Assembly: GCF_000091665.1 (NCBI RefSeq)
Contig: NC_000909.1
Coordinates: 964,603-996,602, forward strand
Direction of reading: 5' to 3'
Length of the DNA: 32,000 nt
DNA from: Methanocaldococcus jannaschii DSM 2661
Lineage (GTDB): Archaea; AGJL01; Methanococci; Methanococcales; Methanocaldococcaceae
Part shown: positions 1-32,000 of the stretch, piece after piece
Layout: the number at the start of each line of letters is the position of its first letter
Position numbering within the stretch: position 1 is the first letter of the stretch
Program-made: the position numbers and the translations under genes
Notes under the pieces: model-generated
Databases searched by the model: none
The model's input: the letters and a program-made list of their open reading frames with translations, nothing else
Told to the model about the DNA's origin: nothing

Positions 1-5
1 TATTA

Positions 6-482
6 ATGGAGAAAATTAAAAAGAAAGAAGAGTTTGATGTAGGGAGGGTTTTTCCTATCTCTGCATCTATATCTATATTTATTTTAATTATTGGACTAAT
101 ATACTCATTAAGTTCTATTAATAAAACTTCATCAACACTTACAGAATTTATAGGAGAATTTTTATTGCACTTTGTGGATTCTTTAACACTTTCATTGTTG
201 ATTTTAATGGTTGGGAAATTTGTAGATACCATTATCAACTCAGAAAAAGACCTTTTAGAAATACTTAAAAAGTATTTTTTCTGTTTGATATGTATATTCA
301 TATCGAGAGAACTGATTATTTCTGGTGGGGAATACCTACTAAAAAAGATAAGCTTTATAATGTTTGTTATGTGTGTTATAATTTACATATCTATTGTTAT
401 TATTCTTTCAGTTATCCTATTTACAAAAAGTTCAAAAGAAGATAAATTCAAAAAATTAAAAAATAGCATCACAAAGGGCTAA
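6..482 (+). CDS. hypothetical multi-pass membrane protein
   Basis: 158-aa ORF with several long hydrophobic I/L/V/F-rich stretches. Its stop (480-482) lies 1 nt before the corA ATG, which suggests co-transcription. I recognise no family. Confidence 0.5.
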   Translation: MEKIKKKEEFDVGRVFPISASISIFILIIGLIYSLSSINKTSSTLTEFIGEFLLHFVDSLTLSLLILMVGKFVDTIINSEKDLLEILKKYFFCLICIFISRELIISGGEYLLKKISFIMFVMCVIIYISIVIILSVILFTKSSKEDKFKKLKNSITKG

Positions 483-483
483 T

Positions 484-1437
484 ATGATTACGGTAATTGC
501 TATAGCTAAAGATGGCAGTATTGTCGAGCCAAAACTTGATGAAATTAGCTTTGAAGATTATAGACTTATTTGGATTGATTGTTATGACCCAAAAGATGAA
601 GAGCTATATAAACTCTCTAAAAAAATTGGTATTTCTGTCTCTGATTTACAAATTGGTTTAGATGAGCAGGAAATTCCAAGGGTAGAGGAAGATGAGGACT
701 TTTACTTAATTATTTACAAAGCTCCATTATTTGAAGAGGATATTACAACAACATCCTTAGGTATCTATATTAAGAATAACCTCCTACTAACAATCCACTC
801 GGATAAAATAAAGGCTATTGGAAGATTGCATAAATTAATATCAACAAAAAAACCAAGAATTGTATTTGAAAGAGGAATTGGCTTTTTATTATACCATATA
901 TTAAATGAGATTACAAGGAGTTATTCAAGAATTTTAATGAATTTAGAAGATGAGTTGGAGGAGTTGGAGGATAAATTATTAGCTGGCTATGACAGAGAGG
1001 TTATGGAAAAAATTTTAGGATTAAGAAAAACTTTGGTTTATTTTCATAAATCTTTAATAGCTAATAGGGATGTCTTAGTTTTATTAAAGAGAAAGTATCT
1101 TCCAATAACCACAAAAGAAGACAGAGAGAACTTTGAAGACCTTTACTACGACACTTTACAGTTAATTGATATGTCAGCAACCTATAGAGAGGTTTTAACC
1201 TCAATGATGGATATAACCCTCTCATTAGAAAATATAAAGATGAACCAAATTATGAAAATCCTAACTATGGTTACGACAATTTTCGCTGTTCCCATGTGGA
1301 TTACTGGAATATACGGGATGAACTTCTCTTATTTACCTTTAGCAAACAACCCTCAAGGTTTTTGGCTTGTAATGGCTTTGATGGTTGTAATAATTATGAT
1401 ATTTGTCTATATATTTAGAAGGTCAGGATGGATTTAG
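484..1437 (+). CDS. corA: CorA-type Mg2+/Co2+ transporter
   Basis: 317 aa. The C-terminus has two TM helices separated by the signature YGMNF (GMN motif), preceded by a large soluble N-terminal domain, as is typical of CorA. Confidence 0.9.
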   Translation: MITVIAIAKDGSIVEPKLDEISFEDYRLIWIDCYDPKDEELYKLSKKIGISVSDLQIGLDEQEIPRVEEDEDFYLIIYKAPLFEEDITTTSLGIYIKNNLLLTIHSDKIKAIGRLHKLISTKKPRIVFERGIGFLLYHILNEITRSYSRILMNLEDELEELEDKLLAGYDREVMEKILGLRKTLVYFHKSLIANRDVLVLLKRKYLPITTKEDRENFEDLYYDTLQLIDMSATYREVLTSMMDITLSLENIKMNQIMKILTMVTTIFAVPMWITGIYGMNFSYLPLANNPQGFWLVMALMVVIIMIFVYIFRRSGWI

Positions 1438-1446
1438 AGGGAGAAA

Positions 1447-1710
1447 ATGATTATATGGCCATCTTATATAGATAAAAAGAAAAGTAGGAGAGAAGGAAGA
1501 AAAGTTCCAGAAGAGTTAGCTATAGAAAAGCCATCTTTAAAGGATATTGAAAAGGCATTAAAAAAACTTGGCTTAGAACCAAAGATTTATAGGGATAAAA
1601 GATACCCAAGACAACATTGGGAGATATGTGGATGTGTAGAGGTTGATTATAAAGGAAATAAACTGCAGTTACTAAAAGAGATTTGCAAAATAATAAAAGG
1701 AAAAAATTAA
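1447..1710 (+). CDS. srp19: signal recognition particle 19 kDa protein (SRP19)
   Basis: 87 aa starting MIIWPSYIDKKKSRREGRKVP, the conserved SRP19 N-terminal motif. A GGAGGGAG-like RBS sits just upstream. Confidence 0.9.
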   Translation: MIIWPSYIDKKKSRREGRKVPEELAIEKPSLKDIEKALKKLGLEPKIYRDKRYPRQHWEICGCVEVDYKGNKLQLLKEICKIIKGKN

Positions 1711-1732
1711 AATAGAATTAAAAAGGATTAAT

Positions 1733-2566
1733 TTATTCTGGTTTCTCCATTAATGCTTTTTTGCTCAATCTCTTTCCTTCTGGGTGATGTGGTTTTCTAC
1801 TAACAGCATCCATTGCTTTTTCTAACTCTCTTGCTTCATCTACCAACTTAGCGGCATATCTAATCATTTCATGAGCAGAGGCAACGATTGGGATATATTT
1901 CTCTGCCTCTTTTGTCATGAAACAACCTTTAACATCAACATCTCCAACCTTCTCAGCAATTGTAAATGCAGCCATGGCCTTTGCCTTTGCGTAAGGGTTT
2001 GTGAATTCCATAGCTTCAACTGCCTTCTGTTCTGTAATAACAATCTTTGGTAATTCTATTTCTTTGCCCTCTTTAACTGCGTCAATCATCTTATCAATTG
2101 CCTCTTGAACGATTCTTAAAGCTCCAGTTCCAGCTAAAACCCTTATAACATCTGCATTGAATAATGCCATTTCAACAGGGTCTAAAAACTCCCTTCTTGC
2201 ACCAATCATTGGGTCACATTTTATAATTATGTATCCTAAACCTTGCTGTTCCATCTCATCCTTAACTCTTAATCCTGGAGCGTCTCCAATAATCACTGCA
2301 GGAATTCCACTTTGACTTAAAATTTCTCTTGCCTTCTTAGGCCCTGGAGCGGCTGGATTTGGACCTATGTAGATGATGAAGTCTGGCTTAACTTCCTCAA
2401 CCATCTTCTTTGTTACCTCTTCAACTGATTCTGGGTCCATCTTTGCCCCACTACCTAAGACTCTAACTGCTATATCCTTTCTATCTGCTCTCTCATCTAA
2501 TGCTAAATCAACAACTGGGGACATTCCTATGTTACCACACTTTATTATTCCTATTTTTACGACCAA
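1733..2566 (-). CDS. mtd: F420-dependent methylenetetrahydromethanopterin dehydrogenase (Mtd)
   Basis: 277 aa starting MVVKIGIIKCGNIGMSP..., recognisable as methanogen Mtd. TTG start at 2566-2564 with AGGTGA 4 nt upstream on the minus strand. Confidence 0.9.
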   Translation of the reverse strand: MVVKIGIIKCGNIGMSPVVDLALDERADRKDIAVRVLGSGAKMDPESVEEVTKKMVEEVKPDFIIYIGPNPAAPGPKKAREILSQSGIPAVIIGDAPGLRVKDEMEQQGLGYIIIKCDPMIGARREFLDPVEMALFNADVIRVLAGTGALRIVQEAIDKMIDAVKEGKEIELPKIVITEQKAVEAMEFTNPYAKAKAMAAFTIAEKVGDVDVKGCFMTKEAEKYIPIVASAHEMIRYAAKLVDEARELEKAMDAVSRKPHHPEGKRLSKKALMEKPE

Positions 2567-2983
2567 GTTATCACCTTTTTTATTACTTAATAGGGATATT
2601 AGTATTATCCAAGCTTATCCAATAAATATCTTACTACTTATTTGGAATATTCACCTGATATATAATATCTTTAGATTTTGTTATTAAAAAATAATAACTA
2701 TTATTTTTATTTAAGTTATATATTAGAAAATCTAATAACTATAAATGACTATAAATATGAGAATAGTCAGAAATTAACATTAATAACCAAAGTTTTAGCT
2801 TTTGTATAATTGCTTCATGGGCATAAATGAGTTAGGGCTATATTCTACAAATATTAATTAATTATACAATTTGAATTTTTAAATTAACAAAAATAAAATA
2901 ATGTGAATGATATTAACGTTTAAATCCGGTTTTTGTTGGAATATTATTAATATAAGATAAAATATAAAATTTAGGTGTCAAAC

Positions 2984-3676
2984 ATGGTTGAGGTTCCAAT
3001 ATTTATTGCAATTCTAAGCTTTATTGTCATGTGTATTGGCGAGCTTTTAGCTTACTACTCAGTATCTTTAAAATATAAATATGAATTTGAGGCAATTTCC
3101 TTTGGATTTATATTTGGAGTGGCAACTCTAATATTAATTCCAAAATCATACTCCAACATGTTTGTGTTATATGTAATTTTGGGGATGATTACAGTCTATC
3201 TTATTGAAAAATATTTAGCATACTGCCCATTATCAAAAAAATATTGTGTAGAGTGTGACAACTTAGAAGAAAATAGGATTAAGTTTATTTATCCAATATC
3301 CTTCTTTATCCACACATTTATAGATGGGTTGATAATTGCTGTATCATATATAAGTGAGATAGGGCTTCCTTTGTATCTTGCTATATTGATGCATAAACTC
3401 CCAGCTGGATTTGTTTTGATATCTCCACTAAAAGGTGTCTATAAGAATCCTCTCTATCCAGGGGTTTTTGTGTCATTTGGAACAGTCCTTGGCACTATAG
3501 TTGGATTGGTGACTTTAAAGGATGTATCTACAAAGATACTGTTGGCATTCTCTGGAGGGGTGTTTTTAGGAGCGTTTCTTATGCTTGCTCCTCATATCTA
3601 TGAGCATAAAGAGGAAAAAACGTTCTTATATATTCTATTGGGCTATATATTGGTTGGAATCATTGCATTGCATTAA
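2984..3676 (+). CDS. ZIP/ZupT-like metal permease (tentative); polytopic membrane protein
   Basis: The ORF is open from GTG 2975, but AGGTG at 2973-2977 followed by ATG 2984 is the better start. There are about 7 hydrophobic helices. Motifs HTFIDGLIIAVS and HKLPAGF resemble the ZIP-family HxxxDG / HxxPEG metal-binding helices. Confidence 0.45.
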   Translation: MVEVPIFIAILSFIVMCIGELLAYYSVSLKYKYEFEAISFGFIFGVATLILIPKSYSNMFVLYVILGMITVYLIEKYLAYCPLSKKYCVECDNLEENRIKFIYPISFFIHTFIDGLIIAVSYISEIGLPLYLAILMHKLPAGFVLISPLKGVYKNPLYPGVFVSFGTVLGTIVGLVTLKDVSTKILLAFSGGVFLGAFLMLAPHIYEHKEEKTFLYILLGYILVGIIALH

Positions 3677-3738
3677 GTTCAAAACGTATAAGTATTACTA
3701 CCAAATACTATTTCAGAAGCTAAAATTATCTTTTTGGG

Positions 3739-4953
3739 GTGTCCATCTTGAAGAAATACAAAGACATGTATCCAGATGAAAATGGAAAGTTTGGCATTTA
3801 CGGAGGTAAATTTGTTCCAGAAACATTGATGCCAGCCATAGCTGAATTGGAAGAAGCATTTAAGAGATTTTGGATAAACAATGAAGGAAACTTTAGAGAA
3901 GAGTTCTATGCTTTATTGAGGGATTACGTTGGAAGACCAACACCATTATATTATGCTGAGAGATTGAGTGAAGAACTTGGTTGTAAAGTTTATTTAAAGA
4001 GAGAAGATTTAGCACACTTAGGAGCTCATAAAATAAACAACGCCTTAGGACAAGCTTTGTTAGCTAAAAAGATGGGTAAAAAGAGAGTTATAGCTGAAAC
4101 TGGAGCTGGACAGCATGGAGTTGCTACTGCAGCAGCATGTGCAAAGCTTGGATTAGAATGCATAATATACATGGGAGCTAAAGACGTTGAAAGGCAAAAA
4201 TTAAATGTTTTTAGGATGGAGTTGATGGGAGCTAAGGTTATTCCAGTATTTGGAGGCTCACAGACATTAAAAGATGCTGTAAATGAAGCTTTGAGAGATT
4301 GGACAACCAACGTTAGAACTACCTACTATTTGCTTGGTTCTGCCTTAGGACCTCATCCATACCCAATGATGGTTAGAGAATTCCAAAGAGTTATTGGTAA
4401 AGAACTTAAAGAGCAGATATTAGAAAAAGAGGGAAGATTGCCAGATGTTATCGTTGCATGTGTTGGAGGAGGAAGTAATGCAATAGGGGCATTTTATGAG
4501 TTTTTGGATGATGACGTAGAGCTTTACGCTGTTGAGGCTGGAGGTAAAGGGATAGAAACTGGAATGCATGGAGCTTCATTATGTGCTGGAGAGGTTGGAG
4601 TTTTGCATGGAGCTAAGATTTATGTTAAAGAGGATGAGTTTGGGCAGATAGAAGAAAGTTACAGTATTTCAGCAGGTTTAGATTATCCTGGAGTAGGACC
4701 TGAGCTTTCATTTTTAAAGGATGAGGGAAGGATTAAAGCAGTTTGTGTAACTGATGACGAAGCTTTAGAGGCATTTCAATTGCTATGTAGGTTAGAAGGT
4801 ATTTTACCAGCATTGGAAAGTTCTCATGCCTTAGCTTATGCTGTTAAATTGGCTGATAAATTAGATAAAGATGATATAATGGTTATTAATTTGTCTGGAA
4901 GAGGGGATAAGGACGTTCAGACTGTTGCTAAGGCATTGGGAAGGGAGATTTAA
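3739..4953 (+). CDS. trpB: tryptophan synthase beta chain
   Basis: 404 aa with the PLP lysine context HLGAHKINN and [11 protein letters not shown] start at 3739; in-frame alternatives are TTG 3748 and ATG 3766. Confidence 0.95.
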
Positions 4954-4987
4954 AGACATATTCGATTACTTGAGACAATCTTAAGAG

Positions 4988-5106
4988 ACATTAAAGGGAC
5001 TAAAAGCCCTTTAATGTATCCGTTCTGGTCAAGACACCATAGGACTTCGCCCTATTGGGATACCCATTTAAATTAAGATTTTGATCAACCTTTTCTAAAA
5101 AGGTTG
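4988..5106 (+). promoter_or_regulatory. cluster of three stem-loops in the trpB-trpA spacer (possible leader, processing site or small RNA)
   Basis: H1: 4988-4998 acattaaaggg pairs with 5007-5017 ccctttaatgt (11 bp, 8-nt loop). H2: 5016-5021 gtatcc pairs with 5058-5063 ggatac and encloses a locally GC-rich 36 nt. H3: 5086-5094 caacctttt pairs with 5098-5106 aaaaggttg (9 bp). Confidence 0.35.
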
Positions 5107-5144
5107 TTCGGGCAGCTTTTACTAAAAAGTTGGAGTGGATGATT

Positions 5145-5984
5145 ATGAAATTAGCAGAAAAATTTGAAGAGTTAAAAAACAAAGGAGAAAAGGCATTTGT
5201 TGCATTTTATGTGGGAGGAGACCCAAACTTGGAAATTTCAGAAAAGGCATTAGAAGTTATTTGTAAGCATGCTGATATTGTTGAGATAGGTATTCCATTT
5301 TCTGACCCTGTTGCAGATGGAATTACAATACAAAAAGCAGATGTTAGAGCTTTAAACAGTGGCATGAATCCATTGAAGGCATTTGAGTTGGCTAAAAAAT
5401 TGAATGAAAAAGCTCCAAATGTTCCAAAGGTGTTCTTAACCTACTATAACATAATATTTAAGATGGGAGAGGAGGAGTTCGTTAAAAAATGTAAAGAGGC
5501 TGGAGTTTCTGGGATTATAGTTCCAGATTTGCCAATTGAAGAGGCTGATAGCTTATACAATTACTGTAAAAAGTATGGAGTTGATTTAATATTTTTAGTT
5601 GCCCCAACAACACCTGATGAAAGGTTAAAGAAAATTTTAGAAAAGTGTAGTGGGTTTGTTTATGTTGTTTCTGTAACTGGGATTACTGGAGCGAGAGAGA
5701 AAGTAGCTGAAGAGACGAAAGAGTTAATTAAGAGAGTTAAAAAGTTTTCAAAAATCCCTGCCTGTGTAGGGTTTGGAATCTCAAAGAGGGAGCATGTTGA
5801 GGAAATAACTGAAATAGCTGATGGAGCTATTGTAGGAAGTGCGATTGTTAAGATTGTTGAAAAACATTTAGATGAGAATGGACAAATAAAGGATGAGGAA
5901 AAATTCCTAAAGGAGTTGGAGGAGTTTGTTAAAAATCTAAAGGAAGGGACTAAAAAGAAGGCTAAAGTAGCTATAAAAAATTAA
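5145..5984 (+). CDS. trpA: tryptophan synthase alpha chain
   Basis: TIM-barrel TrpA sequence (EIGIPFSDPVADG, GFGIS). The ORF is open from TTG 5130. GGAG at 5132-5135 favours ATG 5145, with ATG 5139 as the alternative. Confidence 0.9.
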   Translation: MKLAEKFEELKNKGEKAFVAFYVGGDPNLEISEKALEVICKHADIVEIGIPFSDPVADGITIQKADVRALNSGMNPLKAFELAKKLNEKAPNVPKVFLTYYNIIFKMGEEEFVKKCKEAGVSGIIVPDLPIEEADSLYNYCKKYGVDLIFLVAPTTPDERLKKILEKCSGFVYVVSVTGITGAREKVAEETKELIKRVKKFSKIPACVGFGISKREHVEEITEIADGAIVGSAIVKIVEKHLDENGQIKDEEKFLKELEEFVKNLKEGTKKKAKVAIKN

Positions 5985-6158
5985 CAGAATATTCAAATAA
6001 AGAAATATTTTTATAGGACAATAAAAGTAAAAAATAAATATGAGAAAAAAATATTTGTAAGGATGCATCACATTTATTACATCATTACCTTGAGTCTCTC
6101 TTTTAACCTAATTTTTGTCATTAATTATATTTAAACAAAATGGTAGGGAGGAGTAACC

Positions 6159-6395
6159 TTGAAGGTCACAGACCACATACTGGTTCCAAAGCATGAAATA
6201 GTTCCAAAAGAAGAAGTTGAGGAGATTTTGAAGAGATACAATATAAAGATTCAGCAACTACCAAAAATTTATGAAGACGACCCTGTTATTCAGGAAATTG
6301 GAGCTAAAGAAGGAGATGTTGTTAGAGTAATTAGAAAAAGTCCAACGGCTGGAGTTAGTATAGCTTATAGATTAGTTATTAAAAGGATTATTTAA
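6159..6395 (+). CDS. rpoH: DNA-directed RNA polymerase subunit H (Rpo5)
   Basis: 78 aa, HILVPKHEIV...RKSPTAG...YRLV, the conserved RpoH/Rpb5 C-terminal domain. TTG start with GGGAGGAG about 7 nt upstream. Confidence 0.9.
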   Translation: MKVTDHILVPKHEIVPKEEVEEILKRYNIKIQQLPKIYEDDPVIQEIGAKEGDVVRVIRKSPTAGVSIAYRLVIKRII

Positions 6396-6411
6396 AAAAT
6401 AGGTGGCAATT

Positions 6412-7899
6412 ATGAGAGAATTAGTAGATGCTTATTTTAAAGAACATGGTTTAATAGACCACCAGATAGAGTCATACAACGATTTTGTAGAAAATAGATT
6501 ACAAAAAATTATTGATGAAGTTGGATATATTGAAACAGAGATTACTGGAGGGTATAAAGTTAAATTAGGGAAAATTAAAGTAGGAAAACCAGTTATTAAA
6601 GAAGCTGATGGTTCAATAAGACCAATAACTCCAATGGAAGCAAGAATCAGAGATTTAACATATTCAGTTCCATTATATTTAGAAATGACCCCTATTATTG
6701 GTGAAGGAGAAGATGCAAGGGAAGGGGAAACTGTTGAAGTTTATATCGGAGAACTTCCAGTAATGCTTGGTTCAAAAATCTGCCACTTGTATGGAAAATC
6801 AAGAGAAGAGCTTATAGACCTGGGAGAAGACCCTGAAGACCCATTTGGCTATTTTATAATTAATGGAACTGAAAAAGTATTAATTACTCAGGAAGATTTA
6901 ATTCCAAATAGAATTTTATGTGAGAAGGCAGAGAGAAGTGGAAAGATAGTAGATGTTGCAAAAGTGTTTTCAACAAGACACGGATTTAGGGCTTTATGTA
7001 CTGTTGAAAGACATCCAGATGGTTTGTTGTATGCTACATTCCCTGGAATGCCTGGGCAGATACCATTGGTTATATTAATGAAAGCACTTGGGGCTGAGAC
7101 AGATAAAGATATCATTGAGTCAATTGATGATGAAAGATTCTTTATGGAGATTGTTTTAAACATTCAAGAGATTAGGGAAGAGCATAACATAAACTCCCCT
7201 GAAGATGCTTTGGAGTTTATTGGAAAGAGAGTAGCTCCAGGGCAGGCAAAGGATTATAGATTAAAGAGAGCAGAAACAGTTTTATGTAACTATTTACTGC
7301 CCCATTTAGGAGTTACAAAAGAAGATTTCCCAAAGAAAATTAGGTTCTTAGGAATAATGGCAAGAAACGCTTTAGAACTTTACTTTGGATATAGAGGAGA
7401 AGATGATAAAGACCACTACGCATATAAAAGAGCTAAATTAGCTGGGGACTTAATGGAAGATTTGTTTAGATATGCGTTTAGCCAACTTGTTAAGGATATA
7501 AAATATCAATTAGAGAGACAAACATTAAGGAACAAAACTCCTTCAATTCAAGCTGCTGTAAGGAGCGATATATTAACCGAGAGAATTAAACACGCTATGG
7601 CAACAGGAACATGGGTTGGAGGAAAAACTGGGGTTAGCCAGCTCTTAGATAGAACAAGTTACTTAGCAACAAACTCTCAATTGAGGAGAATAGTTTCACC
7701 ATTATCAAGGTCACAGCCACACTTTGAAGCGAGAGAACTGCATGGAACTCATTGGGGTAAAATCTGCCCTTCAGAAACTCCAGAAGGTCCAAACTGTGGT
7801 CTTGTTAAAAACTTTGCTATAATGTGTAAAGTTACAAGAGAAGAAGATGATAGCAAAGTTATTGAGCTATTAAAATCCTTTGGAATAAATGTTTCTTAA
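6412..7899 (+). CDS. rpoB2: DNA-directed RNA polymerase subunit B'' (Rpo2N, N-terminal half of the split B subunit)
   Basis: Strong Rpb2 N-terminal similarity (IDHQIESYNDF, SQLLDRTSY, PSETPEGPNCGLVKN). The ORF is open from GTG 6403. AGGTGG followed 5 nt later by ATG 6412 is the likelier start. Confidence 0.95.
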   Translation: MRELVDAYFKEHGLIDHQIESYNDFVENRLQKIIDEVGYIETEITGGYKVKLGKIKVGKPVIKEADGSIRPITPMEARIRDLTYSVPLYLEMTPIIGEGEDAREGETVEVYIGELPVMLGSKICHLYGKSREELIDLGEDPEDPFGYFIINGTEKVLITQEDLIPNRILCEKAERSGKIVDVAKVFSTRHGFRALCTVERHPDGLLYATFPGMPGQIPLVILMKALGAETDKDIIESIDDERFFMEIVLNIQEIREEHNINSPEDALEFIGKRVAPGQAKDYRLKRAETVLCNYLLPHLGVTKEDFPKKIRFLGIMARNALELYFGYRGEDDKDHYAYKRAKLAGDLMEDLFRYAFSQLVKDIKYQLERQTLRNKTPSIQAAVRSDILTERIKHAMATGTWVGGKTGVSQLLDRTSYLATNSQLRRIVSPLSRSQPHFEARELHGTHWGKICPSETPEGPNCGLVKNFAIMCKVTREEDDSKVIELLKSFGINVS

Positions 7900-7984
7900 A
7901 AGAAACTTTATTTATTATGTTTTTTCTGAGTTTTTGTTGATGTTTAATTTTAATCTTTTCAAAATCAATAAAAATCTCTCTTAG

Positions 7985-9895
7985 GTGAAAAACTTGGCAT
8001 CAAGGGAAGTAAATATTTATGTTAATGGAAAGTTAGTTGGAACTACAGACAAACCAGAAGAACTTGTTAATTTTATTAGGGAAAAAAGAAGAAAAGGAGA
8101 GCTCCCTCAATATACAACAGTTGCTTACAATGAAGAAAGTAATGACATTCATATAAACACGGATGCTGGAAGGATTGTTAGACCTTTAATAGTTGTAGAA
8201 AATGGAAAACCAAAACTAACTAAAGAACATATTGAAAAATTAAAGAAAGGAGAAATTACATTCTCAGATTTAGTTAAAGAAGGAGTTATTGAATATTTAG
8301 ACGCTGAAGAGGAAGAAAATGCCTATATTGCTCTATCTGAAGAAGAATTGACTGAGAAACACACACACTTAGAGATAGACCCATTAACCATATTAGGTAT
8401 TGGGGCAGGGGTTGCTCCTTATCCAGAACACAACTCAGCACCAAGAATTACAATGGCTGCAGCAATGGGGAAGCAGTCATTAGGAATTCCAATGAGCAAT
8501 ATAAAATGGAGATTAGATACAAGAGGGCATTATCTCCACTATCCACAAGTTCCAATTGTTAGGACAAAACACCAAGAGATTTTAGGTTTCGATAAAAGAC
8601 CAGCAGGGCAGAACTTCGTTGTAGCTATTATGAGCTATGAAGGATACAACATGGAGGATGCTATAGTCTTTAACAAATCAGCAATTGATAGAGGTTTGGG
8701 AAGAAGCACCTTCTTCAGAACTTACGATGCGTGTGAGAGAAGATACCCAGGAGGACAGATGGATAGGTTTGAGATTCCTGATAAAGGAGTAAGGGGTTAT
8801 AGGTCAGAGGAGTGTTATAGATACTTAGAAGAGGATGGAATAGTTGCAGTTGAGTCCCATGTAAAAGGTGGAGATGTAATTGTTGGTAAAACCTCTCCAC
8901 CAAGATTCTTAGAGGAGCATGAGATAACAATTCAAGTTAAACCACAGAGAAGAGATTCATCAGTTGTTGTAAGACATGGGGAAGAAGGTTATATAGATAA
9001 AGTTATATTAACTGAAACAAAGGAAGGAAACAGGTTAGTTAAGGTTAAAGTTAGAGATTTGAGAATTCCAGAGCTTGGAGATAAATTTGCTTCAAGACAT
9101 GGACAGAAAGGAGTTATGGGACTTACAGTTCCACAGGAGGATTTACCTTTCACTGAGAGTGGAATAGTTCCTGATATCATAATCAACCCACACGCAATTC
9201 CATCAAGAATGACTGTTGGGCAGTTATTGGAGATGCTTGGGGGTAAAGTAGGAGCTTTAGAAGGAAGAAGAATAGACGGAACAATATTTAGCGGAGAAAA
9301 AGAATGGGATTTAAGAAAGGCTTTAGAGGCTTTAGGATTCAAGCATCACGGTAAAGAGGTCATGTATGATGGAAAAACTGGAAAGAAGTTTGAAGTAGAG
9401 ATTTACATTGGAATAGCATACTACCAGAAATTACACCACTTAGTAGCTGGAAAGATACATGCAAGAAGTAGAGGACCTGTCCAAGTGCTAACAAGACAGC
9501 CAACAGAAGGTAGGGCAAGAGAGGGAGGTCTAAGGTTTGGAGAGATGGAGAGGGATGTTTTAATTGGGCATGGTGCAGCTATGCTATTAAAAGAGAGGCT
9601 TATGGATGAATCAGACCCATATGATATCTGTATATGTTCAAAATGTGGAGACTTTGCCATATTAGACTACAAGAGAGGGCTAAAATACTGTCCAATTTGT
9701 GGAGAGATTGAAAACCTCTACAGCTCTAAGAAGATACCATTCGTTAGAATACCTTACGCATTCAAGCTTTTATTAGATGAGTTGAAGAGTATGTGTATCT
9801 TGCCAAGAATTAAGGTTAGAGATAAGGTTGAATTAGAGGATTTTGAGGAGTTTGTTGAAAAATTGGAGAAAGAAAAAGTTAAACAGAAACAATAA
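7985..9895 (+). CDS. rpoB1: DNA-directed RNA polymerase subunit B' (Rpo2C, C-terminal half of the split B subunit)
   Basis: Rpb2 C-terminal motifs ([27 protein letters not shown]) and a C-terminal Zn ribbon CxxC...CxxC. The start is uncertain: GTG 7985, or TTG 7994 downstream of AGGTGA. Confidence 0.93.
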
Positions 9896-10003
9896 AGAGA
9901 AACATTAAAAGACCTTGCTTAACCTTAATCTTGCCTTATTACAATATTTTTAGAAAAATAAAAAGTAAAAATAAAAGCAAATCCTTAATCTTTGGTGATA
10001 TTG

Positions 10004-13000
10004 ATGGAGAGGTATGAAATCCCTAAAGAGATTGGAGAAATAATGTTTGGCTTGTTGTCTCCAGATTACATAAGACAGATGTCAGTTGCTAAGATAGTTA
10101 CACCAGACACTTATGATGAAGATGGTTATCCAATAGATGGAGGTTTAATGGACACAAGATTGGGAGTTATAGACCCAGGTTTAGTTTGCAAAACATGTGG
10201 AGGAAGGATTGGAGAGTGTCCAGGGCATTTTGGGCATATAGAGTTGGCTAAACCAGTAATTCATATAGGATTTGCCAAAACAATATACAAGATATTGAAG
10301 GCAGTTTGCCCACACTGTGGAAGAGTAGCAATAAGTGAAACTAAGAGGAAAGAAATTTTGGAAAAGATGGAAAAATTAGAGAGAGATGGAGGAAACAAGT
10401 GGGAGGTTTGTGAAGAGGTTTATAAAGAAGCTTCAAAAGTTACAATCTGCCCACACTGTGGAGAGATAAAGTATGATATAAAGTTTGAGAAACCAACAAC
10501 CTACTACAGAATTGATGGAAATGAGGAAAAAACATTAACTCCATCAGATGTTAGAGAGATTTTAGAGAAGATTCCAGATGAAGATTGTATCTTACTCGGC
10601 TTAAACCCAGAGGTTGCAAGGCCAGAGTGGATGGTTCTCACCGTTTTGCCAGTTCCACCAGTAACTGTAAGGCCATCAATTACCTTGGAAACTGGAGAGA
10701 GAAGTGAAGACGATTTAACTCACAAGTTAGTTGATATCATCAGAATCAACAATAGATTAGAGGAGAATATAGAAGGAGGAGCACCAAACTTAATTATTGA
10801 GGATTTATGGAATCTGTTGCAGTATCACGTAAATACCTACTTCGATAACGAAGCTCCAGGTATTCCACCAGCTAAGCACAGAAGTGGAAGACCATTAAAA
10901 ACCTTAGCTCAGAGATTAAAAGGTAAAGAAGGAAGGTTCAGATACAACTTAGCTGGTAAGAGGGTTAATTTCTCATCAAGAACAGTTATCTCTCCAGACC
11001 CATGTTTAAGTATTAATGAAGTTGGAGTTCCAGAGGTTGTGGCTAAAGAGCTAACCGTCCCAGAGAAGGTAACGAAATACAACATTGAGAGAATTAGGCA
11101 GTTATTAAGAAATGGTTCAGAGAAACACCCAGGAGTTAATTATGTTATAAGAAAGATGATTGGTAGAGATGGAACAGAGCAGGAATATAAGGTTAAGATA
11201 ACTGAAAGCAATAAAGACTTCTGGGCAGAGAATATAAGAGAAGGAGATATTGTTGAAAGGCACTTAATGGATGGAGATATTGTCTTATACAACAGACAGC
11301 CATCACTGCATAGAATGTCTATTATGGCACATAGAGTTAGAGTTCTCCCATACAGAACATTTAGACACAATTTATGCGTATGTGTAGATGGAGACACCAC
11401 AGTGTTGTTAGATGGGAAATTAATTAAAATTAAGGACTTAGAAGATAAATGGAAAGATGTCAAAGTTTTAACTTCAGATGATTTAAATCCAAAACTAACT
11501 TCATTAAGCAAGTATTGGAAATTAAACGCAGATGAGTATGGAAAGAAGATTTATAAAATAAAAACAGAGCTTGGAAGAGAAATTATAGCAACAGAAGACC
11601 ATCCATTCTATACAACAAATGGTAGAAAGAGATGCGGTGAGTTGAAAGTTGGAGATGAAGTTATAATATATCCAAACGACTTCCCAATGTTTGAAGATGA
11701 CAATAGAGTAATAGTTGATGAAGAAAAAATCAAGAAGGTAATTAATAACATTGGAGGAACTTACAAAAATAAAATTATTAATGAGCTAAAAGATAGGAAG
11801 TTAATTCCTTTGACATACAATGACCAAAAGGCATCAATATTGGCAAGGATTGTTGGACATGTAATGGGAGATGGTTCTTTAATAATAAACAATAAAAATT
11901 CAAGAGTTGTATTTAGAGGAGATATTGAGGATTTAAAAACAATAAAAGAGGACTTAAAAGAATTAGGTTATGATGGGGAGGAAATAAAACTACATGAAGG
12001 AGAAACTGAAATAACAGATTACAACGGCAAGAAAAGAATAATTAAAGGCAAAGGTTATAGCTTTGAAGTTAGGAAAAAATCGTTATGCATACTATTAAAA
12101 GCCCTTGGTTGTGTAGGTGGAGATAAAACTAAAAAGATGTATGGCATTCCAAATTGGATTAAAACTGCTCCAAAGTATATAAAGAAAGAGTTTTTATCAG
12201 CCTACTTCGGTTCGGAATTAACAACTCCAAAAATTAGAAATCATGGGACTTCATTTAAAGAGTTATCATTCAAAATAGCTAAGATTGAGGAGATATTTGA
12301 CGAAGATAGATTCATTAAAGACATTAAAGAGATGCTAAAAGAATTTGGTATTGAATTAAAGGTTAGGGTTGAAGAAGGCAATCTAAGAAAAGATGGTTAT
12401 AAAACAAAAGTTTATGTTGCGTCAATATACAACCATAAAGAATTCTTTGGAAGAATTGGATATACCTATGCTAACAAAAAAGAAACATTAGCAAGATATG
12501 CTTATGAATACCTCCTTACAAAAGAGAAATATCTAAAAGACAGAAACATTAAAAAATTAGAAAATAACACCAAATTTATTACATTTGATAAGTTTATAAA
12601 AGAGAAATGCCTTAAGAATGGATTTGTAAAAGAAAAAATTGTAAGTATTGAAGAAACAAAAGTAGATTATGTCTATGATATAACTACAATCTCAGAAACT
12701 CACAATTTCATTGCAAACGGCTTTTTAACAGGAAATTGCCCGCCCTACAACGCTGACTTTGATGGAGATGAGATGAACTTACACGTTCCACAATCAGAGG
12801 AGGCAAGAGCAGAGGCAGAAGCTTTAATGCTTGTAGAAAAACACATCCTTTCACCAAGATTTGGAGGGCCTATAATTGGAGCTATACACGACTTTATTTC
12901 AGGAGCTTATCTCTTAACCTCAAACTACTTCACAAAAGATGAAGCTACTTTAATCTTAAGAAGTGGGGGAATAAAGGATGAGTTATGGGAGCCAGATAAG

Positions 13001-14029
13001 GTAGAGAATGGAGTTCCATTATACTCCGGTAAGAAGATATTCAGTAAAGCATTACCAAAAGGATTGAATTTGAGATATAAAGCAAAGATTTGTAGAAAGT
13101 GTGATGTGTGCAAAAAAGAGGAATGTGAATACGATGCCTATGTTGTAATAAAAGATGGGGAGTTAATTAAAGGAGTTATTGATAAAAACGGTTACGGGGC
13201 AGAGGCAGGTTTAATCTTACACACAATAGTTAAAGAGTTTGGTCCAGAAGCTGGAAGAAAATTCCTTGACTCAGCTACTAAGATGGCAATAAGGGCAGTG
13301 ATGTTAAGAGGATTTACTACAGGAATTGATGATGAAGATTTACCAGAAGAAGCATTAAAAGAGATTGAAAAAGTCTTAGATGAGGCAGAAGAGAAAGTTA
13401 AAGAAATCATCGAGAAATATGAAAGAGGAGAACTTGAATTGCTTCCAGGTTTGAACTTGGAGGAGTCAAGGGAGGCATATATAAGCAATGTTTTAAGAGA
13501 GGCAAGAGACAAAGCTGGAGCTATTGCTGAGAGATACTTAGGTTTGGATAACCATGCGGTTATCATGGCAGTTACTGGGGCGAGAGGGAACATCTTAAAC
13601 TTAACACAGATGGCGGCATGTTTAGGGCAGCAGTCAGTTAGAGGTAAGAGAATCTTTAGAGGTTACAGGGGTAGAGTATTGCCTCATTTCGAAAAAGGAG
13701 ATTTAGGAGCAAGGTCTCACGGGTTTGTTAGAAGTAGTTATAAGAAGGGGTTAAGTCCAACAGAGTTCTTCTTCCACGCTATGGGAGGTAGAGAAGGATT
13801 GGTTGACCAGGCAGTTAGAACTGCTCAGTCTGGTTACATGCAGAGAAGATTAATTAACGCTCTACAAGACTTAAAGACAGAGTTCGATGGAACCGTTAGA
13901 GATTCAAGAGGAATTATGATTCAATTTAAGTATGGAGAGGATGGAATTGACCCAATGCTTGCTGATAGAGGTAAGGCAGTAAATATTGACAGAATAATTG
14001 ATAAGGTTAAGATGAAGTATAACCAATAA
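10004..14029 (+). CDS. rpoA1: DNA-directed RNA polymerase subunit A' (Rpo1N), interrupted by an in-frame intein
   Basis: Rpb1 N-terminal motifs (Zn-binding CxxC...CPGHFGH, RPEWM, NADFDGDEMN). The ORF is open from 9992, and ATG 10004 follows GGTGA. The host sequence ...YRTFRHNLCV | CPPYNADFDGDEMNLH is split by 452 foreign codons. Confidence 0.95.
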   Translation: MERYEIPKEIGEIMFGLLSPDYIRQMSVAKIVTPDTYDEDGYPIDGGLMDTRLGVIDPGLVCKTCGGRIGECPGHFGHIELAKPVIHIGFAKTIYKILKAVCPHCGRVAISETKRKEILEKMEKLERDGGNKWEVCEEVYKEASKVTICPHCGEIKYDIKFEKPTTYYRIDGNEEKTLTPSDVREILEKIPDEDCILLGLNPEVARPEWMVLTVLPVPPVTVRPSITLETGERSEDDLTHKLVDIIRINNRLEENIEGGAPNLIIEDLWNLLQYHVNTYFDNEAPGIPPAKHRSGRPLKTLAQRLKGKEGRFRYNLAGKRVNFSSRTVISPDPCLSINEVGVPEVVAKELTVPEKVTKYNIERIRQLLRNGSEKHPGVNYVIRKMIGRDGTEQEYKVKITESNKDFWAENIREGDIVERHLMDGDIVLYNRQPSLHRMSIMAHRVRVLPYRTFRHNLCVCVDGDTTVLLDGKLIKIKDLEDKWKDVKVLTSDDLNPKLTSLSKYWKLNADEYGKKIYKIKTELGREIIATEDHPFYTTNGRKRCGELKVGDEVIIYPNDFPMFEDDNRVIVDEEKIKKVINNIGGTYKNKIINELKDRKLIPLTYNDQKASILARIVGHVMGDGSLIINNKNSRVVFRGDIEDLKTIKEDLKELGYDGEEIKLHEGETEITDYNGKKRIIKGKGYSFEVRKKSLCILLKALGCVGGDKTKKMYGIPNWIKTAPKYIKKEFLSAYFGSELTTPKIRNHGTSFKELSFKIAKIEEIFDEDRFIKDIKEMLKEFGIELKVRVEEGNLRKDGYKTKVYVASIYNHKEFFGRIGYTYANKKETLARYAYEYLLTKEKYLKDRNIKKLENNTKFITFDKFIKEKCLKNGFVKEKIVSIEETKVDYVYDITTISETHNFIANGFLTGNCPPYNADFDGDEMNLHVPQSEEARAEAEALMLVEKHILSPRFGGPIIGAIHDFISGAYLLTSNYFTKDEATLILRSGGIKDELWEPDKVENGVPLYSGKKIFSKALPKGLNLRYKAKICRKCDVCKKEECEYDAYVVIKDGELIKGVIDKNGYGAEAGLILHTIVKEFGPEAGRKFLDSATKMAIRAVMLRGFTTGIDDEDLPEEALKEIEKVLDEAEEKVKEIIEKYERGELELLPGLNLEESREAYISNVLREARDKAGAIAERYLGLDNHAVIMAVTGARGNILNLTQMAACLGQQSVRGKRIFRGYRGRVLPHFEKGDLGARSHGFVRSSYKKGLSPTEFFFHAMGGREGLVDQAVRTAQSGYMQRRLINALQDLKTEFDGTVRDSRGIMIQFKYGEDGIDPMLADRGKAVNIDRIIDKVKMKYNQ
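11381..12736 (+). mobile_element. intein with LAGLIDADG homing-endonuclease domain inside rpoA'
   Basis: Starts at Cys codon tgt 11381 (CVDGDTTVLLDG, block A) and ends ...ANGFLTGN at 12736, followed by the +1 Cys of CPPYNADFDGD. 1356 nt = 452 codons. Dodecapeptide motifs LARIVGHVMGDGSL and KKEFLSAYFGSE. Confidence 0.92.
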
Positions 14030-14103
14030 ATCTCTAAATTCAAAAATTTCAAAACTTTTTCAAAACAATTTTTACATCTTTTAATTTTTTAAGGTGAGAA
14101 TAC

Positions 14104-16683
14104 ATGGACATGGAAGCATTAAAACAAAAAATTGAAGGTTTAGATATACCACAATCATTAAAGGATGAGTTGTTTGAAAAGTTATCAAAAGAGAAGGATT
14201 TGACAGAAGAGATGGTAGATGAGATTATTGATGAGGTTGTTAATGCCTATAGAAAGGCTTTAGTTGAGCCTTATGAGGCGGTAGGAATTGTTGCTGCTCA
14301 ATCCATTGGAGAGCCTGGGACTCAGATGTCTCTACCTTATGAAGAAAAGATTATAATCAAAGAAGGAGAGTTTATAAAGCCAGTTGAAATTGGAAAGTTA
14401 GTTGATGAGATGATTGAGAGATTTGGATTTGAGAAGATTGGAAATAGTGAGGTTTGTGATTTGCCTATTGACATCTATGCCTTAAGCTTAGACCAAGATG
14501 AAAAAGTGCATTGGAAGAGGATAATAAGCTGTATAAGACATAAGCATAATGGAAAATTGATTAAAATAAAGACAAAGTCAGGTAGGGAGATAACTGCAAC
14601 ACCATATCACTCCTTTGTTATAAGAAAGGACAACAAAATAATCCCAGTTAAGGGTAGTGAGTTGAAGATTGGAGATAGAATTCCAGTTGTAAAGCACATA
14701 CCCGCAAACTGTGTTGAGGCTATAAACATCTCCGACTATGTTTCTGGTAACTATGTTGTAGATAACATTAACAATAAAATAGCTCCAAAAATAAATGGTA
14801 AATCGATTCCAAACAACATAAAATTAGATTATGACTTTGGCTATTTCATAGGAATCTACTTAGCAGAGGGTTCAGTAACTAAATACTTTGTTTCAATTTC
14901 AAACGTTGATGAACTTATCTTAAATAAAATTAGAGCATTTGCAGATAAACTTGGTTTGAATTATGGAGAGTATGATAACAACAACGGATTCGCAGAAAGC
15001 CATGATATAAGGATTTATTCATCAACATTGGCAGAATTTTTATCAAACTTTGGCACATCATCAAACACTAAAAAGATTGCTGAGTTTGTGTTTGGAGCTA
15101 ATAAGGAGTTTGTTAGAGGATTAATTAGAGGTTACTTTGACGGAGATGGAAATGTAAATGCAGATAGAAAGGTTATAAGAGTTACTTCAAACTCAAAAGA
15201 GTTGATTGATGGAATTGCAATATTGTTGGCAAGATTTAACATCTTTAGTATAAAAACTAAGACGAAAAATCAGTTTGTACTGATAATTCCACACAGATAT
15301 GCTAAAAAATTCCATGAAGAAATTAACTTCTCAGTTGAAAAGAAAAAATCTGAATTAGAAAGGCTTGTAAGTAGCTTAAATGATGATAAAACCTACGATT
15401 CAATCGACATGATTCCTTCAATTGGAGATGCATTAACTAAGTTGGGAGAGAAAGTTGATTATCCAAAGGTAATTTTAAAGAAATTTGAAAGAAAGCAGAA
15501 AATTGGAAGAGCTACATTACAAAGACACTTAAGAAGAATAGAAGAATTGGCAGTTAAGAAAGGAGTAAATATCTTAGCTCTAAAAGAGTATTGGTTGTTA
15601 AAGAAGGCAGTTGAAAGTGATGTAATTTGGGATGAAATTGTTAAGATTGAGGAAATAAGTTGTGATAAAAAATACGTTTATGACATAAGCGTTGAAGGTT
15701 TAGAGACATTTACAACCTTTGATGGAGTTTTAACTCATAACACAATGAGAACGTTCCACTATGCAGGGGTTGCGGAGATTAACGTTACCTTGGGTTTGCC
15801 AAGGATGATTGAGATTGTAGATGCAAGAAAAGAGCCATCAACACCAATTATGACTATCTATCTAAAAGAAGAATATAAAGATAATAGAGAAAAAGCTGAA
15901 GAGATAGCGAAGGAGATTGAAAGTTTAACCTTGGGAAGTATAGCTGAAAGCATAAGTATTGATTTATGGACTCAATCTATAAAAGTTGAGTTGGATGAGA
16001 ATAGATTAGCTGATAGAGGATTAACAATAGACGATGTTATTGAGGCAATTAAGAAAAAATTAAAGGTAAAGATTGATGTTGATGGAACTACTTTATATTT
16101 AAAAATAAAGACTCCATCAATAAAAGCTCTTAGAAAGAGAATCCCAAAAATCAAAAATATACAATTAAAAGGAATTCCAGGAATTGAGAGGGTTTTAGTT
16201 AAAAAAGAGGGAGGAGAATATGTTTTATATACTCAAGGTTCAAACTTAAGAGAAGTGTTTAAAATTGATGGGGTTGATACAACAAGAACAATAACCAATA
16301 ACATCATTGAAATCCAAGAAGTTTTAGGTATTGAGGCAGCAAGAAACGCTATAATTAATGAAATGAGAAACACGTTAGAGCAACAGGGGTTGGAGGTTGA
16401 TATAAGGCATTTGATGTTAGTGGCAGATATAATGACTGCTGATGGGGAAGTTAAGCCAATTGGAAGACATGGAGTTGCTGGAGAGAAAGGTTCTGTCTTA
16501 GCAAGAGCTGCATTCGAAGAAACTGTTAAGCATCTATATGCTGCTGCAGAGAGGGGAGATGTTGATAAACTGAAAGGGGTTATAGAAAACGTTATTGTTG
16601 GAAAACCAATATACTTAGGAACTGGATGTGTTGAACTAACAATAGATAGGGAGTACGAAGAGGGTAAAAATATGGAAGAGTAA
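14104..16683 (+). CDS. rpoA2: DNA-directed RNA polymerase subunit A'' (Rpo1C), interrupted by an in-frame intein
   Basis: Rpb1 C-terminal motifs: SIGEPGTQM | TMRTFHYAGV (trigger-loop region) split by 471 codons, then GIEAARNAIINE and VGKPIYLGTG. AAGGTGAG RBS 5 nt upstream of the ATG. Confidence 0.95.
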   Translation: MDMEALKQKIEGLDIPQSLKDELFEKLSKEKDLTEEMVDEIIDEVVNAYRKALVEPYEAVGIVAAQSIGEPGTQMSLPYEEKIIIKEGEFIKPVEIGKLVDEMIERFGFEKIGNSEVCDLPIDIYALSLDQDEKVHWKRIISCIRHKHNGKLIKIKTKSGREITATPYHSFVIRKDNKIIPVKGSELKIGDRIPVVKHIPANCVEAINISDYVSGNYVVDNINNKIAPKINGKSIPNNIKLDYDFGYFIGIYLAEGSVTKYFVSISNVDELILNKIRAFADKLGLNYGEYDNNNGFAESHDIRIYSSTLAEFLSNFGTSSNTKKIAEFVFGANKEFVRGLIRGYFDGDGNVNADRKVIRVTSNSKELIDGIAILLARFNIFSIKTKTKNQFVLIIPHRYAKKFHEEINFSVEKKKSELERLVSSLNDDKTYDSIDMIPSIGDALTKLGEKVDYPKVILKKFERKQKIGRATLQRHLRRIEELAVKKGVNILALKEYWLLKKAVESDVIWDEIVKIEEISCDKKYVYDISVEGLETFTTFDGVLTHNTMRTFHYAGVAEINVTLGLPRMIEIVDARKEPSTPIMTIYLKEEYKDNREKAEEIAKEIESLTLGSIAESISIDLWTQSIKVELDENRLADRGLTIDDVIEAIKKKLKVKIDVDGTTLYLKIKTPSIKALRKRIPKIKNIQLKGIPGIERVLVKKEGGEYVLYTQGSNLREVFKIDGVDTTRTITNNIIEIQEVLGIEAARNAIINEMRNTLEQQGLEVDIRHLMLVADIMTADGEVKPIGRHGVAGEKGSVLARAAFEETVKHLYAAAERGDVDKLKGVIENVIVGKPIYLGTGCVELTIDREYEEGKNMEE
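14329..15741 (+). mobile_element. intein with LAGLIDADG homing-endonuclease domain inside rpoA''
   Basis: Starts at Ser codon tct 14329 (SLPYEEKIII...) and ends ...FDGVLTHN at 15741, followed by +1 Thr (TMRTFHYAG). 1413 nt = 471 codons. Motifs FGYFIGIYLAEGSV and FVRGLIRGYFDGDGNV. Confidence 0.92.
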
Positions 16684-16737
16684 AGTTTTTATATTAAAAT
16701 TTACTTTTAACATTAACATCATAAACTACTATTTTAT

Positions 16738-16797
16738 GGGGATGATGATACATCGATGTGCTGAATATTGATGATGAACGCGCCCTTCTCTGACCTT
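16738..16797 (+). ncRNA. C/D-box sRNA (2'-O-methylation guide)
   Basis: C box AUGAUGA 16742-16748; 12-nt guide 16749-16760; D' CUGA 16761-16764; 4-6-nt spacer from 16765, depending on which register of the overlapping tgatgatga (16769-16777) is read as C'; C' (A)UGAUGA 16771-16777; 12-nt guide 16778-16789; D box CUGA 16790-16793. Short terminal pairing GGGG/CCUU. The box spacing matches the archaeal 12-nt rule exactly. Confidence 0.85.
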
Positions 16798-16850
16798 TAA
16801 AAAATTTAAACAAAAATTGATTTAATTTTTTGATGTTTTTATCCTATCCA

Positions 16851-16867
16851 AAAAGTATATAAATATA
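16851..16867 (+). promoter_or_regulatory. putative archaeal BRE/TATA promoter for the rpl30e transcription unit
   Basis: aaaagtatataaatata has a purine-rich BRE-like AAAAG followed by a TATA box. It lies about 35 nt upstream of the left arm of the leader helix. The same AAAAGTATWTA motif recurs upstream of rps12. Confidence 0.4.
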
Positions 16868-16898
16868 GAGAAACTATTATCGAAAACCAATATTCTTA

Positions 16899-17021
16899 CC
16901 GGTAGGGAGTTAGGACTTTCGCAGGAGTAAATGTTTTATATTGAATATTGACATTTTTTAGATGTCTAAGTTCCAAAGTTAAAATATATTTGCCTGCGAA
17001 AGTCCTAAGAAATCCCTCCGG
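16899..17021 (+). promoter_or_regulatory. long-range 25-bp interrupted helix in the rpl30e leader
   Basis: 16910-16925 ttaggactttcgcagg pairs perfectly with 16993-17008 cctgcgaaagtcctaa (16 bp). 16899-16908 ccggtaggga pairs with 17013-17021 tccctccgg (9 bp, one bulged T). The two helices are joined by an asymmetric internal loop, G opposite GAAA. The helix encloses a 67-nt AT-rich loop and ends 26 nt before the rpl30e ATG. Confidence 0.55.
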
Positions 17022-17047
17022 AGTAAAAAATGAGAAGGAGGGAGAAT

Positions 17048-17362
17048 ATGGATGTGAATAAAGCAATTAGAACCGCAGTAGATACAGGTAAAGTAATTTT
17101 AGGTTCAAAAAGAACAATAAAATTTGTTAAACACGGAGAAGGTAAGTTAGTAGTTTTAGCAGGAAACATTCCAAAAGATTTAGAAGAGGATGTCAAATAC
17201 TACGCTAAGTTATCAAACATCCCAGTTTATCAACATAAAATAACATCATTAGAACTGGGAGCGGTTTGTGGGAAACCTTTCCCAGTTGCTGCTCTTTTGG
17301 TTTTAGATGAAGGGCTCTCAAACATTATGGAGCTGGTAGAGAAAAAGGAAGGTGGTGAATAA
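17048..17362 (+). CDS. rpl30e: 50S ribosomal protein L30e
   Basis: 104 aa starting [23 protein letters not shown]..., of the L30e/L7Ae fold family. AGGAGGG RBS at 17035-17041. The in-frame ATG at 17030 would add only MRRREN and lies within or before the RBS. Confidence 0.9.
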
Positions 17363-17913
17363 TGGCTAAGGTAAGATTAACAACAGAAGAGATTATGAAG
17401 ATTGGATTTTTTGAAAAAATTGCAAATGTCCCTATTCTTGACTGTGTATTAAATGATGAAAGAGTTGCTTTTATTGTAAAGGAGGGTGATGTAGGAGCGG
17501 CAATTGGGAAGGGTGGAGAGAACGTTAAAACAGCAGAAGAGAAATTTGGAAAGAAAGTTGATATTATTGAGTACTCAGACGACTGGAGAAAGTTTATAAG
17601 AAATATATTCGCACCAATACAGTTAGATGATGTTTGGGTTAAAAGAGTTGGAAAGGATGTTGTTGCTTTTATTAAAATAAATCCAAAAGTTAGAAGAGCG
17701 GTTTTTGGAGAAAAAGGCAAGAACTTAGAAAGAGCTTTAAAGATTTTAAAAAGACATACAAAAATTACAAAAATAAAAGTTATTGTTGAAAATCAAAAAT
17801 TTAAAAGAAAAAGAGCAAAAAGACCTGTAGTTAAAGACCAACAGCAAGAACAGACTGAAACTAAGCAAGAAACAGACGTTCAACAGGATGTAAAGGAAAC
17901 TGTTAAAGAGTAA
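17362..17913 (+). CDS. nusA: archaeal NusA-like protein (two KH domains) with a K/Q/E-rich C-terminal tail
   Basis: Its ATG overlaps the rpl30e stop (TAATG). GxxG KH signature (AIGKGGENVK; second copy FGEKGKNLE). Conserved position between L30e and S12. Confidence 0.85.
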   Translation: MAKVRLTTEEIMKIGFFEKIANVPILDCVLNDERVAFIVKEGDVGAAIGKGGENVKTAEEKFGKKVDIIEYSDDWRKFIRNIFAPIQLDDVWVKRVGKDVVAFIKINPKVRRAVFGEKGKNLERALKILKRHTKITKIKVIVENQKFKRKRAKRPVVKDQQQEQTETKQETDVQQDVKETVKE

Positions 17914-17935
17914 AAGTATTTATAAAAGTATTTAT
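17912..17935 (+). promoter_or_regulatory. tandemly duplicated BRE/TATA-like motif (putative internal promoter for rps12-rps7-fusA)
   Basis: aaaagtatttat occurs twice in perfect tandem (17912-17923 and 17924-17935), immediately after the nusA stop codon (17911-17913). It is followed by tatatgc x2. Confidence 0.35.
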
Positions 17936-18054
17936 CTTTATATGCTATATGCTGTATGGGAAAATCATTGTGTAATCTTTCCAAATTATTACTTGAATTA
18001 TTAAATTACTCAAAATCAAAACAAAACATAACATAATTATGAAAGGTGAAGATT

Positions 18055-18501
18055 ATGAGTGGAAGTAAATCACCAAGAGGAGAATTTGCTGGTAGAAAGT
18101 TGAGATTAAAAAGAAAATGGTGTAGATGGCACGATTACAACTATGTTAGAAGAGTTTTAAAATTAAAAGAGAAGTATGACCCATTAGAAGGAGCACCAAT
18201 GGCAAGAGGAATAGTTATTGAAAAAGTTGGTTTAGAGGCAAAGCAGCCAAACTCAGCTATTAGAAAGTGTGTCAGAGTTCAGTTAATTAAAAACGGTAGA
18301 GTTGTTACTGCATTCTGTCCAGGAAATCACGCTATAAACTTCATTGATGAACACGATGAGGTTATCATTGAAGGTATTGGAGGACCTAAGGGACCAAGAG
18401 CTAAGGGGGACATTCCAGGAGTTAAGTATAAGGTTATAATGGTTGGTAGAAACTCATTGAGAGAATTAGTTAGAGGAAGACAGGAGAAAATCAAAAGATA
18501 A
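18055..18501 (+). CDS. rps12: 30S ribosomal protein S12 (uS12)
   Basis: [19 protein letters not shown] is the S12 signature. The ORF is open from GTG 18046, which lies inside the AAAGGTGAAG RBS, so ATG 18055 is preferred. Confidence 0.92.
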
Positions 18502-18558
18502 ATTCTCTATATTTAAATTTATTAAAAATTTTGAAAGAGTTGGAAATGAGGTGGTAAT

Positions 18559-19134
18559 TTGGAACTCGATGAAATTAAGGTATTTGGAAGATGGAGCACA
18601 AAGGATGTTGTTGTTAAAGACCCAGGTTTAAGAAACTACATAAACTTAACACCAATTTATGTTCCACACACTGCAGGAAGATACACAAAGAGACAGTTCG
18701 AAAAAGCAAAAATGAACATTGTTGAGAGATTAGTAAATAAAGTTATGAGAAGAGAAGAAAATACAGGTAAAAAATTAAAAGCATTAAAAATAGTTGAAAA
18801 TGCTTTTGAAATCATTGAAAAGAGAACAAAACAAAACCCAATTCAAGTTTTAGTAGATGCAATTGAAAACGCTGGACCAAGAGAAGATACAACAAGAATT
18901 TCTTATGGAGGTATCGTCTATTTACAATCAGTTGATTGTTCATCATTGAGAAGAATTGATGTTGCTTTAAGAAACATTGCTCTTGGAGCATACATGGCTG
19001 CTCATAAAAGCAAGAAGCCAATTGAAGAGGCATTAGCTGAAGAGATAATTGCAGCTGCAAGAGGAGACATGCAGAAAAGCTATGCAGTTAGAAAGAAAGA
19101 AGAGACAGAGAGAGTTGCTCAGTCAGCAAGATAA
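18559..19134 (+). CDS. rps7: 30S ribosomal protein S7 (uS7)
   Basis: 191 aa with conserved S7 motifs ([14 protein letters not shown]). TTG start 4 nt after GAGGTGG. Confidence 0.9.
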
Positions 19135-19244
19135 ATTTACATGCCTTTTCAATATTACATCCAAACTTTATCTTAATAACCCAATAAGCTTTTAAACTTT
19201 TAACAAATTAATTAACTCAACAACTAAAAATAAGGTGAAGGGAC

Positions 19245-21425
19245 ATGGGAAAAAGAGCAAAAATGATTGCTAAAATTAAGGAATTAATGGAAAAGTATGA
19301 CAGAATAAGAAATATCGGAATCTGTGCTCACATTGACCACGGAAAAACAACATTATCAGATAACCTATTAGCTGGAGCAGGAATGATTTCAAAAGAATTA
19401 GCTGGAGAGCAGTTAGCTCTCGACTTCGATGAAGAGGAAGCTCAAAGAGGAATCACCATATTTGCTGCAAACGTTTCAATGGTTCACACCTATGAAGGAA
19501 ATGAGTATTTAATTAACTTAATTGACACTCCAGGACACGTTGACTTTGGAGGGGACGTTACAAGAGCAATGAGAGCTATTGATGGGGCAATTGTTGTTGT
19601 CTGTGCAGTTGAGGGAGTTATGCCACAGACAGAAACTGTCTTAAGACAGGCATTGAGGGAGAGAGTTAAACCAGTCCTCTTCATCAACAAGGTAGATAGA
19701 TTAATTAACGAGTTAAAACTAACACCAGAAGAGTTGCAGAGCAGATTTATCAAGATTATCAATGATATTAACAACTTAATTAGAAAGATGGCTCCAGAAG
19801 AATTTAAAGACAAATGGTTGGTTAGAGTTGAAGATGGAAGTGTCGCATTTGGTTCAGCTTACAACAACTGGGCAATTTCAGTTCCATTCATGAAGAAGAG
19901 TGGAATTACATTTAAAGATATAATCAAGTATTGTGAAGAAGACAGGCAAGATGAATTAGCTGAAAAAGCTCCATTACATGAAGTTGTTTTAGATATGGTT
20001 ATTAAACACTTACCAAGCCCACCAGAAGCTCAGAAATACAGAATTCCACACCTATGGAAAGGAGACTTGAATTCAGAAGCTGGAAAAGCTATGCTCAACT
20101 GTGACCCTAACGGACCATTAGCAGGAGTTATTACAAAGATTATTGTAGATAAACACGCAGGAGCTGTTTCAGTTTGTAGATTATTCAGTGGTAGAATTAA
20201 GCAAGGAGACGAAGTTTATATGGTAAATAACCAGCAAAAGGCAAAGATTCAGCAAGTATCTGTCTTCATGGGGCCTGAGAGAATTCCAGTAGATAGCATT
20301 TCAGCAGGAAACATCTGTGCATTAGTTGGTTTGAAGGAGGCATCAGCAGGAGAAACAATCTGTTCCCCAGACAAAATAATTGAGCCATTTGAGGCAATAA
20401 CTCACATCAGTGAGCCAGTTATTACAGTCGCTATTGAAGCAAAGAACACAAAAGATTTACCAAAATTAATTGAAGTTTTAAGACAAGTTGCAAGAGAAGA
20501 CCCAACCGTTAAAGTTGAGATTAACGAAGAAACAGGAGAGCACTTATTAAGCGGTATGGGAGAGTTGCACATTGAGATTATAACAAAATTAAAGATTGAG
20601 AGAGATGCTGGAATTCCAGTTGAAGTAGGGCAACCAATTGTTGTCTATAGAGAGACAGTAACAGGGCAATCACCAGTAGTTGAGAGTAAATCTCCAAACA
20701 AACACAACAAGCTCTACTTTGTAGTTGAACCATTAGAGGAGAGTGTATTACAAGCATACAAAGAAGGAAGAATCCCAGACGTTGATACAAAGAGAAAATT
20801 AGATGATAAGATTGTTCAGGAGTTAATTAAGGCAGGAATGGATCCAGAAGAAGCTAAGAGAGTAATGTGTATCTATGAAGGAAACGTTCTCATTAACATG
20901 ACAAGAGGTATTGTCCATTTAGATGAAGTTAAAGAATTGATTATCCAAGGGTTCAAAGAAGCTATGAGAAACGGTCCATTAGCAGCAGAGAAGTGTCAAG
21001 GAGTTAAAGTTAAGTTAATGGATGCAGTATTACACGAAGATGCAATCCACAGAGGACCAGCACAAATGATTCCAGCAGCAAGATTTGGTATTAGAGATGC
21101 AATGATGCAGGCAAATCCAGTATTATTAGAGCCAATGCAGTTTGTTTATATAAACACCCCACAGGACTTCATGGGGGCAGCGATGAGGGAAATCAGCAAC
21201 AGAAGAGGACAAATCTTAGATATGGAGCAAGAGGGAGATATGGCTATCATTAAAGCTAAGTGTCCAGTTGCAGAGATGTTTGGATTCGCTGGGGCTATTA
21301 GAGGAGCAACTCAGGGTAGATGTCTCTGGAGTATTGAGTTTGCTGGTTATGAAAAAGTTCCAAGAGACATGCAAGAGCAATTAATTAAGCAAATTAGAGA
21401 GAGAAAAGGACTTAAATTAGAATAA
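19245..21425 (+). CDS. fusA: translation elongation factor 2 (aEF-2)
   Basis: 726 aa. GTPase motifs [17 protein letters not shown] and NKVDR. The diphthamide-loop context [11 protein letters not shown] is present. Confidence 0.96.
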
Positions 21426-21448
21426 ACTCTCTGACTATTATATCCTTA

Positions 21449-21458
21449 TTTTATTTTT
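21449..21458 (+). terminator. oligo-T tract downstream of fusA (archaeal intrinsic terminator candidate)
   Basis: ttttattttt lies 24 nt after the EF-2 stop codon. Archaeal RNAP terminates at T-runs. Confidence 0.3.
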
Positions 21459-21480
21459 AAGATTCAAGAAAATCTATTTT

Positions 21481-21549
21481 ACCCCCTACGGCCCACGCTC
21501 TCGACGTGGCAGAGCCAAGGATGAGAGAGGGTAGGATATAGGGGGGACA
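21481..21549 (+). ncRNA. candidate H/ACA-type guide sRNA (GC-rich K-turn hairpin followed by ACA)
   Basis: Lower stem 21482-21488 cccccta pairs with 21539-21545 taggggg. ACA is at 21547-21549, one nt (g21546) past the stem. Upper stem 21498-21502 ctctc pairs with 21525-21529 gagag. K-turn: GA 21503-04 opposite GA 21523-24, with 3-nt bulge gat 21520-22. Capping stem is c21505-g21519 plus tggc/gcca. About 9 unpaired nt on each side form a pocket. The element is a GC island in an AT-rich spacer. Confidence 0.45.
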
Positions 21550-21852
21550 TTTCTCATAAATAATTAATCTATTTTGTTGATAATAAGTTATCTCTTAATG
21601 TTAAATCACTCGGAGACTGAAGAATTGATAGTTTTTTGGAAATTTTTACACATATAATTTTCTAATCTGAGTTAATTTTTTCAACCTTACCAAAACTTTA
21701 GTTTTTATTCAAATTCTAAGCTTAAATAAATTTTATTTTTTGAAAGGTTATTTTTGAAAGACACTATGGCATTCTTTGAGTGTCATTATGCAATCAAACA
21801 TTTTTTCTTGCAGAAATCTAATTTAAATAATTTTATATGGAAAATTCTGGGA

Positions 21853-22203
21853 CTGTTAAGTTAACGACTTCACCCAATTGTAGAACATTATGGAGCTTTT
21901 TACTCAACTAACAACCGTATCGAATTTACTATTACTTGGAAATCTATTTAAAACCTCTTTAATCTTGTGATAATAAATTCTAATCGATTCGTGACTTATA
22001 TCTTCGAATTGGGAGGGGGATAAACCCACTTTCCTCAATGATAATCCGAGGTAGTATAAAAGCCCTGCTAAGATTTTAACCTCTATCGATTCCTATTCCT
22101 TTTAAAAAGCTTCCTCTCTACGATTTTCTCCTTTATAACTTCTATCATGAGCCTCATAGTTTATTATTTTTTATCAATATTTTGATAAAAACTTAACTTG
22201 ACA
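21853..22203 (-). mobile_element. 351-bp MITE-like non-autonomous IS derivative, copy A (transposase N-terminal remnant on the minus strand)
   Basis: It is the exact reverse complement of 25839-26189; I checked this base by base across all 351 positions. Its termini are imperfect inverted repeats (ctgttaagttaac... / ...cttaacttgaca). Confidence 0.85.
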
Positions 22204-22281
22204 ATCTCATCCTTATAAAAGTTAAACTTATATAATAAAACATTAAAATAACATTTTAAGATTTAGAAGAGGGATGGAATT

Positions 22282-22767
22282 ATGGTCATAAAAAAAATTA
22301 TAAAGAAGATTAGAGGAAATAAAGACTTACCAAAACCTATTGAAGTCCCTGATGAAGAGTATATAGTTATTGGAGAAGAAAAACCAGCTTATATATTAGA
22401 GGAAGAATCAGAAACTGAATCAGAAGTTTTAGGGTTAGAACATAAGGAAAAGGAAGAAGTAAAAGAAGTGGAAGAGGTTGTTAGAGTAGAAAAGATTCTT
22501 CCAAAATTGTATGTTGTTAGGATTAAACATCCTTTAGACTTTGAAAATATAAAAGATAAAATCCCAGAATATGACGTTGTAATTGTAAATTTTGAGGAAG
22601 TACCTTTTGAATCTATTTTAAAAGAGCTTAATGAATTTAGGGATTATATGAGTATTTTAAATTTTAAATTAGGGTTTGTTGCTGAGAATGTGTTGTTAGC
22701 TTATAGAGATGACGTGATATTGGATAAATATGTTTCAAATATTACGGACGATGCTGAAAATGTGTAA
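22282..22767 (+). CDS. SepF-like cell-division protein (tentative); otherwise conserved hypothetical
   Basis: 161 aa with three parts: an N-terminal basic amphipathic segment MVIKKIIKKIRG, an acidic E-rich linker, and a C-terminal ~80-aa domain (LYVVRIKHPLDFENIKDKI..DVVIVNFEEV...) resembling the SepF/DUF552 core. RBS GAGGGATGG. Confidence 0.45.
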   Translation: MVIKKIIKKIRGNKDLPKPIEVPDEEYIVIGEEKPAYILEEESETESEVLGLEHKEKEEVKEVEEVVRVEKILPKLYVVRIKHPLDFENIKDKIPEYDVVIVNFEEVPFESILKELNEFRDYMSILNFKLGFVAENVLLAYRDDVILDKYVSNITDDAENV

Positions 22768-22834
22768 AACTAATTAATATATAATAATTAATTATTTTAG
22801 TTCATTTTTATCTTGTTAATTTTTTGGTGGTTAA

Positions 22835-23368
22835 ATGAGAATAGCAATAACTGGAACTCCAGGAGTTGGGAAAACAACAATTTCAAAAGTTTTGAGAGAC
22901 AGATTAGGAATAAAAGTTATTGATATAACTGAGGCTGTTAAGAAATATAAGCTATATACTGAAAAAGATGAAGATATGGACTCTTATGTTATTGATTTTG
23001 AGAAATTGGAAAAATTTATTGATGAGATTGAGGAAAAAGAAAAAACTATTATATTAGATGGTCATGTATCTCATCTTTTGAATCCCGACTATATTATAGT
23101 TCTTAGATGCAATCCAGAAATTATCAAAGAAAGGTTAGAAAAAAGGGGCTATAAGCCAAAAAAGGTTTTGGAAAATATTCAGGCAGAAATTTTAGATGTG
23201 TGCTTATGTGAGAGTAAAGGCAAGGTTTATGAGATAGATACAACAAATAGAGATGTTGAAAATATAGTTGATGAGATTATTGAAGCAATAAAACATAAAA
23301 AAGAGAGAAAAGGAGTTGTAGATTGGACAGAGAAATACTTTGATTATTTAACTTTAGAAATTAAATAA
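22835..23368 (+). CDS. Fap7/AK6-type putative adenylate kinase (P-loop NTPase)
   Basis: 177 aa with Walker A GTPGVGKTT at the extreme N-terminus, DGHVSH, and short-form kinase architecture typical of archaeal Fap7 homologues. Confidence 0.75.
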   Translation: MRIAITGTPGVGKTTISKVLRDRLGIKVIDITEAVKKYKLYTEKDEDMDSYVIDFEKLEKFIDEIEEKEKTIILDGHVSHLLNPDYIIVLRCNPEIIKERLEKRGYKPKKVLENIQAEILDVCLCESKGKVYEIDTTNRDVENIVDEIIEAIKHKKERKGVVDWTEKYFDYLTLEIK

Positions 23369-24885
23369 TTCCCTAACAACAAAGCATCAAAATCTGCCTT
23401 TAAAAAGCTATTTATTGCATCTTTCTCATTGCAAACTATCGGCTCTCCATGTAAATTAAAGGATGTGTTTAAAACTACTGGAATACCTATAGAGTCATAA
23501 ATATATCTTATTATTCCGTAGAATGTTTTATTTGAATCTTTTTTTAATGTTTGAGGTCTTGTAGTTTTATCTACGTGTATAACCCCCTCAATTTCTTTTA
23601 TCTTATTCTCCTTAACCTTAAATATCTGAGTCATAAATGGGGAGTATCTTGGATTTATTAAATAATCATCTATAAAATCATACAGTATTGTTGGAGCAAA
23701 AGGCATAAACCAACTTCTTTTTAACTTTTTATTAATCTTTTCTTTATTTTCTTTTGTTGGTAAAGCTATAACGCTCCTATTTCCCAAAGCTCTTGGACCA
23801 AACTCCATTTTCCCTCTTGATAGGCAAACAACCTTATTATCTAAGATTAAATTTCCAATGACCTCTGGAATGTCTCTCTCTTCAACAAACTCTATCTTAT
23901 AATCATTGAGTTTATTTTTTAATTCCTCTAAAATTTTTTCAGCTCTTTCATTTTCAATTTCATATCCAAAGTATGTATTGTTTATATTTATTCTATCTAT
24001 TCTTTTATCGGCTAAGCTTGCTCCTAAGCAAAGTCCTTCATCTCCCATAAAAGGTGGAACGAATAGATTATATTTTTCAGCAATTTTTGAATTCAACTTA
24101 ACGTTTTGAGCCACTCCACCAACAAACACAATGTTATCTATGTTATATTCATTAGATAAATCATCAATTGCCTTTAAAACAATATTTTCTAAAGTTCTTT
24201 GAGCAAATTTTGATATTCTAACCTTATCCTCAAAAGATAATTGGCTTTTATCGCTAACTATAAGTTTTTTCAATGCTTTGGTAGCTTCATAGCCAATAAC
24301 TCCTAAATAATTTTTAAATGATTTTAATTCTTTTATATAGTCAATAGTTGTTAAATTTATATCATCTTCTCCTTCGTAAGAAGATAGAGACATAACTTTT
24401 CCTTCATCTTCCATAGGCTTAAAACCTAAAAGCTCAGTTATTGAGGCATAAAAATCTCCAACAGAGTCGATTAAATCACTTTGGGCTATAATTTCCAAGT
24501 TATTTTTATTTGCTATGGATGCCAAAAAAGATAAACCATCTCCTCCTCCATCTATTGAAATTACTAAAGCTTCTTTAAAATCTGAGAGTTTAAATAAATA
24601 TGAATGGGATATGTGATGATAAAAATAGAGAAATTTTTTATTTATTCTGTTTTGAAATTCTTTTAATTTTTTTATTCTCTCTCCTCTTCTAAAAACTCCA
24701 CCAACAGAAACATAATTAATTTCATCAGGTTTAACTTTGTTTAAAATATAATCTACTGATTTTTCTGGGAATCCTCTCTGATTTTTCTTTCTTGTAAATC
24801 TCTCCTCACTCATTGCAAATAGGATTTCATCTCTTTTTATCAAAGAAGAGCTTGCATTATGCCCATCACAAATTCCAAGAATCAT
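23344..24885 (-). CDS. NodU/CmcH/TobZ-family carbamoyltransferase-like protein
   Basis: 513 aa starting MILGICDGHNASSSL...SEERFTRKK, with the HH..H metal motif (FYHHISHSY) of the Kae1-like domain and a C-terminal YrdC-like/carbamoyltransferase domain (NTSFNLHGEPIV). Its 3' end overlaps the convergent kinase gene by 25 nt. Confidence 0.8.
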   Translation of the reverse strand: MILGICDGHNASSSLIKRDEILFAMSEERFTRKKNQRGFPEKSVDYILNKVKPDEINYVSVGGVFRRGERIKKLKEFQNRINKKFLYFYHHISHSYLFKLSDFKEALVISIDGGGDGLSFLASIANKNNLEIIAQSDLIDSVGDFYASITELLGFKPMEDEGKVMSLSSYEGEDDINLTTIDYIKELKSFKNYLGVIGYEATKALKKLIVSDKSQLSFEDKVRISKFAQRTLENIVLKAIDDLSNEYNIDNIVFVGGVAQNVKLNSKIAEKYNLFVPPFMGDEGLCLGASLADKRIDRININNTYFGYEIENERAEKILEELKNKLNDYKIEFVEERDIPEVIGNLILDNKVVCLSRGKMEFGPRALGNRSVIALPTKENKEKINKKLKRSWFMPFAPTILYDFIDDYLINPRYSPFMTQIFKVKENKIKEIEGVIHVDKTTRPQTLKKDSNKTFYGIIRYIYDSIGIPVVLNTSFNLHGEPIVCNEKDAINSFLKADFDALLLGNYLISKVK

Positions 24886-24896
24886 ACAAACACCAA

Positions 24897-25190
24897 TTAC
24901 AGCTCTCCAATTGCTTTTAACTTCCTTTCAATTGTGTTTTCTTTATCTTTCCTTTCATCAATTTTTAAACTGCTTACAACTCTATCAACGTCATTTAAAA
25001 CTGTTGAATGTGCTTCTTTAAAAGCTTTTAAAATTTCATCTAAATCTCCTTCTAATACAGTTCCCATAGCGTTTGTCTCAACCTTTAAATCATACTTTTT
25101 AAAAACTTCAATTGCTTTTTTAACATACTTTGAAACACTTGCTCCTTTTCCTAAAGGAATTATAGAAACCTCAGCAACGACTTTTCTCAT
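24897..25190 (-). CDS. UPF0045 / MTH1187-YkoF-like small protein (DUF77)
   Basis: VVAEVSIIPLGKGASVSKYV...VETNAMGTVLEG...VVSSLKIDER matches the family pattern. The track start at 25199 is a GTG inside the AGGTGA RBS, so ATG at 25190 is preferred. Confidence 0.75.
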   Translation of the reverse strand: MRKVVAEVSIIPLGKGASVSKYVKKAIEVFKKYDLKVETNAMGTVLEGDLDEILKAFKEAHSTVLNDVDRVVSSLKIDERKDKENTIERKLKAIGEL

Positions 25191-25254
25191 AAAAATCACC
25201 TAAAAATTGATAAAAATAATAAAAAAGCAAAAATAAAATAGAATCAAAATTTAA

Positions 25255-25746
25255 TTATTTCTCTAATTCACTTAAAACTTCTTTCAACTTCTCCTTAACC
25301 TTTTCTAATTTTGCGGCCAATTCTTCATTCTCTTTCTTAAGTTTTTCAATTTCTTCTTCTAACTTCTTAATGTCAGTTATCTTCTCTAATTCTTCTTTTC
25401 TGACAACAGCTTCTAAGAATTTTTCTACTTCTTCAATATTTAATTCCCCTCTCTTCATCATCTCATAGGTTTCCCTAACAAGCTTTCCTGCCTTTGTTTC
25501 TCCTTTTAAATGCTTTCTAATGGTTTGTTCAGTTCTTCCTAACTCATCTGCGATTTCTCTTATTGTATATCCAGCTTTCTCTCTTGCTAAAGCTCCTGCG
25601 GCAATAGCTAAGGAATCAACCCAAGTAACTTTCTCTATAGGGTCTTTTATTAACTCCAAGATTTCAGGTCTGAACAATGTTCCCAAAATTAAAACATGCT
25701 CTAACTTGTCTATTTCTGTCTTTGATGTTGGAACTAATGGTATCAT
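25255..25746 (-). CDS. hypothetical HTH DNA-binding protein with C-terminal coiled coil
   Basis: 163 aa. GYTIREIADELGRTEQTIRKHL is a classic helix-turn-helix. The last ~50 aa are heptad-like and E/K/L-rich. Strong RBS GGTGGGGGAG. Confidence 0.6.
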   Translation of the reverse strand: MIPLVPTSKTEIDKLEHVLILGTLFRPEILELIKDPIEKVTWVDSLAIAAGALAREKAGYTIREIADELGRTEQTIRKHLKGETKAGKLVRETYEMMKRGELNIEEVEKFLEAVVRKEELEKITDIKKLEEEIEKLKKENEELAAKLEKVKEKLKEVLSELEK

Positions 25747-25838
25747 GACTCTCCCCCACCTTATTTTTAATTATATTCCTTATATCTATTTTATAATTTT
25801 GCTTAGTATTTAAAGTTTTTGTAGATTTCAGAGGAGAC

Positions 25839-26189
25839 TGTCAAGTTAAGTTTTTATCAAAATATTGATAAAAAATAATAAACTATGAGGCTCATGATAG
25901 AAGTTATAAAGGAGAAAATCGTAGAGAGGAAGCTTTTTAAAAGGAATAGGAATCGATAGAGGTTAAAATCTTAGCAGGGCTTTTATACTACCTCGGATTA
26001 TCATTGAGGAAAGTGGGTTTATCCCCCTCCCAATTCGAAGATATAAGTCACGAATCGATTAGAATTTATTATCACAAGATTAAAGAGGTTTTAAATAGAT
26101 TTCCAAGTAATAGTAAATTCGATACGGTTGTTAGTTGAGTAAAAAGCTCCATAATGTTCTACAATTGGGTGAAGTCGTTAACTTAACAG
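25839..26189 (+). mobile_element. 351-bp MITE-like non-autonomous IS derivative, copy B (transposase N-terminal remnant on the plus strand)
   Basis: Reverse complement of 21853-22203 at 100% identity. It contains ATG 25885 followed by a 24-codon ORF ([24 protein letters not shown]), then a 62-codon open frame, shifted by one nucleotide, at 25950-26135 (..[44 protein letters not shown]..). This resembles the HTH N-terminus of an IS transposase. No catalytic domain is present. Confidence 0.85.
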
Positions 26190-26361
26190 CCTCTGGTATT
26201 GATAACGAAAATTATAAGTAATGCTATATTTACAATTAATTGTTGGAGGAGTAGTTTATTTTGGAGTTTATTTAGCTGTAATTTTATGTCTGAGGGTTAT
26301 CGATGTAAGAGAAATATAATAATATTATACAATTATTAATAAATAAACTCAGGGGATTTAA

Positions 26362-29049
26362 ATGAACATTTCAGTTATTGGGACTGGTTATGTTGGCTTA
26401 ATACAGGCAGTTGGTTTGGCTGAGTTTGGTTTTGATGTTGTTGGTATTGATATCGATGAATCGAAAGTTAAAGCGTTAAACAGAGGCGAATGCCCATTAT
26501 ATGAAGAAGGTTTGGAAGGGTTATTAAAAAAACATGTAAATAAGAATCTAACATTCACTACTTCTTATAAACCAATAAAGGATTCAGATGTTATCTTTTT
26601 ATGTGTTGGGACTCCTCAAGATAAAGACGGAAATGCTGATTTGAGATTTCTATTTTCTGCAGTTGAGAAGATAAAAGAGACAATAGATAAGGAGGATTAT
26701 AAGGTTATTGTTATAAAATCTACTGTTCCAGTGGGAACAAATAGGAGGGTTAAAGAGCTTTTAAAGGATTATAATGTGGATGTTGTTTCAAATCCGGAGT
26801 TTTTGAGGGAGGGGATTGCTGTCTATGATTTTTTCAATCCAGAGAGGGTAATTTTAGGGTTTGAAAACCTTAACAATAAAAAACCGATAGAAATTATGGA
26901 AGAAGTTTATAAATACTTTAAAGATAAGAATATTCCATTTGTAATAACAAACTGGGAGACTGCAGAGTTAATAAAATATGCCTCTAACGCTTTCTTAGCA
27001 ACAAAGATATCTTTTATAAATGAGTTGGCAAAATTATCGGATAAAGTTAAAGCTGATATAAAAACAATAAGCTATGCTATGGGTTTAGATCCAAGAATTG
27101 GGAATAAGTTTTTAAATGCTGGGATTGGTTATGGTGGGAGCTGTTTCCACCCAGATGAAGTTTTATTTATAGATAGAGGTAGAGGTTTAGAATGCATAAC
27201 ATTCAAAGAATTATTTGAATTAGAAGATAAAGATAATGTAAAGATTCTATCCTTTGATGGAGAAAAATTATCTTTAAAAAAGTTAAAATTAGCATCAAAA
27301 AGATACTACAACGATGATTTAATTACTTTGAGGTTTAATTTAGGTAGAGAAATAAAGATAACAAAAGACCACCCAGTTGTGATTTTAGAAGATGGAGAAT
27401 TAAAAATTAAATTGACATCTGATGTTAAAGAGGGGGATAAGGTAATTTTACCTTATGGAAACTTTGGAGAAGAAAGGGAGATAGAAATAGACATTTTAGA
27501 AGAACTCAGTAAGACAGACCTTATTGAAAAAGTTTGGATACACAATAAGGACTTGGCAACCAATGAATTTAACATTATAAAACCATACTTATCAAACAAA
27601 TATCCTCACGATGTTAAGAGAAATGGAACAATAAGAGCTAAGGATATACTACCAATAAAAGAAATTTTGGATAAATATGGTTCAAAAAATAGATTATTTA
27701 CTGCAAAAAGCAAATCAACAACAATCCCATATAAAATAAAGATAGATAAGGATTTTGCAAGGTTAATTGGCTATTATCTATCAGAAGGCTGGATATCAAA
27801 AGACTATGGAAGAAATGGTGTTGTAAGGAAGAGAATTGGACTATGTTTTGGTATTCATGAAGAGGAATACATAAACGATGTTAAAAACATATTAAACAAA
27901 TTAGGTATAAAATACATAGAAAAAATAAAAGACGGTTCTCATTCAATCCTCATCTCATCAAAAATATTGGCTTATGTATTTGAAAATATCTTAAACTGTG
28001 GAATTAACTGTTATAATAAAAATATTCCTCCACAGATGTTCAATGCAAAAGAGGAAATAAAATGGGAGTTCTTAAAAGGTCTTTTTAGAGGAGATGGCGG
28101 AATTGTAAGGTTAAATAACAACAAAAATCTAAATATTGAATTTGCAACTGTCAGTAAAAAAATGGCTCATTCCTTGTTGATATTACTGCAATTGTTGGGT
28201 ATTGTGGCATCCGTGAAAAAATGCTACAACAACAAATCAACAACTATGGCTTATATTATAAGAATCAATGGATTAGAACAAGTTAAGAAAATCGGAGAGT
28301 TATTTGGTAAAAAATGGGAAAACTACAAAGATATTGCAGAGAGCTATAAAAGAAACATAGAACCGTTAGGTTATAAGAAATCAGATAACTTTGCTATATT
28401 GGAGGTTAAAGAAATTATAAAAGAGCATTATAGCGGTTATGTATATAGCGTAGAAACAGAAAACTCCCTGCTCATAACATCTTATGGAATATTAATCCAT
28501 AATTGCTTCCCAAAAGATGTCAAAGCATTGATAAAACAATTTGAAAATAACAACATAGAACCAATATTAATAAAAGCTACCGACATCGTCAATGAAGAGC
28601 AAATAAAATGGTTCTTTGAAAAGATTAAGAATTATTATGGAAATTTAAATGGAAAAACCTTTGCTGTCTTGGGTTTAGCATTTAAACCAAATACTGATGA
28701 TTTAAGAGAGAGTAGGGCAATAAAATTGATTGATATGCTTTTAGAGAGTGGGGCTATTGTTAAGGGCTTTGATTATGTTGAAAAGGCACGAGAAAACACC
28801 ATCAACATGTATAAGTTAGATAAATCAAAAGGATTTTATGGCTATAACTTGTATGTATTGGATGATTTATATGAGACAGTTAAAAATGTCGATGGAATAA
28901 TAATAACTGTTGAGTATGATTTTAATAAGGAAGACTGGGAAAAGATTGGAAATTTAGTTAAAGAAAAAGTAGTATTCGATGGAAGAAATATTTTAGATGT
29001 TGAAAAGATTAAAAAGTTGGGATTTAAATATTATGGAGTGGGAAGATGA
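26362..29049 (+). CDS. ugd: UDP-glucose 6-dehydrogenase family (nucleotide-sugar dehydrogenase), interrupted by an in-frame intein
   Basis: N-terminal Rossmann ISVIGTGYVGL and NPEFLREG. The active-site motif GIGYGGS | CFPKDVKAL is split by 454 codons. The C-terminal UDP-binding domain is present (GLAFKPNTDDLRES). Confidence 0.92.
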   Translation: MNISVIGTGYVGLIQAVGLAEFGFDVVGIDIDESKVKALNRGECPLYEEGLEGLLKKHVNKNLTFTTSYKPIKDSDVIFLCVGTPQDKDGNADLRFLFSAVEKIKETIDKEDYKVIVIKSTVPVGTNRRVKELLKDYNVDVVSNPEFLREGIAVYDFFNPERVILGFENLNNKKPIEIMEEVYKYFKDKNIPFVITNWETAELIKYASNAFLATKISFINELAKLSDKVKADIKTISYAMGLDPRIGNKFLNAGIGYGGSCFHPDEVLFIDRGRGLECITFKELFELEDKDNVKILSFDGEKLSLKKLKLASKRYYNDDLITLRFNLGREIKITKDHPVVILEDGELKIKLTSDVKEGDKVILPYGNFGEEREIEIDILEELSKTDLIEKVWIHNKDLATNEFNIIKPYLSNKYPHDVKRNGTIRAKDILPIKEILDKYGSKNRLFTAKSKSTTIPYKIKIDKDFARLIGYYLSEGWISKDYGRNGVVRKRIGLCFGIHEEEYINDVKNILNKLGIKYIEKIKDGSHSILISSKILAYVFENILNCGINCYNKNIPPQMFNAKEEIKWEFLKGLFRGDGGIVRLNNNKNLNIEFATVSKKMAHSLLILLQLLGIVASVKKCYNNKSTTMAYIIRINGLEQVKKIGELFGKKWENYKDIAESYKRNIEPLGYKKSDNFAILEVKEIIKEHYSGYVYSVETENSLLITSYGILIHNCFPKDVKALIKQFENNNIEPILIKATDIVNEEQIKWFFEKIKNYYGNLNGKTFAVLGLAFKPNTDDLRESRAIKLIDMLLESGAIVKGFDYVEKARENTINMYKLDKSKGFYGYNLYVLDDLYETVKNVDGIIITVEYDFNKEDWEKIGNLVKEKVVFDGRNILDVEKIKKLGFKYYGVGR
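27142..28503 (+). mobile_element. intein with LAGLIDADG homing-endonuclease domain inside ugd
   Basis: Starts at Cys codon tgt 27142 (CFHPDEVLFID...) and ends ...YGILIHN at 28503, followed by the +1 Cys of CFPKD. 1362 nt = 454 codons. Motifs FARLIGYYLSEGWI and KWEFLKGLFRGDGGI. Confidence 0.92.
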
Positions 29050-30026
29050 AATATAAAAATATCTTAGTTACTGGAAGTGCCGGTTTTATTGGTTTCCATC
29101 TAAGTAAATATTTAATGGATAACTATGAAGATCTAAAGGTTATTGGAATAGATAATTTAAATAACTACTATAACCCAGTTTTAAAAGAAAAAAGGAATGA
29201 AATTTTAAAAAATTATGAAAATTATACGTTTATAAAATTGGATTTTTCAGATTGGGATGATTTAGTTGAAAATTTAAAAGATAAAGAGATTGATTTGATT
29301 GTGCATTTAGGAGCACAGGCAGGAGTTAGATATTCTCTACAAAACCCATGGGCTTATATAAAATCCAATGAAATGGGAACATTAAACATCTTCGAATTTG
29401 CAAGAAGATTTGATATTGAGAAGGTTGTTTATGCTTCCTCTTCTTCTGTCTATGGAGGGAATAGGAAGATTCCTTTTAGTGAAGATGATAGAGTGGATAA
29501 ACCAATCTCTCTATATGCCTCAACAAAGAGAAGTAATGAGTTAATGGCTCATGTATATCATCATCTATATGGTATTAAAATGATTGGTTTAAGGTTTTTT
29601 ACTGTTTATGGAGAGTATGGAAGACCAGATATGGCTTACTTCAAGTTTGCAAAAAACATTTTATTGGGTAAGGAGATTGAGGTCTATAACTATGGAAATA
29701 TGGAGAGGGACTTTACTTATATTTCTGATGTTGTGGATGGAATATTGAGAGCTATTAAAAAGGACTTTGATTATGAGATTTTTAATTTGGGTAATTCTAA
29801 ACCAGTTAAGTTGATGTATTTTATTGAGTTAATTGAAAAATATCTCAACAAAAAAGCAAAAAAGAAATTTTTGCCAATGCAGGATGGAGATGTTTTAAGA
29901 ACCTATGCTGATTTGAGTAAGAGCGAAAAGCTGTTGGGGTATAAACCAAAAGTTACTATTGAGGAGGGTTTAAAGAGATTTTGTAACTGGTTTTTGGAAA
30001 ATAAAGATTGGCTTTTAAGATTATAA
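29046..30026 (+). CDS. NAD-dependent extended-SDR epimerase (UDP-glucuronate 4-epimerase-like, CapI/WbnF type)
   Basis: 326 aa with VTGSAGFIGFH Rossmann motif and catalytic YASTK (YxxxK). The ATGA start/stop overlap with ugd implies translational coupling. Confidence 0.85.
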   Translation: MKYKNILVTGSAGFIGFHLSKYLMDNYEDLKVIGIDNLNNYYNPVLKEKRNEILKNYENYTFIKLDFSDWDDLVENLKDKEIDLIVHLGAQAGVRYSLQNPWAYIKSNEMGTLNIFEFARRFDIEKVVYASSSSVYGGNRKIPFSEDDRVDKPISLYASTKRSNELMAHVYHHLYGIKMIGLRFFTVYGEYGRPDMAYFKFAKNILLGKEIEVYNYGNMERDFTYISDVVDGILRAIKKDFDYEIFNLGNSKPVKLMYFIELIEKYLNKKAKKKFLPMQDGDVLRTYADLSKSEKLLGYKPKVTIEEGLKRFCNWFLENKDWLLRL

Positions 30027-30042
30027 TTTTTTTGGTGGAATG

Positions 30043-31590
30043 ATGTGTGGGATAAATGGGATTATTAGATTTGGTAAAGAAGTTATAAAAGAAGAAATTA
30101 ATAAGATGAATAAAGCAATTAAACATAGAGGTCCTGATGATGAAGGAATCTTTATTTATAATTTTAAAAATTATTCTATTGGTTTGGGACATGTTAGATT
30201 AGCAATTTTAGATTTAAGTGAAAAGGGACATCAACCGATGGGGTATAATGTTGATGAGGATAAAATCATTTATAGAGATGATGAGTTGGATAGGGCGGAT
30301 ATAATCATTGTTTATAATGGAGAGATTTATAATTATTTGGAGTTAAAAGAAAAATTTAACTTAGAGACAGAAACAGGGACAGATACAGAGGTTATTTTAA
30401 AGCTTTATAATAAGTTGGGTTTTGATTGTGTTAAAGAGTTTAATGGTATGTGGGCATTTTGTATTTTTGATAAAAAGAAGGGCTTAATCTTTTGTTCAAG
30501 GGATAGATTAGGAGTTAAGCCATTTTATTATTATTGGGATGGAAATGAATTTATCTTTTCTTCTGAATTGAAGGGAATTTTAGCAGTTAAAGAGATAAAT
30601 AAAAAAGAAAATATTAACAAAGATGCAGTTGAGTTATACTTTGCCTTGGGATTTATCCCATCTCCCTACTCTATTTATAAAAACACTTTTAAATTAGAGG
30701 CAAGACAGAATTTAATCTTTGATTTGGATAAAAGAGAGATTAGAAAATATTATTACTGGGAGTTGCCAGATTACAAACCTATTTATGATAAAAAGAAATT
30801 GATTGAAGAAGGTAAAAAGCTATTATATGATGCTGTTAAGATAAGAATGAGGAGTGATGTGCCAGTTGGAGCGTTTTTGAGTGGTGGTTTAGATAGCTCT
30901 ACAGTTGTTGGAGTTATGAGGGAATTTACAGATTTAAGTAAATTGCATACTTTTTCTATAGGTTTTGAAGGAAAGTATGATGAAACTCCTTATATTAAGA
31001 TAGTTGTTGATTACTTTAAAACTCAGCATCATCATTACTACTTTAAGGAGAGAGATTTTGAGGAATTGATTGATAAATACAGCTGGATTTACGATGAACC
31101 GTTTGGAGATTATAGTGGATTCCCTACTTATAAGGTCTCTGAAATGGCAAGGAAATTTGTTACTGTTGTTTTGAGTGGAGATGGCGGGGATGAGGTTTTT
31201 GGAGGTTATATGACTCATTTAAACGGATATAGAATGGATTTCATTAGAAAATTACCTAAATTTTTGAGAGTTGTTGGTTCTAAATTACCTGTTAAGAAAG
31301 ATTTAAATGGAATTGCTAATTTGTATTTATTAAAGGAGGCGTTTAGGTTATCCTTAATAAATCCAGAGGAATTCTATGCTGAATCAATAAAAGAAGATGC
31401 GATAAGACCAGAAATTTATAAAAAATGGACTATTGAAAAATTAAGATATTGTTTGAATAAAGGAGATAATAAGTTGGGGGAAGCCCTAAGGATTTTTGAT
31501 TTATTGTTTAATACTTTGTGTGATAATTTCTTAGTTAAGGTTGATAGGGCATCTATGCTAACGCTTTGGAAGTTAGAAGTCCATTTTTAG
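30043..31590 (+). CDS. asparagine synthetase (glutamine-hydrolysing)-like amidotransferase, frame-interrupted near the 3' end
   Basis: MCGI N-terminal nucleophile Cys (class II GATase) and PP-loop SGGLDSS. The second ATG (30043) is preferred so that Cys follows the initiator Met, and because of GGTGG spacing. The frame ends at 31590 in the middle of the conserved DRxSM-x-x-LEVRxPFLD motif. Confidence 0.85.
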   Translation: MCGINGIIRFGKEVIKEEINKMNKAIKHRGPDDEGIFIYNFKNYSIGLGHVRLAILDLSEKGHQPMGYNVDEDKIIYRDDELDRADIIIVYNGEIYNYLELKEKFNLETETGTDTEVILKLYNKLGFDCVKEFNGMWAFCIFDKKKGLIFCSRDRLGVKPFYYYWDGNEFIFSSELKGILAVKEINKKENINKDAVELYFALGFIPSPYSIYKNTFKLEARQNLIFDLDKREIRKYYYWELPDYKPIYDKKKLIEEGKKLLYDAVKIRMRSDVPVGAFLSGGLDSSTVVGVMREFTDLSKLHTFSIGFEGKYDETPYIKIVVDYFKTQHHHYYFKERDFEELIDKYSWIYDEPFGDYSGFPTYKVSEMARKFVTVVLSGDGGDEVFGGYMTHLNGYRMDFIRKLPKFLRVVGSKLPVKKDLNGIANLYLLKEAFRLSLINPEEFYAESIKEDAIRPEIYKKWTIEKLRYCLNKGDNKLGEALRIFDLLFNTLCDNFLVKVDRASMLTLWKLEVHF

Positions 31591-31934
31591 ATTATAGGTT
31601 TGCAGAATTTAGCCAAAAAATTCCAACTGAATGGAAGGTAGATTTGTTCAAAACCAAGAAGTTGATGAGGGAGATTATTAAAGATATTTTACCTGAAGAG
31701 ATAGTTAATAGGGGAAAGCAAGGCTTTACTCCACCATTAGCAGATTGGATTTTAAAAGAAAAATATTTAAATGAGATTTTTGAAAAAGTTGAAATATTAA
31801 AAGAGGTTGATTATGAGTTATATGAATTCTTTAAAGAGAAAGTTTTTAAAAATAAAGAACAAAGTTTGTATAGGAATTATTTGATAAGGTTGTTTTTGTT
31901 TATTAAATGGTGGGAGAGATGGATAAGCCATTAG
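31557..31934 (+). pseudogene. C-terminal continuation of the asnB-like gene in the -1 frame
   Basis: Reading from 31557 gives ANALEVRSPFLDYRFAEF..., which continues the motif broken in the upstream frame (..VDRASM). This frame is open only from 31548, as there is a TAG at 31545-31547. Confidence 0.7.
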
Positions 31935-32000
31935 TTTCAGTTGTAATGGCAACATACAACGAACCAGAAAAATATTTAAAGGAATCTATTGAGTCAATTT
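31919..32000 (+). CDS. family 2 glycosyltransferase, N-terminal fragment (runs off the window)
   Basis: MDKPLVSVVMATYNEPEKYLKESIESI is the canonical GT2 N-terminus (hydrophobic beta strand, then xxYN, then xxxLxxxIxS). It overlaps the end of the asnB-like gene by 16 nt. Confidence 0.6.
   Translation, partial: MDKPLVSVVMATYNEPEKYLKESIESI

Follow-up and report, generated by a model that had tools for sequence, protein, structure and literature searches.

What is a 25-bp long-range helix doing in front of the gene for ribosomal protein L30e in Methanocaldococcus jannaschii? The window analysed here (32,000 nt of the chromosome of strain DSM 2661) places the helix in a 364-nt spacer whose surroundings include intein-bearing rpoA'' and the genes for L30e, a NusA-like KH protein and S12. 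The rpl30e product (coding sequence 17048-17362, plus strand) belongs to Pfam family Ribosomal_L7Ae (5e-24) and is essentially the same protein as PDB entry 3CPQ (2.8e-64), the crystal structure of M. jannaschii L30e.

The L30e operon has a putative promoter with a BRE and a TATA box (..TCCAAAAAGTATATA; 16845-16861, plus strand), recognized from its consensus match and conservation. The TATA box lies at about 16854-16861, and AGTATATA matches the M. jannaschii TATA consensus TWTATATA, which lies at about -31 to -24 relative to the start of transcription, at six of eight positions. This BRE/TATA element (..CAAAAAGTATATAAATA) is conserved upstream of every Methanococcales leader, CAAAAAGTATA(T/A)AAATA being present upstream of each of those fetched. 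From published TATA-to-start spacing and the preference for a purine, transcription probably begins at about 16883-16887 (plus strand), approximately 12-16 nt 5' of the helix. With this predicted start the helix would fall inside the mRNA leader.

ORF calls and several annotations begin L30e at the ATG at 17030, which sits within the leader. M. vulcanius, Methanotorris and three further lineages (L006, L007 and L094) have that ATG in another frame, and in M. voltae its place is taken by CUG. Since it is out of frame in relatives, the genuine start of L30e is, judged by sequence comparison, 17048 and not 17030, which corrects the start codon of several annotations and of the crystallised construct. 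rpoA2 runs up to or into the L30e gene in most archaeal phyla, and likewise in Methanothermobacter; thus, these have no leader.

A conserved long-range helix upstream of rpl30e

The 5' strand of the longer segment, P2 (16910-16925, TTAGGACTTTCGCAGG), is the exact reverse complement of 16993-17008, giving the 16 perfect base pairs described in the first-pass annotation of this DNA. Stacked below it, again as described there, is the 9-bp segment P1, in which 16899-16908 (CCGGTAGGGA, read as CCGG-U-AGGGA) pairs with 17013-17021 (TCCCTCCGG) as 4 + 5 bp with U16903 bulged. At the junction of P1 and P2, G16909 faces GAAA (17009-17012). The structure closes 26 nt before the true ATG at 17048, the distance given earlier, and 14-15 nt (rather than the earlier 13 nt) before AGGAGGG (17036-17042).

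Such a helix was said to be improbable by chance, and this is borne out by folding of the leader with RNAfold, which gave a minimum free energy (MFE) of -55.1 kcal/mol compared with -23.2 ± 3.7 kcal/mol in 200 shuffles (z = -8.65), and by the perfect inverted repeats of the 364-nt spacer, the longest of which has 16 nt as against a maximum of 12 nt in 300 shuffles. The GC content of the spacer is 29%, that of the arms 57% and that of the apex 19%. A scan of the whole window revealed neither a second inverted repeat of comparable size nor further copies of the arm sequence, and an origin from a repeat or MITE was rejected on these grounds. At 85°C, where energies are extrapolations, P1 and P2 are still the predicted MFE structure (about -9 kcal/mol). 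As only one of 134 mapped M. jannaschii 5' UTRs was predicted to be stable at 85°C (Zhang 2009), the L30e leader is unusual for this organism; MJ1044 lies outside that mapped set of genes. Searching the window against Rfam 15 gave no match at the gathering threshold, and over the helix only spurious miRNA-precursor models appeared at E ≤ 10.

Orthologous spacers were collected from genomes (L001-L007), from contigs encoding L30e (L081-L086 and L167-L171) and from metagenomes (L087-L094), and 12 distinct leaders of the jannaschii/vulcanius type were aligned. The 5' strand of P1 and the pairing of P1 are invariant in 12 of 12. In P2, G-U substitutions affect six pairs, and two pairs have changed on both sides (one from C-G to U-A, in M. 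fervens, the other from G-C to U-A). Compensatory changes among Methanococcales relatives had been suggested as a check on the structure, and these two pairs supply them. Pairing is maintained in 94.4% of alignment cells, compared with 35-53% when the partners are slid, and RNAalifold independently recovers P1 and P2. The alignment has 23 G-U cells against 8 A-C cells, indicating selection on the plus-strand RNA; a minus-strand RNA or a DNA palindrome was rejected by the same counts. In front of the rpl30e-nusA-rps12-rps7 unit, within its leader, the long helix is a genuine and conserved structure of the plus-strand RNA. CTCCGGAG is a palindrome in some lineages only, others having CTCTGGAG.

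Above P2 is a third, AU-rich helix, P3 (16931-16938, AUGUUUUA, with 16980-16987), the pairing of which is kept with wobble changes in seven long-apex relatives; A-to-G changes still pair, as U-G, and 91.9% of cells are paired. The apex it encloses (16939-16979), where a T6 run and a local hairpin (GACAU..AUGUC) lie, is hypervariable, and it is missing or replaced in L003, L004, L005, L081, L082 and L087-L092. The loop closed by P2 has 67 nt in M. jannaschii but shrinks to 12-20 nt in M. vulcanius, L003 and L005. A second TATA-like box had been proposed at 16981-16990. This stretch is the 3' strand of P3, which short-apex relatives lack, and its substitutions preserve P3 pairing via G-U while weakening the TATA match; an internal promoter there is unsupported. 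The element as a whole is dispensable, since M. villosus and one Methanothermococcus MAG have lost it.

The first-pass annotation also proposed that L30e or L7Ae recognizes the asymmetric G/GAAA loop between P1 and P2. In M. jannaschii this loop is indeed asymmetric and purine-rich. However, it has no tandem G-A pairs, and its sequence and size change freely even among close relatives, being G/AAAAA in M. fervens, -/GAAA in L003 and L090 and an unrelated loop of 8/6 nt in M. vulcanius and L005, while in Methanotorris, M. voltae and other distant relatives it is absent. Such variability argues against a protein site, and recognition of this loop is almost certainly not the explanation.

An invariant block and a predicted hairpin at the Shine-Dalgarno sequence

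Directly 3' of the helix, and overlapping the 3' strand of P1, lies a block (17013-17043) of the form CCUC(C/U)-GGAG-(5-7 nt, A-rich)-UGAGAA-GGAGG, the last element being the Shine-Dalgarno (SD) sequence; including the SD, it is 5-35 nt before the L30e ATG. CCUC(C/U)GGAG and UGAGAAGGAGG, on either side of the A-rich 5-7 nt, are invariant in 12 Methanococcales lineages. Carriers are Methanocaldococcus, Methanotorris, L094, L167/L170, L169 and Methanococcus voltae, whose L30e shows 58% identity, the lowest among block-carrying lineages. GGAG (17020-17023) is invariant in every Methanococcales leader with the block, as is UGAGAA (17031-17036), and the sole variable part is the apical linker (17024-17030), which is UAAAAAA in M. 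jannaschii, UAAAAA in L167 and AAAAC in M. voltae. On this sequence comparison the block, instead of the G/GAAA loop, is the candidate protein site.

The 3' strand of P1 (UCCCUCCGG, 17013-17021) contains CCCUCC, an anti-SD complementary to the SD GGAGGG, so one strand has two possible partners. When 17013-17019 pairs with the SD (GGAGGGA, 17037-17043) in place of the distal P1 5' strand (an anti-anti-SD), the result is a 7-bp hairpin with an MFE of -12.3 kcal/mol (z = -3.3), which in L004, L082 and L088 is the RNAfold MFE structure. In its interior G17020, G17021 and A17022 face A17036, A17035 and G17034, with U17031, G17032 and A17033 forming a bulge. At the level of sequence, this places tandem G-A pairs (G17034-A17022 and A17035-G17021) beside a 3-nt bulge in 12 of 12 lineages, as in a K-turn. 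In K-turn register, GGAG would be the non-bulged strand (3n G, 2n G, 1n A, -1n G) and UGA-GA-A the bulged strand (L1-L3, 1b G, 2b A, 3b A). An NC helix is present, CCCUCC/GGAGGG pairing over 4-8 bp in all lineages with A-G as 3b-3n. A Watson-Crick C helix is not present in Methanococcales, where G17023 faces A17030 and 0-2 pairs can form (a single G-C in M. voltae); the motif is therefore K-loop-like at best. An alternative register, a symmetric GGAG/AGAA purine loop, is also possible. One strand of this hairpin's stem is the SD and the other is complementary to it; the core of the stem therefore has no freedom to covary, and comparative data do not prove it. Its two extension pairs occur as C-G, G-U and A-U, but are mismatched in four lineages. 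Some MFE folds contain a different pairing, of UUCUUA (16893-16898) with UGAGAA (17031-17036), which was set aside because it is conserved in the closest relatives only.

The anti-SD has an upstream partner in the block-carrying lineages other than L006 and L169, whose upstream partners are weak, and its construction differs from lineage to lineage. In the jannaschii group it is the long-range P1, clamped by P2. In Methanotorris it is formed within GGAGG-AAAAA-CCUCC, in M. voltae by GGAGG...CCUCU and in M. indicus by GGGAUAUU/AAUAUCCC. L094 has GGGG/CCUC and L167/L170 have GAGG/CCUC, in the form GGGG/GAGG-ACUUC...GAAG-CCUC.

Competition between the two structures was computed by constrained folding. 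Calling the long-range structure fold A and the SD hairpin fold B, ddG(B-A) ranges from -3.1 to +4.6 kcal/mol in 18 leaders, so the two partners of the shared strand are of similar computed stability. For the full leader, the SD is computed to be unpaired with a mean probability of 0.52 at 37°C and 0.85 at 85°C; without the 5' arms this falls to 0.00-0.10. The SD being predicted to be more open with the arms than without them, the predicted job of the helix is to hold the anti-SD together with G17020 and G17021 and so keep the SD open. This bears on an earlier suggestion that transcripts with and without the left arm make up two leader isoforms: an RNA without the left arm would behave very differently, its SD being predicted to be sequestered, while the internal TATA box from which it was to arise is the unsupported one at 16981-16990.

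These properties suggest a switch. The stretch 16885-17047 would be the 5' leader of the L30e-NusA-S12-S7 mRNA, with two mutually exclusive folds. In fold A (P1, P2 and P3), which would be thermostable, CCCUCCGG is held by the distal CCGGUAGGGA, the SD is free and translation would be on. In fold B, CCCUCC pairs with the SD GGAGGG, and GGAG...UGAGAA would form three stacked purine pairs and a UGA bulge, a K-turn- or K-loop-like motif of the type found in yeast RPL30; translation would then be off. Free L30e in excess over 23S rRNA would bind and lock fold B, occluding the SD and repressing translation of L30e, perhaps along with that of the cistrons downstream. When L30e is scarce, the long helix would act as an anti-sequestor and the SD would stay open. 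We give a probability of roughly 0.5 to the leader being an L30e-responsive translational switch of this kind, on in fold A and off in L30e-locked fold B. An L30e-responsive leader had been proposed in the first-pass annotation and is retained as the best reading, with the block at 17013-17043 replacing the G/GAAA loop as the proposed site.

Likeness to the yeast L30 site and rival explanations

The RNA used experimentally as the yeast L30-binding site is GGGACCGGAGUGUCGCAAGACGCAGAGAUGGUCC (supplementary table). In K-turn register its n-strand is ACC-G-GA-GUGUC and its b-strand GACGC-AGA-GA-U-GGU; reviews treat it as a simple K-turn in which 2b-2n is A-G and 3b-3n is U-G. As the yeast, L019 (Micrarchaeota) and M. 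voltae cores are not alignable by MAFFT, they were compared in a manual register table. The M. jannaschii n-strand CCGGAGU (17018-17024) is identical to the yeast L30-binding RNA at seven of seven positions, and its b-strand UGAGAA matches yeast AGAGAU at four of six, including L2, L3, 1b and 2b. Thus, the leader has the GGAGU n-strand and AGAGA-type b-strand of an L30e site in a purine-rich internal loop, and has them in the L30e transcript at a position overlapping the initiation signal. The protein side lends indirect support to binding by L30e: F78 of M. jannaschii L30e aligns with F85 of yeast L30, and F85 is the main RNA contact in yeast. L30e of the crenarchaeon S. acidocaldarius is reported to bind the yeast RPL30 transcript and to regulate it in vivo.

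[quoted passage not shown] Immediately 3' of the G-A pairs is a helix that holds the start codon in yeast and the SD here. They differ in that yeast has a 5-bp Watson-Crick C helix where the leader has a 7-nt A-rich loop, and U-G at 3b-3n where the leader has A-G; furthermore, the yeast site also controls splicing, whereas the archaeal one faces a competing long-range helix. K-loops of archaeal box C'/D' and H/ACA sRNAs likewise have tandem G-A pairs, a C side closed by a loop and a short NC stem. Unlike these, the leader has no C/D consensus (CGGA..GAGAAG instead of CUGA..UGAUGA), an 11-nt loop and a location in an mRNA leader. The mutually exclusive helices that share a strand, and so free or sequester the SD, recall the anti-anti-SD/anti-SD/SD platforms of bacterial riboswitches and ribosomal protein leaders; the differences are the archaeal host and a proposed effector, a ribosomal protein, that would bind the sequestering hairpin itself.

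Autoregulatory leaders of ribosomal protein genes are well charted in bacteria and barely known in archaea, where the L1 operon of Methanococcus is one case. Another is archaeal L7Ae, which represses its own mRNA via a 5'-UTR K-turn that incorporates the SD (Daume 2017; Huang 2019). That system shares with the present proposal an archaeal 5' leader, a protein of the L7Ae/L30e family and an OFF switch in which a marginally stable K-turn incorporates or abuts the SD. It differs in the gene (l7ae instead of the L30e gene) and probably the protein, in its GAU bulge (UGA here), in the position of the SD, which here is in the NC helix, and in its unstructured free state, in place of which the L30e leader would have an anti-sequestor helix. 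A literature search of incomplete coverage found no description of an archaeal L30e leader. K-turn feedback by a protein of the L7Ae/L30e family is known; here it would come with an explicit thermostable anti-sequestor helix. If the proposal is true, nature would have supplied a thermostable translational switch that responds to a protein and includes such a helix in defined form.

The most serious competitor is that there is no protein switch at all: the helix would be a constitutive 5'-UTR structure, protecting against 5'-3' decay or blocking an accidental anti-SD, and the block an extended initiation region with a double SD and an A-rich enhancer. The helix does keep the SD open in silico, the block does hold GGAG as well as GGAGG, fold B has no proof from covariation, and two lineages dispense with the element. 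Yet retention of any anti-SD is then left unexplained, as are 22 invariant nucleotides, non-SD purines among them, across families in which the linker varies, the seven-of-seven match to the L30 site and the presence of the core in Micrarchaeota leaders that have no GGAGG SD. A distance between promoter and hairpin of about 35 to more than 100 nt also argues against a 5'-terminal protective hairpin, and we regard this explanation as unlikely. Less likely still is that folds A and B operate as proposed but the locking protein is L7Ae, which in archaea binds K-turns and K-loops in general, the L30e operon belonging to its regulon. L7Ae binds K-loops without a C helix, which the Methanococcales motif also lacks, and represses several mRNAs via SD-proximal K-turns. 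Against this, it is the L30e gene that the leader precedes, its n-strand has the same sequence as that of the L30 site, and L3 A and L2 G are as in the yeast L30 site, whereas L7Ae sites carry either GAU as the bulge or a bulged U.

P1-P2 could instead mimic the rRNA site of S7, S12 or the NusA-like KH protein, giving feedback like that by S7 in the bacterial str operon; the sequence GGACUU...AAGUCC is kept from M. jannaschii to M. voltae beyond the needs of pairing, but P2 tolerates compensatory and wobble changes, the apex is hypervariable and no rRNA-like local match was found in Rfam, making such mimicry quite improbable. It is harder still to credit a uORF from the AUG at 17030 (MRRR..) that controls L30e translation by coupling or occlusion. 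With its own GGAG as SD this AUG is well spaced (GGAGU-N6-AUG) and several annotations begin there, but its replacement by CUG in M. voltae and its unconserved frame, which gives an in-frame extension, a stop after 5-10 codons or an out-of-frame ORF according to the lineage, led to its rejection. About as remote is a feature of the DNA or of another transcript: a MITE or a palindrome bound by a protein, an independent gene for a small RNA, or attenuation that uses the T6 run (16955-16960). The inverted repeat is long, and oligo-T is an archaeal terminator signal. In the similar case of MJ1260, the GC-rich 5' UTR matches an ncRNA that has been detected (Zhang 2009). However, the arms are unique in the window, the G-U substitutions are strand-specific, every relative has the element fixed between promoter and SD, the runs of T are not conserved, and Rfam gave no match.

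The core of the proposed L30e site in other archaea

If L30e is what binds the leader, RPL30 feedback would be no peculiarity of yeast, and the protein-RNA pair would be conserved across the divide between archaea and eukaryotes. When archaea with an rpoA''-L30e spacer were scanned, the same core turned up in two Micrarchaeota (L019 and L016) and one member of the Desulfurococcales (L077), in each case 7-18 nt ahead of the L30e ATG. The core descriptor was defined after the motif had been seen, and its statistics are to be read accordingly: GGA..GAGAA with at least 4 bp was observed three times against about 0.8 expected, a modest enrichment for a post hoc descriptor (P ~ 0.05), and GGAGU..WGAGAA twice against about 0.07 expected (P ~ 0.002), also post hoc and with both matches from one phylum. 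That phylum thus accounts for two of the three cross-phylum matches. A generic K-turn descriptor was not enriched near L30e starts. Matches in Bathyarchaeia (GUCGAGAG..AUGAUCGAC), which have no compensation, look like an effect of a TCGA palindrome and were discarded.

It is conceivable, if on balance doubtful, that L30e feedback through a single purine-loop motif (GGAGU/WGAGAW by the initiation signal) goes back to the common ancestor of Archaea and eukaryotes. Feedback of this kind would then survive in Methanococcales, Micrarchaeota, a Desulfurococcales lineage and yeast, and in Methanocaldococcus would have become a hyperthermostable three-helix switch with the 25-bp helix as SD anti-sequestor.

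The b-strand is UGA-GA-A in L019 and L077 and AGA-GA-A in L016. In L019 (CGCGG-G-GA-G, then UA GCUC UGC, then UGA-GA-A-CCGUG) a yeast-like C helix is present, made of G-C, U-G and A-U pairs with a tetraloop. The L016 core is GUGG-G-GA-G..AGA-GA-A-CCAU, and its NC helix differs from that of L019 by a compensatory U-A/C-G difference; the NC helices of L016, L019 and L077 are not SD sequences. In L077 (CGGG-G-GA-A..UGA-GA-A-CCUG) the start codon itself lies in the loop.

Start codon and leader of the L30e gene

ORF calling places the start of L30e at the ATG at 17030 (17030-17047, + strand), inside the conserved leader block (17013-17043) that lies just upstream of the L30e ATG at 17048. The same start is used in several genome annotations, with products of 110, 105 and 107 amino acids, and the crystallized construct 3CPQ likewise begins from ATG 17030; query residues 1 to 104 match residues 7 to 110 of its chain in the alignment. 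In relatives, the counterpart of this ATG is out of frame or is replaced by CUG.

Within the hypervariable apex of the leader is a T6 run (16955-16960, + strand). Since oligo-T is a termination signal in archaea, premature termination within the L30e leader at this run is conceivable. The T runs in the leaders of L003 (one of the genomes compared), M. vulcanius and M. voltae are at non-homologous positions, and other leaders have none. The L003 leader also carries approximately 50 additional nucleotides separating the promoter from helix P1. This extra stretch includes GACUCUCGCAG (about 2880-2895 at that locus, upstream of P1), a copy of the 5' strand of helix P2 of the type found in L004, and looks like the remnant of a duplication or recombination within the leader.

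Genes and motifs upstream of L30e

Upstream of L30e is a box C/D sRNA (16738-16796, + strand) with C box AUGAUGA, D' CUGA, C' UGAUGA and D CUGA. It matched snoPyro_CD with 39.8 bits (E = 6e-7; the gathering score of 45 was not reached). The sRNA is kept 5' of L30e in every Methanocaldococcus relative compared and, in M. villosus, still adjoins L30e although the gene upstream differs from rpoA''.

In the window, rpoA'' (14104-16683, + strand; 859 amino acids) is interrupted by an intein that includes a LAGLIDADG homing endonuclease. Inteins in rpoA'' were also found in M. vulcanius, Methanotorris and contig L167, while the M. fervens protein is intein-free (387 amino acids). Upstream of rpoA'', rpoA' (9992-14029, + strand) is oversized too, being a 1345-amino-acid ORF.

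In several loci of Bathyarchaeia and Thermoproteota (L033/L042, at about 360-395; L025; L045/L051; L057/L069), the arrangement GGAGU...(N)GAGAAGGUU, with a flanking helix of 4 to 5 bp, is repeated at a like position. The site is within the upstream RNA polymerase gene, about 2.6 to 2.8 kb 5' of L30e. Its recurrence is probably due to conservation of coding sequence, and the arrangement at these loci was counted as background.

An inverted repeat elsewhere in the window

Between the ORFs at 3739-4953 and 5130-5984 lies a near-perfect inverted repeat of 14 nt (4985-5020, + strand), whose arms (GAGACATTAAAGGG/CCCTTTAATGTATC) enclose a loop of 8 nt.

Follow-up and report, generated by a model that had tools for sequence, protein, structure and literature searches.

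Small RNAs of the H/ACA class direct the conversion of uridine to pseudouridine in rRNA. In eukaryotes, snR30/U17 is a non-modifying H/ACA snoRNA, the loop strands of which pair with rRNA without presenting a uridine, and which acts on 18S processing. Among the archaeal members, the Pyrococcus single-hairpin H/ACA sRNAs Pab21, Pab91, Pab160 and Pab19 have targets that cluster in domain V of 23S rRNA, and in the case of Pab19 the exact UN dinucleotide proved not to be a strict rule (PMC2377435). The Haloferax volcanii RNA sR-h45, a guide for uridines in the functional centre of 23S rRNA, was assayed with recombinant Methanocaldococcus jannaschii proteins and tolerates atypical pocket geometries; recombinant M. 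jannaschii L7Ae, Cbf5, Nop10 and Gar1 assemble active H/ACA particles in vitro (PMC7075261). A motif of M. jannaschii itself, related to Pab40.3, can guide 23S position 2015 in H69 (PMC4652768).

M. jannaschii is the source of recombinant H/ACA proteins for many in vitro studies. A catalogue of its own guide set was found neither in Rfam, which has none, nor in the literature covered, which names only the H69 motif; the older M. jannaschii GC-island and H/ACA prediction lists lie outside this statement. GC-content screens of M. jannaschii were reportedly published by Klein et al. and by Schattner, both in 2002, and Thebault et al. are said to have carried out an H/ACA search of this organism in 2006.

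We analysed a window of 32,000 nucleotides of the M. jannaschii genome (G000:C1:964603-996602; hairpin A, described below, occupies chromosome positions 986083-986151), i.e. the whole stretch of DNA to which the window positions given below refer. Hairpin A (21481-21549, (+) strand) lies in a GC-rich island downstream of the EF-2 gene (726 aa, 19245-21425), on the same strand, 56 nt beyond the stop codon and inside an 856-nt gap without genes. A previous reading of the sequence alone (here termed the sequence-only reading) had described an island of about 69 nt and about 60% GC in an AT-rich spacer, and the measured GC content agrees with this description (0.61 over 21480-21549 vs 0.17-0.29 in the flanks, i.e. 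a spacer of roughly 20% GC). The lower stem, the upper stem, the capping hairpin, the consensus K-turn and the ACA one nt past the lower stem that were proposed on this occasion were each recovered, at the positions listed in Table 1. The MFE fold of the (+) strand reproduces the stems with -32.1 kcal/mol (z = -3.0; 1 of 200 shuffles equal). The proposed unpaired pocket of about 9 nt per strand holds in part: strands of 9 nt are found there, but the pocket is partly self-complementary, and four pairs cross it in the MFE structure (C21492-G21535, C21493-G21534, A21495-U21532 and C21496-G21531). The hairpin thus displays the structural features by which H/ACA RNAs are recognised, namely the order stem-pocket-stem, a K-turn, an ACA located 3' of the lower stem, and a fixed geometry.

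Table 1. Features of hairpin A (window positions), related hairpins of M. jannaschii, and predicted 23S target sites of the related hairpins.
Feature	Position	Strand	Remarks
TATA-like box TTTTATTTTTA	21449-21459	+	23 nt 5' of the first stem nucleotide
Lower stem (P1), 5' strand CCCCCUA	21482-21488	+	Pairs with 21539-21545
Internal loop, 5' strand CGGCCCACG	21489-21497	+	Core GGCCCAC, putative 5' guide
Upper stem (P2), 5' strand CUCUC	21498-21502	+	Pairs with 21525-21529
K-turn, non-bulged strand G-A	21503-21504	+	Invariant in orthologues; also in families B, C and D
K-turn C-stem and capping hairpin	21505-21519	+	C21505-G21519, mismatch, UGGC-AGA-GCCA
K-turn, 3-nt bulge GAU	21520-21522	+	
K-turn, bulged strand, sheared G-A	21523-21524	+	Follows the bulge
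Upper stem, 3' strand GAGAG	21525-21529	+	
Internal loop, 3' strand GGUAGGAUA	21530-21538	+	GGAU 21534-21537, putative 3' guide
Lower stem, 3' strand UAGGGGG	21539-21545	+	
ACA box	21547-21549	+	1 nt beyond the lower stem; invariant
Short T run after ACA	21550-21552	+	Possible archaeal terminator; longer in most orthologues
Family B hairpin	G000:C1:216277-216354	+	9-bp lower stem; pocket GGGUUAG + UGUUAA; K-turn; ACA directly after the stem
Families C and D	G000:C1:537587-537757	+	Tandem double hairpin, AAAAA between
Predicted target of B, UAAC-UA-UAACCC	23S 2021		H69 loop
Predicted target of C, UCGA-UG-UCGGUUC	23S 2601		E. coli U2504
Predicted target of D, GCUG-UU-CGCCCA	23S 2651		E. coli U2554, A-loop

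Searches with BLAST and with covariance model R1 located hairpin A in 16 of the 17 Methanocaldococcus genomes searched, and the 151 archaeal genomes covered by the searches yielded it in no further genus; within the genus, neither method found it in G002, a genome that is 96% complete. Both alignment A1 and model R1 comprise 15 of the orthologues, the copy of G013 being outside the alignment. Across the 17 pairs of A1, 95.5% of the cells are standard pairs, and both-sided changes are seen in five pairs, covering all three helices. The covariation score was reached by none of 500 shuffles, and pairing falls to 44-67% if the 3' partners are slid by 1-3 columns. Two of the seven lower-stem pairs are changed on both sides (U-A to C-G; A-U to G-C or C-G), with 93% of the cells paired. 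The upper stem is 100% paired, one pair being changed on both sides (U-A to C-G) and another becoming U-G, and compensatory changes in the C-stem and cap lead from C-G to U-A and from G-C to A-U. G-U pairs occur at five stem pairs of A1 (5-69, 9-65, 25-49, 30-41 and 31-40).

Invariant among the orthologues are both K-turn G-A elements, the ACA, and the loop cores GGCCCAC and GU-N-GGAU, while flanks and stem pairs vary. GGCCCAC and ACA are constant in the 15 aligned sequences and also in G013. The AUGA of the K-turn is invariant, and 14 of 15 sequences have G at the start of the bulge. Within the 3' loop strand, G21531, U21532 and GGAU do not change; positions 21530 and 21533 do, with A21533 replaced by C in G003 and G009. 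Covariation-supported conservation in related genomes, the lack of which the sequence-only reading had listed as evidence against its own proposal, is hence present.

All 16 orthologues carry a TTTATATA-like box at a distance of about 25-32 nt on the 5' side of the hairpin, whatever the genomic context; this box would be the promoter of the hairpin. Downstream of the ACA, most orthologues read ACATTTATTTTT or ACACTTTTTT, and the T run at this place is a putative terminator. About 25 nt 3' of the hairpin, the motif CTATTTTGTTGATAA(C/T)A (window 21571-21590) is seen in G000, G001, G007, G008 and G015; in relatives it continues into ATG and may represent the start of a downstream gene, and its M. 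jannaschii version is GATAATAAG, not GATAACATG.

Model R1 identified three more hairpin families in the M. jannaschii genome, which were grouped by their loop sequences and are termed B, C and D (Table 1). Family B, the M. jannaschii copy of which scores 48 bits with R1, is present in three genera of the order; it represents the H69 motif already described for M. jannaschii (PMC4652768). Compared with Rfam HgcG (Pab40, RF00064), B yields E = 2e-8 and 36 bits, below the gathering score of 77; a Thermococcales-like relative (G068) matches Rfam HgcG at 142 bits. BLAST analysis of A and B displays 83% identity over 54 nt in some species, in the upper stem, the K-turn and the 3' half, so that A appears to have arisen from B by a duplication at genus level and to have acquired new guide strands.

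Measured between the A of the bulged-strand GA and the first A of the ANA box, the spacing amounts to exactly 22 nt in 55 of 60 hairpins, drawn from all four families. Hairpin A orthologues keep this spacing in 15 of 16 cases, and G013 has 24 nt. The sequence-only reading had raised the caveat that 17 nt separate the base of the upper stem from the ACA. As drawn, this count is correct, but the worry attached to it is resolved, since the K-turn-to-ACA distance is 22 nt as in the paralogues. The same distance places the position 14 nt upstream of the ACA at A21533, which falls within the 14-16 nt expected between a target position and the ACA. If the invariant pairs C21496-G21531 and A21495-U21532 are taken to stack on the upper stem, hairpin A has 8 layers followed by 14 nt, as does hairpin D, and the G-G mismatch contained in this 8-layer geometry becomes A-U or G-C in G003 and G009.

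In other Methanococcales genera (g2, L049-L055, and g3, L047), C-type and B-type hairpins are located about 80 nt apart on one strand (e.g. L051:1335-1418 and 1501-1580), perhaps within one transcript; the 3' box of genus g2 is AUA instead of ACA. A weak match of R1 in an unrelated archaeal family (L220, G050:C10:33440-33515) is H/ACA-like, with a 9-bp lower stem, loop strands of 8-9 nt and a GA...GUGA element, without a clear ACA box.

For the assignment of targets, M. jannaschii 23S numbering starts at the beginning of the Rfam LSU match, and E. coli equivalents derive from an alignment of the 23S region to an E. coli 23S gene, anchored on position A2451. B, C and D each display one unique Watson-Crick canonical site in 23S rRNA (Table 1), in a register in which pairing begins 14 nt before the ACA on one strand and at the ninth nucleotide counted back from the 5' GA on the other, with 5'-UN-3' left unpaired. 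The B site in the H69 loop is assigned to E. coli U1915. Guide and target of C covary, AACCGA/UCGGUU of the other genomes being AGCCGA/UCGGCU in G013.

In exactly this register, no UN-gapped site for hairpin A was found in 16S, 23S, the rRNA spacers, 36 tRNAs and 453 GC-rich islands, and under flexible or loose rules shuffled guides score as well on rRNA as hairpin A does at its best. Scans for a target of A in tRNAs, in GC-rich islands and genome-wide returned noise only, and a loose scan of genome contigs for the pocket pattern returned chance bacterial matches only. The 5' guide resembles tRNA 3' ends and pre-rRNA spacer sequences, which led nowhere. If a common rule is applied to the four hairpins (4+UN+4, with two registers per side, i.e. 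a shift by one nt allowed), A, B, C and D each have exactly one rRNA site. The site of A uses the shifted register and reads AUCC-UG-GGCC, with 23S U2619 (E. coli U2522) as the predicted target and a short pairing of 4+4 bp. Among random guides, 3.9% have any 4+UN+4 site, a figure that is indicative only, because the register rule was widened after the U2619 site had been seen. A21533, 14 nt before the ACA, is opposite the predicted target U, and no other nucleotide of the 3' guide varies; this target model assigns no role to C21496-G21531 and A21495-U21532, although both pairs are invariant. To our knowledge, no pseudouridine has been reported at 23S U2619 or E. coli U2522. We tentatively regard 23S AUCC-UG-GGCC, with U2619, as the most likely substrate of hairpin A, and see about as much reason to hesitate as to accept it, or slightly more. 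For the suggested bipartite complementarity of the two pocket strands to rRNA, one 23S site is a candidate, one nt off register and under a post hoc rule, and none lies in the register that B, C and D use.

Like the variation at A21533, the distribution of the exact GGGCC fits the U2619 site: this sequence is found only in the 23S rRNA of this genus, the other Methanococcales genera having GGGUC, which amounts to a single evolutionary event. It counts against the site that the 23S rRNA of G002 carries the same target sequence, although hairpin A was not found in this genome. As a separate observation, the nucleotide at E. coli position 2526 (G000:C1:642872-642884) is C in all Methanocaldococcus with assembled rRNA and U in other Methanococcales genera, the same phyletic split as that of the presence of hairpin A.

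Several other sites were considered and rejected. The 16S candidates were discarded, as changes in the rRNA are not matched by changes in the guide, or vice versa. At 16S U402 (GCCC-UG-CGUGGGCU), G006 and G016 have C in place of the U, and the entire helix is different in G003, G009 and G013, the guide being invariant. At 16S 112-125 (CCUACCC-UC-GGGU), the register to the ACA is wrong, and the A21533C change of G003 and G009 is uncompensated in an invariant 16S. The split 23S sites 2121 and 2208 are about 85 nt apart and show no covariation, the second one missing there in G009. The 23S site 763 (GUCUUA-AU-GGGCC) needs two G-U pairs and has its U in second position, and 23% of shuffled guides perform equally. 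The 16S hairpin at about 390-410 (G000:C1:638840-638870) varies within the genus with compensation, as GCCCACG...CGUGGGC, GCCCUAC...GUAGGGC and GCCCUCC...GGAGGGC.

Rfam lists no family that matches hairpin A at gathering thresholds in the whole window, and only chance-level matches appear at E <= 10 (21300-21900); for HgcG, HgcE and HgcF the gathering threshold is not reached, and there is no match even at E <= 10. The covariance-model search with archaeal H/ACA and Hgc families that had been suggested as a check thus left hairpin A unmatched. Hairpin A is absent from Rfam and uncatalogued there; the H/ACA family itself is well known. Pfam analysis of M. jannaschii displays genes for the protein partners TruB_N (Cbf5, 91.7 bits), Nop10p (84.5) and L7Ae (109.6), all above cut-offs, and a Gar1-like protein at 26.7 bits, just below the Pfam cut-off of 29.3. 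Based on the architecture, the covariation, the invariant K-turn and ACA, the promoter-like box and T tail, the paralogues with 23S targets and the partner genes, hairpin A is, with good confidence, to be considered a Methanocaldococcus-specific gene of about 70 nt for a single-hairpin archaeal box H/ACA sRNA, probably with its own promoter. This is the interpretation at which the sequence-only reading had arrived, and it gains support from architecture, conservation, covariation, paralogy to B, C and D, and partner genes alike.

These data may suggest a mechanism by which L7Ae would bind the K-turn of hairpin A and the PUA domain of Cbf5 would bind the lower stem and the ACA, Nop10 and Gar1 completing the particle. 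A substrate RNA would pair with both strands of the internal loop, so that one of its uridines would be offered to Cbf5. In the case of the 23S site named above, GGAU (21534-37) would pair with 23S 2615-2618 and GGCC (21490-93) with 2621-2624, and U2619, which corresponds to E. coli U2522 and is located close to the peptidyl-transferase centre, where helix 91 has its base, would be converted to pseudouridine. Transcription, particle assembly, target and modification are all steps that we infer from the sequence.

It is also conceivable, yet rather unlikely in our view, that hairpin A engages 23S 2615-2624 in a non-canonical way, either as a gapless, non-modifying chaperone that affects helix 91 and the peptidyl-transferase centre, or with U2619 isomerised next to one unpaired substrate nucleotide. 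Taken by itself, a non-modifying H/ACA particle that binds nascent 23S 2615-2624 (AUCCU+GGGCC) without any unpaired uridine, and thereby delays helix 91 as a chaperone, has a still smaller probability. The strands defined by the 22-nt ruler, AGGAU (from 14 nt before the ACA) and GGCCC (from the ninth nucleotide before the 5' GA), match AUCCUGGGCC perfectly at gap 0 and at no other gap. AUCCUGGGCC corresponds to 23S 2615-2624 (E. coli 2518-2527), ten contiguous nucleotides at the 5' base of helix 91, where AGGAU is complementary to AUCCU (2615-2619) and GGCC(C) to GGGCC (2620-2624). The 3' strand of helix 91 has the same sequence as the 5' guide, GGCCCA, and hairpin A would therefore compete with this helix; a strictly canonical UN target for A does not exist. 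However, A21533, which pairs with U2619 in the gapless mode, is C in two species, which weakens the gapless duplex and suggests that the U is unpaired. Any such match with gaps of 0-3 is found for 1.5-2.5% of random or composition-matched and shuffled 5+5 guides, so the statistical support amounts to p ~0.02 only and is post hoc. Moreover, we know of no archaeal non-modifying H/ACA RNA, which counts against this explanation.

A cis-acting structure of the EF-2 mRNA (a 3' UTR stabiliser, a terminator or an L7Ae-responsive K-turn), as opposed to a separate RNA gene, would fit the location of the hairpin shortly after the EF-2 stop codon on the same strand, as well as the presence of EF-2 upstream of it in the six closest genomes. 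It is very improbable, as EF-2 is upstream in these six genomes only: in 10 of 16 genomes the neighbours differ and the hairpin lies away from EF-2, with the TATA-like box at the same distance and the T-rich run kept, and neither the invariant ACA nor the 22-nt spacing nor the paralogy to real guides would serve a purpose in a UTR element. We attach an equally small probability to the view that hairpin A arose by duplication of the H69 guide, lost its target and is now without function or in decay. The identity to family B in some species (see above), the restriction to one genus and the absence of a strict canonical target speak for such a duplicate, but both loop cores are invariant in 16 species and the stems have changed with compensation, which neutral decay would not produce. 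Least probable of all is a functional RNA on the (-) strand. This strand folds as well and even slightly better (-32.8 kcal/mol, z = -4.0), so that the fold alone leaves the strand undecided; however, the G-U and U-G stem pairs of the alignment would be A-C mismatches there, which identifies (+) as the RNA strand, and the K-turn consensus, the ACA, the upstream TATA and the downstream T run exist on the (+) strand only.

With hairpin A as an H/ACA guide, M. jannaschii has an inventory of four hairpins, for each of which a single 23S site is predicted (E. coli U1915, U2504, U2554 and, tentatively, U2522), and these four sites are directly testable by pseudouridine mapping. Hairpin A stands apart from the other three, being young (one genus) and strongly constrained, with a target one register off the norm; these features make it a natural test case for the strictness of the UN gap and of the ACA distance. 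If true, a non-canonical engagement of 23S rRNA (gapless or with one nt) would widen the range of substrate geometries known for archaeal H/ACA RNPs, and the gapless chaperone reading would provide an archaeal counterpart of snR30/U17.

Compared with the systems described so far, the third hairpin of HgcG/Pab40 (Pf7) and the M. jannaschii H69 copy share with hairpin A the lower stem, the pocket, an upper stem of about 6-8 layers, the K-turn with a small cap and the ANA box. The guide strands of A and the H69 copy differ (GGCCCAC/GUAGGAU vs GGGUUAG/UGUUAA), and hence the target of A differs from that of the H69 guide; unlike HgcG/Pab40, hairpin A is a lone hairpin, limited to one genus and without an Rfam match. 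For the gapless reading of A, snR30/U17 is the analogue, although it is eukaryotic and has a different pairing geometry, and such an action of A is hypothetical. sR-h45 belongs to the same class of archaeal H/ACA guides, but it consists of two hairpins and has an H box, and it acts on targets other than that of A, namely the equivalents of E. coli 1915, 1917 and 2580. Pab21, Pab91, Pab160 and Pab19 resemble hairpin A in consisting of one hairpin with a K-turn or K-loop and an ACA; their targets are experimentally verified and they are active in vitro, whereas the interaction of A is a predicted and short one (4+4 or 5+5).

What the first reader, a model, noticed from the sequence alone, without database searches (positions are those of the whole stretch)
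21853..26189. Two 100%-identical 351-bp inverted repeats bracket a 3.6-kb five-gene cassette
21853-22203 is the exact reverse complement of 25839-26189. I aligned all 351 positions by eye and found no mismatch; identity stops within a few bases outside both ends. The 3635 bp between them (22204-25838) hold exactly five complete genes: SepF-like and Fap7-like kinase on the plus strand, and carbamoyltransferase, UPF0045 and HTH/coiled-coil on the minus strand. Their own promoter regions abut the inner repeat ends (78 and 92 bp away). Perfect identity over 351 bp of AT-rich non-coding DNA implies either very recent transposition or ongoing homogenisation. Homologous recombination between inverted copies would flip the whole cassette without disrupting any gene. 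The geometry also resembles a composite transposon, although the cargo looks like housekeeping genes.
Basis: seen in the sequence. Interest (0 to 1): 0.8.

Follow-up and report, generated by a model that had tools for sequence, protein, structure and literature searches.

The report
Twin ISMja1-derived MITEs bracket relocated genes
The two identical inverted repeats are crippled short copies of a known archaeal jumping gene (ISMja1, IS6 family), and they mark the exact breakpoints where a conserved block of five core genes was moved away from its usual neighbour in Methanocaldococcus jannaschii; this is a clear but ordinary case of genome rearrangement driven by insertion sequences.

Summary
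21853-22203 is the exact reverse complement of 25839-26189 (351/351), and four independent junction assemblies confirm it.

Each arm is a 360-bp non-autonomous internal-deletion copy (a MITE) of ISMja1, the IS6-family element of M. jannaschii, at 21849-22208 and 25834-26193. Each keeps the IS6-type terminal inverted repeats, about 71 N-terminal codons and 13 C-terminal codons. The DDE core is gone, and both arms share a frameshift.

The five genes are core genes. In four other Methanocaldococcus genomes the same block lies directly after glmS. In M. jannaschii it lies between EF-2 and MJ1054, and homology to the relatives breaks at the inner MITE ends.

A third MITE copy sits beside glmS, very probably in M. 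jannaschii itself. It carries the other half of an 8-bp target duplication (ATAAGGAT) that matches the left arm's inner flank.

No target duplication flanks the whole unit. IS6 compound transposons have direct repeats, not inverted ones.

All three differences between the arms lie in the 10 tip bases, which points to gene conversion between them.

Flipping of the block is plausible. One scaffold shows the flipped order, but only across an N gap, so it is unproven.

Verdict: rearrangement mediated by IS/MITE copies. This is a new member of a known kind, of modest interest.

The parts
21849..22208 (-). Left arm: a 360-bp non-autonomous internal-deletion derivative (MITE) of ISMja1 (IS6 family). 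The transposase sense is on the minus strand. The outer tip is GGGAC (IRR end) and the inner tip is ATCTC, which is GAGAT at the IRL end.
   Evidence: Translation of the minus strand gives an IS6 transposase N-terminus fused to its C-terminus. It aligns with L006, P0002 and P0025. The element ends were defined from 29 related copies.
25834..26193 (+). Right arm: the same 360-bp MITE with the transposase sense on the plus strand. The inner tip is GAGAC (IRL) and the outer tip is GCCTC, which is GAGGC read inward at the IRR end.
21853..22203 (.). Exactly identical 351-bp core of the inverted repeat. Its partner is 25839-26189.
   Evidence: 351/351 complementary. There is no other copy in the window.
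25839..26189 (.). Partner of the 351-bp core.
21904..22157 (-). Remnant of the 84-codon ORF of the MITE. It holds the H-HTH N-terminal part of the IS6 transposase joined to '[13 protein letters not shown]'. A 1-nt deletion near 22092 breaks the frame. The mirror copy is 25885-26138 (+), with the deletion near 25950.
   Evidence: ORF pieces were listed. The indel against L006 and L058 was seen. The intact version is P0025, encoded in L058. The N-terminus matches NF033587.
25885..26138 (+). The same broken 84-codon ORF remnant in the right arm.
   Evidence: This is the mirror image of 21904-22157, with the indel at 25950.
22209..22216 (.). ATCCTTAT, one half of an 8-bp target-site duplication of an ancestral MITE insertion downstream of glmS. 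The other half lies beside a third MITE copy next to glmS in L058.
   Evidence: In L058 the IRR end is followed by ATAAGGAT, then about 92 bp, then the glmS 3' end.
22217..25802 (.). Conserved five-gene core block (MJ1049-MJ1053 equivalents) with its own flanking intergenic regions. The genes are SepF-like 22282-22767 (+), AAA_18 kinase 22835-23368 (+), carbamoyltransferase 23344-24885 (-), Thiamine_BP/UPF0045 24897-25199 (-) and HTH/coiled-coil 25255-25746 (-).
   Evidence: Pfam matches. The same block with the same internal arrangement follows glmS in L053, L055, L056 and L059. Homology to the relatives starts at about 22219-22221.
25803..25833 (-). Remnant of the last 9 codons plus stop (SEIYKNFKY*) of a 160-168-aa membrane-protein gene, here called X. 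X is the block's neighbour in FS406-22 and M. bathoardescens. The right MITE abuts this remnant, so it sits inside the former X gene.
   Evidence: Alignment. tblastn matches EIRKNFKY to EIYKNFKY at 25829-25806. No M. jannaschii homologue of X was returned.
21426..21848 (.). Outer left flank, downstream of EF-2. It shows no detected homology to the block's ancestral glmS-side context in the relatives' loci, and no target duplication with any other flank examined.
   Evidence: The TSD comparisons were made on the flank sequences read.
26194..26361 (.). Outer right flank, upstream of the UDP-glucose dehydrogenase gene (MJ1054-type, with an intein). It shows no target duplication with the left outer flank (GAAAATTCT versus TGGTATTGA).

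Best explanation
**What it is.** The window comes from Methanocaldococcus jannaschii DSM 2661. Each arm is a 360-bp MITE-like, non-autonomous copy of ISMja1, the organism's IS6-family insertion sequence (703 bp, 214-aa transposase). An internal deletion of about 342 bp removed the DDE catalytic core. What remains is the IS6-type terminal inverted repeats and an 84-codon ORF containing only the HTH domain, and that ORF is frameshifted in both arms.

**How the structure arose.** The five genes between the arms are not cargo. They are a genus-wide core block whose ancestral position is directly downstream of glmS. MITE copies inserted at the two edges of that block. One landed in the glmS-SepF spacer with target duplication ATCCTTAT. 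The other landed inside the 3' end of the neighbouring membrane-protein gene X. Recombination at these ISMja1-family copies then exchanged their outer flanks. This could have been homologous exchange, transposase-mediated exchange, or both, and it took at least two events. The block with its two inward-facing IRL ends now lies between EF-2 and MJ1054. A third MITE copy stays next to glmS and holds the other half of the ATCCTTAT duplication.

**Why the arms are identical.** The perfect identity of the inner 350 bp is best explained by gene conversion between the two inverted arms. Conversion cannot reach the extreme tips, which border non-homologous DNA. The same recombination should flip the 3.6-kb block from time to time. 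Because the block carries its own promoters, flipping would have little consequence.

**Shown versus inferred.** Shown: the identity of the arms, the relocation, the breakpoints and the split target duplication. Inferred: the order and mechanism of the events, the gene conversion and the flipping.
For: **Identity of the arms**
- The repeat is exact.
- The minus strand of the left arm translates to an IS6 transposase N-terminus joined to its C-terminus.
- Full-length relatives P0002 and P0003 are named IS6 family transposase and carry PF13610. P0002 scores 144 bits on NF033587 against a cutoff of 125.
- ISMja1 is listed as IS6 family, 703 bp, 214-aa transposase, tips 'GA', from NC_000909 (PMC6807381).
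- In 29 relatives the ends are 5 bp + TGTCAAG...CTTGACA + 5 bp, the length is about 702 bp, and 13 of 29 have perfect 8-9-bp target duplications.

**Source genome**
- MJ_1049 matches at 100%.

**Relocation of the block**
- The same five-gene block follows glmS in FS406-22, M. bathoardescens, M. fervens and an environmental contig.
- Homology breaks within about 10 bp of the left MITE's inner end. On the right it runs up to the right MITE's inner end, and the last 9 codons of gene X are retained there.

**Split target duplication**
- L058 holds the same deletion derivative at 340/361 identity, with an intact 84-aa ORF.
- Its IRR end is followed by ATAAGGAT, about 92 bp, and the glmS 3' end. ATAAGGAT is the reverse complement of window 22209-22216.
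- L058 comes from a mock community of sequenced strains (PMC4787001). Other contigs from that project match the window at 99.985-100%.

**Gene conversion**
- All 3 differences between the arms lie in the 10 tip bases and none in the 350 inner bases. The hypergeometric P is 1.6e-5.
- Other copies in the same DNA are 5-7% diverged from the arms.

**Precedent in a relative**
- In M. indicus, copies L036 and L047 share the split duplication GGAATAGTA, and 16 of 29 copies lack target duplications.
Against: - Only one of the expected partner flanks was found (ATAAGGAT). The partners of the other three window junctions could not be searched, because the M. jannaschii chromosome is not in the searchable collections. 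The sequence of events is therefore not reconstructed.
- From MJ gene numbers that I recall (not tool-verified), glmS (MJ1420) and EF-2 (MJ1048) lie on the same strand. A single inversion then cannot explain the move. Three or more inversions or a true transposition would be needed, which makes a pure homologous-recombination history less parsimonious.
- That L058 comes from M. jannaschii itself is an inference from the make-up of the mock community. It was not shown directly.
- Gene conversion was not observed. A single point mutation plus replacement of the outer halves could mimic the tip pattern, though only with further homogenisation.
- No read-level evidence for the two orientations was available.
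Confidence: 0.6

Rival explanations
1. Composite transposon. Two MITEs flanking the block were mobilised together by ISMja1 transposase supplied in trans, acting on the two outward-facing IRR ends. The 4.3-kb unit transposed from the glmS locus into the EF-2/MJ1054 spacer, and the donor copy was later lost.
For: - The geometry is right. Both outer ends are bona fide IS6-type IRR ends and both inner ends are IRL ends.
- The block is relocated as a unit, with breakpoints at the MITE inner ends.
- A full-length ISMja1 with a 214-aa transposase exists in this genome (PMC6807381). L006 shows an intact N-terminal 120 codons.
- The body of gene X is missing from the M. jannaschii protein set. This fits a later deletion at the donor site.
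- If glmS and EF-2 are on the same strand (recalled, not verified), a direct transposition is the most parsimonious net event.
Against: - No 8-9-bp target duplication flanks the unit (GAAAATTCT versus TGGTATTGA). In relatives, 13 of 29 single copies keep perfect duplications.
- IS6-family compound transposons are 'invariably' flanked by direct repeats, because the family moves through cointegrates (PMC7986276).
- The outer tips differ (GGGAC versus GAGGC).
- A MITE with the donor-side half of the duplication is still next to glmS, and its other flank is not SepF. This needs an extra deletion or recombination step.
Confidence: 0.2
2. The twin arms were made in one step by IS6-type intramolecular replicative transposition of the inversion type. 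A MITE in the glmS-SepF spacer attacked a target 3.6 kb away inside gene X. This duplicated the MITE in inverted orientation and inverted the block. Relocation happened later and separately.
For: [quoted passage not shown]
- It predicts the observed junction types: IRL-SepF, X-tail-IRL and glmS-IRR.
- It explains why the two copies are identical to each other yet 5-7% different from other copies.
Against: - The product, after a later flip by homologous recombination, cannot be told apart from two independent insertions.
- The predicted second half of the X-site duplication (CTCTGAAA next to an IRR end) is not at the right arm's outer end.
- The tips of the two arms are not identical, although a replicative copy should have identical tips.
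- The model does not explain the relocation.
Confidence: 0.12
3. Programmed invertible switch. The inverted repeats are recombination sites for regulated flipping of the cassette, which would control expression of the cassette genes or of neighbouring genes.
For: - Long perfect inverted repeats bracket a small segment.
- One scaffold (L139) shows the flipped order EF-2 - arm - HTH - Thiamine_BP - carbamoyltransferase.
Against: - No recombinase or invertase gene lies in or next to the unit.
- The arms are decayed transposon copies with a broken ORF.
- The cassette carries both of its own promoter regions, which are conserved with relatives that lack the repeats. Flipping would therefore not switch expression.
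- Relatives have the same genes without any repeats.
- The L139 link crosses 74 N, and repeat collapse could explain it.
Confidence: 0.03
4. Two unrelated, coincidental insertions of an abundant MITE, with no later interaction between them and no role in any rearrangement.
For: - The arms are MITEs, and at least three copies exist.
Against: - The block is relocated relative to four other genomes, and homology breaks within about 10 bp of the MITE inner ends.
- Neither arm has its own target duplication.
- One half-duplication partner sits at glmS.
- Identical interiors with different tips argue for interaction between the arms.
Confidence: 0.05

Closest known systems
ISMja1 (IS6/IS26 family insertion sequence of M. 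jannaschii, ISfinder; 703 bp, 214-aa transposase)
   Same: - The terminal inverted repeats match (GAGnn-TGTyAAGTTAA...), with 'GA' tips as tabulated for ISMja1.
- The N-terminal 71 and C-terminal 13 codons of the transposase are present.
- It is the same host genome (PMC6807381).
   Different: - The arms are 360 bp.
- They lack about 342 bp that encode the DDE core.
- They carry a frameshift, so they cannot transpose on their own.
MITEs of the IS6 family (MITEBth2, MITEHarch3; 227 and 336 bp)
   Same: - They are short non-autonomous elements that keep both IS6-type ends and lack a transposase (PMC7986276, PMC6807381).
- The size is similar.
   Different: - This one derives from ISMja1, and neither review lists it.
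- It retains a recognisable 84-codon ORF with only the HTH domain. That ORF is intact in the glmS-adjacent copy (P0025).
- Only three copies have been documented so far.
IS26-type pseudo-compound transposons and translocatable units
   Same: - Two copies of an IS6-family element bracket a DNA segment that has changed location.
- Flank exchange between IS copies is a known property of the family.
   Different: - Those structures have directly repeated IS copies and an 8-bp duplication flanking the whole unit.
- Here the copies are inverted, non-autonomous and lack an outer duplication.
Genome inversions and translocations bounded by IS copies in hyperthermophilic archaea (for example the IS6-family ISPfu elements of Pyrococcus furiosus; PMC6640164 found but not read; otherwise my own knowledge)
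   Same: - Dispersed IS6-family copies act as portable homology for rearrangements.
- Split target duplications mark the events. A precedent is seen here in M. indicus L036/L047.
   Different: - Here the recombining copies are MITEs.
- The rearranged segment is a small block of five core genes.
- The two bounding copies have been homogenised to 100% identity.
Tn10/Tn5-style composite transposons (inverted IS arms)
   Same: - The IS-derived arms are inverted, with their outer ends facing outward around a central segment.
   Different: - The element family is different. IS6 is replicative and forms cointegrates.
- The arms do not encode a transposase.
- No target duplication is present.
- The cargo consists of conserved core genes.

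Membership tests
IS6/IS26 family (parent element of the arms) | DDE transposase matching the IS6 family model | tested here: met
   The full-length relative P0002 scores 144.1 bits on NF033587 (cutoff 125) and matches PF13610. The 120-aa ORF start in L006 scores 75.7 bits over model positions 1-106. The arm's own ORF (as P0025) matches only model positions 1-57, so the arms hold a fragment and not a transposase.
IS6/IS26 family (parent element of the arms) | Short conserved terminal inverted repeats with a G at the tip and an internal TGT motif | tested here: met
   The arm ends are GGGAC/GAGGC-TGTTAAGTTAAC and GAGAT/GAGAC-TGTCAAGTTAAG. The same architecture appears in 29 relatives. The consensus 'cTGTt' and the G tips are described in PMC7986276, and the 'GA' tips of ISMja1 in PMC6807381.
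IS6/IS26 family (parent element of the arms) | 8-bp direct target duplication | tested here: inconclusive
   In the relatives, 10 of 29 copies have perfect 9-bp duplications and 3 of 29 have perfect 8-bp ones. Neither window arm has its own duplication. One 8-bp half-pair (ATAAGGAT) is split between the left arm and the glmS-adjacent copy L058.
MITE (non-autonomous deletion derivative) | Both IS ends retained, small size, no functional transposase | tested here: met
   The element is 360 bp against about 702 bp for the parent. Transposase residues of about 72-185 are deleted. The ORF is frameshifted in both arms.
MITE (non-autonomous deletion derivative) | Several copies with the same deletion, showing that the derivative itself has been propagated | tested here: met
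   Three copies share the identical deletion junction (...KEVLN|RFPSN...): the two arms and L058. The total copy number in the chromosome could not be counted, because the genome is not in the searchable collections.
Composite (compound) transposon | Target-site duplication flanking the whole unit | tested here: not met
   The outer flanks are GAAAATTCT and TGGTATTGA. No match was found at any offset, in direct or inverted sense (sequences).
Composite (compound) transposon | The unit has moved as a whole | tested here: inconclusive
   The block is relocated relative to four genomes, with breakpoints at the MITE inner ends. However, a MITE holding the donor-side half of the duplication remains at glmS. 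That fits flank exchange better than excision.
IS26-type pseudo-compound transposon | Flanking IS copies in direct orientation | tested here: not met
   The arms are inverted. The direct orientation is described as invariable in PMC7986276.
Product of IS6 intramolecular replicative transposition (inversion type) | Two identical inverted copies, with the new target duplication in inverted configuration (one copy inside, one outside) | tested here: not met
   Inner-left against outer-right (ATCCTTAT versus TGGTATTG) and outer-left against inner-right (AAAATTCT versus TTTCAGAG) are not reverse complements. The tips of the two copies also differ.
Site-specific invertible DNA switch | A dedicated recombinase/invertase gene and a promoter or gene segment whose orientation matters | tested here: not met
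   Pfam finds no recombinase among the five genes or their neighbours. Both promoter regions travel with the block and are conserved in relatives that lack the repeats.
Invertible segment by homologous recombination between inverted repeats | Both orientations present in a population | not testable with these tools
   Short-read contigs stop about 30-127 bp inside the arms. One JGI scaffold (L139) joins the EF-2 flank to the HTH side, but across 74 N. Reads or long-read assemblies are needed.

The most novel reading that the evidence does not exclude
The unit could be a working mobile and invertible module built from two non-autonomous IS6-family MITEs in inverted orientation. On this reading, ISMja1 transposase supplied in trans moved five core housekeeping genes about 350 kb within the chromosome of a polyploid hyperthermophile, and recombination between the arms keeps flipping and homogenising the module. 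The HTH-only 84-aa protein, still intact in the glmS-adjacent copy, could act as a regulator of ISMja1 transposition. Such a module would be an IS6 compound element of a geometry described as not occurring in the family.
Probability: 0.12. Interest if true: 0.55.

Novelty: new member of a known kind. Interest (0 to 1): 0.33.

Why it matters
- The finding explains one of the longest perfect repeats in this region of a reference archaeal genome as transposon debris rather than a functional element.
- It dates and locates a specific rearrangement. A block of five core genes that follows glmS in the other four Methanocaldococcus genomes and contigs examined was cut out at two MITE copies and now follows EF-2.
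- It gives a concrete example in a methanogen of non-autonomous IS6-family copies serving as portable homology for genome shuffling. A split target duplication serves as the molecular scar.
- The tip-versus-interior pattern suggests concerted evolution of repeats in a polyploid archaeon.
- For annotation, the two arms and the glmS-adjacent copy should be labelled as ISMja1-derived MITEs.
- For assembly or strain engineering of M. jannaschii, the orientation of 22204-25838 should not be assumed fixed.

Tried and rejected
- **Structured RNA.** Rfam gave no match at gathering threshold over the whole window or at E<=1 over 21400-22300. The plus-strand fold has z = -3.8, but the protein-coding ancestry of the arms explains the sequence better.
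- **CRISPR leader or 'long repeat' of M. jannaschii.** Rejected. No short repeats lie nearby, and the arms are clearly homologous to an IS6 transposase.
- **Copy count by a 31-mer scan of species-representative genomes.** No hits. The later protein-guided scan found the family only in M. indicus, sp. 28A and sp. 16A. The M. jannaschii chromosome is evidently not searchable, so the copy number is unknown.
- **Plasmid collection.** No DNA match. Protein matches were only to haloarchaeal and Bacillus IS6 elements.
- **Target-duplication tests on the four window junctions.** I tested direct, swapped (inversion by homologous recombination), inverted (replicative inversion) and outer-outer (composite) configurations. 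All were negative except the pairing of the left arm's IRL flank with the IRR flank of L058.
- **L006** (HTH flank joined to a 93%-identical ISMja1-like sequence) and **L146** (MJ1054 flank with 4 SNPs of the L058 type). I judge both to be assembly paths that slipped into other copies of the family, not real alternative structures.
- **L139 flipped-order scaffold.** Kept only as a hint, because the join is a run of N.
- **Similarity of the other flank of L058 to relatives.** It is only a TATA-like ATTTATATTTTT motif.
- **Search for a gene X homologue in M. jannaschii.** None was returned.
- **glmS scan of metagenomes.** Only one close contig was found, and it has the ancestral order.
- **Kinase look-up for a reciprocal scaffold.** It gave no information on orientation.

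Full report
**1. The observation.** Positions 21853-22203 are the exact reverse complement of 25839-26189, 351 of 351. The repeat finder extends the pair to 385 nt at 96%. A self-BLAST of the window finds no third copy. The arms have the same GC content as the window (0.316 versus 0.327). The 3635 bp between them hold five complete ORFs: a SepF-like protein, an AAA_18/Fap7-like kinase, a carbamoyltransferase, a PF01910 (UPF0045/Thiamine_BP) protein and an HTH/coiled-coil protein.

The window is Methanocaldococcus jannaschii DSM 2661. The SepF-like protein is 100% identical to MJ_1049 and occurs on a 1,664,970-bp contig.

Independent short-read assemblies reproduce all four junctions and stop 25-127 bp inside the arms. 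The repeat is therefore real and is present twice.

**2. What the arms are.** The minus strand of the left arm translates, with one frameshift, to [24 protein letters not shown] / ...[62 protein letters not shown].

A contig from another data set (L006) runs from the HTH-gene flank into a 93%-identical version of the element with an open frame. That frame continues into a DDE domain (...[29 protein letters not shown]...).

Searching with that ORF returns 208-210-aa proteins named IS6 family transposase from M. indicus and Methanocaldococcus sp. 10A, carrying PF13610. P0002 passes the NCBIfam IS6 equivalog model at 144 bits against a cutoff of 125.

The C-terminus of P0002 (...[24 protein letters not shown]) matches the tail of the arm ORF. 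The arm is therefore the IS with transposase residues of about 72-185 (about 342 bp) deleted.

Harmer and Hall list ISMja1 as an IS6/IS26-family element of 703 bp with a 214-aa transposase, 19/22-bp inverted repeats and 'GA' tips, from NC_000909, the M. jannaschii chromosome (PMC6807381). That is the parent element.

Twenty-nine related copies fetched from M. indicus, sp. 28A and sp. 16A define the architecture. It is 5 variable tip bases (GAGnn), then TGTCAAG...CTTGACA, then 5 tip bases, about 702 bp in all. Ten copies have a perfect 9-bp target duplication, three have a perfect 8-bp one, and 16 have none.

Applying this architecture to the window gives elements at 21849-22208 and 25834-26193, each 360 bp. 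Both IRL ends (the transposase N-terminal side) face inward.

The arms are thus MITE-like non-autonomous derivatives of ISMja1. No Rfam family matches them.

**3. The five genes are a relocated core block.** In Methanocaldococcus sp. FS406-22, M. bathoardescens JH146 and M. fervens, the same five genes occur in the same internal arrangement. There they lie immediately downstream of glmS, in the order Lon - x - aldolase - UPF0147 - glmS - SepF-like. An environmental contig shows the same order (L059). None of these loci contains EF-2 or the UDP-glucose dehydrogenase.

Alignment of the boundaries shows two things:
- On the left, homology to the relatives' glmS-SepF spacer begins at about 22219-22221. 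That is about 10 bp from the MITE end, and it is where the relatives have the glmS stop codon.
- On the right, homology continues through the HTH promoter region to 25833 and includes the last nine codons and stop of the relatives' next gene. This gene, X, encodes a 160-168-aa membrane protein. The window reads SEIYKNFKY* at 25803-25833 (minus strand), against CEIRKNFKY* in FS406-22.

The right MITE therefore sits inside what used to be gene X. No M. jannaschii homologue of X was returned.

**4. A split target duplication ties the left arm to glmS.** The intact 84-aa form of the arm ORF (P0025) is encoded on a 708-bp contig, L058. L058 contains a complete copy of the same deletion derivative, 340/361 identical to the arms, with tips GAGAC and ACCTC. 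Its IRR end is followed by ATAAGGAT, about 92 bp, and then the 3' end of glmS on the opposite strand. The encoded C-terminus...AVELGRDVDKPRGLAKSVTVE*, is identical to that of the relatives.

ATAAGGAT is the reverse complement of window 22209-22216, the eight bases that abut the IRL end of the left arm. Only a handful of flank comparisons were possible, and the neighbour is precisely the block's ancestral neighbour. I therefore read these as the two halves of one MITE insertion (target duplication ATCCTTAT) in the glmS-SepF spacer.

L058 comes from project PRJEB12287, a mock community of 49 bacterial and 10 archaeal reference genomes (PMC4787001). Other contigs from that project match the window at 99.985-100% over 3.9-6.7 kb. 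L058 is therefore very probably the MJ1420 3' flank of M. jannaschii itself. On that reading the genome holds at least three copies of this MITE, and the copy left at glmS now has a different sequence on its IRL side.

**5. What did not fit.** I compared the 8-9 bp next to each of the four window junctions in every configuration:
- each arm with its own direct duplication;
- flanks swapped, as after inversion by homologous recombination between the two arms;
- the inverted configuration expected from IS6 intramolecular replicative transposition;
- an outer-outer duplication, as expected for a composite transposon.

None matches (sequences). IS6-family compound transposons are described as invariably flanked by direct repeats, because the family transposes through cointegrates (PMC7986276).

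The structure is therefore not a textbook composite transposon, an IS26-type pseudo-compound transposon, or the direct product of a single replicative inversion.

The partners of three junctions must lie at other ISMja1-family copies. I could not search for them, because the M. jannaschii chromosome is absent from the searchable genome collection.

The same kind of scrambling is visible in M. indicus. There, 7 of 16 copies lack duplications, and the copies L036 and L047 share the split duplication GGAATAGTA.

**6. Why the arms are identical.** The two 360-bp elements differ at three positions, all within the ten tip bases. The outer tips are GGGAC versus GAGGC and the inner tips are GAGAT versus GAGAC. 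The inner 350 bases are identical. If differences fell at random, the chance of this pattern is 1.6e-5.

In relatives, the tips are copied faithfully within a subfamily. A fresh transposition would therefore have given identical tips.

Other copies in the same DNA are 5-7% diverged from the arms.

The simplest reading is gene conversion between the arms. Conversion needs homology on both sides of the tract, so it stops short of the element edges. Crossover products would flip the block.

**7. Orientation.** Short-read contigs cannot cross the arms. One JGI scaffold (L139) runs from RNA polymerase through EF-2 to window 21667. After 74 N it continues from arm position 101 through the right arm's inner junction into HTH, Thiamine_BP and carbamoyltransferase on the same strand. 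That is the flipped order. Because the join is a gap and the arm is a collapsed repeat, read pairs from the EF-2 flank into the left arm would create the same link. I treat it as a hint only.

Two other odd contigs are best explained as assembly paths that slipped into other copies of the family. L006 runs from the HTH flank into an ISMja1-like sequence. L146 has the MJ1054 flank plus four SNPs of the L058 type.

**8. Most likely history and mechanism.**
- Shown: MITE copies sit at both edges of an ancestrally glmS-linked block. The block now lies between EF-2 and MJ1054. One half-duplication remains at glmS.
- Inferred: at least two recombination events at ISMja1-family copies exchanged the outer flanks. 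Gene conversion later homogenised the arms.

The exchange may have been homologous or transposase-mediated. IS26-type elements are known to exchange flanking repeats during targeted integration.

From MJ gene numbers that I recall (glmS MJ1420, Lon MJ1417, EF-2 MJ1048; not tool-verified), glmS and EF-2 are on the same strand. A single inversion cannot then account for the move. For this reason I keep composite transposition in trans as a serious rival (0.2). I also keep an in-situ origin of the twin arms by replicative inversion as a possible first step (0.12).

A programmed switch is unlikely. There is no recombinase, and both promoter regions travel with the block and are conserved in relatives that lack the repeats.

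**9. Comparison with known systems and novelty.**
- The parent element is known (ISMja1).
- MITEs of the IS6 family are known but rare. Two are listed, at 227 and 336 bp, and this one is not among them.
- Rearrangements bounded by IS copies are commonplace in archaea.

What is new here is modest:
- recognition of a 360-bp ISMja1 deletion derivative with at least three copies;
- documentation that it bounds a relocated block of five core genes, with a split target duplication as the scar;
- the tip-versus-interior pattern that suggests concerted evolution.

I rate it a new member of a known kind, with interest about 0.33.

Noticed in passing
window 21482-21546: A GC-rich hairpin of about 65 nt (CCCCCUAC...GUAGG..AUAGGGGGG) sits in the AT-rich spacer just downstream of EF-2. 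It folds at -32 to -33 kcal/mol, with z = -3.4 on the plus strand and -3.7 on the minus strand. It has no Rfam match, even at E<=1. It may be an unannotated small RNA or a terminator-like element.
   Followed up: partly
window 31557 (ORFs 30040-31590 and 31566-31934): Every independent assembly aligned across this site (L146-L153) has one extra G here. The extra base fuses the two window ORFs (516 and 122 aa) into a single 630/631-aa gene for an asparagine-synthase-like protein (GATase_7 + Asn_synthase). The window sequence probably carries a 1-nt sequencing error or a strain-specific frameshift.
   Followed up: partly
window 16578: All three assemblies checked base by base at this site (L139, L140, L141) read A where the window has G, inside the RNA polymerase A'' gene region. 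This is either a reference error or a laboratory-strain variant.
   Followed up: no
L022-L051 (M. indicus, Methanocaldococcus sp. 28A and 16A): In this Methanocaldococcus clade of IS6 elements the target duplication is mostly 9 bp (10 perfect cases) rather than the canonical 8 bp (3 cases). Sixteen of the 29 copies have no duplication at all.
   Followed up: partly
L036 and L047 (M. indicus chromosome, about 1,167-1,189 kb): Two inverted IS copies about 18 kb apart share the 9-mer GGAATAGTA. In one copy it lies on the IRL flank and in the other on the IRR flank. This looks like a split target duplication from an IS-mediated rearrangement. L046 has flanks TTAATTGAG / CCTCAATTA, which are nearly reverse complements of each other.
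   Followed up: no
L049 and L050 (Methanocaldococcus sp. 28A): Size variants of the IS (about 507 bp and about 805 bp between tips, against about 695 bp) suggest further deletion and insertion derivatives of this IS family in a relative.
   Followed up: no
L058 positions 125-379: The MITE copy next to glmS keeps an intact 84-aa ORF (P0025). It consists of the IS6 H-HTH DNA-binding region fused in frame to the transposase C-terminal 13 residues. It could encode a truncated protein that binds the IS ends and acts as a possible transposition inhibitor.
   Followed up: no
window 26223-26321 (+): A 32-codon hydrophobic ORF (MLYLQLIVGGVVYFGVYLAVILCLRVIDVREI*) lies between the right arm and the MJ1054-type gene. 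Several assemblies call it as a gene. Its significance is unknown.
   Followed up: no
L058 positions 1-30: The first 30 nt of this public contig contain Nextera adapter sequence (AGATGTGTATAAGAGACAG). This is adapter contamination in the deposited assembly.
   Followed up: yes
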